Assembly (NCBI GenBank): GCA_963787445.1
Contig: CAWBCT010000005.1
Coordinates: forward strand, 416,001 to 480,000
Length of the DNA stretch: 64,000 nt
From: an uncultured archaeon
GTDB lineage: Archaea; Micrarchaeota; Micrarchaeia; Micrarchaeales; CABMGC01
Reading direction: 5' to 3'
Below are positions 1-64,000 of the stretch, in pieces. Under the pieces are notes generated by a model. The model worked only from the letters and a program-made list of their open reading frames with translations, was not told the DNA's origin and did no database searches. The number at the start of each line of letters is the position of its first letter. Position 1 is the first letter of the stretch. The position numbers and the translations under genes were made by a program.

Positions 1-113
1 CCCTTGGCTGCGATTTTTGAAAAGCCAGGGAGTCTGCCGCCCTTTCCAAGCTCTTTTATAAGCCAAAGCGGGGCCGCATCGATGCCTATCAGATAAAGGG
101 TCTTACGCTCGAT
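1..113 (-). CDS. Alkaline phosphatase superfamily / nucleotide pyrophosphatase-phosphodiesterase, N-terminal part (runs off window start)
   Basis: Manual translation of the minus strand gives ERKTLYLIGIDAAPLWLIKELGKGGRLPGFSKIAAKG, matching the typical N-terminal L-I-G-I-D-x-A...LP-x-F motif. No canonical start codon is visible nearby, so the start coordinate is uncertain. Confidence 0.55.
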   Translation of the reverse strand, partial: MERKTLYLIGIDAAPLWLIKELGKGGRLPGFSKIAAK

Positions 114-192
114 GAAATCTACCTTTACCTCTTCATGGTTTAAGAAGGTATTTATATCTAAACAGCGTATATTACTAGTTGTAGGTATCTCT

Positions 193-927
193 ATGGCTTC
201 GCGTCGTCCAACTAAAAAAATAGCCCGAAAGAAACCCGTTCATAGGAAGCATGAGCGTGTGAAGGTTCATGCCAAAAGGCATGCTGCCAGGCATCAGGTC
301 TCCAGGAAGATAATTAAACGTGTTAAGCGCGTTCCGCACCGGAAGGTTGCGAAACCCATCAAGGTGAGGAAGGAAACGGCGCGGGAGATCCGCAAGAAGC
401 TGGAGGCGAAGGAGAGCCTTGAGGCCTCGATGAAGGCCATAGATAGGACCAGGGAGATAATTTCAGACGGTGTTTTCAAAGAGCATCTTTCAAAAAACGT
501 TGGGGGTGGGGCGGGGGCGATAGTGAACGCCCTTCTCGAGGGGCCGCTGGCCGACGAGAAACTTTCCGAGGCTCTCGGCATAAAGCCCAACGAGACAAGG
601 CGCGTTCTTAATGTCCTGAACAGCTACGGCATTGTGCGCTACAACATCAACAAGGACAGCAACGGCTGGCTCACGTTCATCTGGTACATCGACCACGACT
701 CGGTCATCACAGTGAGGGATCAGCTGCAGAAGAGCATAGAGGCGAAGAGGGCCCTTCCAGAGGACTGCAACGACTTCTTCGCATGCCCAAGCTGCTCTGC
801 AAAGCATGCTGCGGTGCTTCCGTTCACGGATGCGTTCGAGGCCCTGTTCAAGTGTTCGTGCGGCAAGAGCCTGAAAAGGGTCAGCAAGGAGGAGGCGGAG
901 AACATTTACAACTCCCCAGTAAGCTAA
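193..927 (+). CDS. tfe: Transcription factor E (TFE/TFIIE alpha) with long Lys/Arg/His-rich N-terminal extension
   Basis: wHTH region DEKLSEALGIKPNETRRVLNVL..GIV.Y...D.NGWLTFIW and Zn ribbon FFACPSC...FKCSCG. ATG 193 preferred over 112. Confidence 0.85.
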   Translation: MASRRPTKKIARKKPVHRKHERVKVHAKRHAARHQVSRKIIKRVKRVPHRKVAKPIKVRKETAREIRKKLEAKESLEASMKAIDRTREIISDGVFKEHLSKNVGGGAGAIVNALLEGPLADEKLSEALGIKPNETRRVLNVLNSYGIVRYNINKDSNGWLTFIWYIDHDSVITVRDQLQKSIEAKRALPEDCNDFFACPSCSAKHAAVLPFTDAFEALFKCSCGKSLKRVSKEEAENIYNSPVS

Positions 928-974
928 TCCCAGGCGTGCCGTATTTATAAGTTTAGGGTTAATTCTAGAAACAT

Positions 975-1049
975 AGCGAGGTAGGGTAGCTCGGAGTGCC
1001 CGTCGGGCTCATAACCCGAAGACCGGTGGTTCAAATCCACCCCTCGCTA
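975..1049 (+). tRNA. tRNA-Met(CAU), initiator
   Basis: Cloverleaf AGCGAGG...CCTCGCT-A, A1:U72 pair, anticodon arm TCGGG-CTCATAA-CCCGA with three G-C pairs, T-loop TTCAAAT. Confidence 0.95.
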
Positions 1050-1058
1050 TACCCCATG

Positions 1059-1153
1059 GTTCCACTAATAAAATAAGGCTGTTCCAACAAAGTATTGGAA
1101 TTATTAAAAATTAATATTTTATATATTATATAAGGACCGCCGAATAGTGGAAC
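1059..1153. other. Candidate replication origin (ORB-like inverted repeats flanking an A/T-only unwinding element)
   Basis: GTTCCACTA 1059-1067 and its inverse TAGTGGAAC 1145-1153, extra GTTCCAA 1081 / TTGGAA 1095, pure A/T tract 1099-1133, next to the GINS gene. Confidence 0.5.
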
Positions 1154-1170
1154 TGCACCCCGGTGCTCAT

Positions 1171-1632
1171 GTGAATGACGATGACATTTTAGAAAAACTT
1201 TACTCCCAACTTACGGAAGAGAGGAAGAGCGGTGAACTGGTGCCTCTACCCTCTGGATTCTATGCCAGCACGGCAAATACCACCGGCCTTAAAACCGAAG
1301 ACGTAGAGAGGATAAGGTCAAACAAAGACAAGCTATTAAATACTTTAAAAACAATACGTTTACAGAAGATCCTGATCTATTTGGCGTACAACAGGCAGCT
1401 GCCAAACCAGATGCCCGAAGAGGAGGAAAAGCTTTATAAGAAACTCAAGGCAACAATAGAAGAGGAGAAAGGGATAGCCCAGGAAACGGTAACGATCCTG
1501 GCCGACCTTCCGGAAGTGATCTCTCCGGATGGGAGCAAGCTCGGCCCCTACAGGAAAGGAGAGACCATAGCAACAACACCCAACGAACTGGCATTCATAC
1601 TGAAAAACAAGATAGGAGAACAAACGAGGTAA
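1171..1632 (+). CDS. DNA replication complex GINS family protein (Gins51-like)
   Basis: EERKSGELVPLP..FY, RLQKI, C-terminal B domain DLPEVI..DG.KLGPY.KG. Located upstream of rpl44e as in the conserved archaeal cluster. GTG 1171 follows a GGTG SD-like motif. Confidence 0.8.
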   Translation: MNDDDILEKLYSQLTEERKSGELVPLPSGFYASTANTTGLKTEDVERIRSNKDKLLNTLKTIRLQKILIYLAYNRQLPNQMPEEEEKLYKKLKATIEEEKGIAQETVTILADLPEVISPDGSKLGPYRKGETIATTPNELAFILKNKIGEQTR

Positions 1633-1636
1633 TCTT

Positions 1637-1918
1637 ATGAAGATAGCAAAAGACATAAACGCGTACTGCCCCTACTGCAACAAACACACACCGCACCTAG
1701 TGAAGAACGTACAGAAGAGCAAGCAGCGCGGACTGAGCAAGGCCACCAGGAGGCACAACCGCGCAATTCGCGGGTATGTGGGAAGCGTAGAGCTCAAGCT
1801 GCACCCGAAGAAGCTCGGCAAGCGCCAGAAGGTTCTCCTTGAGTGCAAGACCTGCAAGAAATCCGTCGAACGCGTATTTGGAAAGAGGACAAAGAAGAAG
1901 CTTGAGATAAAGCGGTGA
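1637..1918 (+). CDS. rpl44e: 50S ribosomal protein L44e
   Basis: YCPYCNKHT.H and LECKTCKK zinc ribbon, basic, 93 aa. Confidence 0.95.
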   Translation: MKIAKDINAYCPYCNKHTPHLVKNVQKSKQRGLSKATRRHNRAIRGYVGSVELKLHPKKLGKRQKVLLECKTCKKSVERVFGKRTKKKLEIKR

Positions 1919-1922
1919 ACGC

Positions 1923-2693
1923 GTGATAGTAAAAAAGACGCTGCCTGCGGACAAGGAACTAGTCCTCGTTAAGATAACGAAAATCCTGCCCCACGGCGCC
2001 TACTGCACGCTTACGGACTACAACCTCGACGCATACCTGCCCATATCGGAGATAGCCTCCGGTTGGATCAAGAACATACACGAGTTCATAAAGGAGGGCC
2101 AGAAGGATGTCGCCCGCGTAATCTCTGTGGACCGCGAGAAGAACGTGGTGGACGTTTCGCTGAAGAAGGTCACCAAGAAGGAGCGGGAAGACAAGATCTC
2201 GGAGCAGAACACGGAAAAAAGGTCGGAGATGCTCTTCGAGCAGTCGCTCAAGCTTTCGAACACGCTAGAGAAAAAGGAAAAGATAAAGGAAGAGCTGCTC
2301 ACAAAGGTCGAGAGCTATTCGGAACTGGTCAGCAAGGTCGCGGAGAACAAAGAGTTCCTCTCCTTCTTGAAAAACAAGCCGTTCGCCGACGCCTTTACCG
2401 AAACCGTGATCAAGAACATAAAGCCAAAGCACTACGAGGTCTCCTACCTGGTGGAGCTCAGGAGCATAAACTCCCGCTCGGGAATAACGACCATCAAAAA
2501 GATATTTGGAGAGATAGAGCAGATGGGTGTTAAGGTGCTGTACGTGGGTGCGCCGAGGTACCGCCTGAGTTCTGAAGGGTCAAGCTACCCCGATGCCGAG
2601 GAGAGGATAAAAGAGGCAAGGAAGACCCTGGACGCAAACTCAAAAAGCATTGCGTACACAATAAAAGCCGAGAAATTGCCCAACAACAACTGA
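1923..2693 (+). CDS. eif2a: Translation initiation factor 2 alpha subunit
   Basis: S1 domain with YLPISEIASGWIKNI, VDVSLKKV, and C-terminal YVGAPRYR. Confidence 0.95.
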   Translation: MIVKKTLPADKELVLVKITKILPHGAYCTLTDYNLDAYLPISEIASGWIKNIHEFIKEGQKDVARVISVDREKNVVDVSLKKVTKKEREDKISEQNTEKRSEMLFEQSLKLSNTLEKKEKIKEELLTKVESYSELVSKVAENKEFLSFLKNKPFADAFTETVIKNIKPKHYEVSYLVELRSINSRSGITTIKKIFGEIEQMGVKVLYVGAPRYRLSSEGSSYPDAEERIKEARKTLDANSKSIAYTIKAEKLPNNN

Positions 2694-2697
2694 TTGC

Positions 2698-3459
2698 ATG
2701 AAGAAAACAAAAATATTTTACGATAAAAAGCAGAAGCTTAAGGATCCTGTGCTGTTGGTCGGACTGCCGGGCATAGGAAACGTGGGCAGCCTTGTCGCAG
2801 AGCACATCAAGAACGAGCTTGGCGCCAAGAAGTTCGCCATACTCTATTCATCCTACTTTCCGCACCAGGCGATAATGCTGCCCAACGGCGGGCTGCGCCT
2901 GATAAGCAACAGGTTCTACCACTGCAAGAACAAGGACGGGAAGAGCATACTTCTGCTGGTTGGAGACACCCAGCCAACGACCACGACCGGCCAGTACGCG
3001 GTAAACGAGAGGGTGATCAGGTTCTTCAAGTCCATGGGCGGCAAGACAATTTACACCATAGGCGGGTACAGCGCAACAAACCAGTACGTCCATCATCCCA
3101 AGGTCTTTGGAGTGACAAACGACCCCAAGGTTAGGAAGAAGCTCGAGGATGCAGGAATAGTATTCGGCAAGGCAGGCGGAGCCATCTGGGGCGCGGCAGG
3201 ACTGATCCCGGCCCTCTCCAAGCGCCAGGGGATAAGCAGCGCCTGCATAATGGGCGAGACCGGCATGATAGAGATTGACGCCAATGCGGCCAAGGTGGTC
3301 CTGGAGCACGTAAAGGGCGTGCTGAACATAGACCTGAAGATGAACAACCTTGACAAGATAAAGAAGGAGACCGAGAAGCTGCTCAAGGACATGGAGGAGG
3401 CGCAGAAGATGCAGGAAGGCCAGCCGCCCTCAAAGGACAACGTCACCTATATAAGGTAA
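2698..3459 (+). CDS. PAC2 family proteasome assembly chaperone
   Basis: GLPGIGNVG, GDTQP, IYTIGGY, IWGAAGL, ACIMGET motifs; conserved position after aIF2a. Confidence 0.9.
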   Translation: MKKTKIFYDKKQKLKDPVLLVGLPGIGNVGSLVAEHIKNELGAKKFAILYSSYFPHQAIMLPNGGLRLISNRFYHCKNKDGKSILLLVGDTQPTTTTGQYAVNERVIRFFKSMGGKTIYTIGGYSATNQYVHHPKVFGVTNDPKVRKKLEDAGIVFGKAGGAIWGAAGLIPALSKRQGISSACIMGETGMIEIDANAAKVVLEHVKGVLNIDLKMNNLDKIKKETEKLLKDMEEAQKMQEGQPPSKDNVTYIR

Positions 3460-4139
3460 AGGAGCCGCAGGAGCACGAAAAGCAGCAGCGAGAACAGCGC
3501 CGCGAAGCCCGCGCAGGCAACATTCGTGGTGAACTTGCTTCCGATCCCTTTATTCTCATAATACCCAAAGAGAGAATCAACCACGTCCCCAAACATACCT
3601 GCGATGATTATCAGCACTAATGCAACAATTCCTAGTCCAAAGAGGAAACCCACGCCGGCGATAAGGGCGGCACCAAGGAGACCGGCAGCAAAACCCAACA
3701 CCGAGACCCCGCCAGAGACCCCCGGGCGCACCCTATCCCTGCCTATGAGCATGAAGACGTGCTTGTCAAGAATTCCTATCTCGCTTGAGAACTTGTCTGC
3801 AGTGATCGCCGCAACGCTCGCCAGGAAAGCAACCGTAAGCGCAAGGCTCCCAAAACCGTACAGCAAATAACACAGGAAGTAAAGGAAAGCGACGAAGAGC
3901 GGGACCGAGCCGTTGGCCAAAACGTTCTTCCAGCCCCTGCTCGGCTCGTACACTCCCAGGGCTGATTTTCGGTTGATTTTAACCCTTGTGACCACCGCAG
4001 AAACCACCAGGAAGAAGAGCATCCCCAGGAAAAACAACAGGGCGTTCGCTCCGCCAAAGAACAACAGCAAGATTCCGAGGACAACCGCTACCGCGACGCC
4101 CCTCCAATCAAGCGTAAAAACCGTTCTCATAAAAACCAT
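3447..4139 (-). CDS. DUF92 (TMEM19-like) membrane protein
   Basis: RGWKNVLANG, ADKFSSEIG, PGVSGGVS..G, DSLFG motifs; multiple TM segments. Confidence 0.85.
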   Translation of the reverse strand: MVFMRTVFTLDWRGVAVAVVLGILLLFFGGANALLFFLGMLFFLVVSAVVTRVKINRKSALGVYEPSRGWKNVLANGSVPLFVAFLYFLCYLLYGFGSLALTVAFLASVAAITADKFSSEIGILDKHVFMLIGRDRVRPGVSGGVSVLGFAAGLLGAALIAGVGFLFGLGIVALVLIIIAGMFGDVVDSLFGYYENKGIGSKFTTNVACAGFAALFSLLLFVLLRLLYLI

Positions 4140-4210
4140 GAATTTGAAATATTCCGCTATTTCCAAAGCTTTATAAATCTACTTTTTGTTAATAATATTA
4201 CGTTTTCTAT

Positions 4211-4307
4211 ATAAGGAAGAGTATACTGGTCGCCTTGCTGGCGCACTCGCGTGTGCTAGCCTCTTCCTTATCATCAATCATCAGCCCAGCAAGCCGTTCG
4301 TATCCCA
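4211..4307. ncRNA. Candidate structured (pseudoknotted) non-coding RNA between DUF92 and radA
   Basis: Interleaved complementary blocks 4211-4221/4261-4271 (11 bp) and 4234-4241/4286-4293 (8 bp), plus an internal hairpin 4241-4256. Confidence 0.4.
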
Positions 4308-4373
4308 TTTGCTAACTGTTTATTTATATCTTTCTTTGCCTATTACTATTGTAAACCGATTTCTGGTGATGGG

Positions 4374-5324
4374 ATGGCAAAAGAGAAGAGCATCAAGGAG
4401 ATAGAGGACCTGCCGGGGATAGGTCCCACGACCGCCGAGAAGCTCAAGGAGACCGGCCACGGCACGCTTGATGACATAGCCGCCCTCAGTCCGCACGAGC
4501 TAGCAGAACTGACAGGCATGAGCGTGGACAAGTCAAAGGAGGCCGTGGCCGCGGCAAAACAGGCCTCTGTGCTCGAATTCAGCACAGGCTCCCAGGTGTA
4601 CGAGGAGCGGAAGACCGTAGGGCGCATTTCAACCGGGTCGAAGGACCTCGACGAGCTCCTTGGGGGAGGAGTGGAGGCAAAGGGCATAACAGAGGCTTAC
4701 GGCAAGTTCGCCTCGGGCAAGACACAACTCGGGTTCCAGCTGTCGGTCAACGTCCAGCTCCCGGTTGGCAAGGGCGGCATGGCAGGCAAGGTGCTGTTCA
4801 TAGACACAGAGGGCACCTTCCGGCCGGAGCGCATAGAGGCCATCGCAAAGGCCGCTGACCTGAACCCCGAGGAGACGCTTTCAAACATCCTTGTCGTGCG
4901 CGCCAACAACACGCAGCAGCAGATACTCTCCATAGAGAAGGCCGACAAGACAATAAGGGAGAACAACGTCAAGCTTGTTGTCATAGACTCGATGATGGCG
5001 CTGTTCCGCTCCGAGTTTCCCGGAAGGGGTGCGTTAGGGGAGAGGCAGCAGAAGCTCAACTCCCACGTTCACAAGCTCCAGCAGATAGCGGACACGCACA
5101 ACCTCGCGGTTTACATAACGAACCAGGTGATGGACAATCCTGGCATCCTGTTCGGCGATCCCACGACTCCGGTAGGCGGCAACATCATCGCCCATGCGGC
5201 GACCACCCGCCTCTACTTCAGGAAGAGCAAGGAGGACAAGCGCATCATACGCCTTGTGGACTCGCCAAGCATGCCCGAGGGCGAGGCCGTGATGAAGATA
5301 ACGCCTAATGGGATTAAAGATTGA
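4374..5324 (+). CDS. radA: DNA repair and recombination protein RadA
   Basis: HhH DLPGIGP, Walker A GKFASGKTQ, FIDTEGTFRPER, LVVIDS, TNQV; no intein. Confidence 0.97.
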   Translation: MAKEKSIKEIEDLPGIGPTTAEKLKETGHGTLDDIAALSPHELAELTGMSVDKSKEAVAAAKQASVLEFSTGSQVYEERKTVGRISTGSKDLDELLGGGVEAKGITEAYGKFASGKTQLGFQLSVNVQLPVGKGGMAGKVLFIDTEGTFRPERIEAIAKAADLNPEETLSNILVVRANNTQQQILSIEKADKTIRENNVKLVVIDSMMALFRSEFPGRGALGERQQKLNSHVHKLQQIADTHNLAVYITNQVMDNPGILFGDPTTPVGGNIIAHAATTRLYFRKSKEDKRIIRLVDSPSMPEGEAVMKITPNGIKD

Positions 5325-5328
5325 AAGT

Positions 5329-6306
5329 TCATCTATCAATCCGCTTTGCGTACAACAGGCCGTTAGTCATCTTAAACCTCTCCACATAACAGTTTATGCT
5401 CTTTCTCGGTCCATTGTGCCAGACCTCAAAACCAGCACCCTCCAGCCATTTCTCCAGGTTCAGATACCCATAATGGTACTCCATTATTATACTCTTAAAA
5501 TGGCGAAGAGTTTCAACACTGGATTTTTCTATGATACCATATTCATAACCCTCACAATCCATTTTTAATACCACATCCCCAAGATTTATTTTTTTGATGA
5601 TATTGGCAAGGGTCTCAATCCTAATCTTCTCACCATTTTCAAAATTCCTTAGGTTGCTACCCCCTGTACTGTTATATTCCGGGTCCAGATTCACACTCCC
5701 TTTGTCACCACCGCAAGCCTCGTTGTAAATATCGATCTTCCCACCTAACTTATTGAGTTGTATGTTCTTCTTTGCAAGTCTATATGAGTGTGGATATGGT
5801 TCAAAGCAATACACATGCTTTGCACCCCTAAGTGCGAAATATATTGCCGTATCACCTATGTGTGCACCTATATCCAATACTGTTTCCCCTTTAACCTGAA
5901 TTTTGCCATATTCATCACCAAGAAATATGGACTTGATTGCCGAGACGGCACCCAACCTTTGCATGCCTGTTTCATAATGGAGCTTCACATCATGGCCCAC
6001 AAAACCGAACACAACCTCACTTTTCCCAATGCGTATGGGTGCCTTCAGTGACTTTACCAGACTCTCCTGCACCTCAGGACGTTCAAGCACAGTAAGAAGG
6101 TCGTTGAGCGTTTTAATCTTTATTTTGTAACCACTCCTGAACCTCAGCGAGAACGGCTTCTTACACCCGCCGAAGTAAAAGATCAGCACATCATACCAAT
6201 TCTGCACTACGTAAAAGAACTGGGGGGCGTCTTGCGCAAGCCTGGCTATGGAAGTAATCTTATCCACCGCAGTTATATTCTCGGCTACATCAGGCAGGCT
6301 CTCCAT
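5329..6306 (-). CDS. FkbM family methyltransferase
   Basis: VLDIGAHIGD, CFEP, LKMDCEGYE motifs. Confidence 0.9.
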   Translation of the reverse strand: MESLPDVAENITAVDKITSIARLAQDAPQFFYVVQNWYDVLIFYFGGCKKPFSLRFRSGYKIKIKTLNDLLTVLERPEVQESLVKSLKAPIRIGKSEVVFGFVGHDVKLHYETGMQRLGAVSAIKSIFLGDEYGKIQVKGETVLDIGAHIGDTAIYFALRGAKHVYCFEPYPHSYRLAKKNIQLNKLGGKIDIYNEACGGDKGSVNLDPEYNSTGGSNLRNFENGEKIRIETLANIIKKINLGDVVLKMDCEGYEYGIIEKSSVETLRHFKSIIMEYHYGYLNLEKWLEGAGFEVWHNGPRKSINCYVERFKMTNGLLYAKRIDR

Positions 6307-6341
6307 GGATACTCCTAGTCAAAACAATATTTTATCTCTTT

Positions 6342-7421
6342 TTAAAATGCCTGCCCCAATTTCGACCTCTTCACGAGCCTTGGCACAACCGGCAATTCCC
6401 AATACTTGAAAGTGTATGTAAGGGCGGCGAATCCAAATGCCTCAACAAACCAGATGTTTACAATCCTGAAGAAGATTGTTATTATTGAGGCAAGCCCAAA
6501 ATCTATGCCTACTCCACCAAAGAAGAGGGTAAGATAACTTATCATCGCAGCATCAGTAACACCTATGGTTGCTGGTATCCCACTCACCCATCCCAGCATC
6601 AATGAGGATGAAAACACAAATATCACCAAAGGCATAGCAGACAATGGCAGGTTGACTCCGAATGCCAGAATTACAAGGTACAATGCAATGCCATTAAGCA
6701 GTATCGCAGGCACCGTGATGATTACCGAGTAGGTGTAAGTCCATATATCTAGTCTCCCCTTATTCCGGAAGTAAAGGCGGGCGTTGTCAAAAAATGGGCG
6801 CAACCTTTTAATACCACCAAACCTTTTGCTTATAAAGTTGAACGGCCCACGGACATAAAGGAAAATGAACGGTATTGTGAGAATTATGGTTATGAAAATT
6901 GTAAGCGCAACATACTGGTTCAGGAACAATGCAGCACCTAGGCACACGATTATGAAGCCGATGAAATCAGTCAGGATGTCAACGACAATTGCAGGAAAAG
7001 TTCTGCCAAACCTTATTCCTGTCAGTTTGTTTAGCGTATATGAGACCACCCCCCTTCCCCAACGCCCTGGCGTTATTTCCATGGAATACATAGAGAGATA
7101 GATTGCCATGTTCTTTCCCATGCTTATCTTTACACCAAGTTTCTTCATGTAAAGGTCCCATTTTGGGTAACGCATCAGGTAGCTGATGAATATAACTATG
7201 AAGGAGAGACCAAAGTAAAATGGGTTTATGGAAAGCAACGAAGCAACGAACCTGTCTACACCCTCATTTAGTATTGCTAGCGCCGCTATCACCAGAAAAA
7301 CAACGAAGCTTGCGGCAAAGACCCAGAGAAGTGCATTTCGCACGTTCCTTATTCTCTTCTTGTGGTGTTCAAGGTCACCTATACTGTGTTCGTCTTTCCT
7401 AACCAATCTCTCACTTCTCAA
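6342..7421 (-). CDS. Flippase-like membrane protein (UPF0104 / lysylphosphatidylglycerol synthase TM domain)
   Basis: R..KW, ITPGRWG, PATIGVTDA, IFFRIVNIW motifs; many TM helices. Confidence 0.8.
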   Translation of the reverse strand: MRSERLVRKDEHSIGDLEHHKKRIRNVRNALLWVFAASFVVFLVIAALAILNEGVDRFVASLLSINPFYFGLSFIVIFISYLMRYPKWDLYMKKLGVKISMGKNMAIYLSMYSMEITPGRWGRGVVSYTLNKLTGIRFGRTFPAIVVDILTDFIGFIIVCLGAALFLNQYVALTIFITIILTIPFIFLYVRGPFNFISKRFGGIKRLRPFFDNARLYFRNKGRLDIWTYTYSVIITVPAILLNGIALYLVILAFGVNLPLSAMPLVIFVFSSSLMLGWVSGIPATIGVTDAAMISYLTLFFGGVGIDFGLASIITIFFRIVNIWFVEAFGFAALTYTFKYWELPVVPRLVKRSKLGQAF

Positions 7422-8448
7422 ACTTTATTATCCTCGCAACAGCTGAGGCCTTATCCCTGCACAGAAGCGCGACGTAGCTGTGGTCATGGTAATCGACCAC
7501 CTCATAGCCCGAAACCTCCGCAATCCTTTTGGCAAACTCGAGTATCTCCTCCTTCTTCGGGGTGTTTTCGTAGGAAAGCCCGCGCTTCTCGTTTCTTGCG
7601 CCTCCGACAAAAGAGAAGCCCTTCACCTCAACGTAATGCGGCCTGCCTATCCTGATAAGCTCTGCATAACCCTCAAAATCAGTCAGGCTAAGCCCCTTCA
7701 CTAGCGTCAGCCTGAAGACCCGCCTTGTCTGAAGGCCTGAAAACACACAGAGGAACTCCAGGAAGTTCTCCCATGTCGCAGTGAGGTTCTTCGGCCGAGT
7801 TATCTTCCCGTAAAGCTCCCTGTTCGGCGCCTGTATCGAGACGTAGAGCTGCGTCGGCATGACCGTTAGGCCCTTCAGCGCATTCACGAGCGTGCCATTG
7901 GTGACGAGAAAGGTACTAATCTTGTACCTGTGGAATTCCGCGAGCAGCTCGTTCATCTTCGGGTAGAAAAGCGGCTCGCCGGTGAGGCTCAGCGCCACGT
8001 GAGCCGGGTCCCGCGACTCCTCCCACCTCTTCTGGTCGACATCGGGATTGCCGCCATAGCCGCTGACGATCTTCCTGTGCTCTTCCACAAGACCCCTGAC
8101 TATCAGCTTCGGGTCGTCCCACTCGCGCATGGCGTTTATCTCGTTCCACCTGAAGCCCTCGTCCTCTGGTATTATCCTCCAGCAGAAGGTGCAGGAGAGG
8201 TTGCAGCCTATCGCGCTGGTCGCCTGGATGCAGCGCCAGCTCTTTATCCCGTAGAACTTGTGCTTGTAGCACGTAGGCCCCCCCTTGAGGCTGCCCGAAG
8301 TATAATTGCAGATCTTCGTTGCTGAGTGCCTTCCGACGAAGTGGTAGCCCTGCTTCTCCATGGTTGCTGCCAGCTCCGCGGGCACATGGGGCTTGCTCGG
8401 GAGTTTTTCCCTTTCAACAAGCAGCTCCTCCGTCTGCGCAGTAGCCAT
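7411..8448 (-). CDS. taw1: 4-demethylwyosine synthase Tyw1/Taw1 (radical SAM)
   Basis: HSATKIC, CYKHKFYGI.S.RC, CNLSCTFCWR, ALSLTGEP, FLVTNG, YVEVKG. Confidence 0.95.
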   Translation of the reverse strand: MATAQTEELLVEREKLPSKPHVPAELAATMEKQGYHFVGRHSATKICNYTSGSLKGGPTCYKHKFYGIKSWRCIQATSAIGCNLSCTFCWRIIPEDEGFRWNEINAMREWDDPKLIVRGLVEEHRKIVSGYGGNPDVDQKRWEESRDPAHVALSLTGEPLFYPKMNELLAEFHRYKISTFLVTNGTLVNALKGLTVMPTQLYVSIQAPNRELYGKITRPKNLTATWENFLEFLCVFSGLQTRRVFRLTLVKGLSLTDFEGYAELIRIGRPHYVEVKGFSFVGGARNEKRGLSYENTPKKEEILEFAKRIAEVSGYEVVDYHDHSYVALLCRDKASAVARIIKFEK

Positions 8449-8510
8449 AATAAAACCTGCTTTTTATATTATAGGTAAAGGAATATAAAACAAAACTCAC
8501 GGCAGATACG

Positions 8511-9665
8511 ATGCTCGAACTACGTTATGTATCACGCAACAACCTCTACGCCGAGGACCAGTCAACCAGGGACCTGCTGAAGAAGGGTTTCTTCGGAAAG
8601 CAGGAAGGCGGAAAGCTGAAGCTTAGCATAGACGAGGCCCTGTACCTCATGGACGTGAGGAACGCAAGGTGCCTGGGCAAGGATGGCGAGGTCTCTTTCA
8701 GCGACCTCTCCTCAAAGTTCGCAAACGGGACCAAGTTCATGGCGCGCTACTTCACCTACAGGGACTGGCGGGAGCGAGGCCTTGTCATAAAGGAACCGGA
8801 ATTCGCAGAAGGGGAAGCAGCAAAGCACACAACAAAGTCCTATCCTGCAGGGAAACTGCGGCTTCCGGACTATAAGCTGCACGGCACGTTCTTCAAATCC
8901 GACCTCACCTGCATAATGGAGGAAAGCGAGCACGGGAAGGAGCTGTATGAAAAGTTCTGGCTGGGACAGTACGGCTCTTACAAAGCCGCAGAACGCGGGC
9001 AACTGAACAAGCTCGATGTTTATGAAACCCTCTTCCTATTGGACAAGGGTCTGCTCACGCTAAAAGGGACCACGCGAAAAGCAGTAATCAAAGCAGCAAC
9101 ATCGAGACGCAAGGACTTTCTCAAATTATACGAAGTCTACAGGGACTGGCGCGAAAAGGGGTTCGTAATAAAAACCGGATTCAAGTTCGGCACAAACTTC
9201 CGCGTGTATTTCCCAGGAGCAAGGCCGATAAAAGATGACAACGACTGGGTGCACTCCAAGCACGTCATCCACGTCTTTCCAAAAGAGTCCAAGCTCCTGA
9301 TCTCGGAATGGGCGCGGGCGATACGGGTCGCTCACTCGGTGCGGAAGACCTTCATACTCGCCGTGCCCGGAAATGTGCCGGAGAAGAAAATGAAGGTTGA
9401 TTTCATATTATACCATAGGAGGGGCGGCGAGTCCGAGAATCCCGATAATACCCCGCCGCGCTATGCTATGCTCTCACTCAGCGAGGAGGAGTACATAGGA
9501 GGCAAGGAGTTTGCCGGAGCGATAAAGGAAGCGAAAAGCATGAAACTCGACCTCATTCTTGCAATTGCGGACAGGGAGACGGCCGTGACCTACTACAAGG
9601 TGAGGCAGATAAAACTGCCAGGCAGCGCCTCAGACTACTACGAGATAGACTGGATGCAGCCCTGA
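8511..9665 (+). CDS. endA: tRNA splicing endonuclease, multi-unit (likely ARMAN-type epsilon2)
   Basis: Two repeats of LS..EALYL/YRDWRE.G.VIK units; catalytic unit KTGFKFG..FRVY, HSKHVI, RVAHSVRK; additional C-terminal structural unit; 384 aa. Confidence 0.9.
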   Translation: MLELRYVSRNNLYAEDQSTRDLLKKGFFGKQEGGKLKLSIDEALYLMDVRNARCLGKDGEVSFSDLSSKFANGTKFMARYFTYRDWRERGLVIKEPEFAEGEAAKHTTKSYPAGKLRLPDYKLHGTFFKSDLTCIMEESEHGKELYEKFWLGQYGSYKAAERGQLNKLDVYETLFLLDKGLLTLKGTTRKAVIKAATSRRKDFLKLYEVYRDWREKGFVIKTGFKFGTNFRVYFPGARPIKDDNDWVHSKHVIHVFPKESKLLISEWARAIRVAHSVRKTFILAVPGNVPEKKMKVDFILYHRRGGESENPDNTPPRYAMLSLSEEEYIGGKEFAGAIKEAKSMKLDLILAIADRETAVTYYKVRQIKLPGSASDYYEIDWMQP

Positions 9666-9709
9666 CCTCCCCTAACAACCTTTATAATAATTAGATACGA
9701 CAGGGATAC

Positions 9710-10603
9710 ATGCGCCAAGAAAATCCACAACCCCGGCTCCAGTCCGCAATGGAGTACCTGATGACCTATGGCTGGACCATACTTATCATCGCAATAGCCC
9801 TCGCAGCGCTATCCACGATTGGAATATTCAACAGCAACTATTTTGCACCGAAGGCGCAGCCCGGCAGCTGCAAGGTTTACAGGCCCATCGGGGCCGGCAG
9901 CACAGCTGGCATTAGTCTGGAAGGTGTCTGCGGTGGAGAACTGCCGCAGTATACGGCACAGTTCAACGGCCAGAACAGCTACATTGGCGTGGGGAACCCA
10001 TCGGCATTACAGCTTCAGTACTTCACTGCGGTTGCGTGGGTTAATATGCCTATAAATTCGGGCAACGGTTTCGCATTTAGTCATGCGCCAATTGGGAGTA
10101 GCGGTTGGGGGATGGGGGTGGGGGCTGGGTCTGTTGGTTTTGATAATGCATGGGTGGCCACCGTCACAACAGCGTCAATTCCCAATGATGGAAATTGGCA
10201 TCAGGTAGGCATTTTTAGAGCTAGCAACAACACCGCTGGTATTATTATTGATGGCAAAATTGTTGGAACAACGACCTACAGCACAACTTTTGGATTTGGT
10301 AATTTTTATATTGGCGACAGAGGCGGCCCGAGTGGCACTTTAGGAAACCCGCCGGGAAACTTTCCGGCACCTTTTAATGGCACAATGGCAAACCTCCAAG
10401 TCTACAACACCGTACTAGCCGCAAACAGTGTCCAGAATCTATATCAGGAAGGTATCGGCGGCGCCCCAATAAACATTCTGAACCTGGTGGCCTGGTGGCC
10501 CCTCAACGGCAATACAACTGATTACTCGGGGAACGGTAACAACGGCGTTCCAGCGAACATTGTGTTCACGGGTTCCTGGACCAACGGATACACAGCCCCT
10601 TAG
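9710..10603 (+). CDS. Class III signal peptide (pilin-like) protein with LamG/concanavalin-like domain
   Basis: RLQSAMEYLMTYGW plus hydrophobic helix; AQFNG..SY, WHQV, F.G...NLQVYN, WWPLNGNT.D.SGNGN. Confidence 0.85.
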   Translation: MRQENPQPRLQSAMEYLMTYGWTILIIAIALAALSTIGIFNSNYFAPKAQPGSCKVYRPIGAGSTAGISLEGVCGGELPQYTAQFNGQNSYIGVGNPSALQLQYFTAVAWVNMPINSGNGFAFSHAPIGSSGWGMGVGAGSVGFDNAWVATVTTASIPNDGNWHQVGIFRASNNTAGIIIDGKIVGTTTYSTTFGFGNFYIGDRGGPSGTLGNPPGNFPAPFNGTMANLQVYNTVLAANSVQNLYQEGIGGAPINILNLVAWWPLNGNTTDYSGNGNNGVPANIVFTGSWTNGYTAP

Positions 10604-10624
10604 GAGGATAAATCGACCGGCCCT

Positions 10625-11740
10625 TTAGATGGCGGATACCTGGGTGTAAATTACATTGGTCGGCACACCACTATTTCCATTACCGCTGTTATCCCTCGTA
10701 TTTCCATTCAAGGGCCACCACCCAACAAGATTCTGTGAACTGATTGGCACACCTCCGATACCCTCCTGGTATAAATTCTGGACGCTGTTTGTGCTAAGTG
10801 CGGTATTGTAGATCTGGACATTGGAGATGGAACCCTGGAAATAATAACCATTTCCCCCAATGAATTCCGTATTTGAGCTTGTTTCTATGGGGTTCGAGTC
10901 GCTACAAGTCCCTTGAAGTGCTCCATTGACATAGAAGACTCCGCCGGATAAAGTATTATAGGTATAAGTCAACATATACCATGTGTTGGCCGAGAATGGA
11001 GAAGATGCGGTAACAATGCAACTGCCAGAAGCGGAATCAGTAATATATCCTCTGAACTTATTTCCAGATGGTGATTCGTCTATTTTATAAGAATTGTCTA
11101 CAGAAGCAACCTTCTTTACTATTGTTGCATAGATTGACCCAGAAGAGGCGGGAAAGACCCATACAGAAATAGCAATATTAGATGTGGGATTCAAGACGGA
11201 ACTATAAGGCAGTGTGACGTAGCTGCTCACGCCGTTGAACTGTGCTACGATCAGTGTGCTTGGAATTGGGGTGTCTGTGACCGGCTTAACAATAACACTG
11301 CCCTGGGCGTACTCCTGGGCGCCGCTTATGGCGTTTGTGTACTTAATGGCCAGGTTCCCTTCAAATGGCGATTCTGAGTAGTCGGAGAATGCGCTGCCGC
11401 TGGAGGTGTAGCACTGGATTGTTGCAGAGAAGCTGGAACCGTCGGGGATGTATCCCTGTGAAGGGGCCTGGAATATCATGTTTGACACGTTCTGAGAGCA
11501 CCCTATTCCGGTCACGTAAATGGGTGAGGTACCCGTCCACGTAATCTTGACCTGAAGATAGCCGCTGGTGTTCATGAGGTAGCTTGTACAGCTAAATTCA
11601 CTCTGTAGCACGCACTGGGATCCAGCTGCGCCTTGCGGATTGAAGACTCCCAGCTCGTAGAATGCGCCGATCAGCACGGCCAAAATGAGAATCGCCCAGC
11701 CGTAGGCTGTTAGATATTCAACAGCATTCTGCAGCTTCAT
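10625..11740 (-). CDS. Class III signal peptide (pilin-like) protein with pilin domain and LamG domain
   Basis: KLQNAVEYLTAYGW; Cys-containing pilin-like domain; C-terminal LamG with WWPLNGNT.D.SGNGN. ATG 11740 preferred. Confidence 0.85.
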   Translation of the reverse strand: MKLQNAVEYLTAYGWAILILAVLIGAFYELGVFNPQGAAGSQCVLQSEFSCTSYLMNTSGYLQVKITWTGTSPIYVTGIGCSQNVSNMIFQAPSQGYIPDGSSFSATIQCYTSSGSAFSDYSESPFEGNLAIKYTNAISGAQEYAQGSVIVKPVTDTPIPSTLIVAQFNGVSSYVTLPYSSVLNPTSNIAISVWVFPASSGSIYATIVKKVASVDNSYKIDESPSGNKFRGYITDSASGSCIVTASSPFSANTWYMLTYTYNTLSGGVFYVNGALQGTCSDSNPIETSSNTEFIGGNGYYFQGSISNVQIYNTALSTNSVQNLYQEGIGGVPISSQNLVGWWPLNGNTRDNSGNGNSGVPTNVIYTQVSAI

Positions 11741-11865
11741 CAAGACCCCTCTTTGTAATATAAAATGGCAGTTATTAAAATACACCACATTCCAGCGCTA
11801 CGCTTTTTGGACGTGTTTCTGCCAAGTATTTTAGAGCTATGCCGCAAATGTCTAGTGGAGGTCTG

Positions 11866-12939
11866 ATGGCAGTAGACATTGACAGCTATATACGAGAGCG
11901 TGCCAAGGATGTGGACGCCCAGCTACTGTTGCAGATAGACAAGGTTTCATCAGACGCGTTTCTGGAGAGGCTTCTGGGGAAAGCCCGTTACAAGTACAAC
12001 ATCGAGGCCCCTGAGAAGAGCATACTCGACCCTACCTGGTACTTCCTGGGTCTTGGCGGCAAGCGCTGGAGGCCGGTCCTGATGCTTCTTTTCATCGAAG
12101 CGCTTGGAAAGAACCCGGAGGAATACATAGAGTTTTCAACAATTCCAGAGATAATCCACAACTCCACGTTAATACACGATGATCTTGAGGACAACTCACT
12201 CACCAGAAGAGGATCACCAGCAATACATGTGAAGTACGGCGTCGATGTCGCAACAAACCTCGGCGACTTCCTCTTCTTCTTCCCAATGCACATACTCATG
12301 AACAGCAAGAAGCTCTCATCCTCAATGAAGAACAAGGCCTTCAACTACTACCTGCAGGAGATGACCCGCGTAACCATTGGCCAGGCAACCGACATCGCAT
12401 GGCACGCGGGCATGGTTGACGGTAGCAAGATAACCGAGAAGGAGTATCTGCAAATGACAAACGACAAGACCGGCGTGCTCGCTCAGTTCGCGTGCAAGCT
12501 TGCAGGAGTACTGGCAGGCGCAAACAAGAGCACGATAAAGAAGATCGGAAGGTTTGGGGCAAGCATAGGGATCGCCTTCCAGATACAGGACGATCTGCTC
12601 AACATCTACGAAAGCAAGGTCTCCCAGAGCAAGGGCGGGATAGGGGACGACATCTCTGAAGGGAAGATAACCCTGATGGTCATACACGCGTTCAAGAAGG
12701 CGAACGAGACGGACAGGAAACGCCTCCTTGAGATCCTCTCAATGCACACCAAGGACCAGGCACTGATACGGGAGGCAATAGCGATCATAGACAAGTCGGG
12801 CGCCAAGGCCTACTCGGAGGAGGTGGCCCGGAAGATAATAACAGACGCCTGGGACGCTCTCGACCCGATCCTACCTCCCTCCGATGCAAAGGACAAGCTC
12901 AAGGCGTTCGCGGATTTTTCAGTAAGCCGCTCAAGATAG
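11866..12939 (+). CDS. idsA: Polyprenyl diphosphate (GGPP) synthase
   Basis: GGKRWRP, LIHDDLED...RRG, GQATD, KTG, FQIQDD.L, DDISEGK. Confidence 0.92.
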   Translation: MAVDIDSYIRERAKDVDAQLLLQIDKVSSDAFLERLLGKARYKYNIEAPEKSILDPTWYFLGLGGKRWRPVLMLLFIEALGKNPEEYIEFSTIPEIIHNSTLIHDDLEDNSLTRRGSPAIHVKYGVDVATNLGDFLFFFPMHILMNSKKLSSSMKNKAFNYYLQEMTRVTIGQATDIAWHAGMVDGSKITEKEYLQMTNDKTGVLAQFACKLAGVLAGANKSTIKKIGRFGASIGIAFQIQDDLLNIYESKVSQSKGGIGDDISEGKITLMVIHAFKKANETDRKRLLEILSMHTKDQALIREAIAIIDKSGAKAYSEEVARKIITDAWDALDPILPPSDAKDKLKAFADFSVSRSR

Positions 12940-12949
12940 GGGCTTTCCA

Positions 12950-13024
12950 TGGGCCCGGTGAGATTTGAACTCACGACATCTGGCTTATAAGACCAGCGCT
13001 CTGACCAGGCTGAGCTACGAGCCC
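12950..13024 (-). tRNA. tRNA-Ile(UAU)
   Basis: Reverse complement GGGCTCGTAGCTCAGCCTGGTCAGAGCG-CTGGT-CTTATAA-GCCAG-ATGTCGTGAGTTCAAATCTCACCGGGCCCA; anticodon TAT. Confidence 0.93.
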
Positions 13025-13099
13025 ATGTGAATAGAATTAAGCCGCAATAAGATAGATATACGTTATTGTCCCATTATTATCTATATACTTTTTGTAAGT

Positions 13100-14416
13100 G
13101 TGAAAATGGATCTGGGAGAAGGACTGCGCAAGGCCATAGCAAAGCTACAGGGCGCCACAATCATCGACGCCAAAGTCATACACGAGTTCAACAAGGAGCT
13201 GCAGCGGGCGCTCATAAGCGCCGATGTCGAGCTTAGCCTAGTCTCCCTGCTTACGAAGAAGATCGAAGACGCCGCACTCAAGGAGAAGATCCCGGACGGA
13301 GTCAGCCCGAAGGACTACATAACCAACATGGTCTACGAGGAGCTCGTCAGGCTGATGGGCAAGAGCTACGAGCCCGAGCTGAAGCCAAAGAGGATACTTC
13401 TGGTGGGAATGTACGGCGCAGGAAAGACAACGGCCACTGGGAAACTATCCAAATTCTACCAGGACAGGGGGTTCAGCGTAGGAGTGATCTGCTGCGACGT
13501 CTCAAGGCCAGCCGCCTATGAACAGCTGGAGACCCTTGCAAAGCAGACGAACGCCTCGTTCTTCGGCCTAAGAAATGAGAAGAACGTAAAAAAGATTGTC
13601 AGCGAGGGCCTTAAGGCACTGAAGGACAGGAAGATAATAATCTGCGACTCCAGCGGAAGGAGCGCTTTCGATGCGCAGCTGGTCCAGGAGCTGAAGGACA
13701 TCTCCAACACCTTCAAGCCGGACGAGAAGATGCTGGTGATAAACGCCGACACCGGGCAGGTCGCCGGGAAGCAGGCGCGAGAGTTTAACGATGCAGTGAA
13801 GATCACGGGCGTAATCGTCACTAAGATGGACGGCTCAGGGAAGGGCGGCGGCGCGTTGAGCGCAGTCAGTGCCGCAAATGTCATGATCACGTTCCTTGGG
13901 GTCGGGGAGAAGATGAACGCGCTAGAGCTTTACAGCGCGGACAAGTTCGTGGGCAGGCTTCTAGGCATACCTGACATAGAATCGCTTGTCAAGAACGTGA
14001 ACCAGGCAATCAAAGAGGCGCAGATCAAGCCAGAAGACCTCAACACCGAGCAGCTCAACTTCGACACTTTCTACACGCAGCTCAAGACGATGTCCAAGAT
14101 GGGACCGATGAAGAACATGCTCGGCATGATGGGGATGTCGGATGTGCCAAAGAACGTCATAGAGGAAGGCGAGGGCAAGCTCAGCAAGTACAAGGTGATA
14201 ATCGGGTCGATGACCCCTAAGGAGAGGCGCAGCGGAGAGTTGGTCAAGGACCACAGCAGGCTATCAAGGATAGCGAAGGGCAGCGGAACATCTGAAAAAG
14301 ATGTGCGCCAGCTGCTAAGCGACTTCAACAAGATGAAGAAGTTCTATGAGATGTTCAAGAACGACAGGGGAATGAAGAAGAACCTGTCAAAGCTAATGGG
14401 TGCAGGAGCCCAATAG
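13100..14416 (+). CDS. srp54: Signal recognition particle protein Srp54
   Basis: GAGKTT, RPAAYEQL, DSSGR, TKMDG..KGGGALS, Met-rich M domain, RIAKGSG. Confidence 0.95.
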   Translation: MKMDLGEGLRKAIAKLQGATIIDAKVIHEFNKELQRALISADVELSLVSLLTKKIEDAALKEKIPDGVSPKDYITNMVYEELVRLMGKSYEPELKPKRILLVGMYGAGKTTATGKLSKFYQDRGFSVGVICCDVSRPAAYEQLETLAKQTNASFFGLRNEKNVKKIVSEGLKALKDRKIIICDSSGRSAFDAQLVQELKDISNTFKPDEKMLVINADTGQVAGKQAREFNDAVKITGVIVTKMDGSGKGGGALSAVSAANVMITFLGVGEKMNALELYSADKFVGRLLGIPDIESLVKNVNQAIKEAQIKPEDLNTEQLNFDTFYTQLKTMSKMGPMKNMLGMMGMSDVPKNVIEEGEGKLSKYKVIIGSMTPKERRSGELVKDHSRLSRIAKGSGTSEKDVRQLLSDFNKMKKFYEMFKNDRGMKKNLSKLMGAGAQ

Positions 14417-14440
14417 GTCATTGGCACAGGTTGATTGCTT

Positions 14441-15544
14441 ATGCAAGGTCTTGAAGAAAAAATGGAGGAGCTCAAGGAGCAGTACAAGAAGACCAAGTAC
14501 AACAAAGCCACCAACAAGTATCTGGGCCAGCTCAGGAAAAAGATCGCCAATATAAAGAAGGAGATAGCCTCGAAGAAGGGCCCCACCGGAACCGGCTTCG
14601 CGGTAAAGAAAAACGGCGATGCAAGCATCGCTCTTGTCGGCTTTCCAAACACCGGCAAATCCTCTTTTCTAGGTGCCGTAACCGACGCAGAGTCGAAGGT
14701 CGCAGCCTACGCCTTCACAACACTGACCGTAGTACCTGGAATGATGGAGTACAAAGGCGCCAACATACAGGTGCTGGACGTTCCCGGCCTGATAGAGGGG
14801 GCGAGCCTGGGCAAGGGCGGAGGGAAGAAGGTGGTGAGCGTTATACGAGTCGCCGATTTCATCGTGTTCATGGTCGACGTAAACAGCCCCTGGCAGCTTT
14901 ACAAGCTTCTGGACGAGCTGTACGCTTTCGACATAAGGGTGAACACAGGACCGCCGCTCATCCGCGTAGAGAAGAAGAAAGCAGGAGGGACAGAGATTGA
15001 GCCAAACGGCCACAAGATTCCCGACAAGCAGAGCATAATTGCGCTCCTGAGCGAGGCTAAGATCTTCAACTCAAACATCGTGTTCTACCAGGACTCGACC
15101 ATAGAGCAGTTCTGCGACATCCTCGACGACTCGATACTCTACATGAATGCGATAGTCCTGCTCAACAAGATAGACACCGTCGACCCGGCCTACACCAAAG
15201 CGGTAAAGGAGGAGCTCCAGAAGACCACCGGGATGTCCGTGACCCCGATAAGTGCAAGCAAGGAGCTGAACCTTGAGGCGGCAAAGGAGGCGATCTTCAA
15301 GAAGCTGGGCCTCATGCGAATCTACCTCAAGCCAAAGGGCGGTGTTGCGGACATGGTGAAGCCGTTCATAGTCAAGAGCCCGTGCACGGTCCTGCAGGTG
15401 GCAAGGTCATTGCACCCCAAGTCAATAAACAAGTTCCGCCACGCATTCATAACCGGCAAGAGCGCGCGCTTTGAGAACCAGAGGGTGGGCAAGGAGCACA
15501 AGCTGTCGGACGAGGACATACTCACCCTCATCTATGACAAATAG
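14441..15544 (+). CDS. DRG/OBG family GTPase with TGS domain
   Basis: KYNKAT, GFPNTGKS, YAFTT, DVPGLIEGA, NKID, C-terminal TGS. Confidence 0.92.
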   Translation: MQGLEEKMEELKEQYKKTKYNKATNKYLGQLRKKIANIKKEIASKKGPTGTGFAVKKNGDASIALVGFPNTGKSSFLGAVTDAESKVAAYAFTTLTVVPGMMEYKGANIQVLDVPGLIEGASLGKGGGKKVVSVIRVADFIVFMVDVNSPWQLYKLLDELYAFDIRVNTGPPLIRVEKKKAGGTEIEPNGHKIPDKQSIIALLSEAKIFNSNIVFYQDSTIEQFCDILDDSILYMNAIVLLNKIDTVDPAYTKAVKEELQKTTGMSVTPISASKELNLEAAKEAIFKKLGLMRIYLKPKGGVADMVKPFIVKSPCTVLQVARSLHPKSINKFRHAFITGKSARFENQRVGKEHKLSDEDILTLIYDK

Positions 15545-15573
15545 TTAAATGCCTTCAATAGAAACATGATATT

Positions 15574-16071
15574 ATGAAATACTTCGACATTGCCGGCTAC
15601 AAGGTAGACCCCTCGTTAGCCAAGCGCCTGGGCTACGCAAAGATATTTCCCAACGATGAGATCAGCCTTGAAACCAAGCCGATAAACAGAAAGACGCAGT
15701 ACATACTTTACAGCTCGGATCCGAGCCAGGTCCACCGCGCCCTTAAGGACCCCCTGTGCCTGGGCCTTGCGCTCCATGACAACACTCTTGTCAAGAAGTC
15801 CATCGAGCAGCTTAATGACAATGAAAAATGCCTGTTTTTGATAACCTCCAAGCTGATAGGCTCGGAGAGCGGCTCTTCGCTAAGGTCCTTTGGCCGGGCA
15901 AGGCAGCTTCTTGCCTCTGCAAGAAGGTCAGGTGCAAAGGTGGCGCTTGTGACCATGGCCAACGATGCCGCTGATCTGCTCTCCCCGTTGCAGATGCTCG
16001 GGATCGCAAAGCTTCTTGGGGCCGACGACGAGTACGCCAAGAAGATGCTAAACGCCTGGTGCGATGAATGA
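15574..16071 (+). CDS. Ribonuclease P protein component Rpp30-like (short)
   Basis: C-terminal VTMA....LLSP.Q.. pattern of Rpp30; adjacent to Pop5. Confidence 0.6.
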   Translation: MKYFDIAGYKVDPSLAKRLGYAKIFPNDEISLETKPINRKTQYILYSSDPSQVHRALKDPLCLGLALHDNTLVKKSIEQLNDNEKCLFLITSKLIGSESGSSLRSFGRARQLLASARRSGAKVALVTMANDAADLLSPLQMLGIAKLLGADDEYAKKMLNAWCDE

Positions 16072-16388
16072 TAATGAAACGCAAGCTTAGGTACATACTC
16101 GTCGAGTCGTCTGAGCCTACGGGCGAGGCGGACCACAAGGAGCTCGCCCGGAAACTCGAGGGCCAGCTTGGCCTCTTCGGGCAGCTGGACGCCAATCCCA
16201 GGGTCCTGAAGCAGTTTGACGCCACCCACTTCGCCATAAGGGTCAACAGGGGCGCTGAAGGGAACGTCGTCCTGGCGCTCTGCTTCCTGAAGAGCCTCTC
16301 GGGCAGGAGGATAGGCCTGTACACCCTAAAGACCTCAGGAACCCTCAGGAGCTTCATCCCGTACCTGAGGAAGATAGGCGTCAGATAG
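16068..16388 (+). CDS. rnp2: Ribonuclease P protein component Pop5/Rpp14
   Basis: K.RYI, AIRVNR, TL.TSGTLR motifs. Confidence 0.85.
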   Translation: MIMKRKLRYILVESSEPTGEADHKELARKLEGQLGLFGQLDANPRVLKQFDATHFAIRVNRGAEGNVVLALCFLKSLSGRRIGLYTLKTSGTLRSFIPYLRKIGVR

Positions 16389-16476
16389 GGTTTCTAACAC
16401 AGTGTTAGACTAGGCTTCTGGAAAGGTTAATATATTTTCTGTGACTAAATGTATTGTCTTATTATCGGTGAATGGA

Positions 16477-16845
16477 ATGAACATAAGCGAACTAAAAGCA
16501 GGAGCTACAGGCGTAGAGCTTGAAGCGGACGTGGCAGAGAAGTCAGAGCCTCGTGAAGTGATAACGAAGTACGGCAAGCGCCTGAACGTTGCAAATGCGG
16601 TCCTAAAGGACGACACGGGAAGCATAGCGATCTCCCTTTGGGGCAACGACATAGCGGCTGTCAACGTGGGAGACCATGTTAAGATAACGAACGGATACGT
16701 AAGCGAGTTCCGCGGAAACCCCCAGCTGTCGACAGGCAAGTACGGCAAGATAGAGGTAGTCGGAAAGGGTTCCGGCGCCCCAAGCAAGCCAAAGAAGGCT
16801 GCGGCAGAGGACGAAGAGAGCCTAGAAGACGAAGCTGAGATGTAA
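16477..16845 (+). CDS. Single OB-fold ssDNA-binding protein (SSB/RPA) with acidic tail
   Basis: ISELK, LKDDTGSI..SLW, VGD.VKI.NGYV..F.G..QL; acidic C-terminus. Confidence 0.9.
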   Translation: MNISELKAGATGVELEADVAEKSEPREVITKYGKRLNVANAVLKDDTGSIAISLWGNDIAAVNVGDHVKITNGYVSEFRGNPQLSTGKYGKIEVVGKGSGAPSKPKKAAAEDEESLEDEAEM

Positions 16846-16862
16846 TTTTCTTTTTTGACTGA

Positions 16863-16888
16863 TGTTGTGCCCGTAAAAGGGCATAACA
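16863..16888. terminator. Hairpin between convergent genes, possible terminator
   Basis: TGTTGTGCCC-GTAAAA-GGGCATAACA 10-bp stem; T-tract just upstream, after the SSB stop. Confidence 0.5.
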
Positions 16889-16912
16889 CAAACTATTTTT
16901 ACAGACTTTTAA

Positions 16913-17263
16913 TCAGCAGCGGACGCTTTCGGCCACCGGAGGAAGACCCAGCGCTTCGAGGGTCGCCTCATCTCTCCCGGTTTTGGCAACACTGCGGAGG
17001 GCAGCCTTCAGATAAACCGATAAGGCGACATTGTGGGCCTCTTCAGATCCAAACGCGTCCGAAAGCACGCCCACCAGCGCCTCCCTCACCCGTCGATCTC
17101 CACGTCTAAAAATGTCCAAGATCACCCTGGATGTGCGCTCCGCATCCTCGCGCAACGCCTGCTCCGACCTGGGGCCAGAGCCGATCGCGAGCTCCCTCCT
17201 CAACTTAACCGAAAATTCAGCCACGACGCCTGCCGGTTCCCTTTGCAAAATACGAGCAGCCAT
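16913..17263 (-). CDS. Hypothetical protein
   Basis: 116-aa ATG ORF directly downstream of the beta-CASP gene; no recognised motif. Confidence 0.5.
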   Translation of the reverse strand: MAARILQREPAGVVAEFSVKLRRELAIGSGPRSEQALREDAERTSRVILDIFRRGDRRVREALVGVLSDAFGSEEAHNVALSVYLKAALRSVAKTGRDEATLEALGLPPVAESVRC

Positions 17264-17273
17264 GTTATCCCAA

Positions 17274-18524
17274 TTAGAAGTCCACCTTCACGCTCTCCCC
17301 TACCTTTGGCATTTCAGCATCGTAGCCCTCTGCCTGCAGCCAGTTCAGGAACTCCCCGCCTGCTTCTGGATCGCCGTGAACAAGGATCACCTTCTCCGGC
17401 TCCGAGCCCTTCACATACTGGTGAAGGTCCTCCTGGCCTGCGTGCGCGGAGAAGTCGTAGAACGCGAACGGCGTCCTAACGGAGAACTTGCGGCCGTCGA
17501 TGTTCAGAGGTTTCTCTTCAAGCAGCCTTCTCCCGTTCGTGTCCTCTGCCTGGTACCCGGTTAGGAAGATCATCGAGTGGCTGTTGAGCTTCTGTATGTA
17601 GTCTAGGACAGGGCCCCCGTTGAGCATCCCTGCCGTGGTTATGATTATGTTTCCGCCACGAAGCGCCTCGGCCCTGTCGCTGAGCTTGCCTATCTGCACC
17701 GTATTGCGCACGGCCTCCGCCAGCAGGTGTCCGTTCTTGACATACTGCGGATGCTTCATCACGATCTCGGTAGCCTTTCGGCACATCCCGTCCATGTAGG
17801 TGTTGCCGGAGAGCTTGTGCTTGTGCAGAAGGGCAAGAATCTCCTGAGACCTGCCGACCGCAAACGCGGGAATCAGCGCGACGCCGTTGTTCTCTATGAC
17901 CTCCTTTATCGTGTTTATGAACAGCTTAACGACACCCTCCTTCTCCGGGTGCTCGCGCCCGCCGTAGGTCGACTCTATGATGAGCGTGTTGCCCTTGATT
18001 ATCTCGGCGCCGTCGTGCAGCGTCTGCGGCTGGAGCTTGAAGTCGCCGGTGTAGACGATGCTCCTGTCGCTGTTCTGCTTCTCTATCTTCGTCACGGCGC
18101 TGCCCGGGATGTGCCCGGCGTCGTGGAAGCTTATGGTGTAGTCCTCGTAGTCGAAGCGGTCGTGGTACTGGTAGGTGTGGTAGTTCTGGGAGAAGAGGGT
18201 TGCCTCCTTCTTCGAGTAGTGGCTCTTGGTGCGGTTCAGCTTGTTTATCTTTATCGAGTCCTCGATGAGGAGCTCGGAGAGCCCGAGCGTCGGTTCTGTG
18301 CCGAATGCCGGAGGGACCCCGGTGCGGTAGAGTGCCGGAGCGTTGCCGCAGTGGTCCAGGTGCGCGTGGCTCAGTATAAAAGCGTCGACCTCGCCCGCAG
18401 GCAGAGGGTACTCCACATGCCCGTTTATCTTCAAACCGTAATCCAAAAGTATGTTCTTCTTGTCCTTCAGCAGGATTCCTGACCTGCCAACTTCGCTAGC
18501 CGCTCCTAAAAATCGTATTTCCAC
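17274..18524 (-). CDS. MBL-fold beta-CASP ribonuclease (aCPSF2-like)
   Basis: FLGAASEVGRS, SHAHLDH, AGHIPGS, YTGDF, ESTYG, FAVGRSQE, FSAHA, LVHG. Confidence 0.92.
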   Translation of the reverse strand: MEIRFLGAASEVGRSGILLKDKKNILLDYGLKINGHVEYPLPAGEVDAFILSHAHLDHCGNAPALYRTGVPPAFGTEPTLGLSELLIEDSIKINKLNRTKSHYSKKEATLFSQNYHTYQYHDRFDYEDYTISFHDAGHIPGSAVTKIEKQNSDRSIVYTGDFKLQPQTLHDGAEIIKGNTLIIESTYGGREHPEKEGVVKLFINTIKEVIENNGVALIPAFAVGRSQEILALLHKHKLSGNTYMDGMCRKATEIVMKHPQYVKNGHLLAEAVRNTVQIGKLSDRAEALRGGNIIITTAGMLNGGPVLDYIQKLNSHSMIFLTGYQAEDTNGRRLLEEKPLNIDGRKFSVRTPFAFYDFSAHAGQEDLHQYVKGSEPEKVILVHGDPEAGGEFLNWLQAEGYDAEMPKVGESVKVDF

Positions 18525-18593
18525 ATTATCACAACAATATCTTTCTATTTAATAGTCTTTTTATTTATTCTTATAGTATAAAAGAGTGATACC

Positions 18594-19292
18594 ATGGCGG
18601 ACGAAGTTAACTTTTTGGACATTGCAGTGCTTTTGAAGATCACACCCAACACGCCCCTAGAAAAGCTCGGCAGCCTGCTCAACGCGAGCATCTTCGACGC
18701 ATCCAACCTCGCAGGAACCCTGAAGCAGAAGAACCTGATAGAGTTCTCCGCCTATTATCCGGGACCGAACAGCATAACCGTGACCGAGACCGGCAAGGCC
18801 CTCATAGCAGATGCCGACGCAAAGAGCGCCCTGCCCTTCGACGCCCTCGACGACTCGATACTGAAGCAGCTCTCGGGCGGCAAGCGAGCCCCCGTGGAGC
18901 TCCAGAGCACCCTCAACCTTCACCCGAAGGACCTTGCGCTGAGGCTCTACAAGGTGAGCAAGCAGGGCTTCATAACCTACGAGCTCAAGAACGCCACTGT
19001 GGACCTCATGCTAACCGAGAAGGGCTTCCTAAGGGCGAAGGGAGGCACAGACCAGATGGCAACACCCGGCGCCCCACCGGCACCTATGGCACCACCGTCC
19101 ACCGCCCCGATGCAGCAAGCGGCAACCACACCAATGCAGCCTCCACTCCAGCCGGGAACACCACAACCAGCAACCCCTCCAGTTCCGCCGGCACTGCATG
19201 GCAAGCCGATGAACAGGAAGATAATAGTCATATTCGTGGTTCTTATCGTGATCCTCGCCCTGGCCTACGTGCTTATACATTACGCCCTCTAG
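18594..19292 (+). CDS. Hypothetical protein: tandem winged-helix domains, Pro-rich linker, C-terminal TM anchor
   Basis: Two internal repeats ending ITVTETGK / LMLTEKGF; P/A/Q-rich linker; terminal hydrophobic helix. Confidence 0.7.
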   Translation: MADEVNFLDIAVLLKITPNTPLEKLGSLLNASIFDASNLAGTLKQKNLIEFSAYYPGPNSITVTETGKALIADADAKSALPFDALDDSILKQLSGGKRAPVELQSTLNLHPKDLALRLYKVSKQGFITYELKNATVDLMLTEKGFLRAKGGTDQMATPGAPPAPMAPPSTAPMQQAATTPMQPPLQPGTPQPATPPVPPALHGKPMNRKIIVIFVVLIVILALAYVLIHYAL

Positions 19293-19294
19293 GA

Positions 19295-19915
19295 GTGAAC
19301 ATGCAAACGGAATATTTTAAGGGCAAGGCGCTTCTCGACAAGTACGGCATAAAGAGCATCCCAAGCTCCTATGTGGAAAGCGCGGAGTCGGCCGTAGGGT
19401 TCTCAAAGGGGCATCCGATAGTCCTGAAGGTCATCTCTGAGAAAGCACTACACAAGTCAAAGGCCGGCGTCGTTAAGGTCGGCATTGCAACGCCCGCCGA
19501 GATAAAGTCCGCCTACAGGGAGCTCGAGGCAAAGGCGCAGAAACTGAAGCCCTACAAGATACTCGCCCAGCGCCTGTCGAAAGGGGGCATCGAGATAATA
19601 CTCGGCGGCAGGAGCGACCCCCAATTCGGGATGCTGGTGCTGCTAGGCCTCGGCGGGATATACGTGGAGACGTTCAGGGACTTCGCGCTGCGCACCTGCC
19701 CCATAACAAGGTATGACGCGGAGCAGATGATTGAGCAGCTCAGATCGCGCAACCTGGTGACCTACAAAGGCGCAGCCTCCAAGATGCTCGTAGAGCTTCT
19801 CCTCAAGGTGTCAAAGATGCTTAATGATAATCCAGAGATAAAGGAGCTCGACCTGAACCCGGCATTCATCCGGGAGAGCGACTACGACGTGGTCGACATA
19901 AGGATCCTGAGGTAA
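19295..19915 (+). CDS. acdB: ADP-forming acetate--CoA ligase beta subunit (ATP-grasp)
   Basis: PIVLKV, HKSKAGVV, DPQFG...GLGGIYVE.F.D, ELDLNP. Confidence 0.9.
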   Translation: MNMQTEYFKGKALLDKYGIKSIPSSYVESAESAVGFSKGHPIVLKVISEKALHKSKAGVVKVGIATPAEIKSAYRELEAKAQKLKPYKILAQRLSKGGIEIILGGRSDPQFGMLVLLGLGGIYVETFRDFALRTCPITRYDAEQMIEQLRSRNLVTYKGAASKMLVELLLKVSKMLNDNPEIKELDLNPAFIRESDYDVVDIRILR

Positions 19916-19919
19916 TGCC

Positions 19920-21314
19920 ATGGAAAAAATCCGCAAACCGCTCGATATAAGAATGATGTTCAAGCCAAGGCGCATTGCGATAATAGGCGCATCCAGGGAT
20001 CCCGAAAAGGTCGGGCACATAATACTCCAGAACTACATCAATGGCGGCTATGACGGCAAGCTCTATCCTGTGAACAAGAACGCAGACAAGATAATGGGCC
20101 TGAAGGCGTACCCTAGCGTCCTTGACATAAAAGAGCAGGTTGACCTGGCGGTCATCGCCATACCCGCGCCCCTTGTTCCCGAAGCGATCGAGGAGTGCGG
20201 CAAGGCGGGGATAAAGACCGCGATAGTGATAAGCGGCGGCTTCTCCGAGATCGGCAACGTTGACCTTCAGGAGAAGATGGTTGCCGTGGCGAACAAGTAC
20301 GGGATAGCCCTGTTGGGCCCCAACTGCCTCGGGGTGATGGACCCGAGGTCCAGGGTGGACACGCTGTTCCTCCCCTCCTACAAACTGAGCAGGTCGCCGG
20401 TTGGTGGAGTGAGTTTCGTGGCCCAAAGCGGCGCCGTCGGAAGCACCGTGCTCGATCTAATCTCCCAGGAAGGGTTCGGGCTCTCAAAGTTCATCTCCTA
20501 CGGCAACGCCGCCCAGGTGGACGAGGTTGACATACTGCACTACCTGATGAATGACCCGGAAACAAAAGTAATCGTCATGTACATTGAGGGGATAAAGCGC
20601 GGCAAGGCATTCATAGAGCTCGCACGGCAGATAACCAGGATCAAGCCCGTGGTGGTGCTCAAGGCCGGGCGCACAGAGGCAGGCGCATCCGCGGCGCTCT
20701 CCCACACCGCCTCTCTGGCGGGCAGCTACGAGGCCTACGAAGCGGTGTTCAGGCAGTTCGGCTTCACCATAGCCAGCGACATAAGCGACCTGATATATTT
20801 CTCTAAGATATTCTCCACAGAACCGGCACCGAAGGGCAACCGGGTTGGAATAATAACAAACGGCGGCGGCACCGGGGTCCTCACCGCAGACGCGATAGCA
20901 GGCTACAGCGACTTCGTGCTCGGGGAGTTCAGCAAGTCAACGGCCGATACGCTCAGGAAGGAGATGCCTCCGCTTGTAAACATCAGGAATCCGCTTGACC
21001 TTGCCGGAGACGCCGACAGGAAGAGATACGGCGATGCACTTACAAACCTGGCAAACGACCCCAAAATAGACATACTGGTGGTGATAGTGCTCTTCCAGAC
21101 CCCCGGGGCGGACTCAACGCTCGCGGCAGAGGTCATAGGCATCAAGCAAAGCCTTGACAAGCCGATGATCGTCATCAGCATGGGCTCCTCCTACACCGAG
21201 ATGCACAAGATAATGATGGAGAGTGCAGGAGTGCCGGTCTTTGACTCGCCGGCGGCCGCGGCCAAGGCGCTCGACGGGCTGTACCTCTATTGGAAGTACC
21301 GCAGGGCTCACTGA
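19920..21314 (+). CDS. acdA: ADP-forming acetate--CoA ligase alpha subunit
   Basis: IIGAS..P.KVG, LGPNCLG, QSGA, SHTASLAG (phospho-His), TNGGG.G, NPLDL. Confidence 0.92.
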   Translation: MEKIRKPLDIRMMFKPRRIAIIGASRDPEKVGHIILQNYINGGYDGKLYPVNKNADKIMGLKAYPSVLDIKEQVDLAVIAIPAPLVPEAIEECGKAGIKTAIVISGGFSEIGNVDLQEKMVAVANKYGIALLGPNCLGVMDPRSRVDTLFLPSYKLSRSPVGGVSFVAQSGAVGSTVLDLISQEGFGLSKFISYGNAAQVDEVDILHYLMNDPETKVIVMYIEGIKRGKAFIELARQITRIKPVVVLKAGRTEAGASAALSHTASLAGSYEAYEAVFRQFGFTIASDISDLIYFSKIFSTEPAPKGNRVGIITNGGGTGVLTADAIAGYSDFVLGEFSKSTADTLRKEMPPLVNIRNPLDLAGDADRKRYGDALTNLANDPKIDILVVIVLFQTPGADSTLAAEVIGIKQSLDKPMIVISMGSSYTEMHKIMMESAGVPVFDSPAAAAKALDGLYLYWKYRRAH

Positions 21315-22525
21315 TCAGAAAATAGTTCCTGCAACGCGTTCTTCACCGCCGTCTCCTTCTTCTCATCAGAGCTTAGAATCTCAAACAACTTTGAGGGACC
21401 CACCCTGAGCGCGTAGCCGTCCTTCTTTATCTTATCCAAGAATATTCCCAAACCGTAATCGCGCACCGAGAGATTGCCAACCATCCCATCCTGAACCGCC
21501 TTTATCTCTGTCTTAGACACCGAATCCTCAACCTTCTCCTTTGAAATGTCGACTATCGCATCGGGGTAAACGCTCGCTGCATCTCCCAGAAAGATATCGG
21601 AGCGCCTGAACCCCTTCTTTACCTCCCCGCTCACATCAACCTTTATAACGCACCTCTCTTTTCCGCTGTTGCTTTCTATAACCGCCCTAATCTTCTTATC
21701 TATCATCTCCTTGCACTGCGCTGGTTCCATGCCGCTTATATCTATCTTCAGCAATCTGAACGGCCTTGACTTTATTTTATGGAATGCATACTTCCCAGTT
21801 TCAGTGTCAAAGACGTAGAACCCCTTTCCATCCTGCTCGCTTTCCCTCAACTGCGTAATAACAGTGCTTCCTGGTATCAGGAATGGCTTCCCATGGCAGG
21901 TGTCCTCAACCCTGCTGTGGATGTGTCCATCAACGTACAGATCAAAACCCTTCGGGAGCTCATCCATCTTCGCAAACTCCTTGCTGTAGGGGAGCAGTTC
22001 GTACAGCGTCTGGTGGAACATGAAGATGTTGAAGGCGTCTTTCTCTGGCTTGAAGTCGGTTTGTGCTATAATGTCTTTAAATCGTTCATCCGCCACGCCG
22101 CCAATCCCAAAGACCGCTACTCTCTCAACCCTGGCCCCTCTCTTTTCCACAACAGCCTTGCACCTGTTCACGCTTACGGCCAGTCCTGCCAGGGAAAGAA
22201 GGTCCACGGAGTCGACTGCGAGCTCCGAGCGCCGCTCATGTGTCCCAGGTATTACTATTATCGGTTTGTCAGTGTAGATCTGACCCTTCCCATCAAACTC
22301 GACAACCTTCCCGCCGAATTCGTGCCTGGAGAGATCCCTAAAAAGGTTTATCGCCTCCGCGATCGTTTCCGGCTTCGGATGCCTGAAATCAAAAATGTCC
22401 CCGGGAACTATGATCATGTCTGAAAGCCCCGCAGCAGTCTCTAGGGCCTCCCGTGCCTGCACGTAGGCATCTTCTATGAATCGTTCGTAGCCAAGATGGA
22501 GGTCACTCACTATCGCAACTTTCAA
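21308..22525 (-). CDS. mre11: DNA double-strand break repair nuclease Mre11
   Basis: SDLHLGY, GDIFD, PGTHE, FHQ, GHIH, PGS, KGF; TTG start. Confidence 0.85.
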   Translation of the reverse strand: MKVAIVSDLHLGYERFIEDAYVQAREALETAAGLSDMIIVPGDIFDFRHPKPETIAEAINLFRDLSRHEFGGKVVEFDGKGQIYTDKPIIVIPGTHERRSELAVDSVDLLSLAGLAVSVNRCKAVVEKRGARVERVAVFGIGGVADERFKDIIAQTDFKPEKDAFNIFMFHQTLYELLPYSKEFAKMDELPKGFDLYVDGHIHSRVEDTCHGKPFLIPGSTVITQLRESEQDGKGFYVFDTETGKYAFHKIKSRPFRLLKIDISGMEPAQCKEMIDKKIRAVIESNSGKERCVIKVDVSGEVKKGFRRSDIFLGDAASVYPDAIVDISKEKVEDSVSKTEIKAVQDGMVGNLSVRDYGLGIFLDKIKKDGYALRVGPSKLFEILSSDEKKETAVKNALQELFSDQ

Positions 22526-22574
22526 GACACCACGCTGCTAATAATTGCCTGCCAAGTTATTTATTCTGTGCATC

Positions 22575-23447
22575 TCAGTGCGCCAGGATTGAGAACAGGA
22601 GGTTTCCATAGGCGAGGGAGATGGCCAGCCCAACAAAGATAAATGCGGCAAGCGGCACGGCATTTTTGTATACTGGGATAAGTTTTCTCTCAGATTTCAG
22701 GTCCGTAAGAAGCCGGCGCGTCACGAGCCTGCCAAAGGCCTTGGATTTTTTATTGAAGTAGTTCACCTCGGATTTTTTCATGAGGTTCGTTGCGATCATG
22801 TCTCCCGGCGTGATGCTCTTCGGGAAAACCAACGCGACCATCCTGCAGTTTATTTTTCGCTCAAACACGATTAGGATTCCAGACGGGACCGCAAGGAGCA
22901 GTAGCAGGACAGTGCCGACGAGCGTCACCCCCACAAGGAGGTACAGAGCCACTATCAACAGCGCGTACAGCACGATGATCGCCATCCCCATCGCCATCTT
23001 CCTGCTTTCCAAGCAGAAGTTTTTCTCAAGCGGACTTGGCTTCACAAACACGAGGTAGTAAATCACAACGCCGATCAGCGAGGCGTAGCCCGACGCCACG
23101 AACACCGAAAGTATGAACGGCAGTGCCGGCTGTAAAGCCGCTCCAAGAAAAGGAGCCGGCTGCAACGGGATTATCAAGGTTATTATGGCTGCGAGGAAAA
23201 CGTCGCCGGCGCCAAGAACGCCCGACCTGTAAAGCAGGTAGCCGCCGGCACAGATTGCAATTGCGGTGGTCACTGCAACATCAAATGCGAAACCAGAGTA
23301 GGTGAACGCTAAAAGCACAGCCAGGGCCAGGCTTGCATAGGCAAAAATGTCAGGAATCTCGCGATTGTTGAAAATGTCAAGAGCCGCGTACACAAACGCT
23401 ATCGCCAGTACGGCGACAACGCGGACACTCTCCAGATCCCAAAACAT
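22575..23447 (-). CDS. A24 family prepilin/class III signal peptidase
   Basis: D....EIPD and GAGD aspartate motifs; multi-TM; C-terminal V...VPLAAFIF.G. ATG 23447 preferred. Confidence 0.8.
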   Translation of the reverse strand: MFWDLESVRVVAVLAIAFVYAALDIFNNREIPDIFAYASLALAVLLAFTYSGFAFDVAVTTAIAICAGGYLLYRSGVLGAGDVFLAAIITLIIPLQPAPFLGAALQPALPFILSVFVASGYASLIGVVIYYLVFVKPSPLEKNFCLESRKMAMGMAIIVLYALLIVALYLLVGVTLVGTVLLLLLAVPSGILIVFERKINCRMVALVFPKSITPGDMIATNLMKKSEVNYFNKKSKAFGRLVTRRLLTDLKSERKLIPVYKNAVPLAAFIFVGLAISLAYGNLLFSILAH

Positions 23448-23470
23448 GAACACACGAATACGGGTTTGTA

Positions 23471-23487
23471 GAAAAAGCTTAAATATC
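23471..23487 (+). promoter_or_regulatory. BRE + TATA-like promoter upstream of a structured leader
   Basis: GAAAAAG-CTTAAATA matches the archaeal BRE/TATA pattern. Confidence 0.45.
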
Positions 23488-23526
23488 TTGTCTAGAAATG
23501 TGATAGTGATAGTAACTAGGTTCGAA

Positions 23527-23653
23527 GCATGCAAAACTTGAAGCTGTGGGATACGAAGAGGCACATAGCCTTGAAGGTAGCTTCCGCAATTAATAAGTTT
23601 TGCATGTATGGATTGGTTCTGCCATCTGCATAAGAGCGTAACTCTCTTTTTTT
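23527..23653 (+). ncRNA. Candidate structured leader / small RNA ending in hairpin + U-tract
   Basis: 12-bp stem 23528-23539/23595-23606, stacked 6-bp stem 23540-23545/23579-23584, further hairpins, then AGAG-CGTAA-CTCT and T7. Confidence 0.45.
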
Positions 23654-23663
23654 CGGTGCTCGT

Positions 23664-24029
23664 ATGCAAGTGGCTAAACTATTAGTTAGAAGTGCAAATG
23701 TTGCTCAGCTGGAGCAGGAGCTAAGTGAGAAGGAGCTTCTCCTGCTTTCGGAGATAGGACTTGACCAGATCCCATCCGCGAGCAGCTTCGTCTCATACGT
23801 AGCCGAGCAGTACGGTCTGTCGCAGAGCGGTGTCTGGTACATACTGAAGAAACTCAAGCAGAAGAGGGTGGTGGATTTCACGGAGAAGGGTGAGGGGCAG
23901 AAACCCCTCACTCTCACAGAGTTAGGCGTCAGGGCGTTCCGTCAGCAGCGGAGCGGCCCGACCTACGCACCAGCGCCAGCCCAGCAGAGGAACGCCGTAG
24001 GGCACACGGTGCTGCCTGGATTATACTAA
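23664..24029 (+). CDS. Winged helix-turn-helix protein (putative regulator)
   Basis: YGLSQSGVWYILKKLKQKRVVDF......LTLTELG wHTH pattern. Confidence 0.7.
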   Translation: MQVAKLLVRSANVAQLEQELSEKELLLLSEIGLDQIPSASSFVSYVAEQYGLSQSGVWYILKKLKQKRVVDFTEKGEGQKPLTLTELGVRAFRQQRSGPTYAPAPAQQRNAVGHTVLPGLY

Positions 24030-24030
24030 G

Positions 24031-24255
24031 GTGGGAAAAATGGAAACAAAAACAACGAGACAAAAAAGGCCGGGGAATGCAGTTGCAGCAGAACCGCGTG
24101 GTGTTACCGAAGTCTTGCGTAGGTCCATGCCTCCTAAAGGGGCGGCATCCGAAACAAACACCGAAACAATCCCGGATAGTGTGCTTATTAGTGGCTCCTT
24201 AGACTCTTCGAGCCTTTTCCTCATGCTCCGCCTGGGAAATAGATTTGGTGGTTAA
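24031..24255 (+). CDS. Small hypothetical protein (may be non-coding)
   Basis: 74-aa ORF immediately after the wHTH gene; no motif. Confidence 0.3.
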   Translation: MGKMETKTTRQKRPGNAVAAEPRGVTEVLRRSMPPKGAASETNTETIPDSVLISGSLDSSSLFLMLRLGNRFGG

Positions 24256-24264
24256 AAATCAAGA

Positions 24265-24579
24265 CTAATGGGCAATCGCAGCCTCAATACCAAGGAGCAG
24301 CCTCTTAGTAGGTATGCCGAGCCCGAAGCCCCCAATCCCACCAGACGCGACAACGCGGTGGCATGGAATCAATATTGGAAATGGGTTTGCGTGCAGGGCA
24401 TTGCCTACCGCTCGCTGCGCGTTGGGTCTTCCAACATAGCGAGCCATTTGTGAGTAGGTCCAGGTCTCTCCAGGTTTTATGTCTAGGAGCGACATTATCA
24501 CGTCTATCTGAAACTTTGTAAGACCTTTGGCGCGTAGAAGCCTTGCCATTGCACGCGCATACAATGTTTTATTTTTCAC
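24265..24579 (-). CDS. ogt: Methylated-DNA--protein-cysteine methyltransferase (C-terminal domain only)
   Basis: G.T.TY..MA, RAVGNAL..NP.PILIPCHRVV, K..LL..E. Confidence 0.88.
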   Translation of the reverse strand: MKNKTLYARAMARLLRAKGLTKFQIDVIMSLLDIKPGETWTYSQMARYVGRPNAQRAVGNALHANPFPILIPCHRVVASGGIGGFGLGIPTKRLLLGIEAAIAH

Positions 24580-25157
24580 TCGGACACCTTACTTATTTTC
24601 TTTATAACCCTACTTAATTTATCCCTTAGCGCCTCAAGCGTGCCCGTATTTGATACCCTGTAATCCGCCTGCTTCATCACCGTCGCAAGGCCGAACTTCT
24701 CCTCGCCCTTATCCGCCATAAACCCCCTCCTGTTCCTCGCCTCAAGCCACCTAAAGTCCTCCACTGTTTTGGGATCCTCTGGCTTGTTCCTGGCCCGCAT
24801 GCGTTCAAATCTAAGGCTGAGCGGCGCCGTCAAGGCAACCACGACAATTTTGTCCTTCGCGTTCTTCTTAAGGTGGTCTATCTCGTAGGTGCTTCTAACC
24901 CCCATTATGACCACCTTCTTCATCGACGGATCTATGCGCTCAAGGGCGTACCTTGCGTACACGTCCTTGCCTTCCCTAAGACGCAGTTGAAGCGTGAACT
25001 CTCTCCCGGCCTTCATGTCCTCCTTGGGAATCTTCGCCTTAACAAGCAGCTCCCTCCAGATGTCTCCCAGCTCTATTATCTGGAATCCCTCTTCGCGCAG
25101 CATATCCGCAGCCACCGCCTTCCCGCAGCCCTGCAATCCGACAACAACCAAGATCAT
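24576..25157 (-). CDS. P-loop nucleoside/dephospho-CoA kinase-like protein (UPF0200-like)
   Basis: VVGLQGCGK, LGD..RE, GVRS..E, RFER...R, AD..VSN.G. Confidence 0.75.
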   Translation of the reverse strand: MILVVVGLQGCGKAVAADMLREEGFQIIELGDIWRELLVKAKIPKEDMKAGREFTLQLRLREGKDVYARYALERIDPSMKKVVIMGVRSTYEIDHLKKNAKDKIVVVALTAPLSLRFERMRARNKPEDPKTVEDFRWLEARNRRGFMADKGEEKFGLATVMKQADYRVSNTGTLEALRDKLSRVIKKISKVSE

Positions 25158-25165
25158 CTCATCGC

Positions 25166-25495
25166 CTAGTGTATCCTGCTCCCGTTGGCGAGCTCTTTGT
25201 CGGGGCCAAGCAGGGAAAGGTTCCCCTCGTCCTCAGCGGCCAGCACCATGCCCTGCGAGGCGATGCCCGCAATGCTCTTCGGATCCAGGTTGACAACGCA
25301 GGCGATCTGCCTGCCAAGAAGCTCTTCCCGGGAGTACCTGTCCTTTATCCCAGCAACCACCGTCCTTAGGCCCACCTCGGGCCCGAAGTCTAGGGTGAGT
25401 TTGTAGAGCGGCTTCCTGGCTCCTTCCACGTCCTCCACGTTGGTTATCCTGCCCACTCTCAGTTCCAGCCTAGCAAAATCGTCAATGGTTGCCAA
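25166..25495 (-). CDS. tRNA-binding OB-fold protein (Trbp111/CsaA family)
   Basis: DFARLELRVG.I, VVAGI, VVNL.P..IAG..SQGMVL. Confidence 0.9.
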   Translation of the reverse strand: MATIDDFARLELRVGRITNVEDVEGARKPLYKLTLDFGPEVGLRTVVAGIKDRYSREELLGRQIACVVNLDPKSIAGIASQGMVLAAEDEGNLSLLGPDKELANGSRIH

Positions 25496-25560
25496 TGAAC
25501 TCCCTCCAAAACACCAAGCTTTATCCCCTAAAATCTAAATGTTGTTGCCCAAACGCGGCA

Positions 25561-26136
25561 TCATTTCAAAACAGCCCTTACGACCCCATCCACGGTCGTT
25601 GTGTTAAGCAGCTCCCCGGGCCTGTAGATCCTGTTTTGCAGGAGCAGGTTGTAGGGCATCCCTGTCTTTGTGTCGATCACCACGTGCCTTAGGTTGGTCC
25701 CGAAGAGGTCAACCTCCGTAATCTTGCAGGGGATAATGCCGTGAACGTACTCCACAAAGCGGAGCAGCTCCTTGTGTCCGTTCTGCAGGCCGATGGCACG
25801 CAGCTCCAGGTTGTGCTTTCTGCTGCTCGGGAAGAGCTTCTGGAGGGAGGTGCGCAGGCTCTTCGGCATGACGTCCTTCACCCTGACGGCAGCGATCGCA
25901 GGCGAGTTTACATCATAAATTGTCAGAAGAAGGTCAAAGGCGAGGTTCTTCACCGCCAGGTATCTGGACTGCTCGGAATATCCCTGGAAGAGCTGCTCGC
26001 CGGGCTGCACCCAGGCGTTCCTGCCCTCTATGCTCGCGAGCGAGCAGTTGTGCCTCTCCCCGCTGCTCAGCCTGAGCTCCTGCAGGCCCAGATTGGCATG
26101 CAAAAGCTCCTTTTGGAAGGTGTTCCAGAGGTCCAT
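25561..26136 (-). CDS. Hypothetical protein with degenerate CheD-like deamidase fold
   Basis: VQPGE...L.VKNL....LTIYD, LELRAIG, ITEVDLFG...RHVVIDTKTG resemble CheD; catalytic Cys/His appear absent. ATG 26136. Confidence 0.5.
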   Translation of the reverse strand: MDLWNTFQKELLHANLGLQELRLSSGERHNCSLASIEGRNAWVQPGEQLFQGYSEQSRYLAVKNLAFDLLLTIYDVNSPAIAAVRVKDVMPKSLRTSLQKLFPSSRKHNLELRAIGLQNGHKELLRFVEYVHGIIPCKITEVDLFGTNLRHVVIDTKTGMPYNLLLQNRIYRPGELLNTTTVDGVVRAVLK

Positions 26137-26264
26137 GATTACACGACAAACAAGCGACAATACGATTGCCCTCAAAAGCTTAATATATCTTGATATCCAT
26201 AAGTAATACAGAGAATAAGAGCACCGCAAGGCGTTCCAAAACTTCTTTTAATTACGGTGTTGAA

Positions 26265-27641
26265 TTGACAACTTTTGAAGAGATGGGCCTAAATGAGCCC
26301 TTGATAAGGGTACTTAAGAGCCTGAACATAAACTCACCCACAGAGGTGCAGGAGAAAGCGGTTCCGCTTCTCATGTCCGACAAGGATTTGATAGTAAAAT
26401 CAAAGACTGGCAGCGGGAAGACGCTGGCATTCCTGATCCCCATGTTAAACAAGGCCTACGCGGGCAAGCACCACACCACTCTGGTCCTGGCGCCCACTCG
26501 CGAATTGGCGCTGCAGACAAGCTCCGTGGCCCAGAAGCTCAAGCCAAGGGACTACGGCATCGCAACCATATACGGCGGCGCATCCATGAACATACAGATA
26601 GACGCGCTGGCAAGAAACCCACGCCTCATAATCGGGACGCCGGGCAGGATAATAGACCTGATGAAGAGGAACGCGCTCCATCTTGACGTAGTAAAGACGA
26701 TAGTCATAGACGAAGCGGACACCATGCTCGACATGGGCTTCATAGAGGACGTTGAGTACATCCTCACCTCCGCCCCAAGAACGCGCCAGACAATCCTTTT
26801 GTCTGCCACGATGCCGGAAAAGATCATCGGGATCTCAAGAAACTTCATGACCAACCCGACCCTACTCAAGATAGGCGACGAGGACGAGGTCACAGTGCGC
26901 AAGATAAAGCACTTCTATTTCGTAGCTGACGGCGCTCGCAAGCTCGAGGCGCTTTTGGCCTACATAAACACGCACAACCCGAAGAAGGTGATAGTCTTCC
27001 TCAGAACAAAGCACGAGGCAGACCTGATCCACAACTTCCTGAAGAGCCAGAACCTGGATGCGGTTCTGATGCACGGCGGCTTGACGCAGTCAAAGCGAGA
27101 GCACTCGTTGCACGGCTTCAGAAAAGGCGTCCGCTTCCTCATTGCAACAAACGTTGCAGCAAGGGGCATAGACGTTGACGACATCTCGGACATAATAAAC
27201 TTCGACATTCCCGAGGATCCCCTGATCTACGTTCACAGAGTCGGCAGATCAGCCCGTATGGGCAAGGAAGGAAAGGCCTTCAGCCTAATCGGCAACAGGC
27301 AGCGCAACATGATTGAGGACATTCAGTACATGGCCAAGATAAAGATGGAACCCATCCGCCTTGAAACCTTCCAGTACAAGGAGCTCGTAAGCAAGTTCCT
27401 AGCAGAGAACCGCGGAAGAAGGTTCAGGGACAGCGACAACGAGCGGCCAGGCGGCTTCAGAGGTCATGGCTCAGGCCGACCAACCTTCCATCGTGAAGGA
27501 AGCAGCGGAGGCTATCGTGATCGTCGCGGTGGTGGCTCCGGCGGCGGTTATGGCGGAAGCCATCGTGGAAACCGCTATGGCGGAAAGCGAGACAACCGCG
27601 AAAACCGCGACACGTCAAGGAGGTTCAGGCCTTTCCATTAA
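26265..27641 (+). CDS. DEAD-box RNA helicase with Gly/Arg-rich tail
   Basis: Q motif, TGSGKT, PTRELA, TPGR, DEAD, SAT, ARGID, HRVGRSAR; RGG-like C-terminus. Confidence 0.95.
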   Translation: MTTFEEMGLNEPLIRVLKSLNINSPTEVQEKAVPLLMSDKDLIVKSKTGSGKTLAFLIPMLNKAYAGKHHTTLVLAPTRELALQTSSVAQKLKPRDYGIATIYGGASMNIQIDALARNPRLIIGTPGRIIDLMKRNALHLDVVKTIVIDEADTMLDMGFIEDVEYILTSAPRTRQTILLSATMPEKIIGISRNFMTNPTLLKIGDEDEVTVRKIKHFYFVADGARKLEALLAYINTHNPKKVIVFLRTKHEADLIHNFLKSQNLDAVLMHGGLTQSKREHSLHGFRKGVRFLIATNVAARGIDVDDISDIINFDIPEDPLIYVHRVGRSARMGKEGKAFSLIGNRQRNMIEDIQYMAKIKMEPIRLETFQYKELVSKFLAENRGRRFRDSDNERPGGFRGHGSGRPTFHREGSSGGYRDRRGGGSGGGYGGSHRGNRYGGKRDNRENRDTSRRFRPFH

Positions 27642-27725
27642 TTCACCTGCGGCCTTCTTTTATCCGATTATCCCCTAGCTTCGCAAAACAATATAAGATT
27701 ATAACGAGAAGGGAAAGCGGAGGCA

Positions 27726-28520
27726 ATGGACAGTGAACCTAACCCAGAGCAGAAGCCGCCTGTAGCGCACCCTTCTATACTAAAAGTTATAGACCAGCGT
27801 AAGCGCGTGAAGGAACGACTCTCCGGGATAAAGAACAAGGTCGGAGTTTACAGCGCAAAAGGCGGCGTTGGAAAGACAACGACCGCAGTTAATCTGGCAT
27901 TCACCCTAAAATCAATGGGCTATTCTGTAGGTCTTCTTGACGCCGACATAGACTGCCCGAATGTTGCAATGTTTATCGGCATAGACAAGATGGCTGACGA
28001 CTCCTATCCCCTCAAACCCATAGACAAAGATGGCGTAAAGATAATCTCAACGGCGATGTTTGTAGATGACAACAAAAAGCCGATAATTTGGAGAGGGCCG
28101 ATGATTGGAAAGATGATTGCGGACTTTTTGGAGAACACAGAATGGGGAAATCTTGATTACCTAATAATAGATCTTCCTCCAGGAACGAGCGATGCACCAC
28201 TGTCGATAATACAGCTGCTTGACCTCAAGGGTTTCGTTCTCGTCACAACCCCGCAGCACATTCCTGCGATAAACGCGATAAGATCTGGGATGATGGCGAA
28301 ACGCCTCGGCGTCCCTCTAATCGGGGTGGTAGAGAATATGTCAACCGGCTTACCAAGGGGCGGAACCGAGGTCGCAACAACGCTTGGCTGCGACCTGCTG
28401 GGAGTTATAAAAAACAACCCAACCCTGTCAGAAGCCAGCGACGCCGGAAAGATCGCCGTAATTGAAGATAAACAGATAAGGGAGGAATATTTAAGTATAG
28501 CAAAGAAAATTATACAGTGA
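27726..28520 (+). CDS. Mrp/NBP35 family P-loop ATPase
   Basis: KGGVGKTT, LLDADI, IIWRGP, DYLIIDLPPGTSD, VTTPQ, VVENM. Confidence 0.88.
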   Translation: MDSEPNPEQKPPVAHPSILKVIDQRKRVKERLSGIKNKVGVYSAKGGVGKTTTAVNLAFTLKSMGYSVGLLDADIDCPNVAMFIGIDKMADDSYPLKPIDKDGVKIISTAMFVDDNKKPIIWRGPMIGKMIADFLENTEWGNLDYLIIDLPPGTSDAPLSIIQLLDLKGFVLVTTPQHIPAINAIRSGMMAKRLGVPLIGVVENMSTGLPRGGTEVATTLGCDLLGVIKNNPTLSEASDAGKIAVIEDKQIREEYLSIAKKIIQ

Positions 28521-28524
28521 TAGC

Positions 28525-29754
28525 ATGGCAGAGCCGTTTGCGGATTTATTCAAGGATTCAGCGATATTCGCAAACCGCGAAGTGCTTTCACCACACTACC
28601 TGCCGAATAATCTGCTTTTCAGGGACAAGCAAATCCACGAGATAGAGAAGTCATTGACTCCTTCCCTACGAGGCGAGCGCGGAAGGAACGTTTTCATCTA
28701 CGGAAAGACCGGCACCGGAAAGACCTCGTGTGTCAAGCATGTAGTCGAAAAAGTGAAGGTTCTCCCAATACTCAAGGCGAAGATCTCCTATGTGAACTGC
28801 AGAATATACAACTCCAGGTACCGCGTGCTGGGGAAGATAGCGAGCGACCACATACCCCTCTACGCGAAGCGCGGCTACGGCGTAATCGACATATACGAAA
28901 GGATAATCAACTGGATCGAGGAGGACAGCAAGGTCCTCGTAGTCGTGCTGGACGAGGTCGACATAGTCCGGGACCTTGACGACCTTATTTACACGCTCAC
29001 CAGGGCGAACAGCGACATCAAGGCAGGCGGGATAACGATTGTCGGAGTGTCAAACAAGATCTCCTTCAAGGAAGTGCTGGACCCGCGCAGCCTCTCAACC
29101 CTTTACGAGAACGAACTCGTATTCCCTCCATACAACTCATCGGAACTCGCATCTATACTGACCCAACGTGTCGCCCAGGGATTCAAACCAAACGTCGTAG
29201 ATCCCGCGTCCGTGAACCTGGCTGCGGCAATAGCGGCAAAAGAGAGCGGAGATGCAAGACTTGCACTAAAGATCATCTCAAAGGCCGGAGAGATAGCCGA
29301 TGAAGGAGGATTGAAGTCAATTACGCCAAAAGAAGTGAACGAGGCGGCGCACCTTGCCGAAGAGGAGATCGCCTACGAGCTCATTGGCACCCTGCCGGAG
29401 CACCAGCGCCTGATAATATACGCCATAGCGCTCATGTCACTGAGCGGCGGCAAGTACCGAAAGCTGACGAGCAACCAGGAGGACGAGGCCTTCCTGCTCA
29501 GCGGGGAGATCTACGACAGGTACGTCTCCATCGCCCGCTCGCTCAACAAGGAGCCCAAGAGCTCGCGCTTCTACAGGCGCTACATAGTCGACCTGGAGAT
29601 GCAGGGCATAATAACCACCTACACTTCCGGCAAGGGGGTTCGGGGCCACACCCGGCTAATCCGCCTGAGCTACCTGCCGGACAAGATCAAACTCATGATA
29701 GAAAAGGGGCTGTTCAAGGAGAACGAGGCCGAGGAAGTGTCGAAACCGGCCTGA
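28525..29754 (+). CDS. cdc6: Orc1/Cdc6 replication initiator
   Basis: IYGKTGTGKT, YVNC, VVLDEVD, FPPY, GDARLAL, C-terminal wH with GKGVRGHTR. Confidence 0.95.
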   Translation: MAEPFADLFKDSAIFANREVLSPHYLPNNLLFRDKQIHEIEKSLTPSLRGERGRNVFIYGKTGTGKTSCVKHVVEKVKVLPILKAKISYVNCRIYNSRYRVLGKIASDHIPLYAKRGYGVIDIYERIINWIEEDSKVLVVVLDEVDIVRDLDDLIYTLTRANSDIKAGGITIVGVSNKISFKEVLDPRSLSTLYENELVFPPYNSSELASILTQRVAQGFKPNVVDPASVNLAAAIAAKESGDARLALKIISKAGEIADEGGLKSITPKEVNEAAHLAEEEIAYELIGTLPEHQRLIIYAIALMSLSGGKYRKLTSNQEDEAFLLSGEIYDRYVSIARSLNKEPKSSRFYRRYIVDLEMQGIITTYTSGKGVRGHTRLIRLSYLPDKIKLMIEKGLFKENEAEEVSKPA

Positions 29755-29857
29755 CGACATACCTTTCTCAAAAGCTTTCAGTAAGCTATATAAGCCTATT
29801 ATACGCATATATAACAAAGTCTTTTTATCCCATTAAAAAACGAAAAAAGGTTCTATT

Positions 29858-30553
29858 ATGTACCCAAACGTGCAAGCATACGACCGCGGCGTGATGTTCA
29901 ATCCAGACGGAAGGCTATTTCAGGTAGAGTACGCCAAGGAGGCAGTCCGAAAGGGCGCCACCTCCATCGGCATAATAGCGAAGGATGGAGTGGTCTTCGT
30001 AGCCCACAAGAACTTCACCGAGCCCCTTGCAATCTCCTCAACCATACAAAAGGTATTCAGGGTTGACTCGCACATCGGCGCAACCTACAGCGGAATGGTG
30101 GCAGACGGACTGCACATAATCGACGTCGCGCGCACAAGGACCCAGAACCACCGACTAATATACGATGACATCAAGTCCGTAGAGTCGCTCGCAAAGGACA
30201 CCTCTGCCTACATGATGCAGGCAACCCAGTACGGCGGCCTAAGACCTTACGCAGTTTCAGTTCTCGTCGGAGGAATCGACGACCAACCAAGACTATTCGA
30301 GATAGAGCCCGGCGCATCCTTCCTTGGCTACAAGGCAGACGCAATAGGGGCCGGAAAGAAAGTGGCAACCGAGATACTCGTGAAGGAGTACAAGGATAAC
30401 ATGAGCATAGAAGATGCAATCATGCTCGGAGTCAAGATCCTCAAGAAGATAAGCGAGGAGAAGCTAAGCAAGGACAGCCTTGACATCGGCTACATACAGC
30501 AGGGTTCCGAATATCGCCTCCTGACCCAGGACGAGATCGTAAAGTACCTGTAA
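29858..30553 (+). CDS. psmA: Proteasome subunit alpha
   Basis: YDR...FNPDGRLFQVEYA, RPYAVS.L.GG. Confidence 0.96.
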   Translation: MYPNVQAYDRGVMFNPDGRLFQVEYAKEAVRKGATSIGIIAKDGVVFVAHKNFTEPLAISSTIQKVFRVDSHIGATYSGMVADGLHIIDVARTRTQNHRLIYDDIKSVESLAKDTSAYMMQATQYGGLRPYAVSVLVGGIDDQPRLFEIEPGASFLGYKADAIGAGKKVATEILVKEYKDNMSIEDAIMLGVKILKKISEEKLSKDSLDIGYIQQGSEYRLLTQDEIVKYL

Positions 30554-30572
30554 TCCTAATCAAGTGGACAAC

Positions 30573-31256
30573 ATGTCTAAGACAGTAACAGCCAAGTATA
30601 CCCATATGGGCGAGACGTTTGAGATCCTTGTGGATTCAGACCAGGCCTACGATTACATAACCGGCAAGCAGAAGAACCCGCTCGCGCCGCTCCAGGCGGA
30701 AGAGATCTTCAAGGATGCGAACAAAGGGGAGAAGCAGTCACAGGACAAGATAAAGAAGGTATTCAACACGGTCGACCTGGCCCAGGTTGTCGACATCATA
30801 CTGAAGAAAGGACAGCTCCCGATAACAACGGAGCAGCGGCACAAGATGGTGCAGGAGAAGCGCAAGCAGATAGTCAACATAATCGCGGTCAACTCGATCG
30901 ACCCAAGGACAGGCGCGCCGCACCCGGCGCAGAGAATAGACAAGGCCCTTGACGACGCAAAGATAAACATCGATCCGTTCAAGAACGCAAACGAGCAGGT
31001 AGAGGAGATACTTAAGAAAATAAACATGGTGCTCCCGCTGAAGTTCGCAACCGCGAAGCTGGAGGTGCTGATTCCTGCCGCCTATGCGGGCAGGTGCTTC
31101 AACACGCTGAAGCAGTACGGGGCGAAGTCGGAGGAGTGGCAGTCAAACGGCTCGCTGAAGGCAAGGCTGGAGTTTCCGGCAGGCCTTCGCGACGAGCTGT
31201 ACGACAAGTTAAACAGTCTTACAAAAGGAGAAGTTCAAATTAAAAACGAGGCGTAA
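30573..31256 (+). CDS. Ribosome maturation factor SBDS/Sdo1
   Basis: FEILVD, IFKDA.KG, IDPRT..PHP..RI. Confidence 0.93.
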   Translation: MSKTVTAKYTHMGETFEILVDSDQAYDYITGKQKNPLAPLQAEEIFKDANKGEKQSQDKIKKVFNTVDLAQVVDIILKKGQLPITTEQRHKMVQEKRKQIVNIIAVNSIDPRTGAPHPAQRIDKALDDAKINIDPFKNANEQVEEILKKINMVLPLKFATAKLEVLIPAAYAGRCFNTLKQYGAKSEEWQSNGSLKARLEFPAGLRDELYDKLNSLTKGEVQIKNEA

Positions 31257-31258
31257 AA

Positions 31259-31879
31259 ATGAGAAAAGTAGTAGTGCCTGGAGAGATGGTTGAAGATAAA
31301 CCCCTGCATCTCCTTGACACAATAATCGAAGACAACAAGACGTACGCAACAGTCATCAGCGTATACGATGACGAGAAGAAGACCCTGGTTCCACTGGAGG
31401 GGCTGTGGTACCCCGACCGGGACGAGATGGTGATCGGAGTAATCGAGGAAGCCAAGCTAAACACCTACACGGTGAAGCTCAACGCGCCCTACAAGGGACT
31501 GATAATCTCCAAGTATGCAGAGAGCACCATGGCCAACGGCGACATAATCGAGGCCTACGTGAAGGAGCTAGACAAGACCGGCACGGTCATACTTTCAAGG
31601 CCGCGCGTCCTGCCAGGAGGCAAGGTGATAACGGTGAAGCCGGCAAAGATCCGCAGGCTACTCGGGAAGGCGGACACGATGATAAAGCAGATAACCAACG
31701 GCACCGGAACCCAGATAGCAGCCGGGATGAACGGACTGGTCTGGCTAAAGGGAGGCAACATAGACAAGGCCCTAGAGGCGATCATCCAGATACAGGAGGA
31801 GGCCCACGTATCCGGGCTGACCGAGCGCATCGGAAAGATGTTCGGGAACGCCGCCGCACCACAGCAACCAAGAGCGTGA
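31259..31879 (+). CDS. rrp4: Exosome complex RNA-binding protein Rrp4
   Basis: VVPGE, VPLEG..YP...VIG, KH domain GMNGLVW, EAHVSGLT. Confidence 0.9.
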   Translation: MRKVVVPGEMVEDKPLHLLDTIIEDNKTYATVISVYDDEKKTLVPLEGLWYPDRDEMVIGVIEEAKLNTYTVKLNAPYKGLIISKYAESTMANGDIIEAYVKELDKTGTVILSRPRVLPGGKVITVKPAKIRRLLGKADTMIKQITNGTGTQIAAGMNGLVWLKGGNIDKALEAIIQIQEEAHVSGLTERIGKMFGNAAAPQQPRA

Positions 31880-31883
31880 TAGC

Positions 31884-32618
31884 ATGAAGTCAGACACAAT
31901 AAAGCTAATAGAAAATGGAAAGAGGCTAGACGGCAGGATGCCGGGAGACCTGCGCGCCATCTCGATAGTCGCAAATGTCGTTCCAAACGCAGCCGGATCA
32001 GCCATGATAACCTGGGGCAACAACAAGATCATCGCCGCGGTAAGCGGGCCCACAGAGGCGCTGCCTAGGCACACGGCCAATCCGGACAAGGCAGTAATAA
32101 AGTGCAGGTACATGATGGCCCCGTTCTCCTCCTTGGAAGAGCACGGAAGAGTCGGAATGAACCGCAGGGCAACCGAGATCTCAAAGGTTACGGCAGAGGT
32201 ATTCGAGAACGTGATACTCGTAGACCAGTTCCCCGGAACCGAGATAAGCATCTATGTTGAAGTCCTGCAGAGCGATGGCGGAACAAGGGCCGCAGGAATA
32301 ACCTGTGCGTCAGTCGCCCTGGCAATGTCAGGAATACCTATGCGCGACCTTCCCTACGCCGTCTCAGCCGGAAAGGCAGGAGACGAGATACTGCTTGACC
32401 TCAACAAGATAGAAGACAACTATTCCGAGGCGGACATGCCCGTGGCCGTACTTCCAAGAACTGGTGCGATAACGCTTTTGCAAATGGACGGCTCGCTGAC
32501 AAAGGAGCAGTACACGAAGGCGATGCAGCTGATAGTTGAGTCAGGAAAGGTTATCTCAAAGATCCAACAGGACGCGATAAAGGCGCCCTACCTGAAGGCA
32601 GAGGAAAAATACAGGTGA
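31884..32618 (+). CDS. rrp41: Exosome complex exonuclease Rrp41
   Basis: RLDGR, Y.MAPFS, RRATEIS, QSDGGTR. Confidence 0.95.
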   Translation: MKSDTIKLIENGKRLDGRMPGDLRAISIVANVVPNAAGSAMITWGNNKIIAAVSGPTEALPRHTANPDKAVIKCRYMMAPFSSLEEHGRVGMNRRATEISKVTAEVFENVILVDQFPGTEISIYVEVLQSDGGTRAAGITCASVALAMSGIPMRDLPYAVSAGKAGDEILLDLNKIEDNYSEADMPVAVLPRTGAITLLQMDGSLTKEQYTKAMQLIVESGKVISKIQQDAIKAPYLKAEEKYR

Positions 32619-32622
32619 TCCC

Positions 32623-33402
32623 ATGGACAAAATAACAAACGAGTACATACGTGAAAGACTTGCAAAGGGCCTAAGAGACGACAACCGGGGCCACCTGTCC
32701 TACCGCAACATTAATCTGTGGGTCAACCCGATGCCAAACGCTGAAGGTTCTGCAATAGCCCAGATCGGCAACACAAAGGTTCTTGCTGGAGTAAAGATCG
32801 ACATCGGCGAGCCGATGCGCGACACCCCGAACGACGGGAGCATAGCGACCAACGCTGAACTGCTCGCAATGGCGGCTGATCAGTACGAGTCAGGACCTCC
32901 GTCACCGGAATCTGTGGAGTTTGCACGAGTGGTAGACCGCGGAATACGCGCGGCCGGGATGATCGATACCGCAAAGCTCTTCATTGAGGAAGGAAAGGTG
33001 TGGAGCGTCTACATCGACCTCTATGTCCTGAACTTCGATGGAAATATCTTCGATGCAGGCACTCTCGCAGGCGTAGCTGCGCTTACGAGCGCAAGGATGC
33101 CGAAGTATGAAGACAGCAAGGTCATACGCGAAGGCAACCTGGCAAAGCTTGGGGTGGCAAACCTGGCGACTTCCTGCACATTCGCCAAGGTGGGCGACAC
33201 GCTGCTGCTTGATCCGAACGGCGCAGAGGAGTCGGTGATGAGGACCCGCCTTACCATAGCCAACGACGAGAATGTCATAAGGGCCATGCAAAAGGGGCTC
33301 AGCGGCTCGCTGACGCAGAAGGAGATAGACAGCCTTATAGATGTCACCTTCGATAAATCTAGGGAGCTTAGGAATATAGTCAAAAAAGCAACAGGTGTGT
33401 GA
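32623..33402 (+). CDS. rrp42: Exosome complex component Rrp42
   Basis: AEGSA...IG.TKV, GPP...SVE.ARVVDRGIR, DGNIFDA. Confidence 0.93.
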   Translation: MDKITNEYIRERLAKGLRDDNRGHLSYRNINLWVNPMPNAEGSAIAQIGNTKVLAGVKIDIGEPMRDTPNDGSIATNAELLAMAADQYESGPPSPESVEFARVVDRGIRAAGMIDTAKLFIEEGKVWSVYIDLYVLNFDGNIFDAGTLAGVAALTSARMPKYEDSKVIREGNLAKLGVANLATSCTFAKVGDTLLLDPNGAEESVMRTRLTIANDENVIRAMQKGLSGSLTQKEIDSLIDVTFDKSRELRNIVKKATGV

Positions 33403-33636
33403 ATGGCAAACAAGAGTATTAGATACGGAGTCACCCTTCGAAAGAAGGAAGCCGCAGTCCTAAAGCAGAAGAACGCCAAGTACAAGTGCGACATGTGCGG
33501 CAAGCAGGCCGTACATAGGATAAGCGTGGCAATTTGGAAGTGCGAGTACTGCGGAGCGACTTTCGCAGGCGGTGCCTACACCATGAAGACTGCCGCCGGA
33601 GAGACAATAAACAGGATATTAAGCAGGTCTGAATAA
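33403..33636 (+). CDS. rpl37ae: 50S ribosomal protein L37ae
   Basis: RYG..LRK, C..CGK, IWKC..C...FAGGAY. Confidence 0.95.
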   Translation: MANKSIRYGVTLRKKEAAVLKQKNAKYKCDMCGKQAVHRISVAIWKCEYCGATFAGGAYTMKTAAGETINRILSRSE

Positions 33637-33645
33637 GCTGATTAG

Positions 33646-34011
33646 ATGGTAAAAGTAAGCTACTCCCCTATAAAAGAGCTCATCGTGCATGAGGTCATAG
33701 AGGTAGAGAAGGAGGACCTGCTCCGCGAGAGGGTCACCCCGCAGGGTACCATGCCTCTGTACTGGTGCAACGGGATACTCTTCAGCTTCTCATCCCTTCC
33801 CATGTCGGACGAGATAGTGAAGGATTACATGCAGGGCAAGATACACTGGCTTGAGATACATTTCGCAAAGGATCCCAAGTACACCCCGGTAATGGCACTC
33901 AGCGAGGAGGAGTACAAGACAGCGATGAACGTAAGGATAATTGATACCACAAAGTCCTCTCTGCACAGAGAGGTGGCCAAGTGGCTGAAGACGGTTAAGA
34001 CGGAAAACTAA
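33646..34011 (+). CDS. Conserved hypothetical protein inserted between rpl37ae and rpoP
   Basis: 121-aa ORF, host-like codon usage, in operon; motif P.KELIVHEV...LYWCNG.LF. Confidence 0.7.
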   Translation: MVKVSYSPIKELIVHEVIEVEKEDLLRERVTPQGTMPLYWCNGILFSFSSLPMSDEIVKDYMQGKIHWLEIHFAKDPKYTPVMALSEEEYKTAMNVRIIDTTKSSLHREVAKWLKTVKTEN

Positions 34012-34023
34012 ACACGTGATTTT

Positions 34024-34158
34024 ATGGCATATGTTTGCATGCACTGCGGAAAGGAGATGAAGGCGATAGAGAAGAACACGGTTAGGTGCCCATACTGCGG
34101 CTACAGGGTAATAGCCAAGAAGCGCTCATCCATAGCCAAGGAAGTATCCACTGACTGA
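34024..34158 (+). CDS. rpoP: DNA-directed RNA polymerase subunit P (not in ORF track)
   Basis: Manual translation MAYVCMHCGKEMKAIEKNTVRCPYCGYRVIAKKRSSIAKEVSTD; zinc ribbon; conserved position. Confidence 0.92.
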   Translation: MAYVCMHCGKEMKAIEKNTVRCPYCGYRVIAKKRSSIAKEVSTD

Positions 34159-34175
34159 TTTTAAGGCACCAATTT

Positions 34176-35237
34176 TTATATTCCTTCAAGCCCAGAACCG
34201 ATACCCTGAGAGTCCCCTGTGTCCCTTCCAAGCACCGATGAGCCAGACACACCCGTGAAGATCGCTATTACCTCCGCCTTTCCCTGGTATTCTGGGTCGA
34301 GCCTTGCGCCCCAGGTCACGCTGGCGTTGGTGTCGACGCTTTCGGTGAGCATCTCCCCTATCTTGTTGCACTCGCCCAGCGTCAGGTCAGGGCCGCCGGT
34401 GATGTGCATCAGCACTCCCTTGGCATTCGTGTAATCTACATCAAGCAGCTTGTTCGTCAGGGTGTTCTTTACCACATCCTCGACCTTGTTGTGCCCGCTT
34501 CCGGTTCCGACGCTGATCATCGACAATCCGCCGCCGGTCATTATGTTGCGCAGGTCGGCGTAGTCCAGGTTGATCATGCTCGGCTGGGTTATGGTCTCCG
34601 TTATGCCGCGCACAGCCTTTGCGGTTATCTCGTCTGCAAGCTTGAACGTCTGCTCTATGGGCAGGTTCGGGTAAAGCTGCACGAGCCTCTGGTTGTCTAT
34701 GACTATGAGCGTGTCTATGTTCTGGCGCAGCTTGGCGATGCCCTTCCTGGCAGTCTCAAGCCTTACCCTTTCAAGCGAGAAAGGCAGGGTGACTATCCCG
34801 ACCACGATGGCGCCCGCCTCCTTGGCTATCCTTGCGATAACCGGCGCAGCGCCTGTTCCAGTCCCTCCGCCCATTCCAGCGGTCAGGAAGATCAGGTTCT
34901 TGTCATTAAGCGCCATCTCTATCTCTGCACGCGAAAGGTCAGCGGCCTTCTCACCCATCTCGGGGAATCCGCCCGCTCCCAACCCGTTGGTGAGCTGCCT
35001 GCCCAGCATAATTCTGTTTATGTTCTGGTTGAGCATCCCCAGCTGCTTGCCGTCCGTGTTGAATGCATAAAGTCCGGCACCCTTGATGTCCATGACACTT
35101 AGTCTCTGGATGGTGTTGTTTCCGCCCCCTCCAACCCCAACCACTGAAATTCTTGGCTTGAAGGCTTCAAACTCGTCCACGCTGAAGTTGCTGTTGCTCT
35201 TTGCTGGCTTTTCCTCAAAACCGAATCCCGGGTACAT
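34176..35237 (-). CDS. ftsZ: Cell division protein FtsZ
   Basis: VGVGGGGNN, GLGAGG.PE.G, GMGGGTGTG, INLDYAD. ATG 35237 preferred. Confidence 0.96.
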   Translation of the reverse strand: MYPGFGFEEKPAKSNSNFSVDEFEAFKPRISVVGVGGGGNNTIQRLSVMDIKGAGLYAFNTDGKQLGMLNQNINRIMLGRQLTNGLGAGGFPEMGEKAADLSRAEIEMALNDKNLIFLTAGMGGGTGTGAAPVIARIAKEAGAIVVGIVTLPFSLERVRLETARKGIAKLRQNIDTLIVIDNQRLVQLYPNLPIEQTFKLADEITAKAVRGITETITQPSMINLDYADLRNIMTGGGLSMISVGTGSGHNKVEDVVKNTLTNKLLDVDYTNAKGVLMHITGGPDLTLGECNKIGEMLTESVDTNASVTWGARLDPEYQGKAEVIAIFTGVSGSSVLGRDTGDSQGIGSGLEGI

Positions 35238-35316
35238 AAAGACACCTCTACATATAGACGGATAATTACCCCTAAAATACTTTCCTATAAAAGAAAGAAG
35301 GGGAGCACACCGCCAA

Positions 35317-36570
35317 TTAGGAGAGAAGGCCGTCAAATTGGCTGGAGATAGACGACAACTGGAAGTCATCAGATTTAGAAATTTCATTTACCAGAACCGT
35401 CGCGTAGGAGCCCGACGGGATCTTGAAGTCAAGTTTTACCGTCTTTTCATCAAGTCTGCAACTCATCTCCTTTGCGGGCGCCATCAAAACCCGGTAGGCG
35501 CCCTTCATGCTGAGCTCCGGCATGGTCTTTATCTTGAACTGGTCCTGCGTTACCCCTATCTTCTCCAATGCGCTCTTCGCGTAGCTGCTGATTCTTTCAG
35601 GAGGAGTCTCATAACCCACCAACGGCGCAACCGCAAAATCAGAAGGTTCCGAAGAAATCAGGTCCAGGTTTGGGAAACCATAGGCATCCCGCTGGCATCT
35701 CCGCTCCGTCTCAAGCTCGCCGCTTCTCATCCGCAGCTCAAGCTCCGCATTGAAGATTCCTGACTCAACCGAGTGGACAAACAGGAGCGAGATCCCGCGC
35801 GGCAGCTTCCGCAACGCGTTTGCAGGGTTATCGTACCTGCTCATGTACTCAATGACCGTACGTTCGTAGCCCATACGTTTTGGGAAGTACTCGAGCGCAG
35901 CCTTGAACTCCTGCTCCTCCATCAGCTTCTTGCGCGCAAAACGTGTCTCCTCATCATCTTCGCTGCCCGGATCAGTGAGAAAGCCCATTATTGCCTCCCT
36001 GAACTCTCCCCTTAGTATGTGCATCCCCACCTTGAAGTTGTTCATCCTGTATCCAAACCTTTGCCTGTCAAAGTAGTTCGGGAAAACGCCGCCCAACTCT
36101 CCTATTATCTTCTCCGCCTGCTCCGGATTCTCTGTTTCGCGCAGTGTAATCTCAAATTCATTGCCCAGGTTGCTCCCAAGCTCCACTGGTTCGCCGGCCC
36201 AGGCCCCGTTTATCCACATCTCGTTGAACTTCAGACTCATGACCCGTTCCGGAGTAACGCCGTATAGGCTTGCGAGCTGGGTTGAGACAGAGACCTTGTC
36301 CTTTGCGCCCGAGTAGCCTATCGACTTGCGTCCCCTCCCCAGTATCTTAGCGATTGTAAGGAGCGCCCTAACCGTATCCCAGTTCCTCTTTTGGAGCACG
36401 AAACGCGTGCACGGGGTTGCGGTGCCCTCCTGCTCCCCCAACTCTGCCGCAGAATAGGGTTTTGAGGGCTCCAAAACCATGCCCGAAGCGAGTATTTCCT
36501 TTACAATAAAGTCTTCGGGGGTGCTTTTTATGCGGCCCTTTGTGCCCCTGCTTTTCGACAAGAATAGCAT
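35317..36570 (-). CDS. truD: tRNA pseudouridine(13) synthase TruD
   Basis: PEDFIV.E, YSGAKDK.S.STQ, GNEF.I.LR, FPNYF..QRFG, F.IP.GSYAT. True start about 36570. Confidence 0.93.
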   Translation of the reverse strand: MLFLSKSRGTKGRIKSTPEDFIVKEILASGMVLEPSKPYSAAELGEQEGTATPCTRFVLQKRNWDTVRALLTIAKILGRGRKSIGYSGAKDKVSVSTQLASLYGVTPERVMSLKFNEMWINGAWAGEPVELGSNLGNEFEITLRETENPEQAEKIIGELGGVFPNYFDRQRFGYRMNNFKVGMHILRGEFREAIMGFLTDPGSEDDEETRFARKKLMEEQEFKAALEYFPKRMGYERTVIEYMSRYDNPANALRKLPRGISLLFVHSVESGIFNAELELRMRSGELETERRCQRDAYGFPNLDLISSEPSDFAVAPLVGYETPPERISSYAKSALEKIGVTQDQFKIKTMPELSMKGAYRVLMAPAKEMSCRLDEKTVKLDFKIPSGSYATVLVNEISKSDDFQLSSISSQFDGLLS

Positions 36571-36618
36571 CAAATCTAGGTTAATAAGCTTTCTCTTCCT
36601 ATATAAATCTGTGGTCGG

Positions 36619-37428
36619 ATGGCTGAGGAATCCTTGGTAGAAAAGATGCTTTACCGCCTGATCAAAAAACACATCGCAGGCACCACCATGAGCTCCGCCC
36701 TCGCGAAGGCCGAGGAGCTTAATTCGCGCAAGATTCCAGCATCCATAACCTTCCTTAGCGGCCCGGTTGACAGCAAGTCCAAGGCGCGCTACATAACCAT
36801 AACCTACATGGAGCTGATAAGGCGCATCTCCAGGCTGGGGCTCAAGGCCAGCATACACGTGGCCGAAGAGCAGCTTGGCGCGCAGCTCGACCCATTGAAT
36901 GCACTCAAAAACGCCAACGAGATAGTCGCAACGGGCAACCGGTGCGGCGTCTTTGTCTGGGTGGAGGTGCAGAACCCGGACAGCGCCATGCTGAAGCTCA
37001 ATGGGGCGAAGGGCTACGGCCTGGCCTTCTCCGGGAATGACGCCCGGCGCTTCCTGTTGGGGCATGCGAAGCCCCGCGCAGCCAAGCTGATGTTCGACGA
37101 GAAGGGCAGCTCCACAAAGGCTGAGATAAAGGACCTGAAGGAGCTGCTGAAAGGGATGAACAATGTGGTGCTCGCCTCGCCTCCCGAGGCACTCCTGAAG
37201 AAGTCTGCAGGAACGCTGCTGAAGAACTCGCCGATAGTTCTGGAGTTCAAGCTGGGCTACAGCGCGAGCAAGCTCACAAAGTCTGCGAAGAAGGGCGCAA
37301 TGGTGAGCGTGAGCGTGCCTTTCGGCAAGGACTGGACCGACTTCGCCATGAACCGCGTCCCGGAGAGCCACATGCGCTTCCTTGCCAACAACCTGCTCAA
37401 CGAGAAGCCAGGAGTGAAGGGATCCTAA
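36619..37428 (+). CDS. Degenerate proline dehydrogenase-like protein
   Basis: N-terminal IAG.T...AL..AEELN and C-terminal VPFG.DW...NR..E resemble monofunctional ProDH; core motifs missing. Confidence 0.6.
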   Translation: MAEESLVEKMLYRLIKKHIAGTTMSSALAKAEELNSRKIPASITFLSGPVDSKSKARYITITYMELIRRISRLGLKASIHVAEEQLGAQLDPLNALKNANEIVATGNRCGVFVWVEVQNPDSAMLKLNGAKGYGLAFSGNDARRFLLGHAKPRAAKLMFDEKGSSTKAEIKDLKELLKGMNNVVLASPPEALLKKSAGTLLKNSPIVLEFKLGYSASKLTKSAKKGAMVSVSVPFGKDWTDFAMNRVPESHMRFLANNLLNEKPGVKGS

Positions 37429-38417
37429 TGCCAACCAAAACCCCAAAACGCCACGTAAAGAGGCCTGCAAAGGAGACGGTCCTGGTCACCGGCGCCACCG
37501 GCAGGCTTGGCCACAGGCTTTCAAGAGAGCTCCTGAAGAGCGGCGTCACCGTGAGAGCGCTCATAAACCTCCATGAACACGCTACAAGGCTCCCACCCGG
37601 CACCATCCCATTCGTAGGCGATATAACGGACCAGGGCACGCTCCGCACCGCCTGCGAGGGCGTTGACACCATATACCATTTCGCCGCCATAGTCAGCCAG
37701 CACAAGTTTGGCCCGAAGGAGATAATGCGCGTCAACTCGCTCGGCACCACCCACGTACTGGAGGCCGCGGAGCATGCCGGCGCAAGGCACCTGATCTTCC
37801 CGAGCTCGGTAGATGTGTACGGCTCAAACAGAAGCGAGGTGCTCACCGAGGATGCGCCGCTGAAGCCAAACGACATGTACGGCCACAGCAAGATGGTCGC
37901 GGAGAGGCAGATAGTGGAGTTCGGAGGGACAACCGGCTACACGATCTTCAGGACCGCCACAATTTATGGGAAGGGCTTTGAGAACTCTTTCTTCAAGGTG
38001 TTCAAGCTCATAAAGTCGGGCAAGGGGTACCTCATAGGCAGCGCGAAGAACAACCTTGCACTGATTCACATTGACGATGTCGTGCGCGCCATGCTTCTTG
38101 CAAAGGACGCGAAACCGAGGCAGAGCATCTACAACCTTGCGGACGGGAGGCCCCACACCCAGGAGTCGCTCATGCAGATGGCCGCGGAGCTGCTTGGCGC
38201 GCCCATCCCCCGCAAGCACGTAAGCACCGTTGTGGTGAGGCTGCTGGCACGGCAGATCGGCCTTGACGCGGACGAGCTGCGCTTCGTGACGAGCAACAGG
38301 CTTATCGACATAGCCAGGATACGCAAGGAGCTCGGATTCAACCCGCGCGTAACGGTGAGAAGCGGGGCCAAGGAGCTTGCGGATGAATTCTTAAAGCATT
38401 ATAAAAACATGGCATGA
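37428..38417 (+). CDS. NAD-dependent epimerase/dehydratase (extended SDR)
   Basis: LVTGATG.LG, YH.AA, SS..VYG, YGHSK. Confidence 0.9.
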   Translation: MPTKTPKRHVKRPAKETVLVTGATGRLGHRLSRELLKSGVTVRALINLHEHATRLPPGTIPFVGDITDQGTLRTACEGVDTIYHFAAIVSQHKFGPKEIMRVNSLGTTHVLEAAEHAGARHLIFPSSVDVYGSNRSEVLTEDAPLKPNDMYGHSKMVAERQIVEFGGTTGYTIFRTATIYGKGFENSFFKVFKLIKSGKGYLIGSAKNNLALIHIDDVVRAMLLAKDAKPRQSIYNLADGRPHTQESLMQMAAELLGAPIPRKHVSTVVVRLLARQIGLDADELRFVTSNRLIDIARIRKELGFNPRVTVRSGAKELADEFLKHYKNMA

Positions 38418-38421
38418 TCTT

Positions 38422-39219
38422 ATGGCAAACAAAGCTGTGAATAGGAAGACCGAGAGATACATCAACGAGAGCCTGGACGAGAGAGGCGCGCTTCTCTTCA
38501 CCGTGGTGGATCCGGTGGACTACCACTCTCCCGAGATCGCGATAAAGACCGCGATAAGCGCTGCAAAAGGCGGTTCAGACCTGATCCTGATCGGCGGGAG
38601 CATAGGGGCCCAGGGAGAGCTGCTGGATGACGTTACAAAGAGCATAAAGGAGAAGGTCGATGTGCCGGTGGTGCTGTTTCCTGGAAACATAGCCACCATC
38701 ACCAAGTATGCTGACGCGCTTTACTTCATGTCGCTACTGAACGCCAGAAACCCCTACTGGATAACCCAGGCGCAGATGCTTTCCGCACCCCTGATAAAGA
38801 GGATGGGCGTCGAGCCGCTACCTGTGGGTTACATAGTGGTCTCGCCGGGAGGCACGGTGGGCTGGGTCGGCGACGTAAACCTGGTGCCCCGCGAGAAGCC
38901 CTCCATAGCGGCGGCGCTCGCGCTCGCCGGAGAGTATCTGGGCAACCGCTTCATAATAACCGACGTGGGCTCGAACCCGCAGATGCAGGGCTACTCCGCA
39001 GTACCCTTGGAGATGATAAAGGCGGTGAGCAGCGTTGTAAGCGTGCCCTACATAGTCGCGGGGGGCATAAGAGACGAAGCCACGGTACGCCAGTCGCTCA
39101 AGGCCGGGGCAGACATAGTGCAGATCGGGACCGCGATAGAGCAGTCGAAGGCGGCGAGCGCGAAGTCCCAGTTCTTCGCCAAGATAGTCAAGGAAGAGGG
39201 GGCCAAGAAGCTCCGCTAA
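38422..39219 (+). CDS. Geranylgeranylglyceryl phosphate synthase (group II)
   Basis: DP, ILIGGS, PVVLFPG, FMSLLN.RNPYWI, GYIVV.PG..VG, GGIR. Confidence 0.92.
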   Translation: MANKAVNRKTERYINESLDERGALLFTVVDPVDYHSPEIAIKTAISAAKGGSDLILIGGSIGAQGELLDDVTKSIKEKVDVPVVLFPGNIATITKYADALYFMSLLNARNPYWITQAQMLSAPLIKRMGVEPLPVGYIVVSPGGTVGWVGDVNLVPREKPSIAAALALAGEYLGNRFIITDVGSNPQMQGYSAVPLEMIKAVSSVVSVPYIVAGGIRDEATVRQSLKAGADIVQIGTAIEQSKAASAKSQFFAKIVKEEGAKKLR

Positions 39220-40343
39220 TGGTTTTGGCAATGCGAGACATCACAGCACTAGAGATAAGCGCTGTGGTAACCGAGCTGAAGGGGAGCATAGAGGGCGCCT
39301 GGCTGAAGAAGTTCTACGATCTGGGAGATGAGGCCTTCAAGTTTGCATTCCACAAGGACGGAGTAACATCAATCCTGTACATCAAGCTGCGGCAGACTAT
39401 GAACCTCACGAAGTACACCGAAAAGGCAGAAGAGGCGATGGGTTTCTCCATGGGCATGCGCAAGAGGCTCGAGAACCAGATGCTCGGGAAGGTGGAGCAG
39501 GTCGCAAATGACCGCATAGTAGCGTTTGAATTTGCACGGGGCGCCTACAGGCTGGTCGTCGAGATGTTCGGAAAGGGCAACATGATACTCACCAACGGCG
39601 ATGGCGTCGTGGAAGTCTGTTACCGGAGGATAGACCAGAAGGAGCGAATAGTAAAGCCAGGGATAAAATACGTCCCGCCCCACGATAACGAGACGCTGCC
39701 GGTGGAAAAGATAACGAAGTCCACTGCCGCATCGCTCGTCAATGGGATGACCATAGAGAAAGGAGCCATCTCCTCCCTCGCGCTGAAGCTCAACCTGGGC
39801 CCAGTCTACCTGGAGGACCTTCTCCTCCGTTCTGGAATCGAGCCGAAAGAGCCGGAGCTTGACGACGACCAGAAAGAAAAGCTGGCCAACGAGATACTTG
39901 AACTGAGGCACAGGCTTGATTCAGAGAAGCCAAGGGCGTATCTAAATGGCAAGACCGTTCAGGATTACTCACTTTTCCAGCTTAGGAAGTATGAAGGATT
40001 AGAAACCAAGGAGTTCAAGAGCGTATCCGAGATGCTCGACTACGTCCACATTGTAGAAAGGTCCTCGATGAAAGACACGGCAAAGGCGGAACGGATAAGG
40101 GAGCTCACGCTGAATATCCAAAAGCAGCAGGAGCTGGTGGACACCCTGGAGAAACAGACCACGGATTACGCCAAGTACGGCCATGCGCTGCTCCTCCACA
40201 TGCAGCCGATAAACGAGCTAGAGAGATATCTCGAAGCCAACAGGAAGGCAACCCTGAAGGAAGTGCAAGAGCGATTTCCGGCGCTGAAGATAATAGGCCT
40301 CGACCTAAAGAATAAAACAGTTAAGATAGAAGTAGATGCGTGA
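39219..40343 (+). CDS. NFACT/RqcH family protein, N-terminal domains only
   Basis: F.M.MRKRL, DRIV, LVVEMFGKGNMIL, HhH LGP.Y, coiled coil; no NFACT-R domain. Confidence 0.8.
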   Translation: MVLAMRDITALEISAVVTELKGSIEGAWLKKFYDLGDEAFKFAFHKDGVTSILYIKLRQTMNLTKYTEKAEEAMGFSMGMRKRLENQMLGKVEQVANDRIVAFEFARGAYRLVVEMFGKGNMILTNGDGVVEVCYRRIDQKERIVKPGIKYVPPHDNETLPVEKITKSTAASLVNGMTIEKGAISSLALKLNLGPVYLEDLLLRSGIEPKEPELDDDQKEKLANEILELRHRLDSEKPRAYLNGKTVQDYSLFQLRKYEGLETKEFKSVSEMLDYVHIVERSSMKDTAKAERIRELTLNIQKQQELVDTLEKQTTDYAKYGHALLLHMQPINELERYLEANRKATLKEVQERFPALKIIGLDLKNKTVKIEVDA

Positions 40344-41238
40344 GAACTTGATTGACATAACCTTCCTGGGAACTTCTGGCGCCTCGCCGACCAAGGAGCG
40401 CAGCCTGCCATCCATAGCCCTTTCCTACGATGGCAACCTCTTCCTGCTCGACTGCGGAGAGGGCACCCAGTTCCAGCTCCTGAAGTACGGGATCAGCCCG
40501 CAGCGCCTAAAAGCCATATTCATAACCCACATCCACGGCGACCACACCATTGGCATAGCCGGTCTTGTCCGCACGCTGGCGCTCAACAAGCGCAGGGAGG
40601 AGCTGAAGATCTTCGTGCCCAAGGGATTCGAAAACCAGATAAAGAACCTGCTAAACTTTGACAAGCCGCTTCTTGGCTATGAGATACGCGTCATCGGGAT
40701 AACCTCCGGCCCTGTGTACAGCGGCAAGAACTTTCAGATCTCTGCGTTCAGGTTAAATCACAACGTTCCCACCTACGGCTACTCATTCAAGGAGAACGAC
40801 AAGATCAATTTCATCCCGGGAAAGGCAAAGAAGCTGGGAATAAAGGGCACGATGTTCTCCGAACTCACAAGGAAAGGGCACCTGAATGTGAATGGGAGAA
40901 GGATAAGCCTTTCAAGCATAACAACCCTGACTCCGGGAAAGAAGGTTGTCTACGCCACAGATACGCGGCCAACGGCAGAAGTCATCAAGAACGCGAGCGG
41001 CGCCGACCTGCTAATACACGAATCCTCATTCGGAGAGGAGCACAAGCTCCTCGCGCTCCAAAGGAAGCATGCGACCGCCATCGAGGCAGCAACGCTTGCA
41101 AAGAAGGCTAAGGCGAAGAGGCTGGTACTCACACACTTCAGCGCAAGATACCGCGATACGAAGCAGCTGGTGAAGGAAGCAAGATCGGTTTTTATGAATA
41201 CAACCGCGGCAACAGACGGTTATAAATTACATATTTAA
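40336..41238 (+). CDS. rnz: Ribonuclease Z
   Basis: FLGT...P..ER, DCGEGTQ, THIHGDH, DTRP, IHESSF, LTHFSARY. Confidence 0.95.
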   Translation: MRENLIDITFLGTSGASPTKERSLPSIALSYDGNLFLLDCGEGTQFQLLKYGISPQRLKAIFITHIHGDHTIGIAGLVRTLALNKRREELKIFVPKGFENQIKNLLNFDKPLLGYEIRVIGITSGPVYSGKNFQISAFRLNHNVPTYGYSFKENDKINFIPGKAKKLGIKGTMFSELTRKGHLNVNGRRISLSSITTLTPGKKVVYATDTRPTAEVIKNASGADLLIHESSFGEEHKLLALQRKHATAIEAATLAKKAKAKRLVLTHFSARYRDTKQLVKEARSVFMNTTAATDGYKLHI

Positions 41239-41253
41239 CATAGACTTATCCGC

Positions 41254-41324
41254 GGGGGTATCGTCTAGTGGTAGGACGGCAGATTGACATTCTGCAAGCA
41301 GGAGTTCAATTCTCCTTACCCCCA
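41254..41324 (+). tRNA. tRNA-Val(GAC)
   Basis: GGGGGTA/TACCCCC-A acceptor, anticodon arm GCAGA-TTGACAT-TCTGC, T-arm AGGAG-TTCAATT-CTCCT. Confidence 0.88.
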
Positions 41325-41332
41325 CTTCGGCA

Positions 41333-41872
41333 CTAGGGCGTGTTAGGGAACGAGTTGGAGGTCGAGGCCTTTACTACGATGGTGCCCACCGTTGACTCCT
41401 GCACCTGTGTGCTAACCAGGTAGTTCACCAAAGTGTAGTTTATCACTATGGACCCGTTGTACACTCCTCCCAAGTTCGTTGAGAATAGCGAGTTTGATGT
41501 TGTGTAGCACTGAACCGTGAAATTTCGCTGCGACCCAACCGGCATGTAAAGCTTATTCGAAGGAGGATTGTAGGGCGCCCGTACGTTCCTATAGGCCAGA
41601 CTCTGGTAGCAACCTATTCCCGTAACGTTTATCGGGTTGCTCGTATCCTGCAGCATGGTCAGTCGGACAATCCCATTCACATTCATCGCATAGGTCACGC
41701 ATTCGAAGCCCGTTGGCGCCACGCACTGCTGCGGCGCGCTGTTCAGGCTGCCGAATACACCCAGGCTGTAGAGCCCAACGAGTGCTATCGCGGTTACCAT
41801 TATCACCCAGCCGTAGGTGACCAGGTACTCCATGGCGCTCTGCAGTTTCACCGGTGTGCGAAAAGACCGCAT
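41333..41872 (-). CDS. Class III signal peptide pilin-like protein
   Basis: KLQSAMEYLVTYGW plus hydrophobic helix; Cys pattern shared with the N-terminal half of 10625-11740. Confidence 0.85.
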   Translation of the reverse strand: MRSFRTPVKLQSAMEYLVTYGWVIMVTAIALVGLYSLGVFGSLNSAPQQCVAPTGFECVTYAMNVNGIVRLTMLQDTSNPINVTGIGCYQSLAYRNVRAPYNPPSNKLYMPVGSQRNFTVQCYTTSNSLFSTNLGGVYNGSIVINYTLVNYLVSTQVQESTVGTIVVKASTSNSFPNTP

Positions 41873-41940
41873 GCTATCTCATTGGACGATTGATTTTAAA
41901 TACGCATTAGCTTAAGCCGAAGCCGTGCGAAAATTAGCCC

Positions 41941-42258
41941 TCACTTCAGGACAACATTGCCCTGCGAGTCGGTCGTCTTCTTGAGGTTCTTTTTGTTGCT
42001 TTCAATCTTGTCCATCAGCGCCTTCTGCAGGTCGGTGTTCGGGCACTTAACCTGCATCAGCTCCAGAAGATAGTGCATGACGTCCGCAAACTCCTCCGCG
42101 ATTATCTTTTCCTCCTCTTTCTTTAGCACGGACTGCCCAAGCTCGCCTACCTCTATGTTAAGTGCGCTGAAAAGCCAGAGCCAGTCCCTGTTCCATCCCT
42201 TGAACCTGTAAAGCTCGTCTATGTTCGTCCTGAGCTGGTCCAGGCTAAGTTTTTCCAT
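41941..42258 (-). CDS. MazG-like nucleotide pyrophosphohydrolase
   Basis: EVGEL...EEFADV motif, 105 aa. Confidence 0.85.
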   Translation of the reverse strand: MEKLSLDQLRTNIDELYRFKGWNRDWLWLFSALNIEVGELGQSVLKKEEEKIIAEEFADVMHYLLELMQVKCPNTDLQKALMDKIESNKKNLKKTTDSQGNVVLK

Positions 42259-42270
42259 GCCCGCCGCCGC

Positions 42271-42528
42271 TCACTTGGCCTTCTTCGGTGCGGAATGCGG
42301 CTCACGCTCCTTTATCTCAAGGAACGTGTCCAGCTCCTGCTTGTTGCCCAGGTCTATCTTCTGGTTAAGGAACTCCAGGTGCTTAACGTTGCACTTCCTG
42401 TCCTTCGGCCTCGAGACGCTCCTCACATGGACGAAGTTCTTGTCCACGACCTTCGTTATCACTGCCCTATTCCCTGCATCCCTTCCCAGCTTCTTCACAC
42501 ATACGCGTCCTACTTCTAACAATGGCAT
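42271..42528 (-). CDS. rpl14e: 50S ribosomal protein L14e
   Basis: EVGRVCVK..GRDAG...VI...D.NFV, N.KHLE. Confidence 0.93.
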   Translation of the reverse strand: MPLLEVGRVCVKKLGRDAGNRAVITKVVDKNFVHVRSVSRPKDRKCNVKHLEFLNQKIDLGNKQELDTFLEIKEREPHSAPKKAK

Positions 42529-42531
42529 AAA

Positions 42532-43095
42532 TTACACCTTTTTAGCATGCTCCTTTATGATGATCTCCGCGACCTCCTCCGGGGTCCGCTTATCCGTCTC
42601 TATGACGAGGTTAAATGGGGAGGTATCATTCCCAAGATTAATATGGTAAAGTTCCATATATAGCTTGTGGTTCTCCCTGTCCCTCTCGCTGACCACCTGC
42701 TTTGACTCCTTCATGTCCGTGTCGTCCCTCTTCGCCATGCGCTCTGCCCTGGTGGTTGTTGAAGCGTTTAACCACACTTTGAAGCCCTCCTTGAACAGCC
42801 AGGGCACGGCCCAGCTCGTGATGACAATATTACCCCTTTTTATCTTTTCATGCAGCCTCCTGTCGGTCTCCCTGTCAAAATCCGGGTTGGTCTCCCTCTC
42901 CTTCAGGAACTTCAGGCCCTCCGGCATGTCCCACCAATCACTGCCGCCTGGCCGGTAGCCTCTTTCCACGGCCATCTCCTTGAGAATGTCCCCTCCGCCG
43001 ACCAGCGGGACCTTCAAGCGCTCGGCTAGAATCTTTGAAACGCTGGTCTTTCCAGATGCTGCCATGCCCGAGATGATTATCGCGTCCATGGCCAA
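42532..43095 (-). CDS. cmk: Cytidylate kinase
   Basis: ISG.AASGKTS, KEMA.ERG, RAER.AKRD; conserved position between rpl34e and rpl14e. Confidence 0.88.
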   Translation of the reverse strand: MAMDAIIISGMAASGKTSVSKILAERLKVPLVGGGDILKEMAVERGYRPGGSDWWDMPEGLKFLKERETNPDFDRETDRRLHEKIKRGNIVITSWAVPWLFKEGFKVWLNASTTTRAERMAKRDDTDMKESKQVVSERDRENHKLYMELYHINLGNDTSPFNLVIETDKRTPEEVAEIIIKEHAKKV

Positions 43096-43105
43096 GCCCT
43101 AGGGA

Positions 43106-43429
43106 TTAATGCGAAATCATCTGCAAGACGTAGGAACGCTGCCTTATGCTTATGTCGCCCAGCTTCATCTCCCCCTGCTCGATCCTGCTGGCGGACTTTA
43201 TCACGCCGCTCGCGCAGGTGGCGCACAGGACGCCGCCGAAGAGCCTTGAGTTGGTCCTCCTGCTCCTTCCGCCGCTCCTGGAGAGCGTTATCCCGTTCAG
43301 CTCGGCCTTGCAGATGGCGCAGTGGGGAAGGCTGTTCTTCTTCCTCTCATAGTGAATAGTATTCCTCCCTGAGGGGGTGACCCTCGAGAGTCTCCTCATG
43401 CTCCTTGATCTATGCATTGGTTTTGGCAC
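43106..43429 (-). CDS. rpl34e: 50S ribosomal protein L34e
   Basis: RSRS.RR...TPSGR, CAIC..EL.G, R.FGGVLC..C. Confidence 0.93.
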   Translation of the reverse strand: MPKPMHRSRSMRRLSRVTPSGRNTIHYERKKNSLPHCAICKAELNGITLSRSGGRSRRTNSRLFGGVLCATCASGVIKSASRIEQGEMKLGDISIRQRSYVLQMISH

Positions 43430-43488
43430 ATTAACACCGTTCTTTAAGTATAGAGTAGATATGGTTATTGCTCAATAAAGCTATTTAT

Positions 43489-44013
43489 CTATTGTGGCTG
43501 GGCCGGCTGAACCGGCTGCTGGGACTCCTGCTGCGGCTCCTTGTGGGACGGCTGTATCAGCCCGAAGTTGTACTTGTCCTTGAGCCTCCTGCGGTCAAAA
43601 ATCGAGAGGGCTATCGAGAGGACTATTCCCGCCACGAATATGACTACGAAGAAGGTGAGCTGGTATCCAAGCGTGAAACCCAGGAGGTTTACGCTGAAGT
43701 TCGTGCCCGCAAACACGTTCGGAAGTATCAGGTACTCGATTACGGCAAGGACCGGCAGTATCACTATCATCGGCTTCATCTGGTTCTTCATGCTCTGCAT
43801 GCTCAGCTCGGTCAGCTCGCGCTGCTTTGCGCTGAGCTTCTCCGGTGCCTCCTTGTTCTTGGACATGGCTATGAGCTCCTTGGTCTTGTGGTTCATGTGG
43901 GCGCGTATCTCGTACATCTTGTCGACGCCGGCGAGCTTGCGCTGCATGAGTATCGAGAAGCCAGCATAGGCTAAGCCTCCTACCACGATTCCTGCTGTCA
44001 AGATGTCGATCAT
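43489..44013 (-). CDS. DUF106 / EMC3-TMCO1 (Oxa1 superfamily) membrane protein
   Basis: TM - coiled coil (SMKNQMKPM) - 2 TM; conserved position between adk and rpl34e. Confidence 0.8.
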   Translation of the reverse strand: MIDILTAGIVVGGLAYAGFSILMQRKLAGVDKMYEIRAHMNHKTKELIAMSKNKEAPEKLSAKQRELTELSMQSMKNQMKPMIVILPVLAVIEYLILPNVFAGTNFSVNLLGFTLGYQLTFFVVIFVAGIVLSIALSIFDRRRLKDKYNFGLIQPSHKEPQQESQQPVQPAQPQ

Positions 44014-44026
44014 CCAATCACTACTT

Positions 44027-44575
44027 TTACGCTAGAGCCTCCCTTATCGCCTGCTGTACCTCCTTTGTGGCCTCTTCCACCATGTTTCTCTTGTTTTGTA
44101 TGATATATAATGCTGCGCCGAGCTCCTGGGCGTAGTAGGTTGCGAGGCTGATGTTGACGTCCCGCTGCTCGTCTATCTCGTCCGCGGTCTCGTCCTCCCT
44201 CTTCCTCGTCGTGTCCCTAATGCGCCTGAGTAGGATCTCCACCGCAGAGGCGTCCAGGTAGATTATCGCCCGTACGTCCTTCAGCATGGCCAGGTCCTCT
44301 TTTGAGAGGCCGGCGATGTACCTGTTGCCCCTCCTCACGGAGGTGTGGGTGTCTATGATCACATGCCCCTTGATATCGTTTATGTCGTCGAAGACGGTCT
44401 TCCTCATCTCGACTATCTCCTCCTTCTTCAGGGCCCTTATGTTGTCGCGCCCGATCTTCTTGTTTGTGTGCTTGAGCATCTCTGTGCCCATATTGAAGAC
44501 CCTGATGTTCTTCAGCTTCGAGATGATCGTGGTCTTGCCGCAACCCGGCGTCCCCGTTATTATTATTTTACCCAT
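44027..44575 (-). CDS. adkA: Archaeal adenylate kinase
   Basis: GTPGCGKTT, RD.IR, IIDTH, AGL, RR.RD.TR.R. Confidence 0.88.
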   Translation of the reverse strand: MGKIIITGTPGCGKTTIISKLKNIRVFNMGTEMLKHTNKKIGRDNIRALKKEEIVEMRKTVFDDINDIKGHVIIDTHTSVRRGNRYIAGLSKEDLAMLKDVRAIIYLDASAVEILLRRIRDTTRKREDETADEIDEQRDVNISLATYYAQELGAALYIIQNKRNMVEEATKEVQQAIREALA

Positions 44576-44668
44576 CGAACTCTTCTCCTAACACTTACGA
44601 TAATACACGCAAAAATAAAAGGATTCGCAAAACAACAAACGCGAACCAAAACTAACCGGTCTGGCTCA

Positions 44669-46321
44669 TTAATCGTCCAGGTGTCCGCCCATCCCTCCCG
44701 GCATGCCGCCTCCGCCTGCAGGTGCCCTGCCCTTGGAGCTGATCATGTCGTCTATGCGCAGGATCGATGAGGAGGCCTCTGTCGCGCTTGACATCGCCTG
44801 AAGCTTTACCTTCAGCGGCTCAATCACGCCGAGCTTCTCCATGTCCGCCATCTTGTTGTTGTAGACGTCGATACCGAAGTCCCTGCCGTCCTTGCCCTTG
44901 TGCTTGCTGCGCAGTGCGACGAGCGTGTCTATGGCATCCATGCCGGCACTGTCTGCCAGGGTCTTTGGCACAACCTCGAGAGCGTCAGCGAACGCCTGTA
45001 TCGCGAGCTGTTCCCTTCCGCCTACGTCTGTGGCGTACTCGCGCACCTTCATCGAGACATCTATCTCGGTGCTGCCGCCTCCTGTGACATACTTGCCTGA
45101 TTCAACGGCGCTTGCAAGCGCTCCCAGGACGTCCGTCATCGCACGTTCTACTTCGTCGACAGCCTGCTTTGTGCCGCCGCGTATGAACAGCGTTACGCTC
45201 TTGGGATCCTTGCACTTCTCCACGAAGATCATCTGCTCTCCTGAGATCTTTCTCTCCTCGACCATTCCTGCAAAGCCTAGGTCCTTCTGGCTCAGGTCGT
45301 CAAGGCTTGTTACCAGCCTTGCCCCTGTTGCCTTTGCGAGCTTCTCCATGTCGCTCTTCTTGACCCTCCTGACGGCGATTATGCCGTTCTTGGAGAGGAA
45401 GTGCTGCGCCACGTCGTCTATCCCCTTCTGCACGAAGACCACGCTCGCCTTGCTCTTGACGATCTTCTCGACCATGTTCTTTATCATCTTCTCTTCCTGT
45501 TCAAGGAAGGCCTGCATCTGCTCCGGTGAGGTTATCTCGATGCGTGCATCCGTCTCGGTCTTCTCTATCTCAAGTGCAACGTCGAGCAGCGCAATGGCCG
45601 CATTCTTCATGAGCCTCGGCATGCCCTGATGGGCTATCTCCTTGTCGATGACAACCCCGTTTATGAAGCTTGTGTCCTCGATGCTCCCGCCCTCCTTCTT
45701 CTCCAGCTTTATGAAGTCGCGGTCGATGGTCACTTTCGAGCCCTCCTTTATCGAGACCTGCTGCAGCGCCTGCAGCAGAAGGGAGGCGAGGTGCTTCTTC
45801 GTTATGTCGCTGCCTATATTCTTCGAACCCATCGAGATCATGGCGATGCGCTCAAGCTTGTCCTTGTCGTTTATCGTTATGTTCCTGGCCATGCTGTCGA
45901 GAGCGTCCACCGCCTTGATGCGGGCCATCTCATAGCCCTTGATTATCGCTGCGGGAGGGATTCCCTGATCAAGCAGTCCGCCAGCGTTCTTCAGCAGCTC
46001 GCCTGCGATTATCACTGCCGTGGTTGTGCCGTCCCCGACCTCTTTGTCCTGGGTCTTGGCTATCTCCACCATGATCTTCGCGACCGGGTGCTCCACGTTC
46101 ATCTCTTCGAGGATTGTGGCCCCGTCGTTGGTTATGATTATGTCCCCGAGCTCGCTTACGAGCATCTTGTCCATGCCCTTGGGACCGAGCGTGGTCCTCA
46201 CGATGCTTGCTACCGCATAGCCCACCGCTATGTTGGTGCGCTGTGCCTCCTTTCCTATAAGGCGGCTTGCGCCCTCAGGCAATATTAGATACTGCTGTCC
46301 CCCTAGTTGATTGTCTGCCAT
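44669..46321 (-). CDS. ths: Thermosome (group II chaperonin) subunit
   Basis: [27 protein letters not shown] tail. Confidence 0.97.
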
Positions 46322-46491
46322 TATATCACATTTATTTAGTATAAATCGCCCTACCTGGAAAAAGCCTGAATGAGAGTAAGGATAACAGTAACTTATAATG
46401 ACAAAAAACTATTTATAGGTTTGTTTTGACCCAGGATACGATGGCCGTAATAACGCATATATATCTGAAAAGGCGGTGTTTATAGTGTGAT

Positions 46492-47633
46492 ATGATGCCT
46501 GAAGTCAAGAGAGCTAAAACAGTAAGGACAGTCATGACAACCACGGCAGCCGCAGCGTTTCTTCTAGTTGCTCGACCTGCTGATGCCTGGCAAAGGAGTG
46601 CCGGAGGCGCAGCACCGCGGGCAAACGTTCAGCAAACCCACAATGTTGTAAACAATGGGAGGGGCAATGTGGGCACTTTCAACAGGAACTTTTCACTTAA
46701 TACTCGCGTAAACAACGGATTTAGAGGAAACCTCGGAGTTGCACGCACATTTGGAAACAACAGCGCAACTCGTGTCAGATAACAGAGTGAACTCACACCT
46801 AGCAGGCAACAATTTCAGGCCGAACAGGGGTATAGGTGGGAACACAGATTTTAGACTAGGCCACCGTGGAAATAATGGTATCTTTTTTGGAGGAATTAAC
46901 TACGGATTCGGGCAACGCTATCATCGCGCCTACGGCAGGGGCTGGGGCGGCTGGGGCTGCTACGGCGGCGGATGCTGGCTACCGGAGTACGTCGATAACC
47001 TGATGTGGGGCTGGAACGGCTGGCCTGTGATCTTTGCCGGTGGCGTAGAGTACGCTACCGCAGTTTACTCACCATACATTGTAAATGGAGCCCAGGTCGT
47101 AGTGGAAGGAAACCCAATGGTTACCTACGCCTATGACGTTCCAGGCCGGGGAGCAGTTAATGTTATAGGCCCTCAGCCACAGGTTGTCGATGACCAATCA
47201 ACTTCTCAGATAAACACTTTAACTGCAACCCAGAATGCACAGGAAAGAAAGATAGATGTACTGGCAGCCACACAGGTAGCTGATGAAAGAAAGTTCGGGA
47301 ATGCGATAACCACATTGGCAGAAAATCAGGCAAAACAAGGTAAAGGGTTCCAGAACGAGATTGAGTCCATAACAAAAACCCTGAAGCGCACCGCCGATGT
47401 GATCGGTGCCACTACCGAAAAGGTCAAGGACGACTGCAGATCAGGTTAAGGAACTAGAGAACTCAGATGAATCAGAAGCCAGCATGGAAGATCTGAAAAC
47501 CACTCAACGAAGAGTTCTGGCTGCTCTGATTGGCATCTCTGCCTACGCTCTTGGTGCTACCTTAGTCTCTTTGGGTCTCCACTTTAGGAAGCCTAAAAAG
47601 GCAAACACAGAAGCAGGCCAACCGGCAGGCTGA
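46492..47633 (+). pseudogene. Exported, C-terminally anchored low-complexity protein split by two +1 frameshifts
   Basis: Three successive overlapping ORFs: signal peptide + N/G/R-rich; G/W/Y-rich + coiled coil; coiled coil + TM. They read continuously if one base is removed near 46777 and one near 47429. Confidence 0.6.
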
Positions 47634-47639
47634 TGCGGG

Positions 47640-47647
47640 TTTATAAA
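47640..47647 (+). promoter_or_regulatory. TATA box for the single-repeat TBP gene
   Basis: TTTATAAA about 30 nt upstream of ATG 47677. Confidence 0.55.
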
Positions 47648-47676
47648 AGTTGCTGTGACAATAGTATCTGAATACC

Positions 47677-47994
47677 ATGGCCAAATCAAAGGGTAGAATG
47701 AGGACCTACGCCTCGCGCAAGATAAACCCCCAGATAAAAGTGCAAAACATCGTGGTCAGCGCAGACCTTCACGCCAACATCGACCTGTTTTCTCTCTCAA
47801 AGAACGTCCGCGAGGTGGACTACGAGCCCGAGCAGTTCCCCGGCGCAATCTTCCGCATAAAGGAGCCCAAGGGCGTGATCATACTTTTCAAGAACGGCAA
47901 GCTTATCTGCACCGGCTCCAACACCACGAAGAACATAAAGATCGTGCTCGAGCGCGCCGCCAAGGTAATCTCAAAGTACACGATAGACGTTTAG
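47677..47994 (+). CDS. Single-repeat TATA-binding protein (half-TBP)
   Basis: VQNIVVSADL...IDL, YEPEQFPGAIFRIKEPK.VIILFKNGKLICTG = one TBP repeat only; 105 aa. Confidence 0.88.
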   Translation: MAKSKGRMRTYASRKINPQIKVQNIVVSADLHANIDLFSLSKNVREVDYEPEQFPGAIFRIKEPKGVIILFKNGKLICTGSNTTKNIKIVLERAAKVISKYTIDV

Positions 47995-49130
47995 ACGCTC
48001 TTTTTCTTCGTCTCTTCCAGCAGCCTGTCGAACTTCCTGAAGAATATCTCCCAGGAGTAGGTGCTCTCAACTCTTTTCCTTGCCTCGTGTCCCATCCTCT
48101 CAGTGAGCGAGGCATTTCCTGACAGCTGAAGCATCCTTTCGGCCATCTCCTTCTCCGAGCCCACAAGGAAGCCCGTCTTCCCGTCCACCACTATGTCCCG
48201 CGGGCCACCCTCATTCACCGATATTACTGGCTTGCCGCTTGCCATGCCCTCCAGCAGCGAGATCCCGTGCTCCTCGTTCTGCCCGGAGAAGAGCATCGCA
48301 GTCGCGGAAGCGTGCAGCCTCCTTATCTCTTTGTCGGAGACGTTGGTCTTCATCTCCACCTTCAGCCCATGCGCGAGCTTCTTGAGCTTGTTGTAGTAGG
48401 CCTGGTGCTCTGGGTCCTTCGACAATGTTCCTGCAAGGACCAGCGAGTAGTTCTTCTTGCTCCTTGCTGAGAACTGCCTGAATGCGTTTATCACGTACTC
48501 CTGGCGCTTGTTGACCACGAAACGGGAGGGGTAGAAAAAGTATTTGTCATAGGCCTCATTGTTAAACTCCGAGGGCTCCACCCCTGGATATATTATTGTT
48601 GAATCGCGCCCATAGAACTTCTTAACATTTGACTGGGTCTTGGCGCTGTTCGCGGCGATGACCTCAATGTTCTTTATCACCCGGTTGGCTATCAGCTTGT
48701 ACATCTTCGTCATGGAGGAGTAGAGGAACTTCTGCCTGCTCGACCTGTGCTTCATCCTGGTCTCGTACAGGTCGTACACCTCTCTTGGAGGGGTGTGGCA
48801 GTACCACAGCACCCGCGCATTCTTGTGGCGGATCCACTCGCTCGGCGAGATGTGCGCATTTATCACGTCGTAATCCTCCTTTAGCTTGAGGTTGTAGAAG
48901 TTGTAGCCGTACCTCAGCCCCTGCGAGGCCCTGTAGGGCAGCATCTCGGCGAAGGGGACGTCCTTCCCGACTATCTTCACATCAACATCCTTGAACTCCG
49001 GGAAGGTGTCCTTCGGGGTGTACTCCAGCGTGTAGATGGGGGCGTCGTAGTGCTGCGCTATCTTCAGGAACACCCTCTCCGCTCCGCCCTTGAGATTTAT
49101 GTACGGTTGGGCAATAATCAGCTTCATCAT
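47991..49130 (-). CDS. Glycosyltransferase family 4
   Basis: GGAER, YCHTP, KRQ, EEHGISLLEGMASGKPV, DGKTG. Confidence 0.92.
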   Translation of the reverse strand: MMKLIIAQPYINLKGGAERVFLKIAQHYDAPIYTLEYTPKDTFPEFKDVDVKIVGKDVPFAEMLPYRASQGLRYGYNFYNLKLKEDYDVINAHISPSEWIRHKNARVLWYCHTPPREVYDLYETRMKHRSSRQKFLYSSMTKMYKLIANRVIKNIEVIAANSAKTQSNVKKFYGRDSTIIYPGVEPSEFNNEAYDKYFFYPSRFVVNKRQEYVINAFRQFSARSKKNYSLVLAGTLSKDPEHQAYYNKLKKLAHGLKVEMKTNVSDKEIRRLHASATAMLFSGQNEEHGISLLEGMASGKPVISVNEGGPRDIVVDGKTGFLVGSEKEMAERMLQLSGNASLTERMGHEARKRVESTYSWEIFFRKFDRLLEETKKKSV

Positions 49131-49166
49131 ATCAGCAACGAATGGCGAACCTAGGAATATATACGT

Positions 49167-52100
49167 TCAGCCAGGTATCGAGTAGTTGTTGTTCACGTAG
49201 CTCGGCTTGGGCACAACCACAGGCAGCGTGCCCGTGAAGTTGTTGAGCTTGAATATCATTATCTGGTTCGTGTCGTTCAGGTTCAACCCCTTGAAGCTCT
49301 CAGGGTACACCAGGGTGAAGCCCGGCAGCTTTCCGAAGAAGAAGCCGCGGTAGTAGTTCGAGTTGTAGAAGTCTGAAGGGGCATTCGTAACCGTGTCGTT
49401 GGGCCCGTTGGGCAGGTAAAGGGCCATGAAGTTTATGTAGAGCGGGCCTCCCTGGGTGAACTGGCGTTCTCCATTATAGAAGAGCTGGCCGGGCGAGATC
49501 ACGATGTTCGTAAGCGTCCCGTTGGGCGTGTAAACCGGAAGCAGGCCCTGGGCATTGGCCGTTGTCTGGACGCAGTAGGTCTGGTTCACCAGCTGGGGTA
49601 TCACCTCGCCCACGGTCAGCACAGCCTTTATCGCAGTTACGGAGGCGTTTGAGAAGCTGCAGTAGTCGGATATCTGCGGGCTTGCGGGTATGTTGATGTC
49701 CACCGGATCGTGGGAGATCTCGCACTGGGAGGTGCCCGTCAGGAACGGCTGGCCGTAGAGCTGCCCCTGCGCACTCGCGTAGGCCTGGCTTGTCTGGTTT
49801 ACGTTTACGCAGGCGAGGAAGTCAAGGGCCGACCACTTTGGTATCAGCTGATCGTCGAACAGCACGTAGCCCGCCTGAACCGAGTCCATGAACGTGCCCA
49901 GGTCCTTGGGCCCGTAGCTGTCGTTCACGCCCAGCACGTAATGGGCGGCGACCTTGTAGTCCAGCGTTGCCACAGAGTTGTCGCCCCTTATGACCGCGTT
50001 GCTGTTGCCGAACCAGTTGATCCAGTCGCCGTAGTCCCACCAGGAGAGTATTCTGGGCGCATAGGGCCCCACATTGGCGCTCATCCAGGCGGTCGCATAG
50101 AGCCAGGCCTGGGGCACGGTGTTGCAGTAAAGGTTCAGCCCTAGGACGTTCGTGTTGTTCGCGTTGGAGAGCGCACTGCAGCTCGGGTTTGCAGCGGCCG
50201 CGAACACGCTGACGAGCGACATGGCCTCCAGTAGCACGACAAGCACGAAGAAGCCGTAGAGCGCGTAGGTGTACCTAATGTCCGTAGCATGGTTCTTCTT
50301 GATGTAAAGCGCCGCCTCGCCGACGAGTATGCCGATTGCAAGTATGTACGCAACCCCGAAGTGCGGCAGGTACTTCACCTCGCTAAGCCCTGCCAATGCG
50401 AGCAGGCCGATTATGACCAGGTTCAGCACGCCCGTCTTCGAGTCGTTCTTTATGATGGTGTACAGCGAAACTCCGCCAAAGAGTATCAGCACCAGGAATA
50501 TTATGAGTGGAAGGCCGAAGGTGCTCGCCCCAATTATGCCAAAACCGTTGCTTCCGAAGTTGAAGGTAATTCCTGTTATCGCATACTCCTGCACTGTCAT
50601 GAACAGCGGTATGGACGGGGTGGTGAAGTGCACGCTGAGGCTATAGTAGTCCTTGACCGGCTTCCCCAGCGGGGTGAAGAGTATGAGCAGTATCACAAGG
50701 AGTGCCAGCACGCCGAGCCATTCATAATAGGTTATCTTTTCAACCTTCTTTATTATGCCGTACTTCTTTGCCAGCGTCGGCACGTACTCAAAGACCGCGA
50801 CTATGAGGAGCGCAAAGAGCGGGAACGCCACGATCGTAGGTATGCCCACCACCGACGGGATGCTGTCCGTTATCGCAGTCGTGTAGGGGCTGTAGAGTAT
50901 GTAGAAGAGCACAATGACGCCTATGACTATGGCGTTCATCTTGTAGAATGAGAGGCTGTTCTTGTTTCTCAGCACGTCGATGAGGCCCTGGACCACTATG
51001 TACAGGGCAAGTATTCCCGCATCGACGGTGTAGTAGTGGGATCCGAGGAAGGTCGAGACGAATGCTATGCCGGCAAGTATCGCATAGCGCTTCTCGTCCG
51101 GGTTTCTCACCGCCAGAAGGTATGTGGCGAAGAAGAAGAACAGCGCAAAGATGCCCCAGGGCTCGAGCAGCTGCTCTCCAGCGATGAACGTTGAGATGAG
51201 CGTGGGCATGGCCGCAGCGAGCGCGGCGGCTATGAGCGCAGGATACTCGCCGTACTCGTGATAAACGTACATGAACACCACGAAGACCAGCAGCGCAGCG
51301 GTTATGGGAGGGTAGACGCTGCTGGTGGTGCTGAGCAGCGAGGTGCTGATCTGCGCTGTTCCCGGCGCGCCCGCAGCTATCTGGTACCAGTAGGCCTCAA
51401 GGTAGGGCACTATGGGCTGTATGCTTTGAATCGTCCCGTTCACCAGGGTCGGCCAGGCCGAGTGGCTGTAGACCAGCTGGTAACCGTAGGTAAGTATGTA
51501 CTGGGTGCTGATCATGTCGAAGTAGGGGTCGAACTCGAAGAAGTGCGTGACCGAGCTCGGCACCGAGAGGTTCACTACGCGCGAGGCGAAAGAGACCAGC
51601 ATCAGCAGGAGAAGCAGCATCCAGACGATGGGCATGTTCGACTTCTTCGTGTCCTCCCTGGAGATGAGCCCGTACTCCTCGCGCTCATGCTCCTCGTACA
51701 GCCTGCGCTCCTGCCCGGCGTGGGTCTTCTTGACACTCTCGATCTCCTCAGAGCCGGCCCCGCTCTCCCTCAGGAGCCTCATCTCATTTTCATGGCCTTC
51801 CGCCAGCGTCTTCTCCTCCCTCTCGTGCTCGCGGAGTATCTTCATGTCAACTCCGAGGTGGGAGATCTTCGCGCGCAGTTCAGAGACCCGCTGCCTGTAA
51901 TCCGCGCTCGTGCTCCTGTACTCCTTTCCGGAGCCGTTGCGCCTGATTAGCGAGGACCAGTAGGCCGGGTCAAGGGCGCCCTGCCAGTAGCATAGGATGA
52001 GCCCTATTATCGTAAGTATGATGACGTTGATGTTGTAGAGGCCCGCTGAGAAGCTGAAGAAGCTGCTTACGGGTATGAGGTAGGCCTCTGCCCAGATCAT

Positions 52101-52244
52101 CGTTGGCGGGAAGATCAGGCCGAAGATGAAGCCGAGAATCCCGATCTCGATTATGTGCATGTTTGTTTTCTTAAGAAGCGCAAGAGCTAGGAAGAAGCCC
52201 GGAACCATTATCGCCAGGAAGGCTATTATAATGTCTAATATCAT
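49167..52244 (-). CDS. aglB: Oligosaccharyltransferase AglB/STT3 with N-terminal extension
   Basis: FEFDPYF, TVQEY, SWWDYGDWI; many TM helices. Confidence 0.92.
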   Translation of the reverse strand: MILDIIIAFLAIMVPGFFLALALLKKTNMHIIEIGILGFIFGLIFPPTMIWAEAYLIPVSSFFSFSAGLYNINVIILTIIGLILCYWQGALDPAYWSSLIRRNGSGKEYRSTSADYRQRVSELRAKISHLGVDMKILREHEREEKTLAEGHENEMRLLRESGAGSEEIESVKKTHAGQERRLYEEHEREEYGLISREDTKKSNMPIVWMLLLLLMLVSFASRVVNLSVPSSVTHFFEFDPYFDMISTQYILTYGYQLVYSHSAWPTLVNGTIQSIQPIVPYLEAYWYQIAAGAPGTAQISTSLLSTTSSVYPPITAALLVFVVFMYVYHEYGEYPALIAAALAAAMPTLISTFIAGEQLLEPWGIFALFFFFATYLLAVRNPDEKRYAILAGIAFVSTFLGSHYYTVDAGILALYIVVQGLIDVLRNKNSLSFYKMNAIVIGVIVLFYILYSPYTTAITDSIPSVVGIPTIVAFPLFALLIVAVFEYVPTLAKKYGIIKKVEKITYYEWLGVLALLVILLILFTPLGKPVKDYYSLSVHFTTPSIPLFMTVQEYAITGITFNFGSNGFGIIGASTFGLPLIIFLVLILFGGVSLYTIIKNDSKTGVLNLVIIGLLALAGLSEVKYLPHFGVAYILAIGILVGEAALYIKKNHATDIRYTYALYGFFVLVVLLEAMSLVSVFAAAANPSCSALSNANNTNVLGLNLYCNTVPQAWLYATAWMSANVGPYAPRILSWWDYGDWINWFGNSNAVIRGDNSVATLDYKVAAHYVLGVNDSYGPKDLGTFMDSVQAGYVLFDDQLIPKWSALDFLACVNVNQTSQAYASAQGQLYGQPFLTGTSQCEISHDPVDINIPASPQISDYCSFSNASVTAIKAVLTVGEVIPQLVNQTYCVQTTANAQGLLPVYTPNGTLTNIVISPGQLFYNGERQFTQGGPLYINFMALYLPNGPNDTVTNAPSDFYNSNYYRGFFFGKLPGFTLVYPESFKGLNLNDTNQIMIFKLNNFTGTLPVVVPKPSYVNNNYSIPG

Positions 52245-52381
52245 ACAAACTCCACAGTTTGTCTGGATTCACGCGTTAGCTATATGTATAAAACGTTTAA
52301 ATACCTATAATTCTGCGGGAAAGTTTGAGATTAGTATGCTGTAAGTATAATTAAATATTTGCCTATTATTTGTGGTTTACC

Positions 52382-53488
52382 ATGGACTCTGAAGTTGTAG
52401 TGATCGGCGCCGGAACAGCGGGACTAATAGCGGCGAAGCGGCTGGGCGGCTACGGGATAAGCACCACCGTATATGAGCGCAAGGCGGTCCCAGGCATCCC
52501 GGTGCGCGCATCCGGCATACTTTCGTTAAGCGGACTTGCCTCGCTCGGAATATCCTACAGGAGCACCGTCACCAACACGCTGACCGGAGCGATAATACAC
52601 GCAGGGAGCGCCTCCCTCAATGTAGATGCGAAGGAGCCCATAGCCGTGGCGCTCGACCGCAGGAAGCTGAGCGAGGTCTGCCTTGACGAGGCGAAACGCG
52701 CAGGGGCAACAATAAAGGTAAACAGCAGGGAGAGCGTCTCCTCATTCGCAGAGTCGGGCAAGATAATAGTCGGGGCCGACGGGGCGGTGTCGGACGTTGC
52801 AAAGCATTTCAAGATGGGGGCCATAGGCAAGTACGCGCTGACCTACAAGGCGACATTCGCAAAGGATTGCACAGGAAACCACATGGTAGAGCTGTTCTTT
52901 GACAACAAGGTGGTTCCTGGCCTGTTTGGCTGGCTCTGCCCAAACAGCAAGGATGAATTGGAGGTCGGGATAGGCATAGAAAGCGGGAAGGGCAACGCAA
53001 AGGGCGCCTATGACCTATTCCTGAAGAAGAAAGAGGTCAGCGAGGCGATAGCCGGGGCAAAGCTGCTGGAGGGGCACGCCAGCGTGATACCGATGCGCCT
53101 GCGTGAACACCTTGTTGATGAGAGACACAAAGTCCTGCTCGTTGGCGATGCCGCGGGGCAGGTTAAGCCCTCAACAGGGGGCGGCATAATATTCGGAGGC
53201 AACGGCGCCATTCTTGCTGCAGATACGATAAATAACCATCTGAAGAAAGGGACCCCGCTTTCCACCTACGAAAAGGCCTACTTGAGAAAGTACGGAAAGG
53301 AGACAAAGCTTCATTCCATCGCGAACAAGCTGTACGGCAGGATGGGAGAGAGGAGCGCCACCAGCCTGATAACTGCGATGAATGTGCTTGGAGTGGGCAA
53401 ACTGCTGGGGAGAATTGGCGAGATGGACATGCCAAGCCAGATGCTGAGGAACCTGATAAAAGGCCGACCGAAGCCAACTCCGGCCTAG
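52382..53488 (+). CDS. Geranylgeranyl reductase family FAD-dependent oxidoreductase
   Basis: VIGAG.AG, VGADG, GWL.P, LVGDAAGQVKP.TGGGI. Confidence 0.85.
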   Translation: MDSEVVVIGAGTAGLIAAKRLGGYGISTTVYERKAVPGIPVRASGILSLSGLASLGISYRSTVTNTLTGAIIHAGSASLNVDAKEPIAVALDRRKLSEVCLDEAKRAGATIKVNSRESVSSFAESGKIIVGADGAVSDVAKHFKMGAIGKYALTYKATFAKDCTGNHMVELFFDNKVVPGLFGWLCPNSKDELEVGIGIESGKGNAKGAYDLFLKKKEVSEAIAGAKLLEGHASVIPMRLREHLVDERHKVLLVGDAAGQVKPSTGGGIIFGGNGAILAADTINNHLKKGTPLSTYEKAYLRKYGKETKLHSIANKLYGRMGERSATSLITAMNVLGVGKLLGRIGEMDMPSQMLRNLIKGRPKPTPA

Positions 53489-53542
53489 GAAGCCCGAACC
53501 TATCTATAAAAAATCAACGGTCGATATATCTTCGGGCTGTTT

Positions 53543-54871
53543 ATGACTACTCGTGTGGACTCTAGGATCAAGAACCTGATAGAACGAGACAAAAAAGTGA
53601 TGCTCACAACCACCCGCTCCTCTTATCCCTTCGTCCCCGTCAAGGGCTCCGGAGACACCGTGACCGACATCTCCGGAAACAAGTTCATCGACTTCTCCAG
53701 CTTCATCGCAGTATATACCCTGGGCGTGAACACAAATGCATCGGTGCACGCTGCGGTCAAAAAACAGGTCGATAAGCTTTCACATGCCGCATTCACGGAC
53801 TTTTACGGAGAGTTGCCCGTGGAATTCGCGGAAAATTTAGTTAAGATGTTTCCAAAAGGTTTCGGCAAGGTATTTTTCTCAAACTCCGGAACAGAAGCCA
53901 ATGAGGCTGCGATAAAGTTTTCAAGATTATTTACCAAGAGGCAGTACACTCTCTCATTCTACAACTCGTTCCATGGCCGTACTCTTGGATCTTTGTCGCT
54001 TACGGCGTCGCGCATAGTCCAACGCGAGCACTTCGGACCATTCAACAGCACAATACACGTCCCCTATGCCTACTGTTACCGGTGCCCGTTCGGCAAGGAG
54101 TACCCCTCCTGTGGTATGGCCTGCGTTGATTACATAAAGAAATACCCGCTTCGCGAAGAGGTTCCTCCAAAAGAGGTTAGTGCGGTGTTCATTGAACCGA
54201 TACAAGGCGAAGGTGGCTACATCGTTCCTCCAAAGGAGTTTGTAAAAGAGATAAAGAAGATCACCACTGACAACGGGATGCTTCTAGTGGCCGATGAAAT
54301 ACAAACAGGATACCTGCGAACAGGAAAGTTCCTAGCGCTGGATCATTTTGGAGTCGAGGCCGACATATACACGATGGCAAAAGGGCTCGGCGGAGGTCTC
54401 CCGATAGGTGCGACCATAACGAGAAGCTCGCTCGGCGACATTCCAAGGGGGGCACATGCAAACACATTTGGCGGGAACCTGGTCTCTGTCGCAGCGGCGA
54501 ATGCCTCACTGTCCTATCTGAACAAGAACAAGGCAATGTTGGTAAATGCGGTGAACAGGAACTCAAAAATAATCTTCAAGCGCCTTGAGAATATGAAGGA
54601 GGAGTACGAGATAATCGGCGATGTGCGCGGAATCGGGATGATGATAGGCATAGAGCTTGTGAAAAGCAAGAAAACAAAGGAGCCAGCGATAGACGAGCGA
54701 GAGACGATAGTAAAGCAGGCATTCAACAACGGCCTGATCCTTCTGACGGCCGGAATATCCGTAATACGCGTTATACCACCCATAACGATCTCGGCAGAGA
54801 ATCTTGAGAAAGGGCTGAACATACTTGAGGAAGCGATAAAGACGGCCAATGCTTCTCTAAAAACTAAATGA
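53543..54871 (+). CDS. Class III PLP-dependent aminotransferase (acetylornithine/4-aminobutyrate-like)
   Basis: FSNSGTEANE, FHGRT, EPIQGEGG, DEIQTG, MAKGLGGG, HANTFGGN. Confidence 0.92.
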   Translation: MTTRVDSRIKNLIERDKKVMLTTTRSSYPFVPVKGSGDTVTDISGNKFIDFSSFIAVYTLGVNTNASVHAAVKKQVDKLSHAAFTDFYGELPVEFAENLVKMFPKGFGKVFFSNSGTEANEAAIKFSRLFTKRQYTLSFYNSFHGRTLGSLSLTASRIVQREHFGPFNSTIHVPYAYCYRCPFGKEYPSCGMACVDYIKKYPLREEVPPKEVSAVFIEPIQGEGGYIVPPKEFVKEIKKITTDNGMLLVADEIQTGYLRTGKFLALDHFGVEADIYTMAKGLGGGLPIGATITRSSLGDIPRGAHANTFGGNLVSVAAANASLSYLNKNKAMLVNAVNRNSKIIFKRLENMKEEYEIIGDVRGIGMMIGIELVKSKKTKEPAIDERETIVKQAFNNGLILLTAGISVIRVIPPITISAENLEKGLNILEEAIKTANASLKTK

Positions 54872-57800
54872 ACCTACTTAGGTTGAACTGCCCCGTGGTG
54901 GCAGTGCCATCATCCTGCATTATGAATGTAGAGTCAATCTCATCCTTCACCAGCGCGAGCCTCTGCCTTATGTAGGCATCGAGCTCGTAGCGGTCTGCCA
55001 GGTTTATCGCCATGTTGAGATATTTCTCTATGCCACCCTTGGATATCGTCAGCAGAAGTTTGCCGCCGTCGCGCGTGCACTTTCCTGCAAGAGGCACCCT
55101 CCTGTATTTTGCATTGCACGAGGCGCAGCGGAACTGCTGCCTTGAAAATGAGTGGAGGTTTCCTATGAGGTCCGGAATGAAGTGGCTGGTTATGACTCTC
55201 CTCGCAGCATCCTTCTTGTTCACTGCGTAAATCTTGTTCATCAGCGAGAACTCTGCGTCAACCTTCTCCTGCATCGTCTTGAGCTGGGTGTAAAGCGTCC
55301 TCTTCGGCGCATCGGCAATGGCATTCGCAGAGCTTGCATGCGTGAACCAGATATTCTGGGACGAGGTTGCCGTCTTCAGCTTGTTTCCAACAAGATCAAG
55401 CTTAACTTCAGAAGGAGAAGCGTAAACATAGCTCTTCTCATAGAGCTCCATCGGATACTCCTTCATCGCTTCCATCTCATGGACCTCGTCGTCAATCTCA
55501 TCCACATGCACATTAAGCGTCAATATCAGCGGGGTGTCCATCGTCCCTCCAACCGTGAGAGGCAGGAACTCCTTTGAGAAGTTTATCAGTGCATCAAGCA
55601 GAAGCATCGTGGTGTCTTCGTCGCCGTCGCAGTTCCTTCTCCTCGCGCAGATCGTGTAAGGGTGGGCGAATCCTATGTTTGCATCCGTGAAACCGATTAT
55701 CCTGCCCAGCACTGCGCAGGAAGTGTGCGGCGCAAGCGTTATGACCAGCGTGCCCACGAGGTCGCCGATGCTCATCGCATTGTAGTAGCGTCCCATCCCG
55801 TAAAGGCCCTCAAGCATCTGGTCAACGAAGCGCGAGACCTTCAGCATATAATCTGCACCCCTCCGGTTTAGTATCACGTCCTGATGCCTAAGCTCAACTA
55901 ATTGCTCCTCGTTTGTCAGCTCGTTGCCCTCAAAATCCCTCTCATAACCCAGTGCCCTTAGCTTTTCCACAGGGACGCCAATCTCCTTGGGATAGAAGTG
56001 CGTTATTGGGACGTCAGTGGCATCAAAACGCGCTGTCCCGTCCTTGAATATGTAAACCCCGTTCTGCGTTCTCAGTATGCCTTTCTCGAGGTGCTCTGCA
56101 ACCTTGTTCTTGTTCGATAGCCCCTGCACACCCTTTATCACGTCGGGTATCTTGTTTATCCCCAGTCTCTTCATGCTGTGTCCGACTACACTGTGCAAAT
56201 CAATGCTCCTTTCAGAAGCACCCATCGTATCCGTGTTGCACCTTGGGCATTTTGTGCCCACCGTAACTGTAAAGCACTTCGGGCACTTGCGTTCCAATGC
56301 GGCCCGGGCATCGCAGTCATAGCAATACTGCGTGTCTATCGTTCGCAGGCACTTCGGGCACTTGTAGTTTGCTATCTCGGCAGTAAGTCCCGACTTGAGT
56401 TTCCGCGAGTCCAGGTTGTAGGCCTTGGTTATGTTCCTGTCCTTGCTGGCATGGGAGCCAACCGGGAAAAGCACATTGACTGCGGGTTTCATCAATCGCT
56501 CCTTTGACTTCTCCGGCCTTCCTATCCTCCCGCCAAGGAAGGTTGAGCGCTTCATTAGCTTTACGGAAGAGACCGCATTGAGCATCGCTATCTGGTCCTG
56601 GGTAATATCATATTTTGCCGGGACTCCAGCCGGCATCGCCATGACACCGTCTGCGCCTGCAAAGCCCAGAGAGACAAGAAGGCTTCTGGCATGGTCCCTA
56701 CTGATTACTATATGGCTCTGTTCTATTTTGTGTGGGACATTAATGAGTTCAAGGGAGCGTTTAATTATCGGCTCGTTTGTAAGCACAATCTTTTCCACTT
56801 CCGAAAGTTTTCCTTTCCTGAGTTCTTCCGAAATAGAGATTATCGATGCAAGGTCTTGAAGTTCCGTAGAACCAATCGCCTGGAACTCGTACAAGTATCT
56901 AGGGTGCAGTGGCACTCCGTGCTTCAAAGATAATTCATAGGCTTCATCAAAACCAAGCTCCCTGTTCTTCTGGACAACACCGGCCTTCTCGAGCTGGGCC
57001 TCCCAGATCTCCTCAACATAGCTGCTTGGCTGGAGGTGGGTGTTGGTCTTCTTGAAGTCGCCGTAGGTTATCAGTATATCACCCAGCGAAAGTATCTCTT
57101 CCACCTCGCCCTTAACCTCCCTCGCCATCTTCGCATCATTTATGCGCAGGGCTTCTCCGGACCGCAGCCTAACGAATGGGCCTTCAATGCTGTCAACAGG
57201 CATTGCCACGCAGCCCTTTCCAGGAAGCTCCACCTTGAGCTGGGTCCCGCTGGCTATGAATCCGTCGCAGATGAGCATCGTAGCCGGGCTGAAGCCCTTC
57301 GCGGCTATCCCTGTAAATCTGCTTCTCCCGTAACGCAGTCTTAGTCCGCCAACATATCCCGGATATGCAATCACCGGCCTTCCCGCAACAAGCTCCTCCA
57401 AAAATACCGCAACGCCCTTCTTCTTCTCCGAAGGATCCTTCTTCACGTCCGTTTTTATAACTCCGGCAAGCCAGCCCCAGTCCAATCCGGCCTCTTTCGT
57501 CTCCTTAACCATCTTCTTTGCCTTCTGCGCTATGCCCTCACAGGTTACCAGCGCGATCCCTCCCCTGACCTTGTTTGTTATCGGCGTTGTCTTCCCGTCC
57601 TTGTCAAGCCTGGAGAGATTTGCATGCACACCAACCTCTATCTGCTCTGTCGGGACCCCGTCTATGCAAACCTGGCAGTTCTTCAGCACTGTCCTTATGT
57701 CATCATCGCTTGGTCTGTACTGCAACCTTGCGCAGCGCGTGTGATAAAGTTCTATCTCCTCCACGCACCTCTCCACTTCATCGTTGGTCGCCTTATACGG

Positions 57801-58298
57801 CCCAATGTTGAGAAGCTTTCTCGAGAAATCTGCCAAAGCAACCGAGAGTGCTGCTCCAGTTCCACCTGCACCACGTATCGGCCCGGCATAGACCACTGCG
57901 ATGTATTCTGTCCCATCGGGGTTTCTATACACGTTAACCGTGCTTATCCCTTCCGTAGGCGCCACCAGCACGCCCTCTGTTATTATCGCCGTGCCGATCT
58001 TCACAGCAAGCTCTACGCGTCTTACTTTTTCATAATTCGAAAACGACTCTTCAGTGCAGATCTCCTTCGCTACCGCAAAAGCAAGCGCACTCCTGGTCTT
58101 GCCCTCCTGCTTCTTGCGTATGAGGTCCGCTATGCCTTTTATGTCAATGAGTCCCTCAACCCTTCCCGCAAGATCCTGCGCAGGAATAACCTCAACGTAG
58201 TCTTTTGGATCAAAACCCTTTGACCTGGCGTTCTTTGCCACCCCGTAAACTTTCTCGAACTGCTCTGAAAGTGCTGAAAAATAAGTTTCGGTGTCCAT
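54864..58298 (-). CDS. polC: DNA polymerase D large subunit DP2
   Basis: AGPIRGAGGT, LRLRYGRSR.TG, RIGRPEK, FKDGT.RFD, RRNCDGDED, zinc fingers; no intein. ATG 58298. Confidence 0.96.
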   Translation of the reverse strand: MDTETYFSALSEQFEKVYGVAKNARSKGFDPKDYVEVIPAQDLAGRVEGLIDIKGIADLIRKKQEGKTRSALAFAVAKEICTEESFSNYEKVRRVELAVKIGTAIITEGVLVAPTEGISTVNVYRNPDGTEYIAVVYAGPIRGAGGTGAALSVALADFSRKLLNIGPYKATNDEVERCVEEIELYHTRCARLQYRPSDDDIRTVLKNCQVCIDGVPTEQIEVGVHANLSRLDKDGKTTPITNKVRGGIALVTCEGIAQKAKKMVKETKEAGLDWGWLAGVIKTDVKKDPSEKKKGVAVFLEELVAGRPVIAYPGYVGGLRLRYGRSRFTGIAAKGFSPATMLICDGFIASGTQLKVELPGKGCVAMPVDSIEGPFVRLRSGEALRINDAKMAREVKGEVEEILSLGDILITYGDFKKTNTHLQPSSYVEEIWEAQLEKAGVVQKNRELGFDEAYELSLKHGVPLHPRYLYEFQAIGSTELQDLASIISISEELRKGKLSEVEKIVLTNEPIIKRSLELINVPHKIEQSHIVISRDHARSLLVSLGFAGADGVMAMPAGVPAKYDITQDQIAMLNAVSSVKLMKRSTFLGGRIGRPEKSKERLMKPAVNVLFPVGSHASKDRNITKAYNLDSRKLKSGLTAEIANYKCPKCLRTIDTQYCYDCDARAALERKCPKCFTVTVGTKCPRCNTDTMGASERSIDLHSVVGHSMKRLGINKIPDVIKGVQGLSNKNKVAEHLEKGILRTQNGVYIFKDGTARFDATDVPITHFYPKEIGVPVEKLRALGYERDFEGNELTNEEQLVELRHQDVILNRRGADYMLKVSRFVDQMLEGLYGMGRYYNAMSIGDLVGTLVITLAPHTSCAVLGRIIGFTDANIGFAHPYTICARRRNCDGDEDTTMLLLDALINFSKEFLPLTVGGTMDTPLILTLNVHVDEIDDEVHEMEAMKEYPMELYEKSYVYASPSEVKLDLVGNKLKTATSSQNIWFTHASSANAIADAPKRTLYTQLKTMQEKVDAEFSLMNKIYAVNKKDAARRVITSHFIPDLIGNLHSFSRQQFRCASCNAKYRRVPLAGKCTRDGGKLLLTISKGGIEKYLNMAINLADRYELDAYIRQRLALVKDEIDSTFIMQDDGTATTGQFNLSRFI

Positions 58299-58303
58299 TC
58301 TGA

Positions 58304-59812
58304 TCACATATTGAAGTCTACCCCGACCATCGTACCTTTCTTCATCTGGTATATTGGAAGAATGCACGGGGTCGGCATGTGACCCAGCTTTGTCTGGTAC
58401 TCTGTCTTTGACTGCCAGGTGCCGCTGTTCACTATCTGCGTCCCGTGATACTCCGCGCTCCCATTCTTGTGCACGTGGCCCATGTGAAGGATATCTGGGG
58501 CCTCGGTCATCACAAGCCCGTCGCTTTTGCTTGGCGTTATCGACTTCATCCCGTAGATTGGCGAGATGTGCCTGCGCTTCAGCATCTCTATCATCGCGGT
58601 CTCGGGCCGGCTGTAGCTGCATCCGGCTATCCCGTGTATGACCGAGTCGAGCGAGGTGCCGTGGTAGGAGAGCACCTTCAGCCCGTCCAGCGTGACGTAG
58701 GAAGGGCTTGAGAGCATATGCACGTTGCTCCTCCTGAACTCCTTAATTATGTCCTTGCTCAAAACGGGCTGCGGGTCCGCAAGCTGCACTGCGTCGTGGT
58801 TTCCGGGTATCACAAACGTCTGTATGTAATCGGGAACATCCTCCAGGAACTTGAAGAAGTAGGAGTACTGGTCATAGATGTCAAGTATCGTGAGCTCTTT
58901 GTCCTGCTCCGGATACACCCCTATCCCGTCCACCAGGTCCCCGCCAATCATCAGGTACTTTATCTTTCCCGCAAGCTCCCTGTCCTTGTCGACCCTGCCG
59001 TTGAGCCAGTCTATGAACTGCTTGAACTGCTTTTCCATGAACAGCTTGCTGCCTACGTGGATGTCGGAGGTGAAGGCTATCGCGAGATCATCAACACTTT
59101 GCTTTCTTGTGTGGACGGGAACGTCCGGCCAGATGAGGCTGCTTGCGATTATGAACGGCGAGACTATCTTGCCCTTAACGGCTATGACCTCGTCCGTCAC
59201 TATCTTTGACGCGGAATCAAACAGCGCGATCATCTCCTTGCTGTTCCTGATGTCAGCCTTGCTGAAGATTATCTTTGCCGTGCCGTTCTCATCCTCTATG
59301 TTAAGCATCAGGTTGCCCTTCTTGGTTATGAACTTCTCATAGACCATCCCTATGACCGTGACCTCCTTGCCGTCGGTGTACTGGGAGATCTTGTCCGTGC
59401 CTATGACCAGGCCGAGATTCCTTGTGTAGGTGAGTATCTCCCTGAGTTTCTTGTACCGGTCGTTGAAGTAGGCGGTAAAATCTGCAACCGTGCCCCCTAT
59501 CTTGTCTGCCTCAATATTCCTTATCTTGAAGTCAGGCTCGAGCTCCTTCGCCAGCGGCTTGAAGTCTGAGGATTTTATGACCACCACCGTCTCCTTTTCT
59601 TGCGGTGCCCTTGCCTCCCTGATTTTTTGCAGCGCTTTCCTGTCCAGCAGCTTCATCCCCTCCTTTCCAGAGAAGAAAGCACGTATCTCCGCGCAAAGCG
59701 CATCAAGCGACTCGCCCTCCAGGTCCTTCTCGGTGAGCCCCGTCGCCACCATTATCTGCCCGTCAAGCTTTTTGTTGAGCCCAGAAATAGTTATGTTCGC
59801 CAGCGTACTCAC
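58304..59812 (-). CDS. polB: DNA polymerase D small subunit DP1
   Basis: OB fold, SDIHVGS, GDLVDGIGVYP.Q, PGNHD, YHG, RRH.SP.YG, GHVH, NSGTWQ. Confidence 0.95.
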   Translation of the reverse strand: MSTLANITISGLNKKLDGQIMVATGLTEKDLEGESLDALCAEIRAFFSGKEGMKLLDRKALQKIREARAPQEKETVVVIKSSDFKPLAKELEPDFKIRNIEADKIGGTVADFTAYFNDRYKKLREILTYTRNLGLVIGTDKISQYTDGKEVTVIGMVYEKFITKKGNLMLNIEDENGTAKIIFSKADIRNSKEMIALFDSASKIVTDEVIAVKGKIVSPFIIASSLIWPDVPVHTRKQSVDDLAIAFTSDIHVGSKLFMEKQFKQFIDWLNGRVDKDRELAGKIKYLMIGGDLVDGIGVYPEQDKELTILDIYDQYSYFFKFLEDVPDYIQTFVIPGNHDAVQLADPQPVLSKDIIKEFRRSNVHMLSSPSYVTLDGLKVLSYHGTSLDSVIHGIAGCSYSRPETAMIEMLKRRHISPIYGMKSITPSKSDGLVMTEAPDILHMGHVHKNGSAEYHGTQIVNSGTWQSKTEYQTKLGHMPTPCILPIYQMKKGTMVGVDFNM

Positions 59813-59954
59813 CAAATGCAAAAAGCAGTAGAGATTATGCTAGCGCAATAATTTATAGACTCTGCAAGTGAGCGTATCTTTAAGGTAGCGAGTGGCAGTA
59901 AAAATCGAAACTGCCTCCTTCTTATCTTATGTAAATTTGAGATTTTTCCTAGGT

Positions 59955-60338
59955 CTAATGATGAGGCTGTAGAAGGTTAACCCTATTGCCCTCGGTATCA
60001 AAAAACGATAAAAATAGTCCAATATCTGGCATATCCATTATCTTGCCAGAGATCTTCCCCCCAGCTTTAATGATCTTCTCCCTGTAGGCTTTGATATCAT
60101 CAACTTGTATGGTCACGGTTGTCGTCTGTGCTACGTTCCCGGTCTTCTGGTAGAAACCGCCATTTATTGTGCCAGGCTTCTTCGGCATGTCATTTTCAGA
60201 TTCTGTCGTATTGACAGTGACAAAACTGCCCATCTCTGGCCCAAGCTGTTTTGTCTCCCACCCGAATGTTTTTGAATAAAAGGCTATCATGCGCTTTCGG
60301 TCTTCTGCCGGCATCTCAAAGTGTACCACGGGGTCCAT
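59955..60338 (-). CDS. VOC/glyoxalase family protein
   Basis: VVHFE.PA.D, FY...FGW, INGG, DTEGN. Confidence 0.9.
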   Translation of the reverse strand: MDPVVHFEMPAEDRKRMIAFYSKTFGWETKQLGPEMGSFVTVNTTESENDMPKKPGTINGGFYQKTGNVAQTTTVTIQVDDIKAYREKIIKAGGKISGKIMDMPDIGLFLSFFDTEGNRVNLLQPHH

Positions 60339-60375
60339 TCTATCACGCTATAAATCTAGAGTTGGGTTAGAGAAG

Positions 60376-60645
60376 CTAGTCCTTCACCGATTCCAGCGAG
60401 CTCAGGATGTTCCAGATCACCGTGCGCGCATAGGGCGGCAGGTTTATGTCGTTGCTGACCTCGTCTATCTTGTAGGTAGCCCCGGAAGCCCTCACAGAAT
60501 AGCTTTCCTTCGTCTGGTCCAGAGACTTCTTCGCCTCTTCCAGCGCAGCCTTCACGTTCCTCGGGACGCTGTTGTCGTTTATCAGCATCTCGATCTGCTG
60601 CCTGATTTGTGCAATGCTTTCGTCAATTTTCTTATCTTCTGCCAT
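60376..60645 (-). CDS. UPF0147 family protein
   Basis: ND.SVPRNV, DE.SND.NLP..ART.IW...S.LES. Confidence 0.9.
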   Translation of the reverse strand: MAEDKKIDESIAQIRQQIEMLINDNSVPRNVKAALEEAKKSLDQTKESYSVRASGATYKIDEVSNDINLPPYARTVIWNILSSLESVKD

Positions 60646-60662
60646 ACTAACACACCTTTATT

Positions 60663-60750
60663 CGGGCCCGGCGGGATTTTCAAAACTTTTTTGAACCCGC
60701 GATCCTCAGATTAGAAGTCTGTCGCTCTATCCAAGCTGAGCTACGGGCCC
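60663..60750 (-). tRNA. tRNA-Arg(UCU) with 13-nt intron at position 59/60 (intron 60677-60689)
   Basis: GGGCCCG acceptor, anticodon loop CTTCTAA. T-loop is 20 nt (TTCAAAAAAGTTTTGAAAAT); removing 13 nt at BHB/BHL cut sites restores TTCAAAT. Confidence 0.92.
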
Positions 60751-60752
60751 TC

Positions 60753-61499
60753 TCACAATATTAGACCGAAGTAGTCTTTAAGGGTTTCTATTATCTTAAA
60801 ACCCACATCCTCTGGGGTCATCTCCTTAAAAGCCGCAATCCTTTCTACCGTCTTCCTGACATCTGAGGGGAACTTGCCCACCGCTGGCGCGTCAGTCTCG
60901 GTCACCAGGCTTTCAATGCCAACGGCCTTCACAACGCGCTTCAGCCTGCTTGATTCTATCGGCGGTATCGACATGAGGTAGCCCCTCTTCTCAAGCATCA
61001 GCGCATCCTCCTCGTTCCCGCTGAAGAAGTGGAACATCGCCTTCTGGATCGAGTTCTCCTCAAGCATCGTAACCACATCCGCGAGCGTTCCCCTGGAGTG
61101 TATGACCACGGGCATGTTCAGGTCGGCAGCGAGCCCCAGCTGGTTTGAGAAGAGCTCCTTCTGCACATCCATCCCTTTCCTTTCCATCGCCCTGCTGTCA
61201 AGCCCTATCTCGCCGATCCCAACGATCTTTCTGTTGCCTTTCACCAGCGACCTGAGCTCCTCAACGAACTCGCTTCCCGGCACCGCTTCTTCGGGATGTA
61301 TCCCAAGGACTCCAAAAACACCGTCGAAACGAAGGAGCCCGGCAATCCTGCGGTTGCTCTCCATGGTGGTTCCCGCGGTGAGCATCGCAACCACGCCATC
61401 TTTTCTGGAAGAGGCTATGGTCTCCTCGACATTCTCGTACATTTCAAGGTGGCAATGGGCATCGGACAAAGGATATCCTGCAACCGTCGCGCCATCCAT
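60753..61499 (-). CDS. TatD family nuclease
   Basis: DAHCHL, GIHP, IGEIGLD, VIHSR, FH.F.G, ETDAP. Confidence 0.92.
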   Translation of the reverse strand: MDGATVAGYPLSDAHCHLEMYENVEETIASSRKDGVVAMLTAGTTMESNRRIAGLLRFDGVFGVLGIHPEEAVPGSEFVEELRSLVKGNRKIVGIGEIGLDSRAMERKGMDVQKELFSNQLGLAADLNMPVVIHSRGTLADVVTMLEENSIQKAMFHFFSGNEEDALMLEKRGYLMSIPPIESSRLKRVVKAVGIESLVTETDAPAVGKFPSDVRKTVERIAAFKEMTPEDVGFKIIETLKDYFGLIL

Positions 61500-61566
61500 T
61501 AGAACACCAAACCGAATAAACAGCCCACTCTTTATATTACTTCTTTCCTAATATAAACCCGATAGA

Positions 61567-62658
61567 ATGCCACGCAGAGCACCAGCAAAAACCGGCAACG
61601 CAAAGGCACTGAAGATAGCCTATGCGGCCCTTGCGCTGAGCATCGTTGCCGTAGTTGTATCTGCGATCGGCTACACACACATCAACACGATCTACATAAA
61701 CAACACGAAGACGGTATACGTTACCAACACCGTGAACGGCACGAAGGCCGTAAACCTGACCGCCTACGTCCTAAACAACGTAACAACGCTGGTGCCTCTC
61801 CATTACCTGCCCGGCTACCCGGTCATAAACTCCTCCCAAGCCCCCGGAGGCACGCTCAATGGCATCAACTCCCCGTTGAACAGCACCAACCTGGCAGTAA
61901 TAAACAACAGCTCAGACTCCTACTTTGAGCAGGCGGGCCTGATGTACCTAAACGGCAACCTGGTCAACGAGCTCGGCACCACGGTTAACAAGGTGCCCGT
62001 GTTCACCGTGAACGGGAAGCCCTCTGTGATATATCTCGGCTCGATAACGTGCATCTTCTGTGGAGAGAACCGCTGGGCCATGGATCTTGCGCTCTCCCGC
62101 TTCGGCAACTTCTCTACGCTATTCAACGGATACAGCTCCATCGGCGACGGCGACGTTCCCACGCTCTACTGGTCGCCCGCGACCTACAACCTATCTGCCG
62201 TGGACCTGGGCTCGTTCTACCAGAGCAGATACCTCAACTTCATAGTCTTTGAGGACACCGCCCCAATCTCAGGCGGCTTTGCCCTGCAGACTGTCTCGCA
62301 GATCTCGCAGGAGGTGAACGCCTCTGGAAATCCAGCCTACATAGACGCGTTCAAGTACATAATCCAGATCAACAACTTCGCCGGCACGCCATATACTATT
62401 TGGGGCATGAATCAGGTTAACGGGGCCGATGCGGTTGACTTTGGAAACAACACCCAGACCGCCCCAGCGCCGCTCAACCTCTGGACCCATGCCCAGGTGT
62501 TCTCGCAGCTAGCGAACCCGAACAATCAGTTTGCGTGGACCGAGTACGCCGCAGCAGACCTGTACATAGCGATGGTCTGCCCATCTCTCAACAGCACCGC
62601 ACCTCCAATCTGCCAGCTGCCAGCGATAAAGGCCATAGAAGCGAAGAACGGCTATTAG
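61567..62658 (+). CDS. Membrane-anchored thioredoxin-like protein (DUF929-like)
   Basis: N-terminal TM; GKP.VIY.G...CIFC...RW...ALSRFGNF; many N-x-S/T sequons. Confidence 0.75.
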   Translation: MPRRAPAKTGNAKALKIAYAALALSIVAVVVSAIGYTHINTIYINNTKTVYVTNTVNGTKAVNLTAYVLNNVTTLVPLHYLPGYPVINSSQAPGGTLNGINSPLNSTNLAVINNSSDSYFEQAGLMYLNGNLVNELGTTVNKVPVFTVNGKPSVIYLGSITCIFCGENRWAMDLALSRFGNFSTLFNGYSSIGDGDVPTLYWSPATYNLSAVDLGSFYQSRYLNFIVFEDTAPISGGFALQTVSQISQEVNASGNPAYIDAFKYIIQINNFAGTPYTIWGMNQVNGADAVDFGNNTQTAPAPLNLWTHAQVFSQLANPNNQFAWTEYAAADLYIAMVCPSLNSTAPPICQLPAIKAIEAKNGY

Positions 62659-63416
62659 AGGAACTTTCCTGTCTTGCCCTTTGCCAGGTCCCTGTAGATG
62701 AGGTCTATCATGTCCTGGAAAGCAGGATCTCTCCTGCGTCTCGGCCGCTTTATCTTGATCTCCCGCGTGGCAATGACGCGCGACGGCTTGTCCGACAGGA
62801 CCACCACCTTATCCGAGAGCTCCACCGCCTCCTCCACATTGTGGGTCACCATTATCACCGTCTTTACGGACGTGTTATTGCCCTTCAGCAGGGCGAGCAC
62901 GTCCTTCCTCAGCACGTCCGCCGTGAGCTCGTCGAGCGAGCTGAACGGCTCGTCCATGAGCAGCACCCTGGGGTTCGAGACCAGGGCGCGTGCTATCCCT
63001 ATTCTCTGCTTCATCCCGCCGCTCAGTATGTTCGGATAGGAGTCCTCGAACTTGGAGAGCCCGAAGCTGTTCAGCATCTTCGCCGCATTCCTCTCCTTAG
63101 ACCCGTCGCTCACATCCTGCCTCGACTCTCCCAGCTCCACGTTCTCCAGGTTCGTCAGCCACGGCAGCAGGGCAAAGTCCTGGAATACGAACGAGAGGCC
63201 GTCGGATGGGCCGTCTATGGGCTTTCCGTCATAGAGCACGCTGCCCTTGCTGGCATCTATGAGCCCAGCTATTATCCTGAGCATGGTGCTCTTGCCGCAC
63301 CCGCTCGGCCCTATGAGCGAGACGAACTCGTCATTCCCGCAGTCGAACGACGCCTCCTTTATTATGGTAGAGTCGCCGAATGAGAAACCCAACTTTTTGA
63401 CCTCGATTATGCCCAT
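62655..63416 (-). CDS. ABC transporter ATP-binding protein (nitrate/sulfonate-type)
   Basis: GPSGCGKST, VFQ..ALLPW, LSGGMKQR, LMDEPF, VTHNVEEA. Confidence 0.93.
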   Translation of the reverse strand: MGIIEVKKLGFSFGDSTIIKEASFDCGNDEFVSLIGPSGCGKSTMLRIIAGLIDASKGSVLYDGKPIDGPSDGLSFVFQDFALLPWLTNLENVELGESRQDVSDGSKERNAAKMLNSFGLSKFEDSYPNILSGGMKQRIGIARALVSNPRVLLMDEPFSSLDELTADVLRKDVLALLKGNNTSVKTVIMVTHNVEEAVELSDKVVVLSDKPSRVIATREIKIKRPRRRRDPAFQDMIDLIYRDLAKGKTGKFL

Positions 63417-63420
63417 CAGA

Positions 63421-64000
63421 CTACCTATAAACGTCGGAGACCCTCTTGTATAGTCTCTTCCACACGAACGTATTTATTATGATTATCATCACGACCATGT
63501 TGACTATCGCTATTCCCATCAGGATCAGGTTGCCCTGCGAAAGAGAGACGTCGAGGAGCTTGCCGATGCCTATGTTTACCTGGGTGCCGGTGAAATACTC
63601 GGCGACTATGCTTGCATTCCATTCGGCAGCTATGGCGGTTATGCTTCCCGTGATTATGCCGGGCAGGAGCGCCATCAGGTAGATCCTCCGCCAGGCCTCC
63701 TTGCCCTTCACGCCCCACAGCTTCCTCACCTCGAATATCTCGGGCATGATCGCCTTTGAGGAGCTCATCATGCTGAAGATGAGGTACCAGATGCCGCTGA
63801 GCACGTAGATGAGGAACGCGGTTATCTCCCCTGCTCCCGGGGTTCCCTGGACGGCTATCACTATGGCCGGCAGAAGTATCGTTGCAGGTATGGAAGCCAG
63901 CACCTGGAAAAGGACGGTATATCCGTTCGAGTGCTTGGAAAAGAAGACCAGGTACACACAGAGCAGCACCGATATTACTAGTGACACCACAAAAGCGGCC
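63421..64000 (-). CDS. ABC transporter permease (partial, runs off window end)
   Basis: LASIPA..L.P, WYLIF, LPGIITGSITA...WNASIVAEY, GIG. Confidence 0.88.
   Translation of the reverse strand, partial: AAFVVSLVISVLLCVYLVFFSKHSNGYTVLFQVLASIPATILLPAIVIAVQGTPGAGEITAFLIYVLSGIWYLIFSMMSSSKAIMPEIFEVRKLWGVKGKEAWRRIYLMALLPGIITGSITAIAAEWNASIVAEYFTGTQVNIGIGKLLDVSLSQGNLILMGIAIVNMVVMIIIINTFVWKRLYKRVSDVYR

What the first reader, a model, noticed from the sequence alone, without database searches (positions are those of the whole stretch)
47640..47994. Stand-alone half-TBP: one TBP repeat with its own promoter
Seen: the 105-aa ORF contains exactly one TBP repeat (NIVVS...YEPEQFPG...ILFKNGKLICTG). Both DNA-intercalating Phe positions (QFPG, LF) are retained, and there is a short basic N-tail. 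It has its own TATA box. The preceding ORF ends at 47633 and the convergent glycosyltransferase overlaps its stop, so no second repeat fits on either side. Established: archaeal and eukaryotic TBPs are two-repeat saddles of about 180 aa, thought to derive from a duplicated single domain. Inference: this could homodimerise into a symmetric saddle, heterodimerise with another half-TBP, or act as a TBP mimic or competitor, i.e. an alternative transcription-initiation or regulatory factor.
Basis: partly seen in the sequence, partly recalled or inferred. Interest (0 to 1): 0.85.

Follow-up and report, generated by a model that had tools for sequence, protein, structure and literature searches.

The report
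TATA-binding protein made from separate halves
This small archaeon has no normal two-repeat TATA-binding protein: it encodes two separate one-repeat halves, of which this gene is one, so its key promoter-recognition factor must be assembled from separate subunits, much like the long-hypothesised ancestor of this protein.

Summary
Window 47677..47994 (+) encodes a 105-aa protein that is exactly one complete TBP repeat (Pfam PF00352, 1-85 of 85, E 2.2e-24). It has its own TATA box, and a convergent glycosyltransferase overlaps its stop.

It is neither a truncation nor an add-on to a normal TBP. The genome holds only two TBP domains: this one ("B") and a 51%-identical 111-aa paralogue ("A") about 174 kb away on the same contig. 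No two-repeat TBP was found.

In the order (151 genomes), B is present in 72 of 74 genomes of one family and 32 of 76 of the window's own. It is convergent with the same glycosyltransferase in 25 of 26 loci and under strong purifying selection (median dN/dS 0.054). Twelve sister genera, including two single-contig genomes, carry A alone. Other Micrarchaeota families carry one half-gene or a two-repeat TBP.

Best reading: TBP here is a non-covalent dimer of single-repeat subunits. B most likely pairs with A (ipSAE 0.75, controls 0.00, possibly from memory of solved TBPs). A B2 alternative TBP is not excluded.

My literature searches found single TBP-domain proteins reported only beside full-length TBPs. 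This is a new variant of a known kind, of high interest.

The parts
47641..47648 (+). TATA box (TTTATAAA) of the half-TBP gene, 29-36 nt upstream of the ATG. This spacing implies a leaderless or very short-leader mRNA.
   Evidence: Read directly. TATA-like A/T octamers lie at a similar distance upstream of most of the 27 B-type orthologues printed. This was judged by eye and is not a statistical test.
47677..47994 (+). TBP-B: a 105-aa protein consisting of one complete TBP repeat with a short basic N-tail. The stop codon is included in these coordinates.
   Evidence: ORF. Pfam PF00352 matches 1-85 of 85 at E 2.2e-24. The B clade has 99/98 support. Median dN/dS is 0.054. The predicted interface with TBP-A uses residues 10-33, 77-78 and 84-102.
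47991..49130 (-). Convergent GT4-type glycosyltransferase that overlaps the end of TBP-B by 4 nt. It is a conserved neighbour and leaves no room for a second repeat downstream.
   Evidence: One search gives the ORF. PF00534 E 4.9e-30. The same gene is convergent with TBP-B in 25 of 26 B loci from families f1 and f3.
47406..47633 (+). Upstream 75-aa ORF with no Pfam match. It ends 44 nt before the TBP-B start and leaves no room for a second repeat upstream. It may be the tail of ORF 46739..47449.
   Evidence: A contig of run X1 lacks 1 nt at 47428, which would fuse the two ORFs.

Best explanation
The gene encodes TBP-B, one of two separately encoded single-repeat TATA-binding-protein subunits of this Micrarchaeales archaeon. 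The genome has no two-repeat TBP. The ten-stranded DNA-binding saddle must therefore be built by non-covalent dimerisation of ~100-aa subunits. In the model they join through their first beta-strands (antiparallel, around N24-I25-V26) and their C-terminal helices, the same surface that joins the two repeats inside a normal TBP.

The other subunit, TBP-A (111 aa, G000:C5:288970-289305, about 174 kb upstream and outside the window), is the universal one. It is the only TBP domain in twelve sister genera, where it must act as a symmetric A2 homodimer. TBP-B arose from a single-repeat gene in the stem of the order, changed mainly at the subunit interface, and has since been held nearly constant.

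I think B most likely pairs with A to give an asymmetric A:B saddle that binds the TATA box and recruits the single, ordinary two-repeat TFB, and that TFB sets the direction of transcription.

Shown: the single repeat, the absence of a two-repeat TBP, conservation, synteny, selection and the paralogue structure. Inferred: dimerisation, the choice of partner, DNA binding and TFB recruitment.
For: - Only two TBP domains were found in the genome at E<=1. Both lie on contig C5, each in a short frame of 109 or 114 aa. The second is a 111-aa ORF that is 51% identical over 89 aa.
- All 41 genomes sampled around the window show only single domains at separate places. Single-contig genomes G032 and G039 have exactly two, hundreds of kb apart, even at E<=10.
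- B orthologues, defined post hoc by a gap in the scores (E<=1.5e-32 and identity >=54%, against E>=6.2e-31 and <=52% for A), are found in 72 of 74 f3 genomes and 32 of 76 f1 genomes.
- B forms one clade with 99/98 support, and the split {A,B} against the rest has 96/87 support.
- Of the 104 genomes with B, all but 2 (G015 and G092) also show an A-type match.
- TBP-B is convergent with the same glycosyltransferase in 25 of 26 loci.
- dN/dS over 85 core codons has a median of 0.054 for B (29 usable of 153 pairs; the rest were saturated or outside 0.1<dS<2) and 0.087 for A (101 of 325).
- 29 core positions are conserved and identical in A and B, including N24, V26, YEPEQFPGAI, LFKNGK and ICTG.
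- Of the 14 B-defining columns, 8 lie in the predicted interface, against 19 of the other 73 (one-sided Fisher p 0.026). The rows are not independent and the interface comes from a model.
- The A+B complex scored ipSAE 0.75 in three runs, with a best control of 0.00. That mark was reached by 58 of 80 solved complexes and 2 of 110 mismatched pairs. The runs agree in >=88% of contacts and the partner pLDDT is >=86.
- TFB is a single ordinary two-cyclin-repeat gene in 25 of 25 relatives.
Against: - Nothing here separates A:B from B2. The one complex job tested only A+B, and its pass may come from the model's memory of solved TBPs, whose two repeats pack the same way.
- The first strand of A (FKIENIVASADL) is the same in lineages with and without B (listing). 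A has therefore not visibly adapted to B and can presumably still form A2 when B is present.
- B was not found in 38 genomes of 12 f1 genera, including single-contig G060 and G064. It is therefore dispensable for basal transcription.
- Several B genes have weak or non-canonical starts: TTG in four genus-g1 genomes and probably ACG in 5 of 9 f3 genes examined. This could mean that B is made in smaller amounts than A.
- G000 itself is only 82% complete. For this one genome, the absence of a two-repeat TBP rests on its relatives.
- The origin of B is unsettled. The AU test does not reject B grouping with the C-repeats of two-repeat Micrarchaeota TBPs (p 0.093) and only marginally rejects grouping with the N-repeats (p 0.031). 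Window B also matches the C-terminal half of 10 of 10 NCBIfam TBP models.
- There is no expression, DNA-binding or oligomer measurement.
Confidence: 0.55

Rival explanations
1. B forms its own B2 homodimer, a second symmetric TBP used at a subset of promoters or under particular conditions, while A2 does the housekeeping. This would resemble the alternative TBP/TFB paralogues of haloarchaea, but built from half-size subunits.
For: The A-only lineages show that a single-repeat homodimer is sufficient in this group. B keeps every conserved DNA-binding and stirrup position and is under very strong constraint. B-defining substitutions concentrate at the predicted interface, which would equally fit a switch to self-pairing. 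They also include L69I and K60R in the DNA-facing part, which could alter promoter preference. Weak start codons fit a low-abundance specialised factor.
Against: Most genomes have only one TFB, so there are no matched TFB paralogues as in haloarchaea. B is found without A in only 2 of 104 B-holding genomes. That is expected if B needs A, but A is probably essential anyway.
Confidence: 0.27
2. B is a regulator. It forms A:B dimers (or caps A) that are less active or inactive, so titrating TBP activity.
For: B is dispensable in 12 genera. It has weak or non-canonical start codons in some lineages. Its defining changes lie at the subunit interface.
Against: A decoy would be expected to lose DNA-contact or TFB-contact residues. 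B keeps all 29 shared core positions and evolves more slowly than A, with dN/dS 0.054 against 0.087.
Confidence: 0.1
3. The gene is an artefact: a truncated or misassembled two-repeat TBP, a decaying pseudogene, or contaminant DNA in the bin.
For: The genome is a draft bin with 82% completeness and 5.4% contamination. Its TFB gene carries a frameshift, which shows that sequence errors or decay exist in this assembly.
Against: The same single-repeat gene in the same synteny occurs in 25 of 26 loci across two families, including single-contig genomes. Selection is strongly purifying. Independent contigs bridge both ends. A, B and TFB lie on one contig.
Confidence: 0.01

Closest known systems
Canonical archaeal TBP (two tandem repeats in one ~180-aa chain; solved examples 2z8u, 1mp9, 1pcz/1ais)
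   Same: The domain is the same. The best PDB hits have E values from 2e-36 to 1e-33, and the query aligns to either repeat over its full length. The N, V, F, F and T positions of the DNA-binding face and the YEPEQFPG stirrup are conserved. The functional labels for these positions are recalled, not tested. The predicted A:B interface is the S1/S1' and helix surface that joins the repeats of a normal TBP.
   Different: There is one repeat per polypeptide. The two subunits are encoded about 174 kb apart, each with its own promoter. No covalent link fixes the order or stoichiometry of the halves. In A-only relatives the saddle must be perfectly symmetric.
Monopartite TBP-domain proteins described by Brindefalk et al. 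2013 (PMC3597702; passages read): Halobacterium TbpA and the diverged ~90-136-aa proteins of Thermococcales
   Same: They are stand-alone proteins consisting of one TBP domain, verified by genomic context.
   Different: In that paper every case sits beside one or more full-length TBPs (its Table 3). TbpA is reported there as not essential, and the Thermococcales proteins are 'distantly related to TBPs'. Here no full-length TBP exists, the half is 38-48% identical to ordinary TBP repeats, and it occurs as one or two genes per genome across a whole order. That paper does not mention ARMAN or Micrarchaeum (0 occurrences).
Multiple TBP/TFB paralogues of haloarchaea used for promoter selection (PMC2396416; abstract seen only in the listing)
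   Same: Paralogous TBP genes in one genome could direct different promoter sets.
   Different: Those are complete two-repeat TBPs matched by multiple TFBs. Here the paralogues are half-size, and most genomes have one TFB.
Split protein genes of DPANN archaea such as Nanoarchaeum equitans (recalled from memory, no call)
   Same: One functional unit is assembled from two separately encoded polypeptides in a reduced genome.
   Different: In the recalled cases, unlike pieces of one protein are separated. Here the two pieces are paralogous copies of the same domain. The ML tree puts A and B together and does not pair them with the N and C repeats, although fission is not formally excluded.

Membership tests
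TBP (Pfam PF00352 domain family) | Sequence match to the TBP repeat over its full length | tested here: met
   PF00352 matches 1-85 of 85 at E 2.2e-24, 85.5 bits against a cut-off of 22.9.
Canonical TBP protein (NCBIfam PRK00394 equivalogs) | Two tandem repeats in one polypeptide of about 180 aa | tested here: not met
   There is one matched stretch only. NCBIfam whole-protein scores are 72-86 bits, against cut-offs of 181-347. No adjacent repeat occurs in any frame.
Canonical TBP protein | Conserved DNA-face residues: the Asn and Val of strand S1, the two Phe, and the Thr of ICTG (functional roles recalled from the yeast and archaeal TBP literature) | tested here: met
   N24, V26, F54, F71 and T79 are invariant in 27 B sequences and shared with A. 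In G000 itself, A has Ala at position 79 (listing).
Canonical TBP protein | Acidic stirrup motif (E-P-E before the first Phe) used for TFB/TFIIB binding (role recalled) | tested here: met
   Y49, E50, P51, Q53, F54, P55 and G56 are invariant and E52 is nearly invariant in B. The same motif is present in A.
Canonical TBP protein | Binds and bends TATA DNA and recruits TFB and RNA polymerase | not testable with these tools
   No DNA-protein modelling or assay was available. TFB is present as an ordinary gene in 25 of 25 relatives.
Monopartite TBP-domain proteins sensu Brindefalk et al. 2013 | Stand-alone single TBP domain confirmed by genomic context | tested here: met
Monopartite TBP-domain proteins sensu Brindefalk et al. 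2013 | Coexists with a full-length TBP in the same genome (true of every case in that paper's Table 3) | tested here: not met
   No two-repeat TBP was found in G000, in 40 relatives, or in single-contig G032, G039, G060 and G064 at E<=10.
Split gene produced by fission of a two-repeat TBP | One half orthologous to the N repeat and the other to the C repeat of related two-repeat TBPs | tested here: inconclusive
   The ML trees group A with B: 81/31 in the 50-row tree, and the split {A,B} against the rest has 96/87 in the 107-row tree. AU tests give p 0.093 for B with the C repeats (not rejected) and p 0.031 for B with the N repeats. Only about 100 columns are available, and the repeats of the two-repeat forms undergo gene conversion.
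Heterodimeric A:B TBP (proposed here) | A and B bind each other through the TBP inter-repeat surface | tested here: inconclusive
   ipSAE 0.75 against a best control of 0.00. The mark was reached by 58 of 80 solved complexes and 2 of 110 mismatched pairs. Contacts agree in >=88% of cases and partner pLDDT is >=86. The pass may reflect likeness to solved TBPs. A2 and B2 were not modelled.

The most novel reading that the evidence does not exclude
In Micrarchaeales, and in several other Micrarchaeota families, basal transcription runs on a TBP that is not a single chain. Lineages with one half-gene would use a perfectly two-fold-symmetric homodimer of a ~100-aa protein as their only TBP. That would be a living counterpart of the pre-duplication ancestor that has been postulated for TBP but, in the papers my searches found, never reported as an organism's sole TBP. 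In the window's lineage a duplicated half (B) would re-create the asymmetry of normal TBP in trans, as an obligate A:B heterodimer. The two-repeat TBPs found in other Micrarchaeota families, whose repeats are being homogenised by gene conversion, would be fusions that arose from, or keep exchanging with, this single-repeat state. The duplication-fusion step at the origin of TBP would then have been replayed, in both directions, within one phylum.
Probability: 0.45. Interest if true: 0.92.

Novelty: new variant of a known kind. Interest (0 to 1): 0.85.

Why it matters
TBP is the universal promoter-recognition factor of archaea and eukaryotes. The reviews read here describe it as two repeats derived from an ancestral single domain (PMC7289017, passage; PMC12917281, passages, which still speak of a 'monopartite TBP prototype' as a hypothesis).

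This work points to organisms in which that state is the working state. They offer three natural forms within one phylum: one-gene homodimers, two-gene pairs and fused two-repeat proteins.

That makes several old questions directly testable with small, easily expressed proteins:
- Can a symmetric saddle bind an asymmetric TATA box, and does TFB/BRE alone set direction?
- What does covalent linkage of the repeats buy?
- How does asymmetry arise after duplication of a homodimer?

It also matters for annotation. NCBI calls many of these proteins 'hypothetical protein', and completeness or marker schemes that expect a ~180-aa TBP will misjudge these genomes.

Tried and rejected
**Recent truncation or assembly break.** It is rejected by synteny, selection, single-contig relatives and bridging contigs.

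**Hidden second repeat in another frame or as a remnant.** Not found at E<=1 in a six-frame search that reads through stops.

**Gene conversion between A and B within a genome.** This could have blurred the two classes. Identity over the shared 30-nt motif is 0.850 within genomes against 0.830 between genomes (permutation p 0.015). The difference is small and explainable by shared codon usage. It is nothing like the 94-99% seen in 11 of the 12 two-repeat genes compared (the twelfth 80%).

**Adaptation of A to the presence of B.** The S1 strand of A is identical in lineages with and without B (listing), so there is no signal.

**Expression.** No RNA holder was listed among 9 runs. This says nothing either way. 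Parts of the stretch without contig cover are likewise no finding.

**The search of protein representatives.** It returned 4728 hits at E<=1e-3, and only 5 of the best 150 have a single stretch. Because scores add over two repeats, this ranking says little about how common half-TBPs are.

**The 107-row AU tests.** These did not return.

**Literature.** No paper describing a genome whose only TBP is a single-repeat protein, or a split TBP in DPANN or Micrarchaeota, was found in the searches. I read passages from four papers: PMC3597702, PMC8407392, PMC12917281 and PMC7289017. Supplements were closed and not consulted. Gene tables in the supplements of DPANN genomics papers could list such genes without comment.

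**Unpublished genomes.** G038 and G214 are included in the counts. L029 (from G038) was dropped from all alignments and trees. No conclusion depends on either genome.

**Rows dropped and labels used:**
- L002 (a duplicate of the window) and L029 were dropped from the row set.
- L061 was dropped from the later trees as foreign.
- A and B rows of genus g1 were subsampled for the 107-row tree (26 of 36 A rows, 21 of 27 B rows) and again for the 50-row tree.
- L051 has a 1-aa deletion that shifts part of its core.
- The label 'iain' in my trees rests on one NCBI name (P0055, Candidatus Diapherotrites archaeon). The other five rows carrying it are unnamed.

Full report
**1. The observation**

Window 47677..47994 (+) is an ATG-started ORF of 105 aa. 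Pfam's TBP model matches it once, residues 19-101 against model positions 1-85 of 85, at E 2.2e-24. Ten NCBIfam TBP models match at E 1e-20 to 1e-24, but at only 72-86 bits against whole-protein cut-offs of 181-347. The protein is therefore one full repeat and not a full TBP.

Against the PDB, the single query aligns to both repeats of archaeal TBPs, for example 2z8u residues 7-98 and 101-181. TTTATAAA lies 29-36 nt upstream of the ATG. The preceding ORF ends at 47633. The convergent ORF 47991..49130 overlaps the gene's end by 4 nt and is a group-1 glycosyltransferase.

**2. The gene is not alone, and there is no ordinary TBP**

A six-frame search of the window's genome (1.05 Mb, 19 contigs, 82% complete, 5.4% contamination) found two TBP domains at E<=1. 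Both are on contig C5, each in a short open frame of 114 or 109 aa.

The second is a 111-aa ORF, L001 1468..1803 (-), which corresponds to G000:C5:288970-289305. It lies about 174 kb from the window gene and is 51% identical to it over 89 aa. I call it A and the window gene B. TFB lies on the same contig, so none of these genes is bin contamination.

**3. Conservation**

In the 41 genomes nearest the window, every TBP hit is a single domain in a short frame at its own place.

With the window protein as query on 151 genomes of the order (>=80% complete), the hits fall into two classes separated by a gap that I chose after seeing the data. B-type hits have E<=1.5e-32 and identity >=54%. A-type hits have E>=6.2e-31 and identity <=52%.

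- B is present in 72 of 74 genomes of family f3. One genome had no hit at all, and one had two hits of which neither is B-like.
- B is present in 32 of 76 genomes of the window's family f1.
- Of the 44 f1 genomes without B, 3 had no TBP hit.
- Another 3 belong to genera whose other members have B; these genomes are 80-85% complete.
- The remaining 38 fall in 12 genera in which no searched genome has B. The largest are g4 (8 genomes), g12 (10) and g34 (6).

At E<=10, single-contig genomes G060 and G064 hold exactly one TBP domain. Single-contig G032 and G039 hold exactly two, far apart.

TBP-B is convergent with the same glycosyltransferase in 25 of 26 B loci from both families.

Nei-Gojobori dN/dS over 85 core codons has a median of 0.054 for B (29 usable of 153 f1 pairs) and 0.087 for A (101 of 325). 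The other pairs were saturated at synonymous sites or outside 0.1<dS<2.

Contigs from three other runs of one study bridge the gene and both flanks.

**4. The wider phylum**

In 201 genomes of the phylum (>=85% complete), 196 have a TBP domain. I fetched 60 regions and scored them with the window protein.

- Families f4, f5, f8, f9, f13 and f19 have two-repeat TBPs of 191-220-aa frames (12 loci).
- Families f2, f7, f10, f11, f12, f14-f18 and f24 gave only single-repeat genes (14 loci).
- Most genomes of those families show one match, although G122 has three.

Public protein collections already hold many such ~100-aa proteins: 80 of the best 120 hits have one domain and are 90-150 aa long. NCBI names them 'hypothetical protein' of Micrarchaeota or Micrarchaeia archaea. 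Some come from bins labelled as other taxa. JGI names them TATA-box-binding protein. Named records place the B-type gene in bins called Candidatus Micrarchaeota, Micrarchaeia, Micrarchaeales and Micrarchaeaceae.

**5. How A, B and the repeats of two-repeat TBPs relate**

A careful ML tree of 107 domain sequences (102 columns; the bootstrap had not fully settled) gives these results:

- B is one clade, with 99/98 support.
- A is one side of a branch, with 55/78 support.
- A branch with 96/87 support separates {A,B} from all other Micrarchaeota domains.
- The stem leading to B is long (1.53).

A 50-row tree gives B 100/99, A 94/87 and A+B 81/31. This favours duplication of a single-repeat gene in the stem of the order, followed by fast change and then stasis of B.

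It is not proof. The AU test does not reject B grouping with the C repeats (p 0.093) and only marginally rejects B grouping with the N repeats (p 0.031). Window B matches the C-terminal half of 10 of 10 NCBIfam models, while G000's A splits 5 and 5.

The repeats of the two-repeat forms also undergo gene conversion. Their longest identical amino-acid runs (12-42 aa) are 94-99% identical in DNA in 11 of the 12 genes compared, and 80% in the twelfth. Trees of those repeats cannot be read naively. A and B within one genome show no comparable effect.

**6. Mechanism**

A saddle needs two repeats. In genomes with one half-gene it can only be a homodimer. In the window's genome it can be A2, B2 or A:B.

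A and B share 29 conserved, identical core positions, including the S1 Asn and Val, the stirrup YEPEQFPGAI, LFKNGK and ICTG. The functional meaning of these positions is recalled from the TBP literature.

Fourteen of 87 core columns define B against A, and 8 of them lie in the predicted subunit interface (I20, Q23, V27, H32, A33, L91, S99, V102). Of the other 73 columns, 19 lie in the interface. One-sided Fisher p is 0.026, but the rows are related and the interface comes from a model.

The A+B model scored ipSAE 0.75 in three runs, with a best control of 0.00. The mark was reached by 58 of 80 solved complexes and 2 of 110 mismatched pairs. The runs agree in >=88% of contacts and the partner pLDDT is >=86. 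The contacts pair the two S1 strands antiparallel around residues 22-28 and add the C-terminal helices. Because solved TBPs contain the same packing within one chain, this pass shows likeness, not binding.

TFB is one ordinary two-repeat gene in 25 of 25 relatives, so it can supply the direction of transcription.

I put A:B at about 0.55, B2 as an alternative TBP at about 0.27, a regulatory or titrating role at about 0.1, and artefact at about 0.01.

**7. Comparison with what is known**

Brindefalk et al. 2013 (PMC3597702, passages read) describe single TBP-domain proteins in Halobacteria (TbpA, stated there to be non-essential) and in Thermococcales (distant from TBP). All of these sit beside full-length TBPs. 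ARMAN and Micrarchaeum are not mentioned in that paper.

A DPANN comparative-genomics paper merely counts TBP as conserved (PMC8407392). A 2018 review and a 2026 paper still treat the single-repeat form as an ancestral hypothesis. Eight full-text searches found nothing on a genome whose only TBP is single-repeat. Supplements were not available.

I therefore rate this a new variant of a known kind. The domain family is known. The organisation is new: separately encoded halves with no fused TBP, lineages with one or two genes, and a dedicated B paralogue.

**8. Limits**

- There are no expression, oligomer or DNA-binding data.
- G000 is incomplete.
- The class threshold was set post hoc.
- The trees rest on about 100 columns.
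- Relatives are not independent.
- Counts include two unpublished genomes (G038 and G214), on which nothing depends.

Noticed in passing
L092 1138..1824 and 1796..2053 (G000:C5:575677-576592, outside the window): The genome's only TFB gene is broken by a frameshift exactly between its two cyclin repeats: a 228-aa ORF with the Zn ribbon and repeat 1, then an overlapping 85-aa ORF with repeat 2. In 25 of 25 relatives both repeats lie in one open frame of 228-428 aa. The 228-aa frame (G027) starts 137 nt from its contig's end. The break is therefore probably a sequencing error or a very recent lesion, not a split TFB.
   Followed up: partly
window 47428 (ORFs 46739..47449 and 47406..47633): A contig of run X1 that is otherwise nearly identical lacks one base at 47428. 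That would fuse the 236-aa and 75-aa ORFs upstream of TBP-B into one gene. Neither ORF has a Pfam match.
   Followed up: no
L088, L083, L031, L091, L080 (TBP-B genes of family f3), just upstream of the conserved core: In 5 of 9 f3 B genes examined there is no ATG, GTG or TTG between the in-frame upstream stop and the core. All five share GGTG, 5-6 nt of spacer, then ACG followed by Ala/Ser/Pro-Ala-Lys, like the Met-Ala-Lys start of f1 genes. In two of them ACG is the first codon after the stop. This suggests a conserved non-canonical ACG start behind a Shine-Dalgarno-like GGTG. Four genus-g1 B genes start at TTG.
   Followed up: partly
L052-L060, L075-L077 (two-repeat TBPs of families f4, f5, f8, f9, f13, f19): The N and C repeats within one gene share identical amino-acid runs of 12-42 residues. 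Their DNA is 94-99% identical in 11 of the 12 genes compared and 80% in one (L057). An example is L052, with 42 aa at 98%. Synonymous sites between species are saturated, so this points to ongoing gene conversion between the two repeats.
   Followed up: partly
L061 (G159:C43:733-5251): One f3 genome has, besides its A and B halves, a 185-aa two-repeat TBP of ordinary euryarchaeal type (FSSGK/FASGK instead of FKNGK) on an 8.4-kb contig. It is probably foreign DNA in the bin, possibly from a host.
   Followed up: no
L063, L064, L065 (G122, family f7, contig C1): This genome has three single-repeat TBP genes at separate places, two of them nearly identical (clade support 99). Duplication of the half-gene has therefore happened more than once in the phylum.
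   Followed up: no
window 49167..52244 (-): A 1025-aa, apparently multi-pass membrane protein next to the glycosyltransferase has no Pfam match at E<=1e-3. It is nonetheless conserved beside the GT and TBP-B in 18 of the 19 f1 loci examined, at 40-60% identity.
   Followed up: no
P0055, P0056, P0093, P0103, P0113, P0032 (two-repeat proteins): The EQFPGAI and FKNGK signature of the Micrarchaeota domains is shared by both repeats of a further group of two-repeat TBPs, one of which NCBI names Candidatus Diapherotrites archaeon. Their N and C repeats also cluster with each other (97/94) and not with the N or C repeats of euryarchaeal TBPs.
   Followed up: partly
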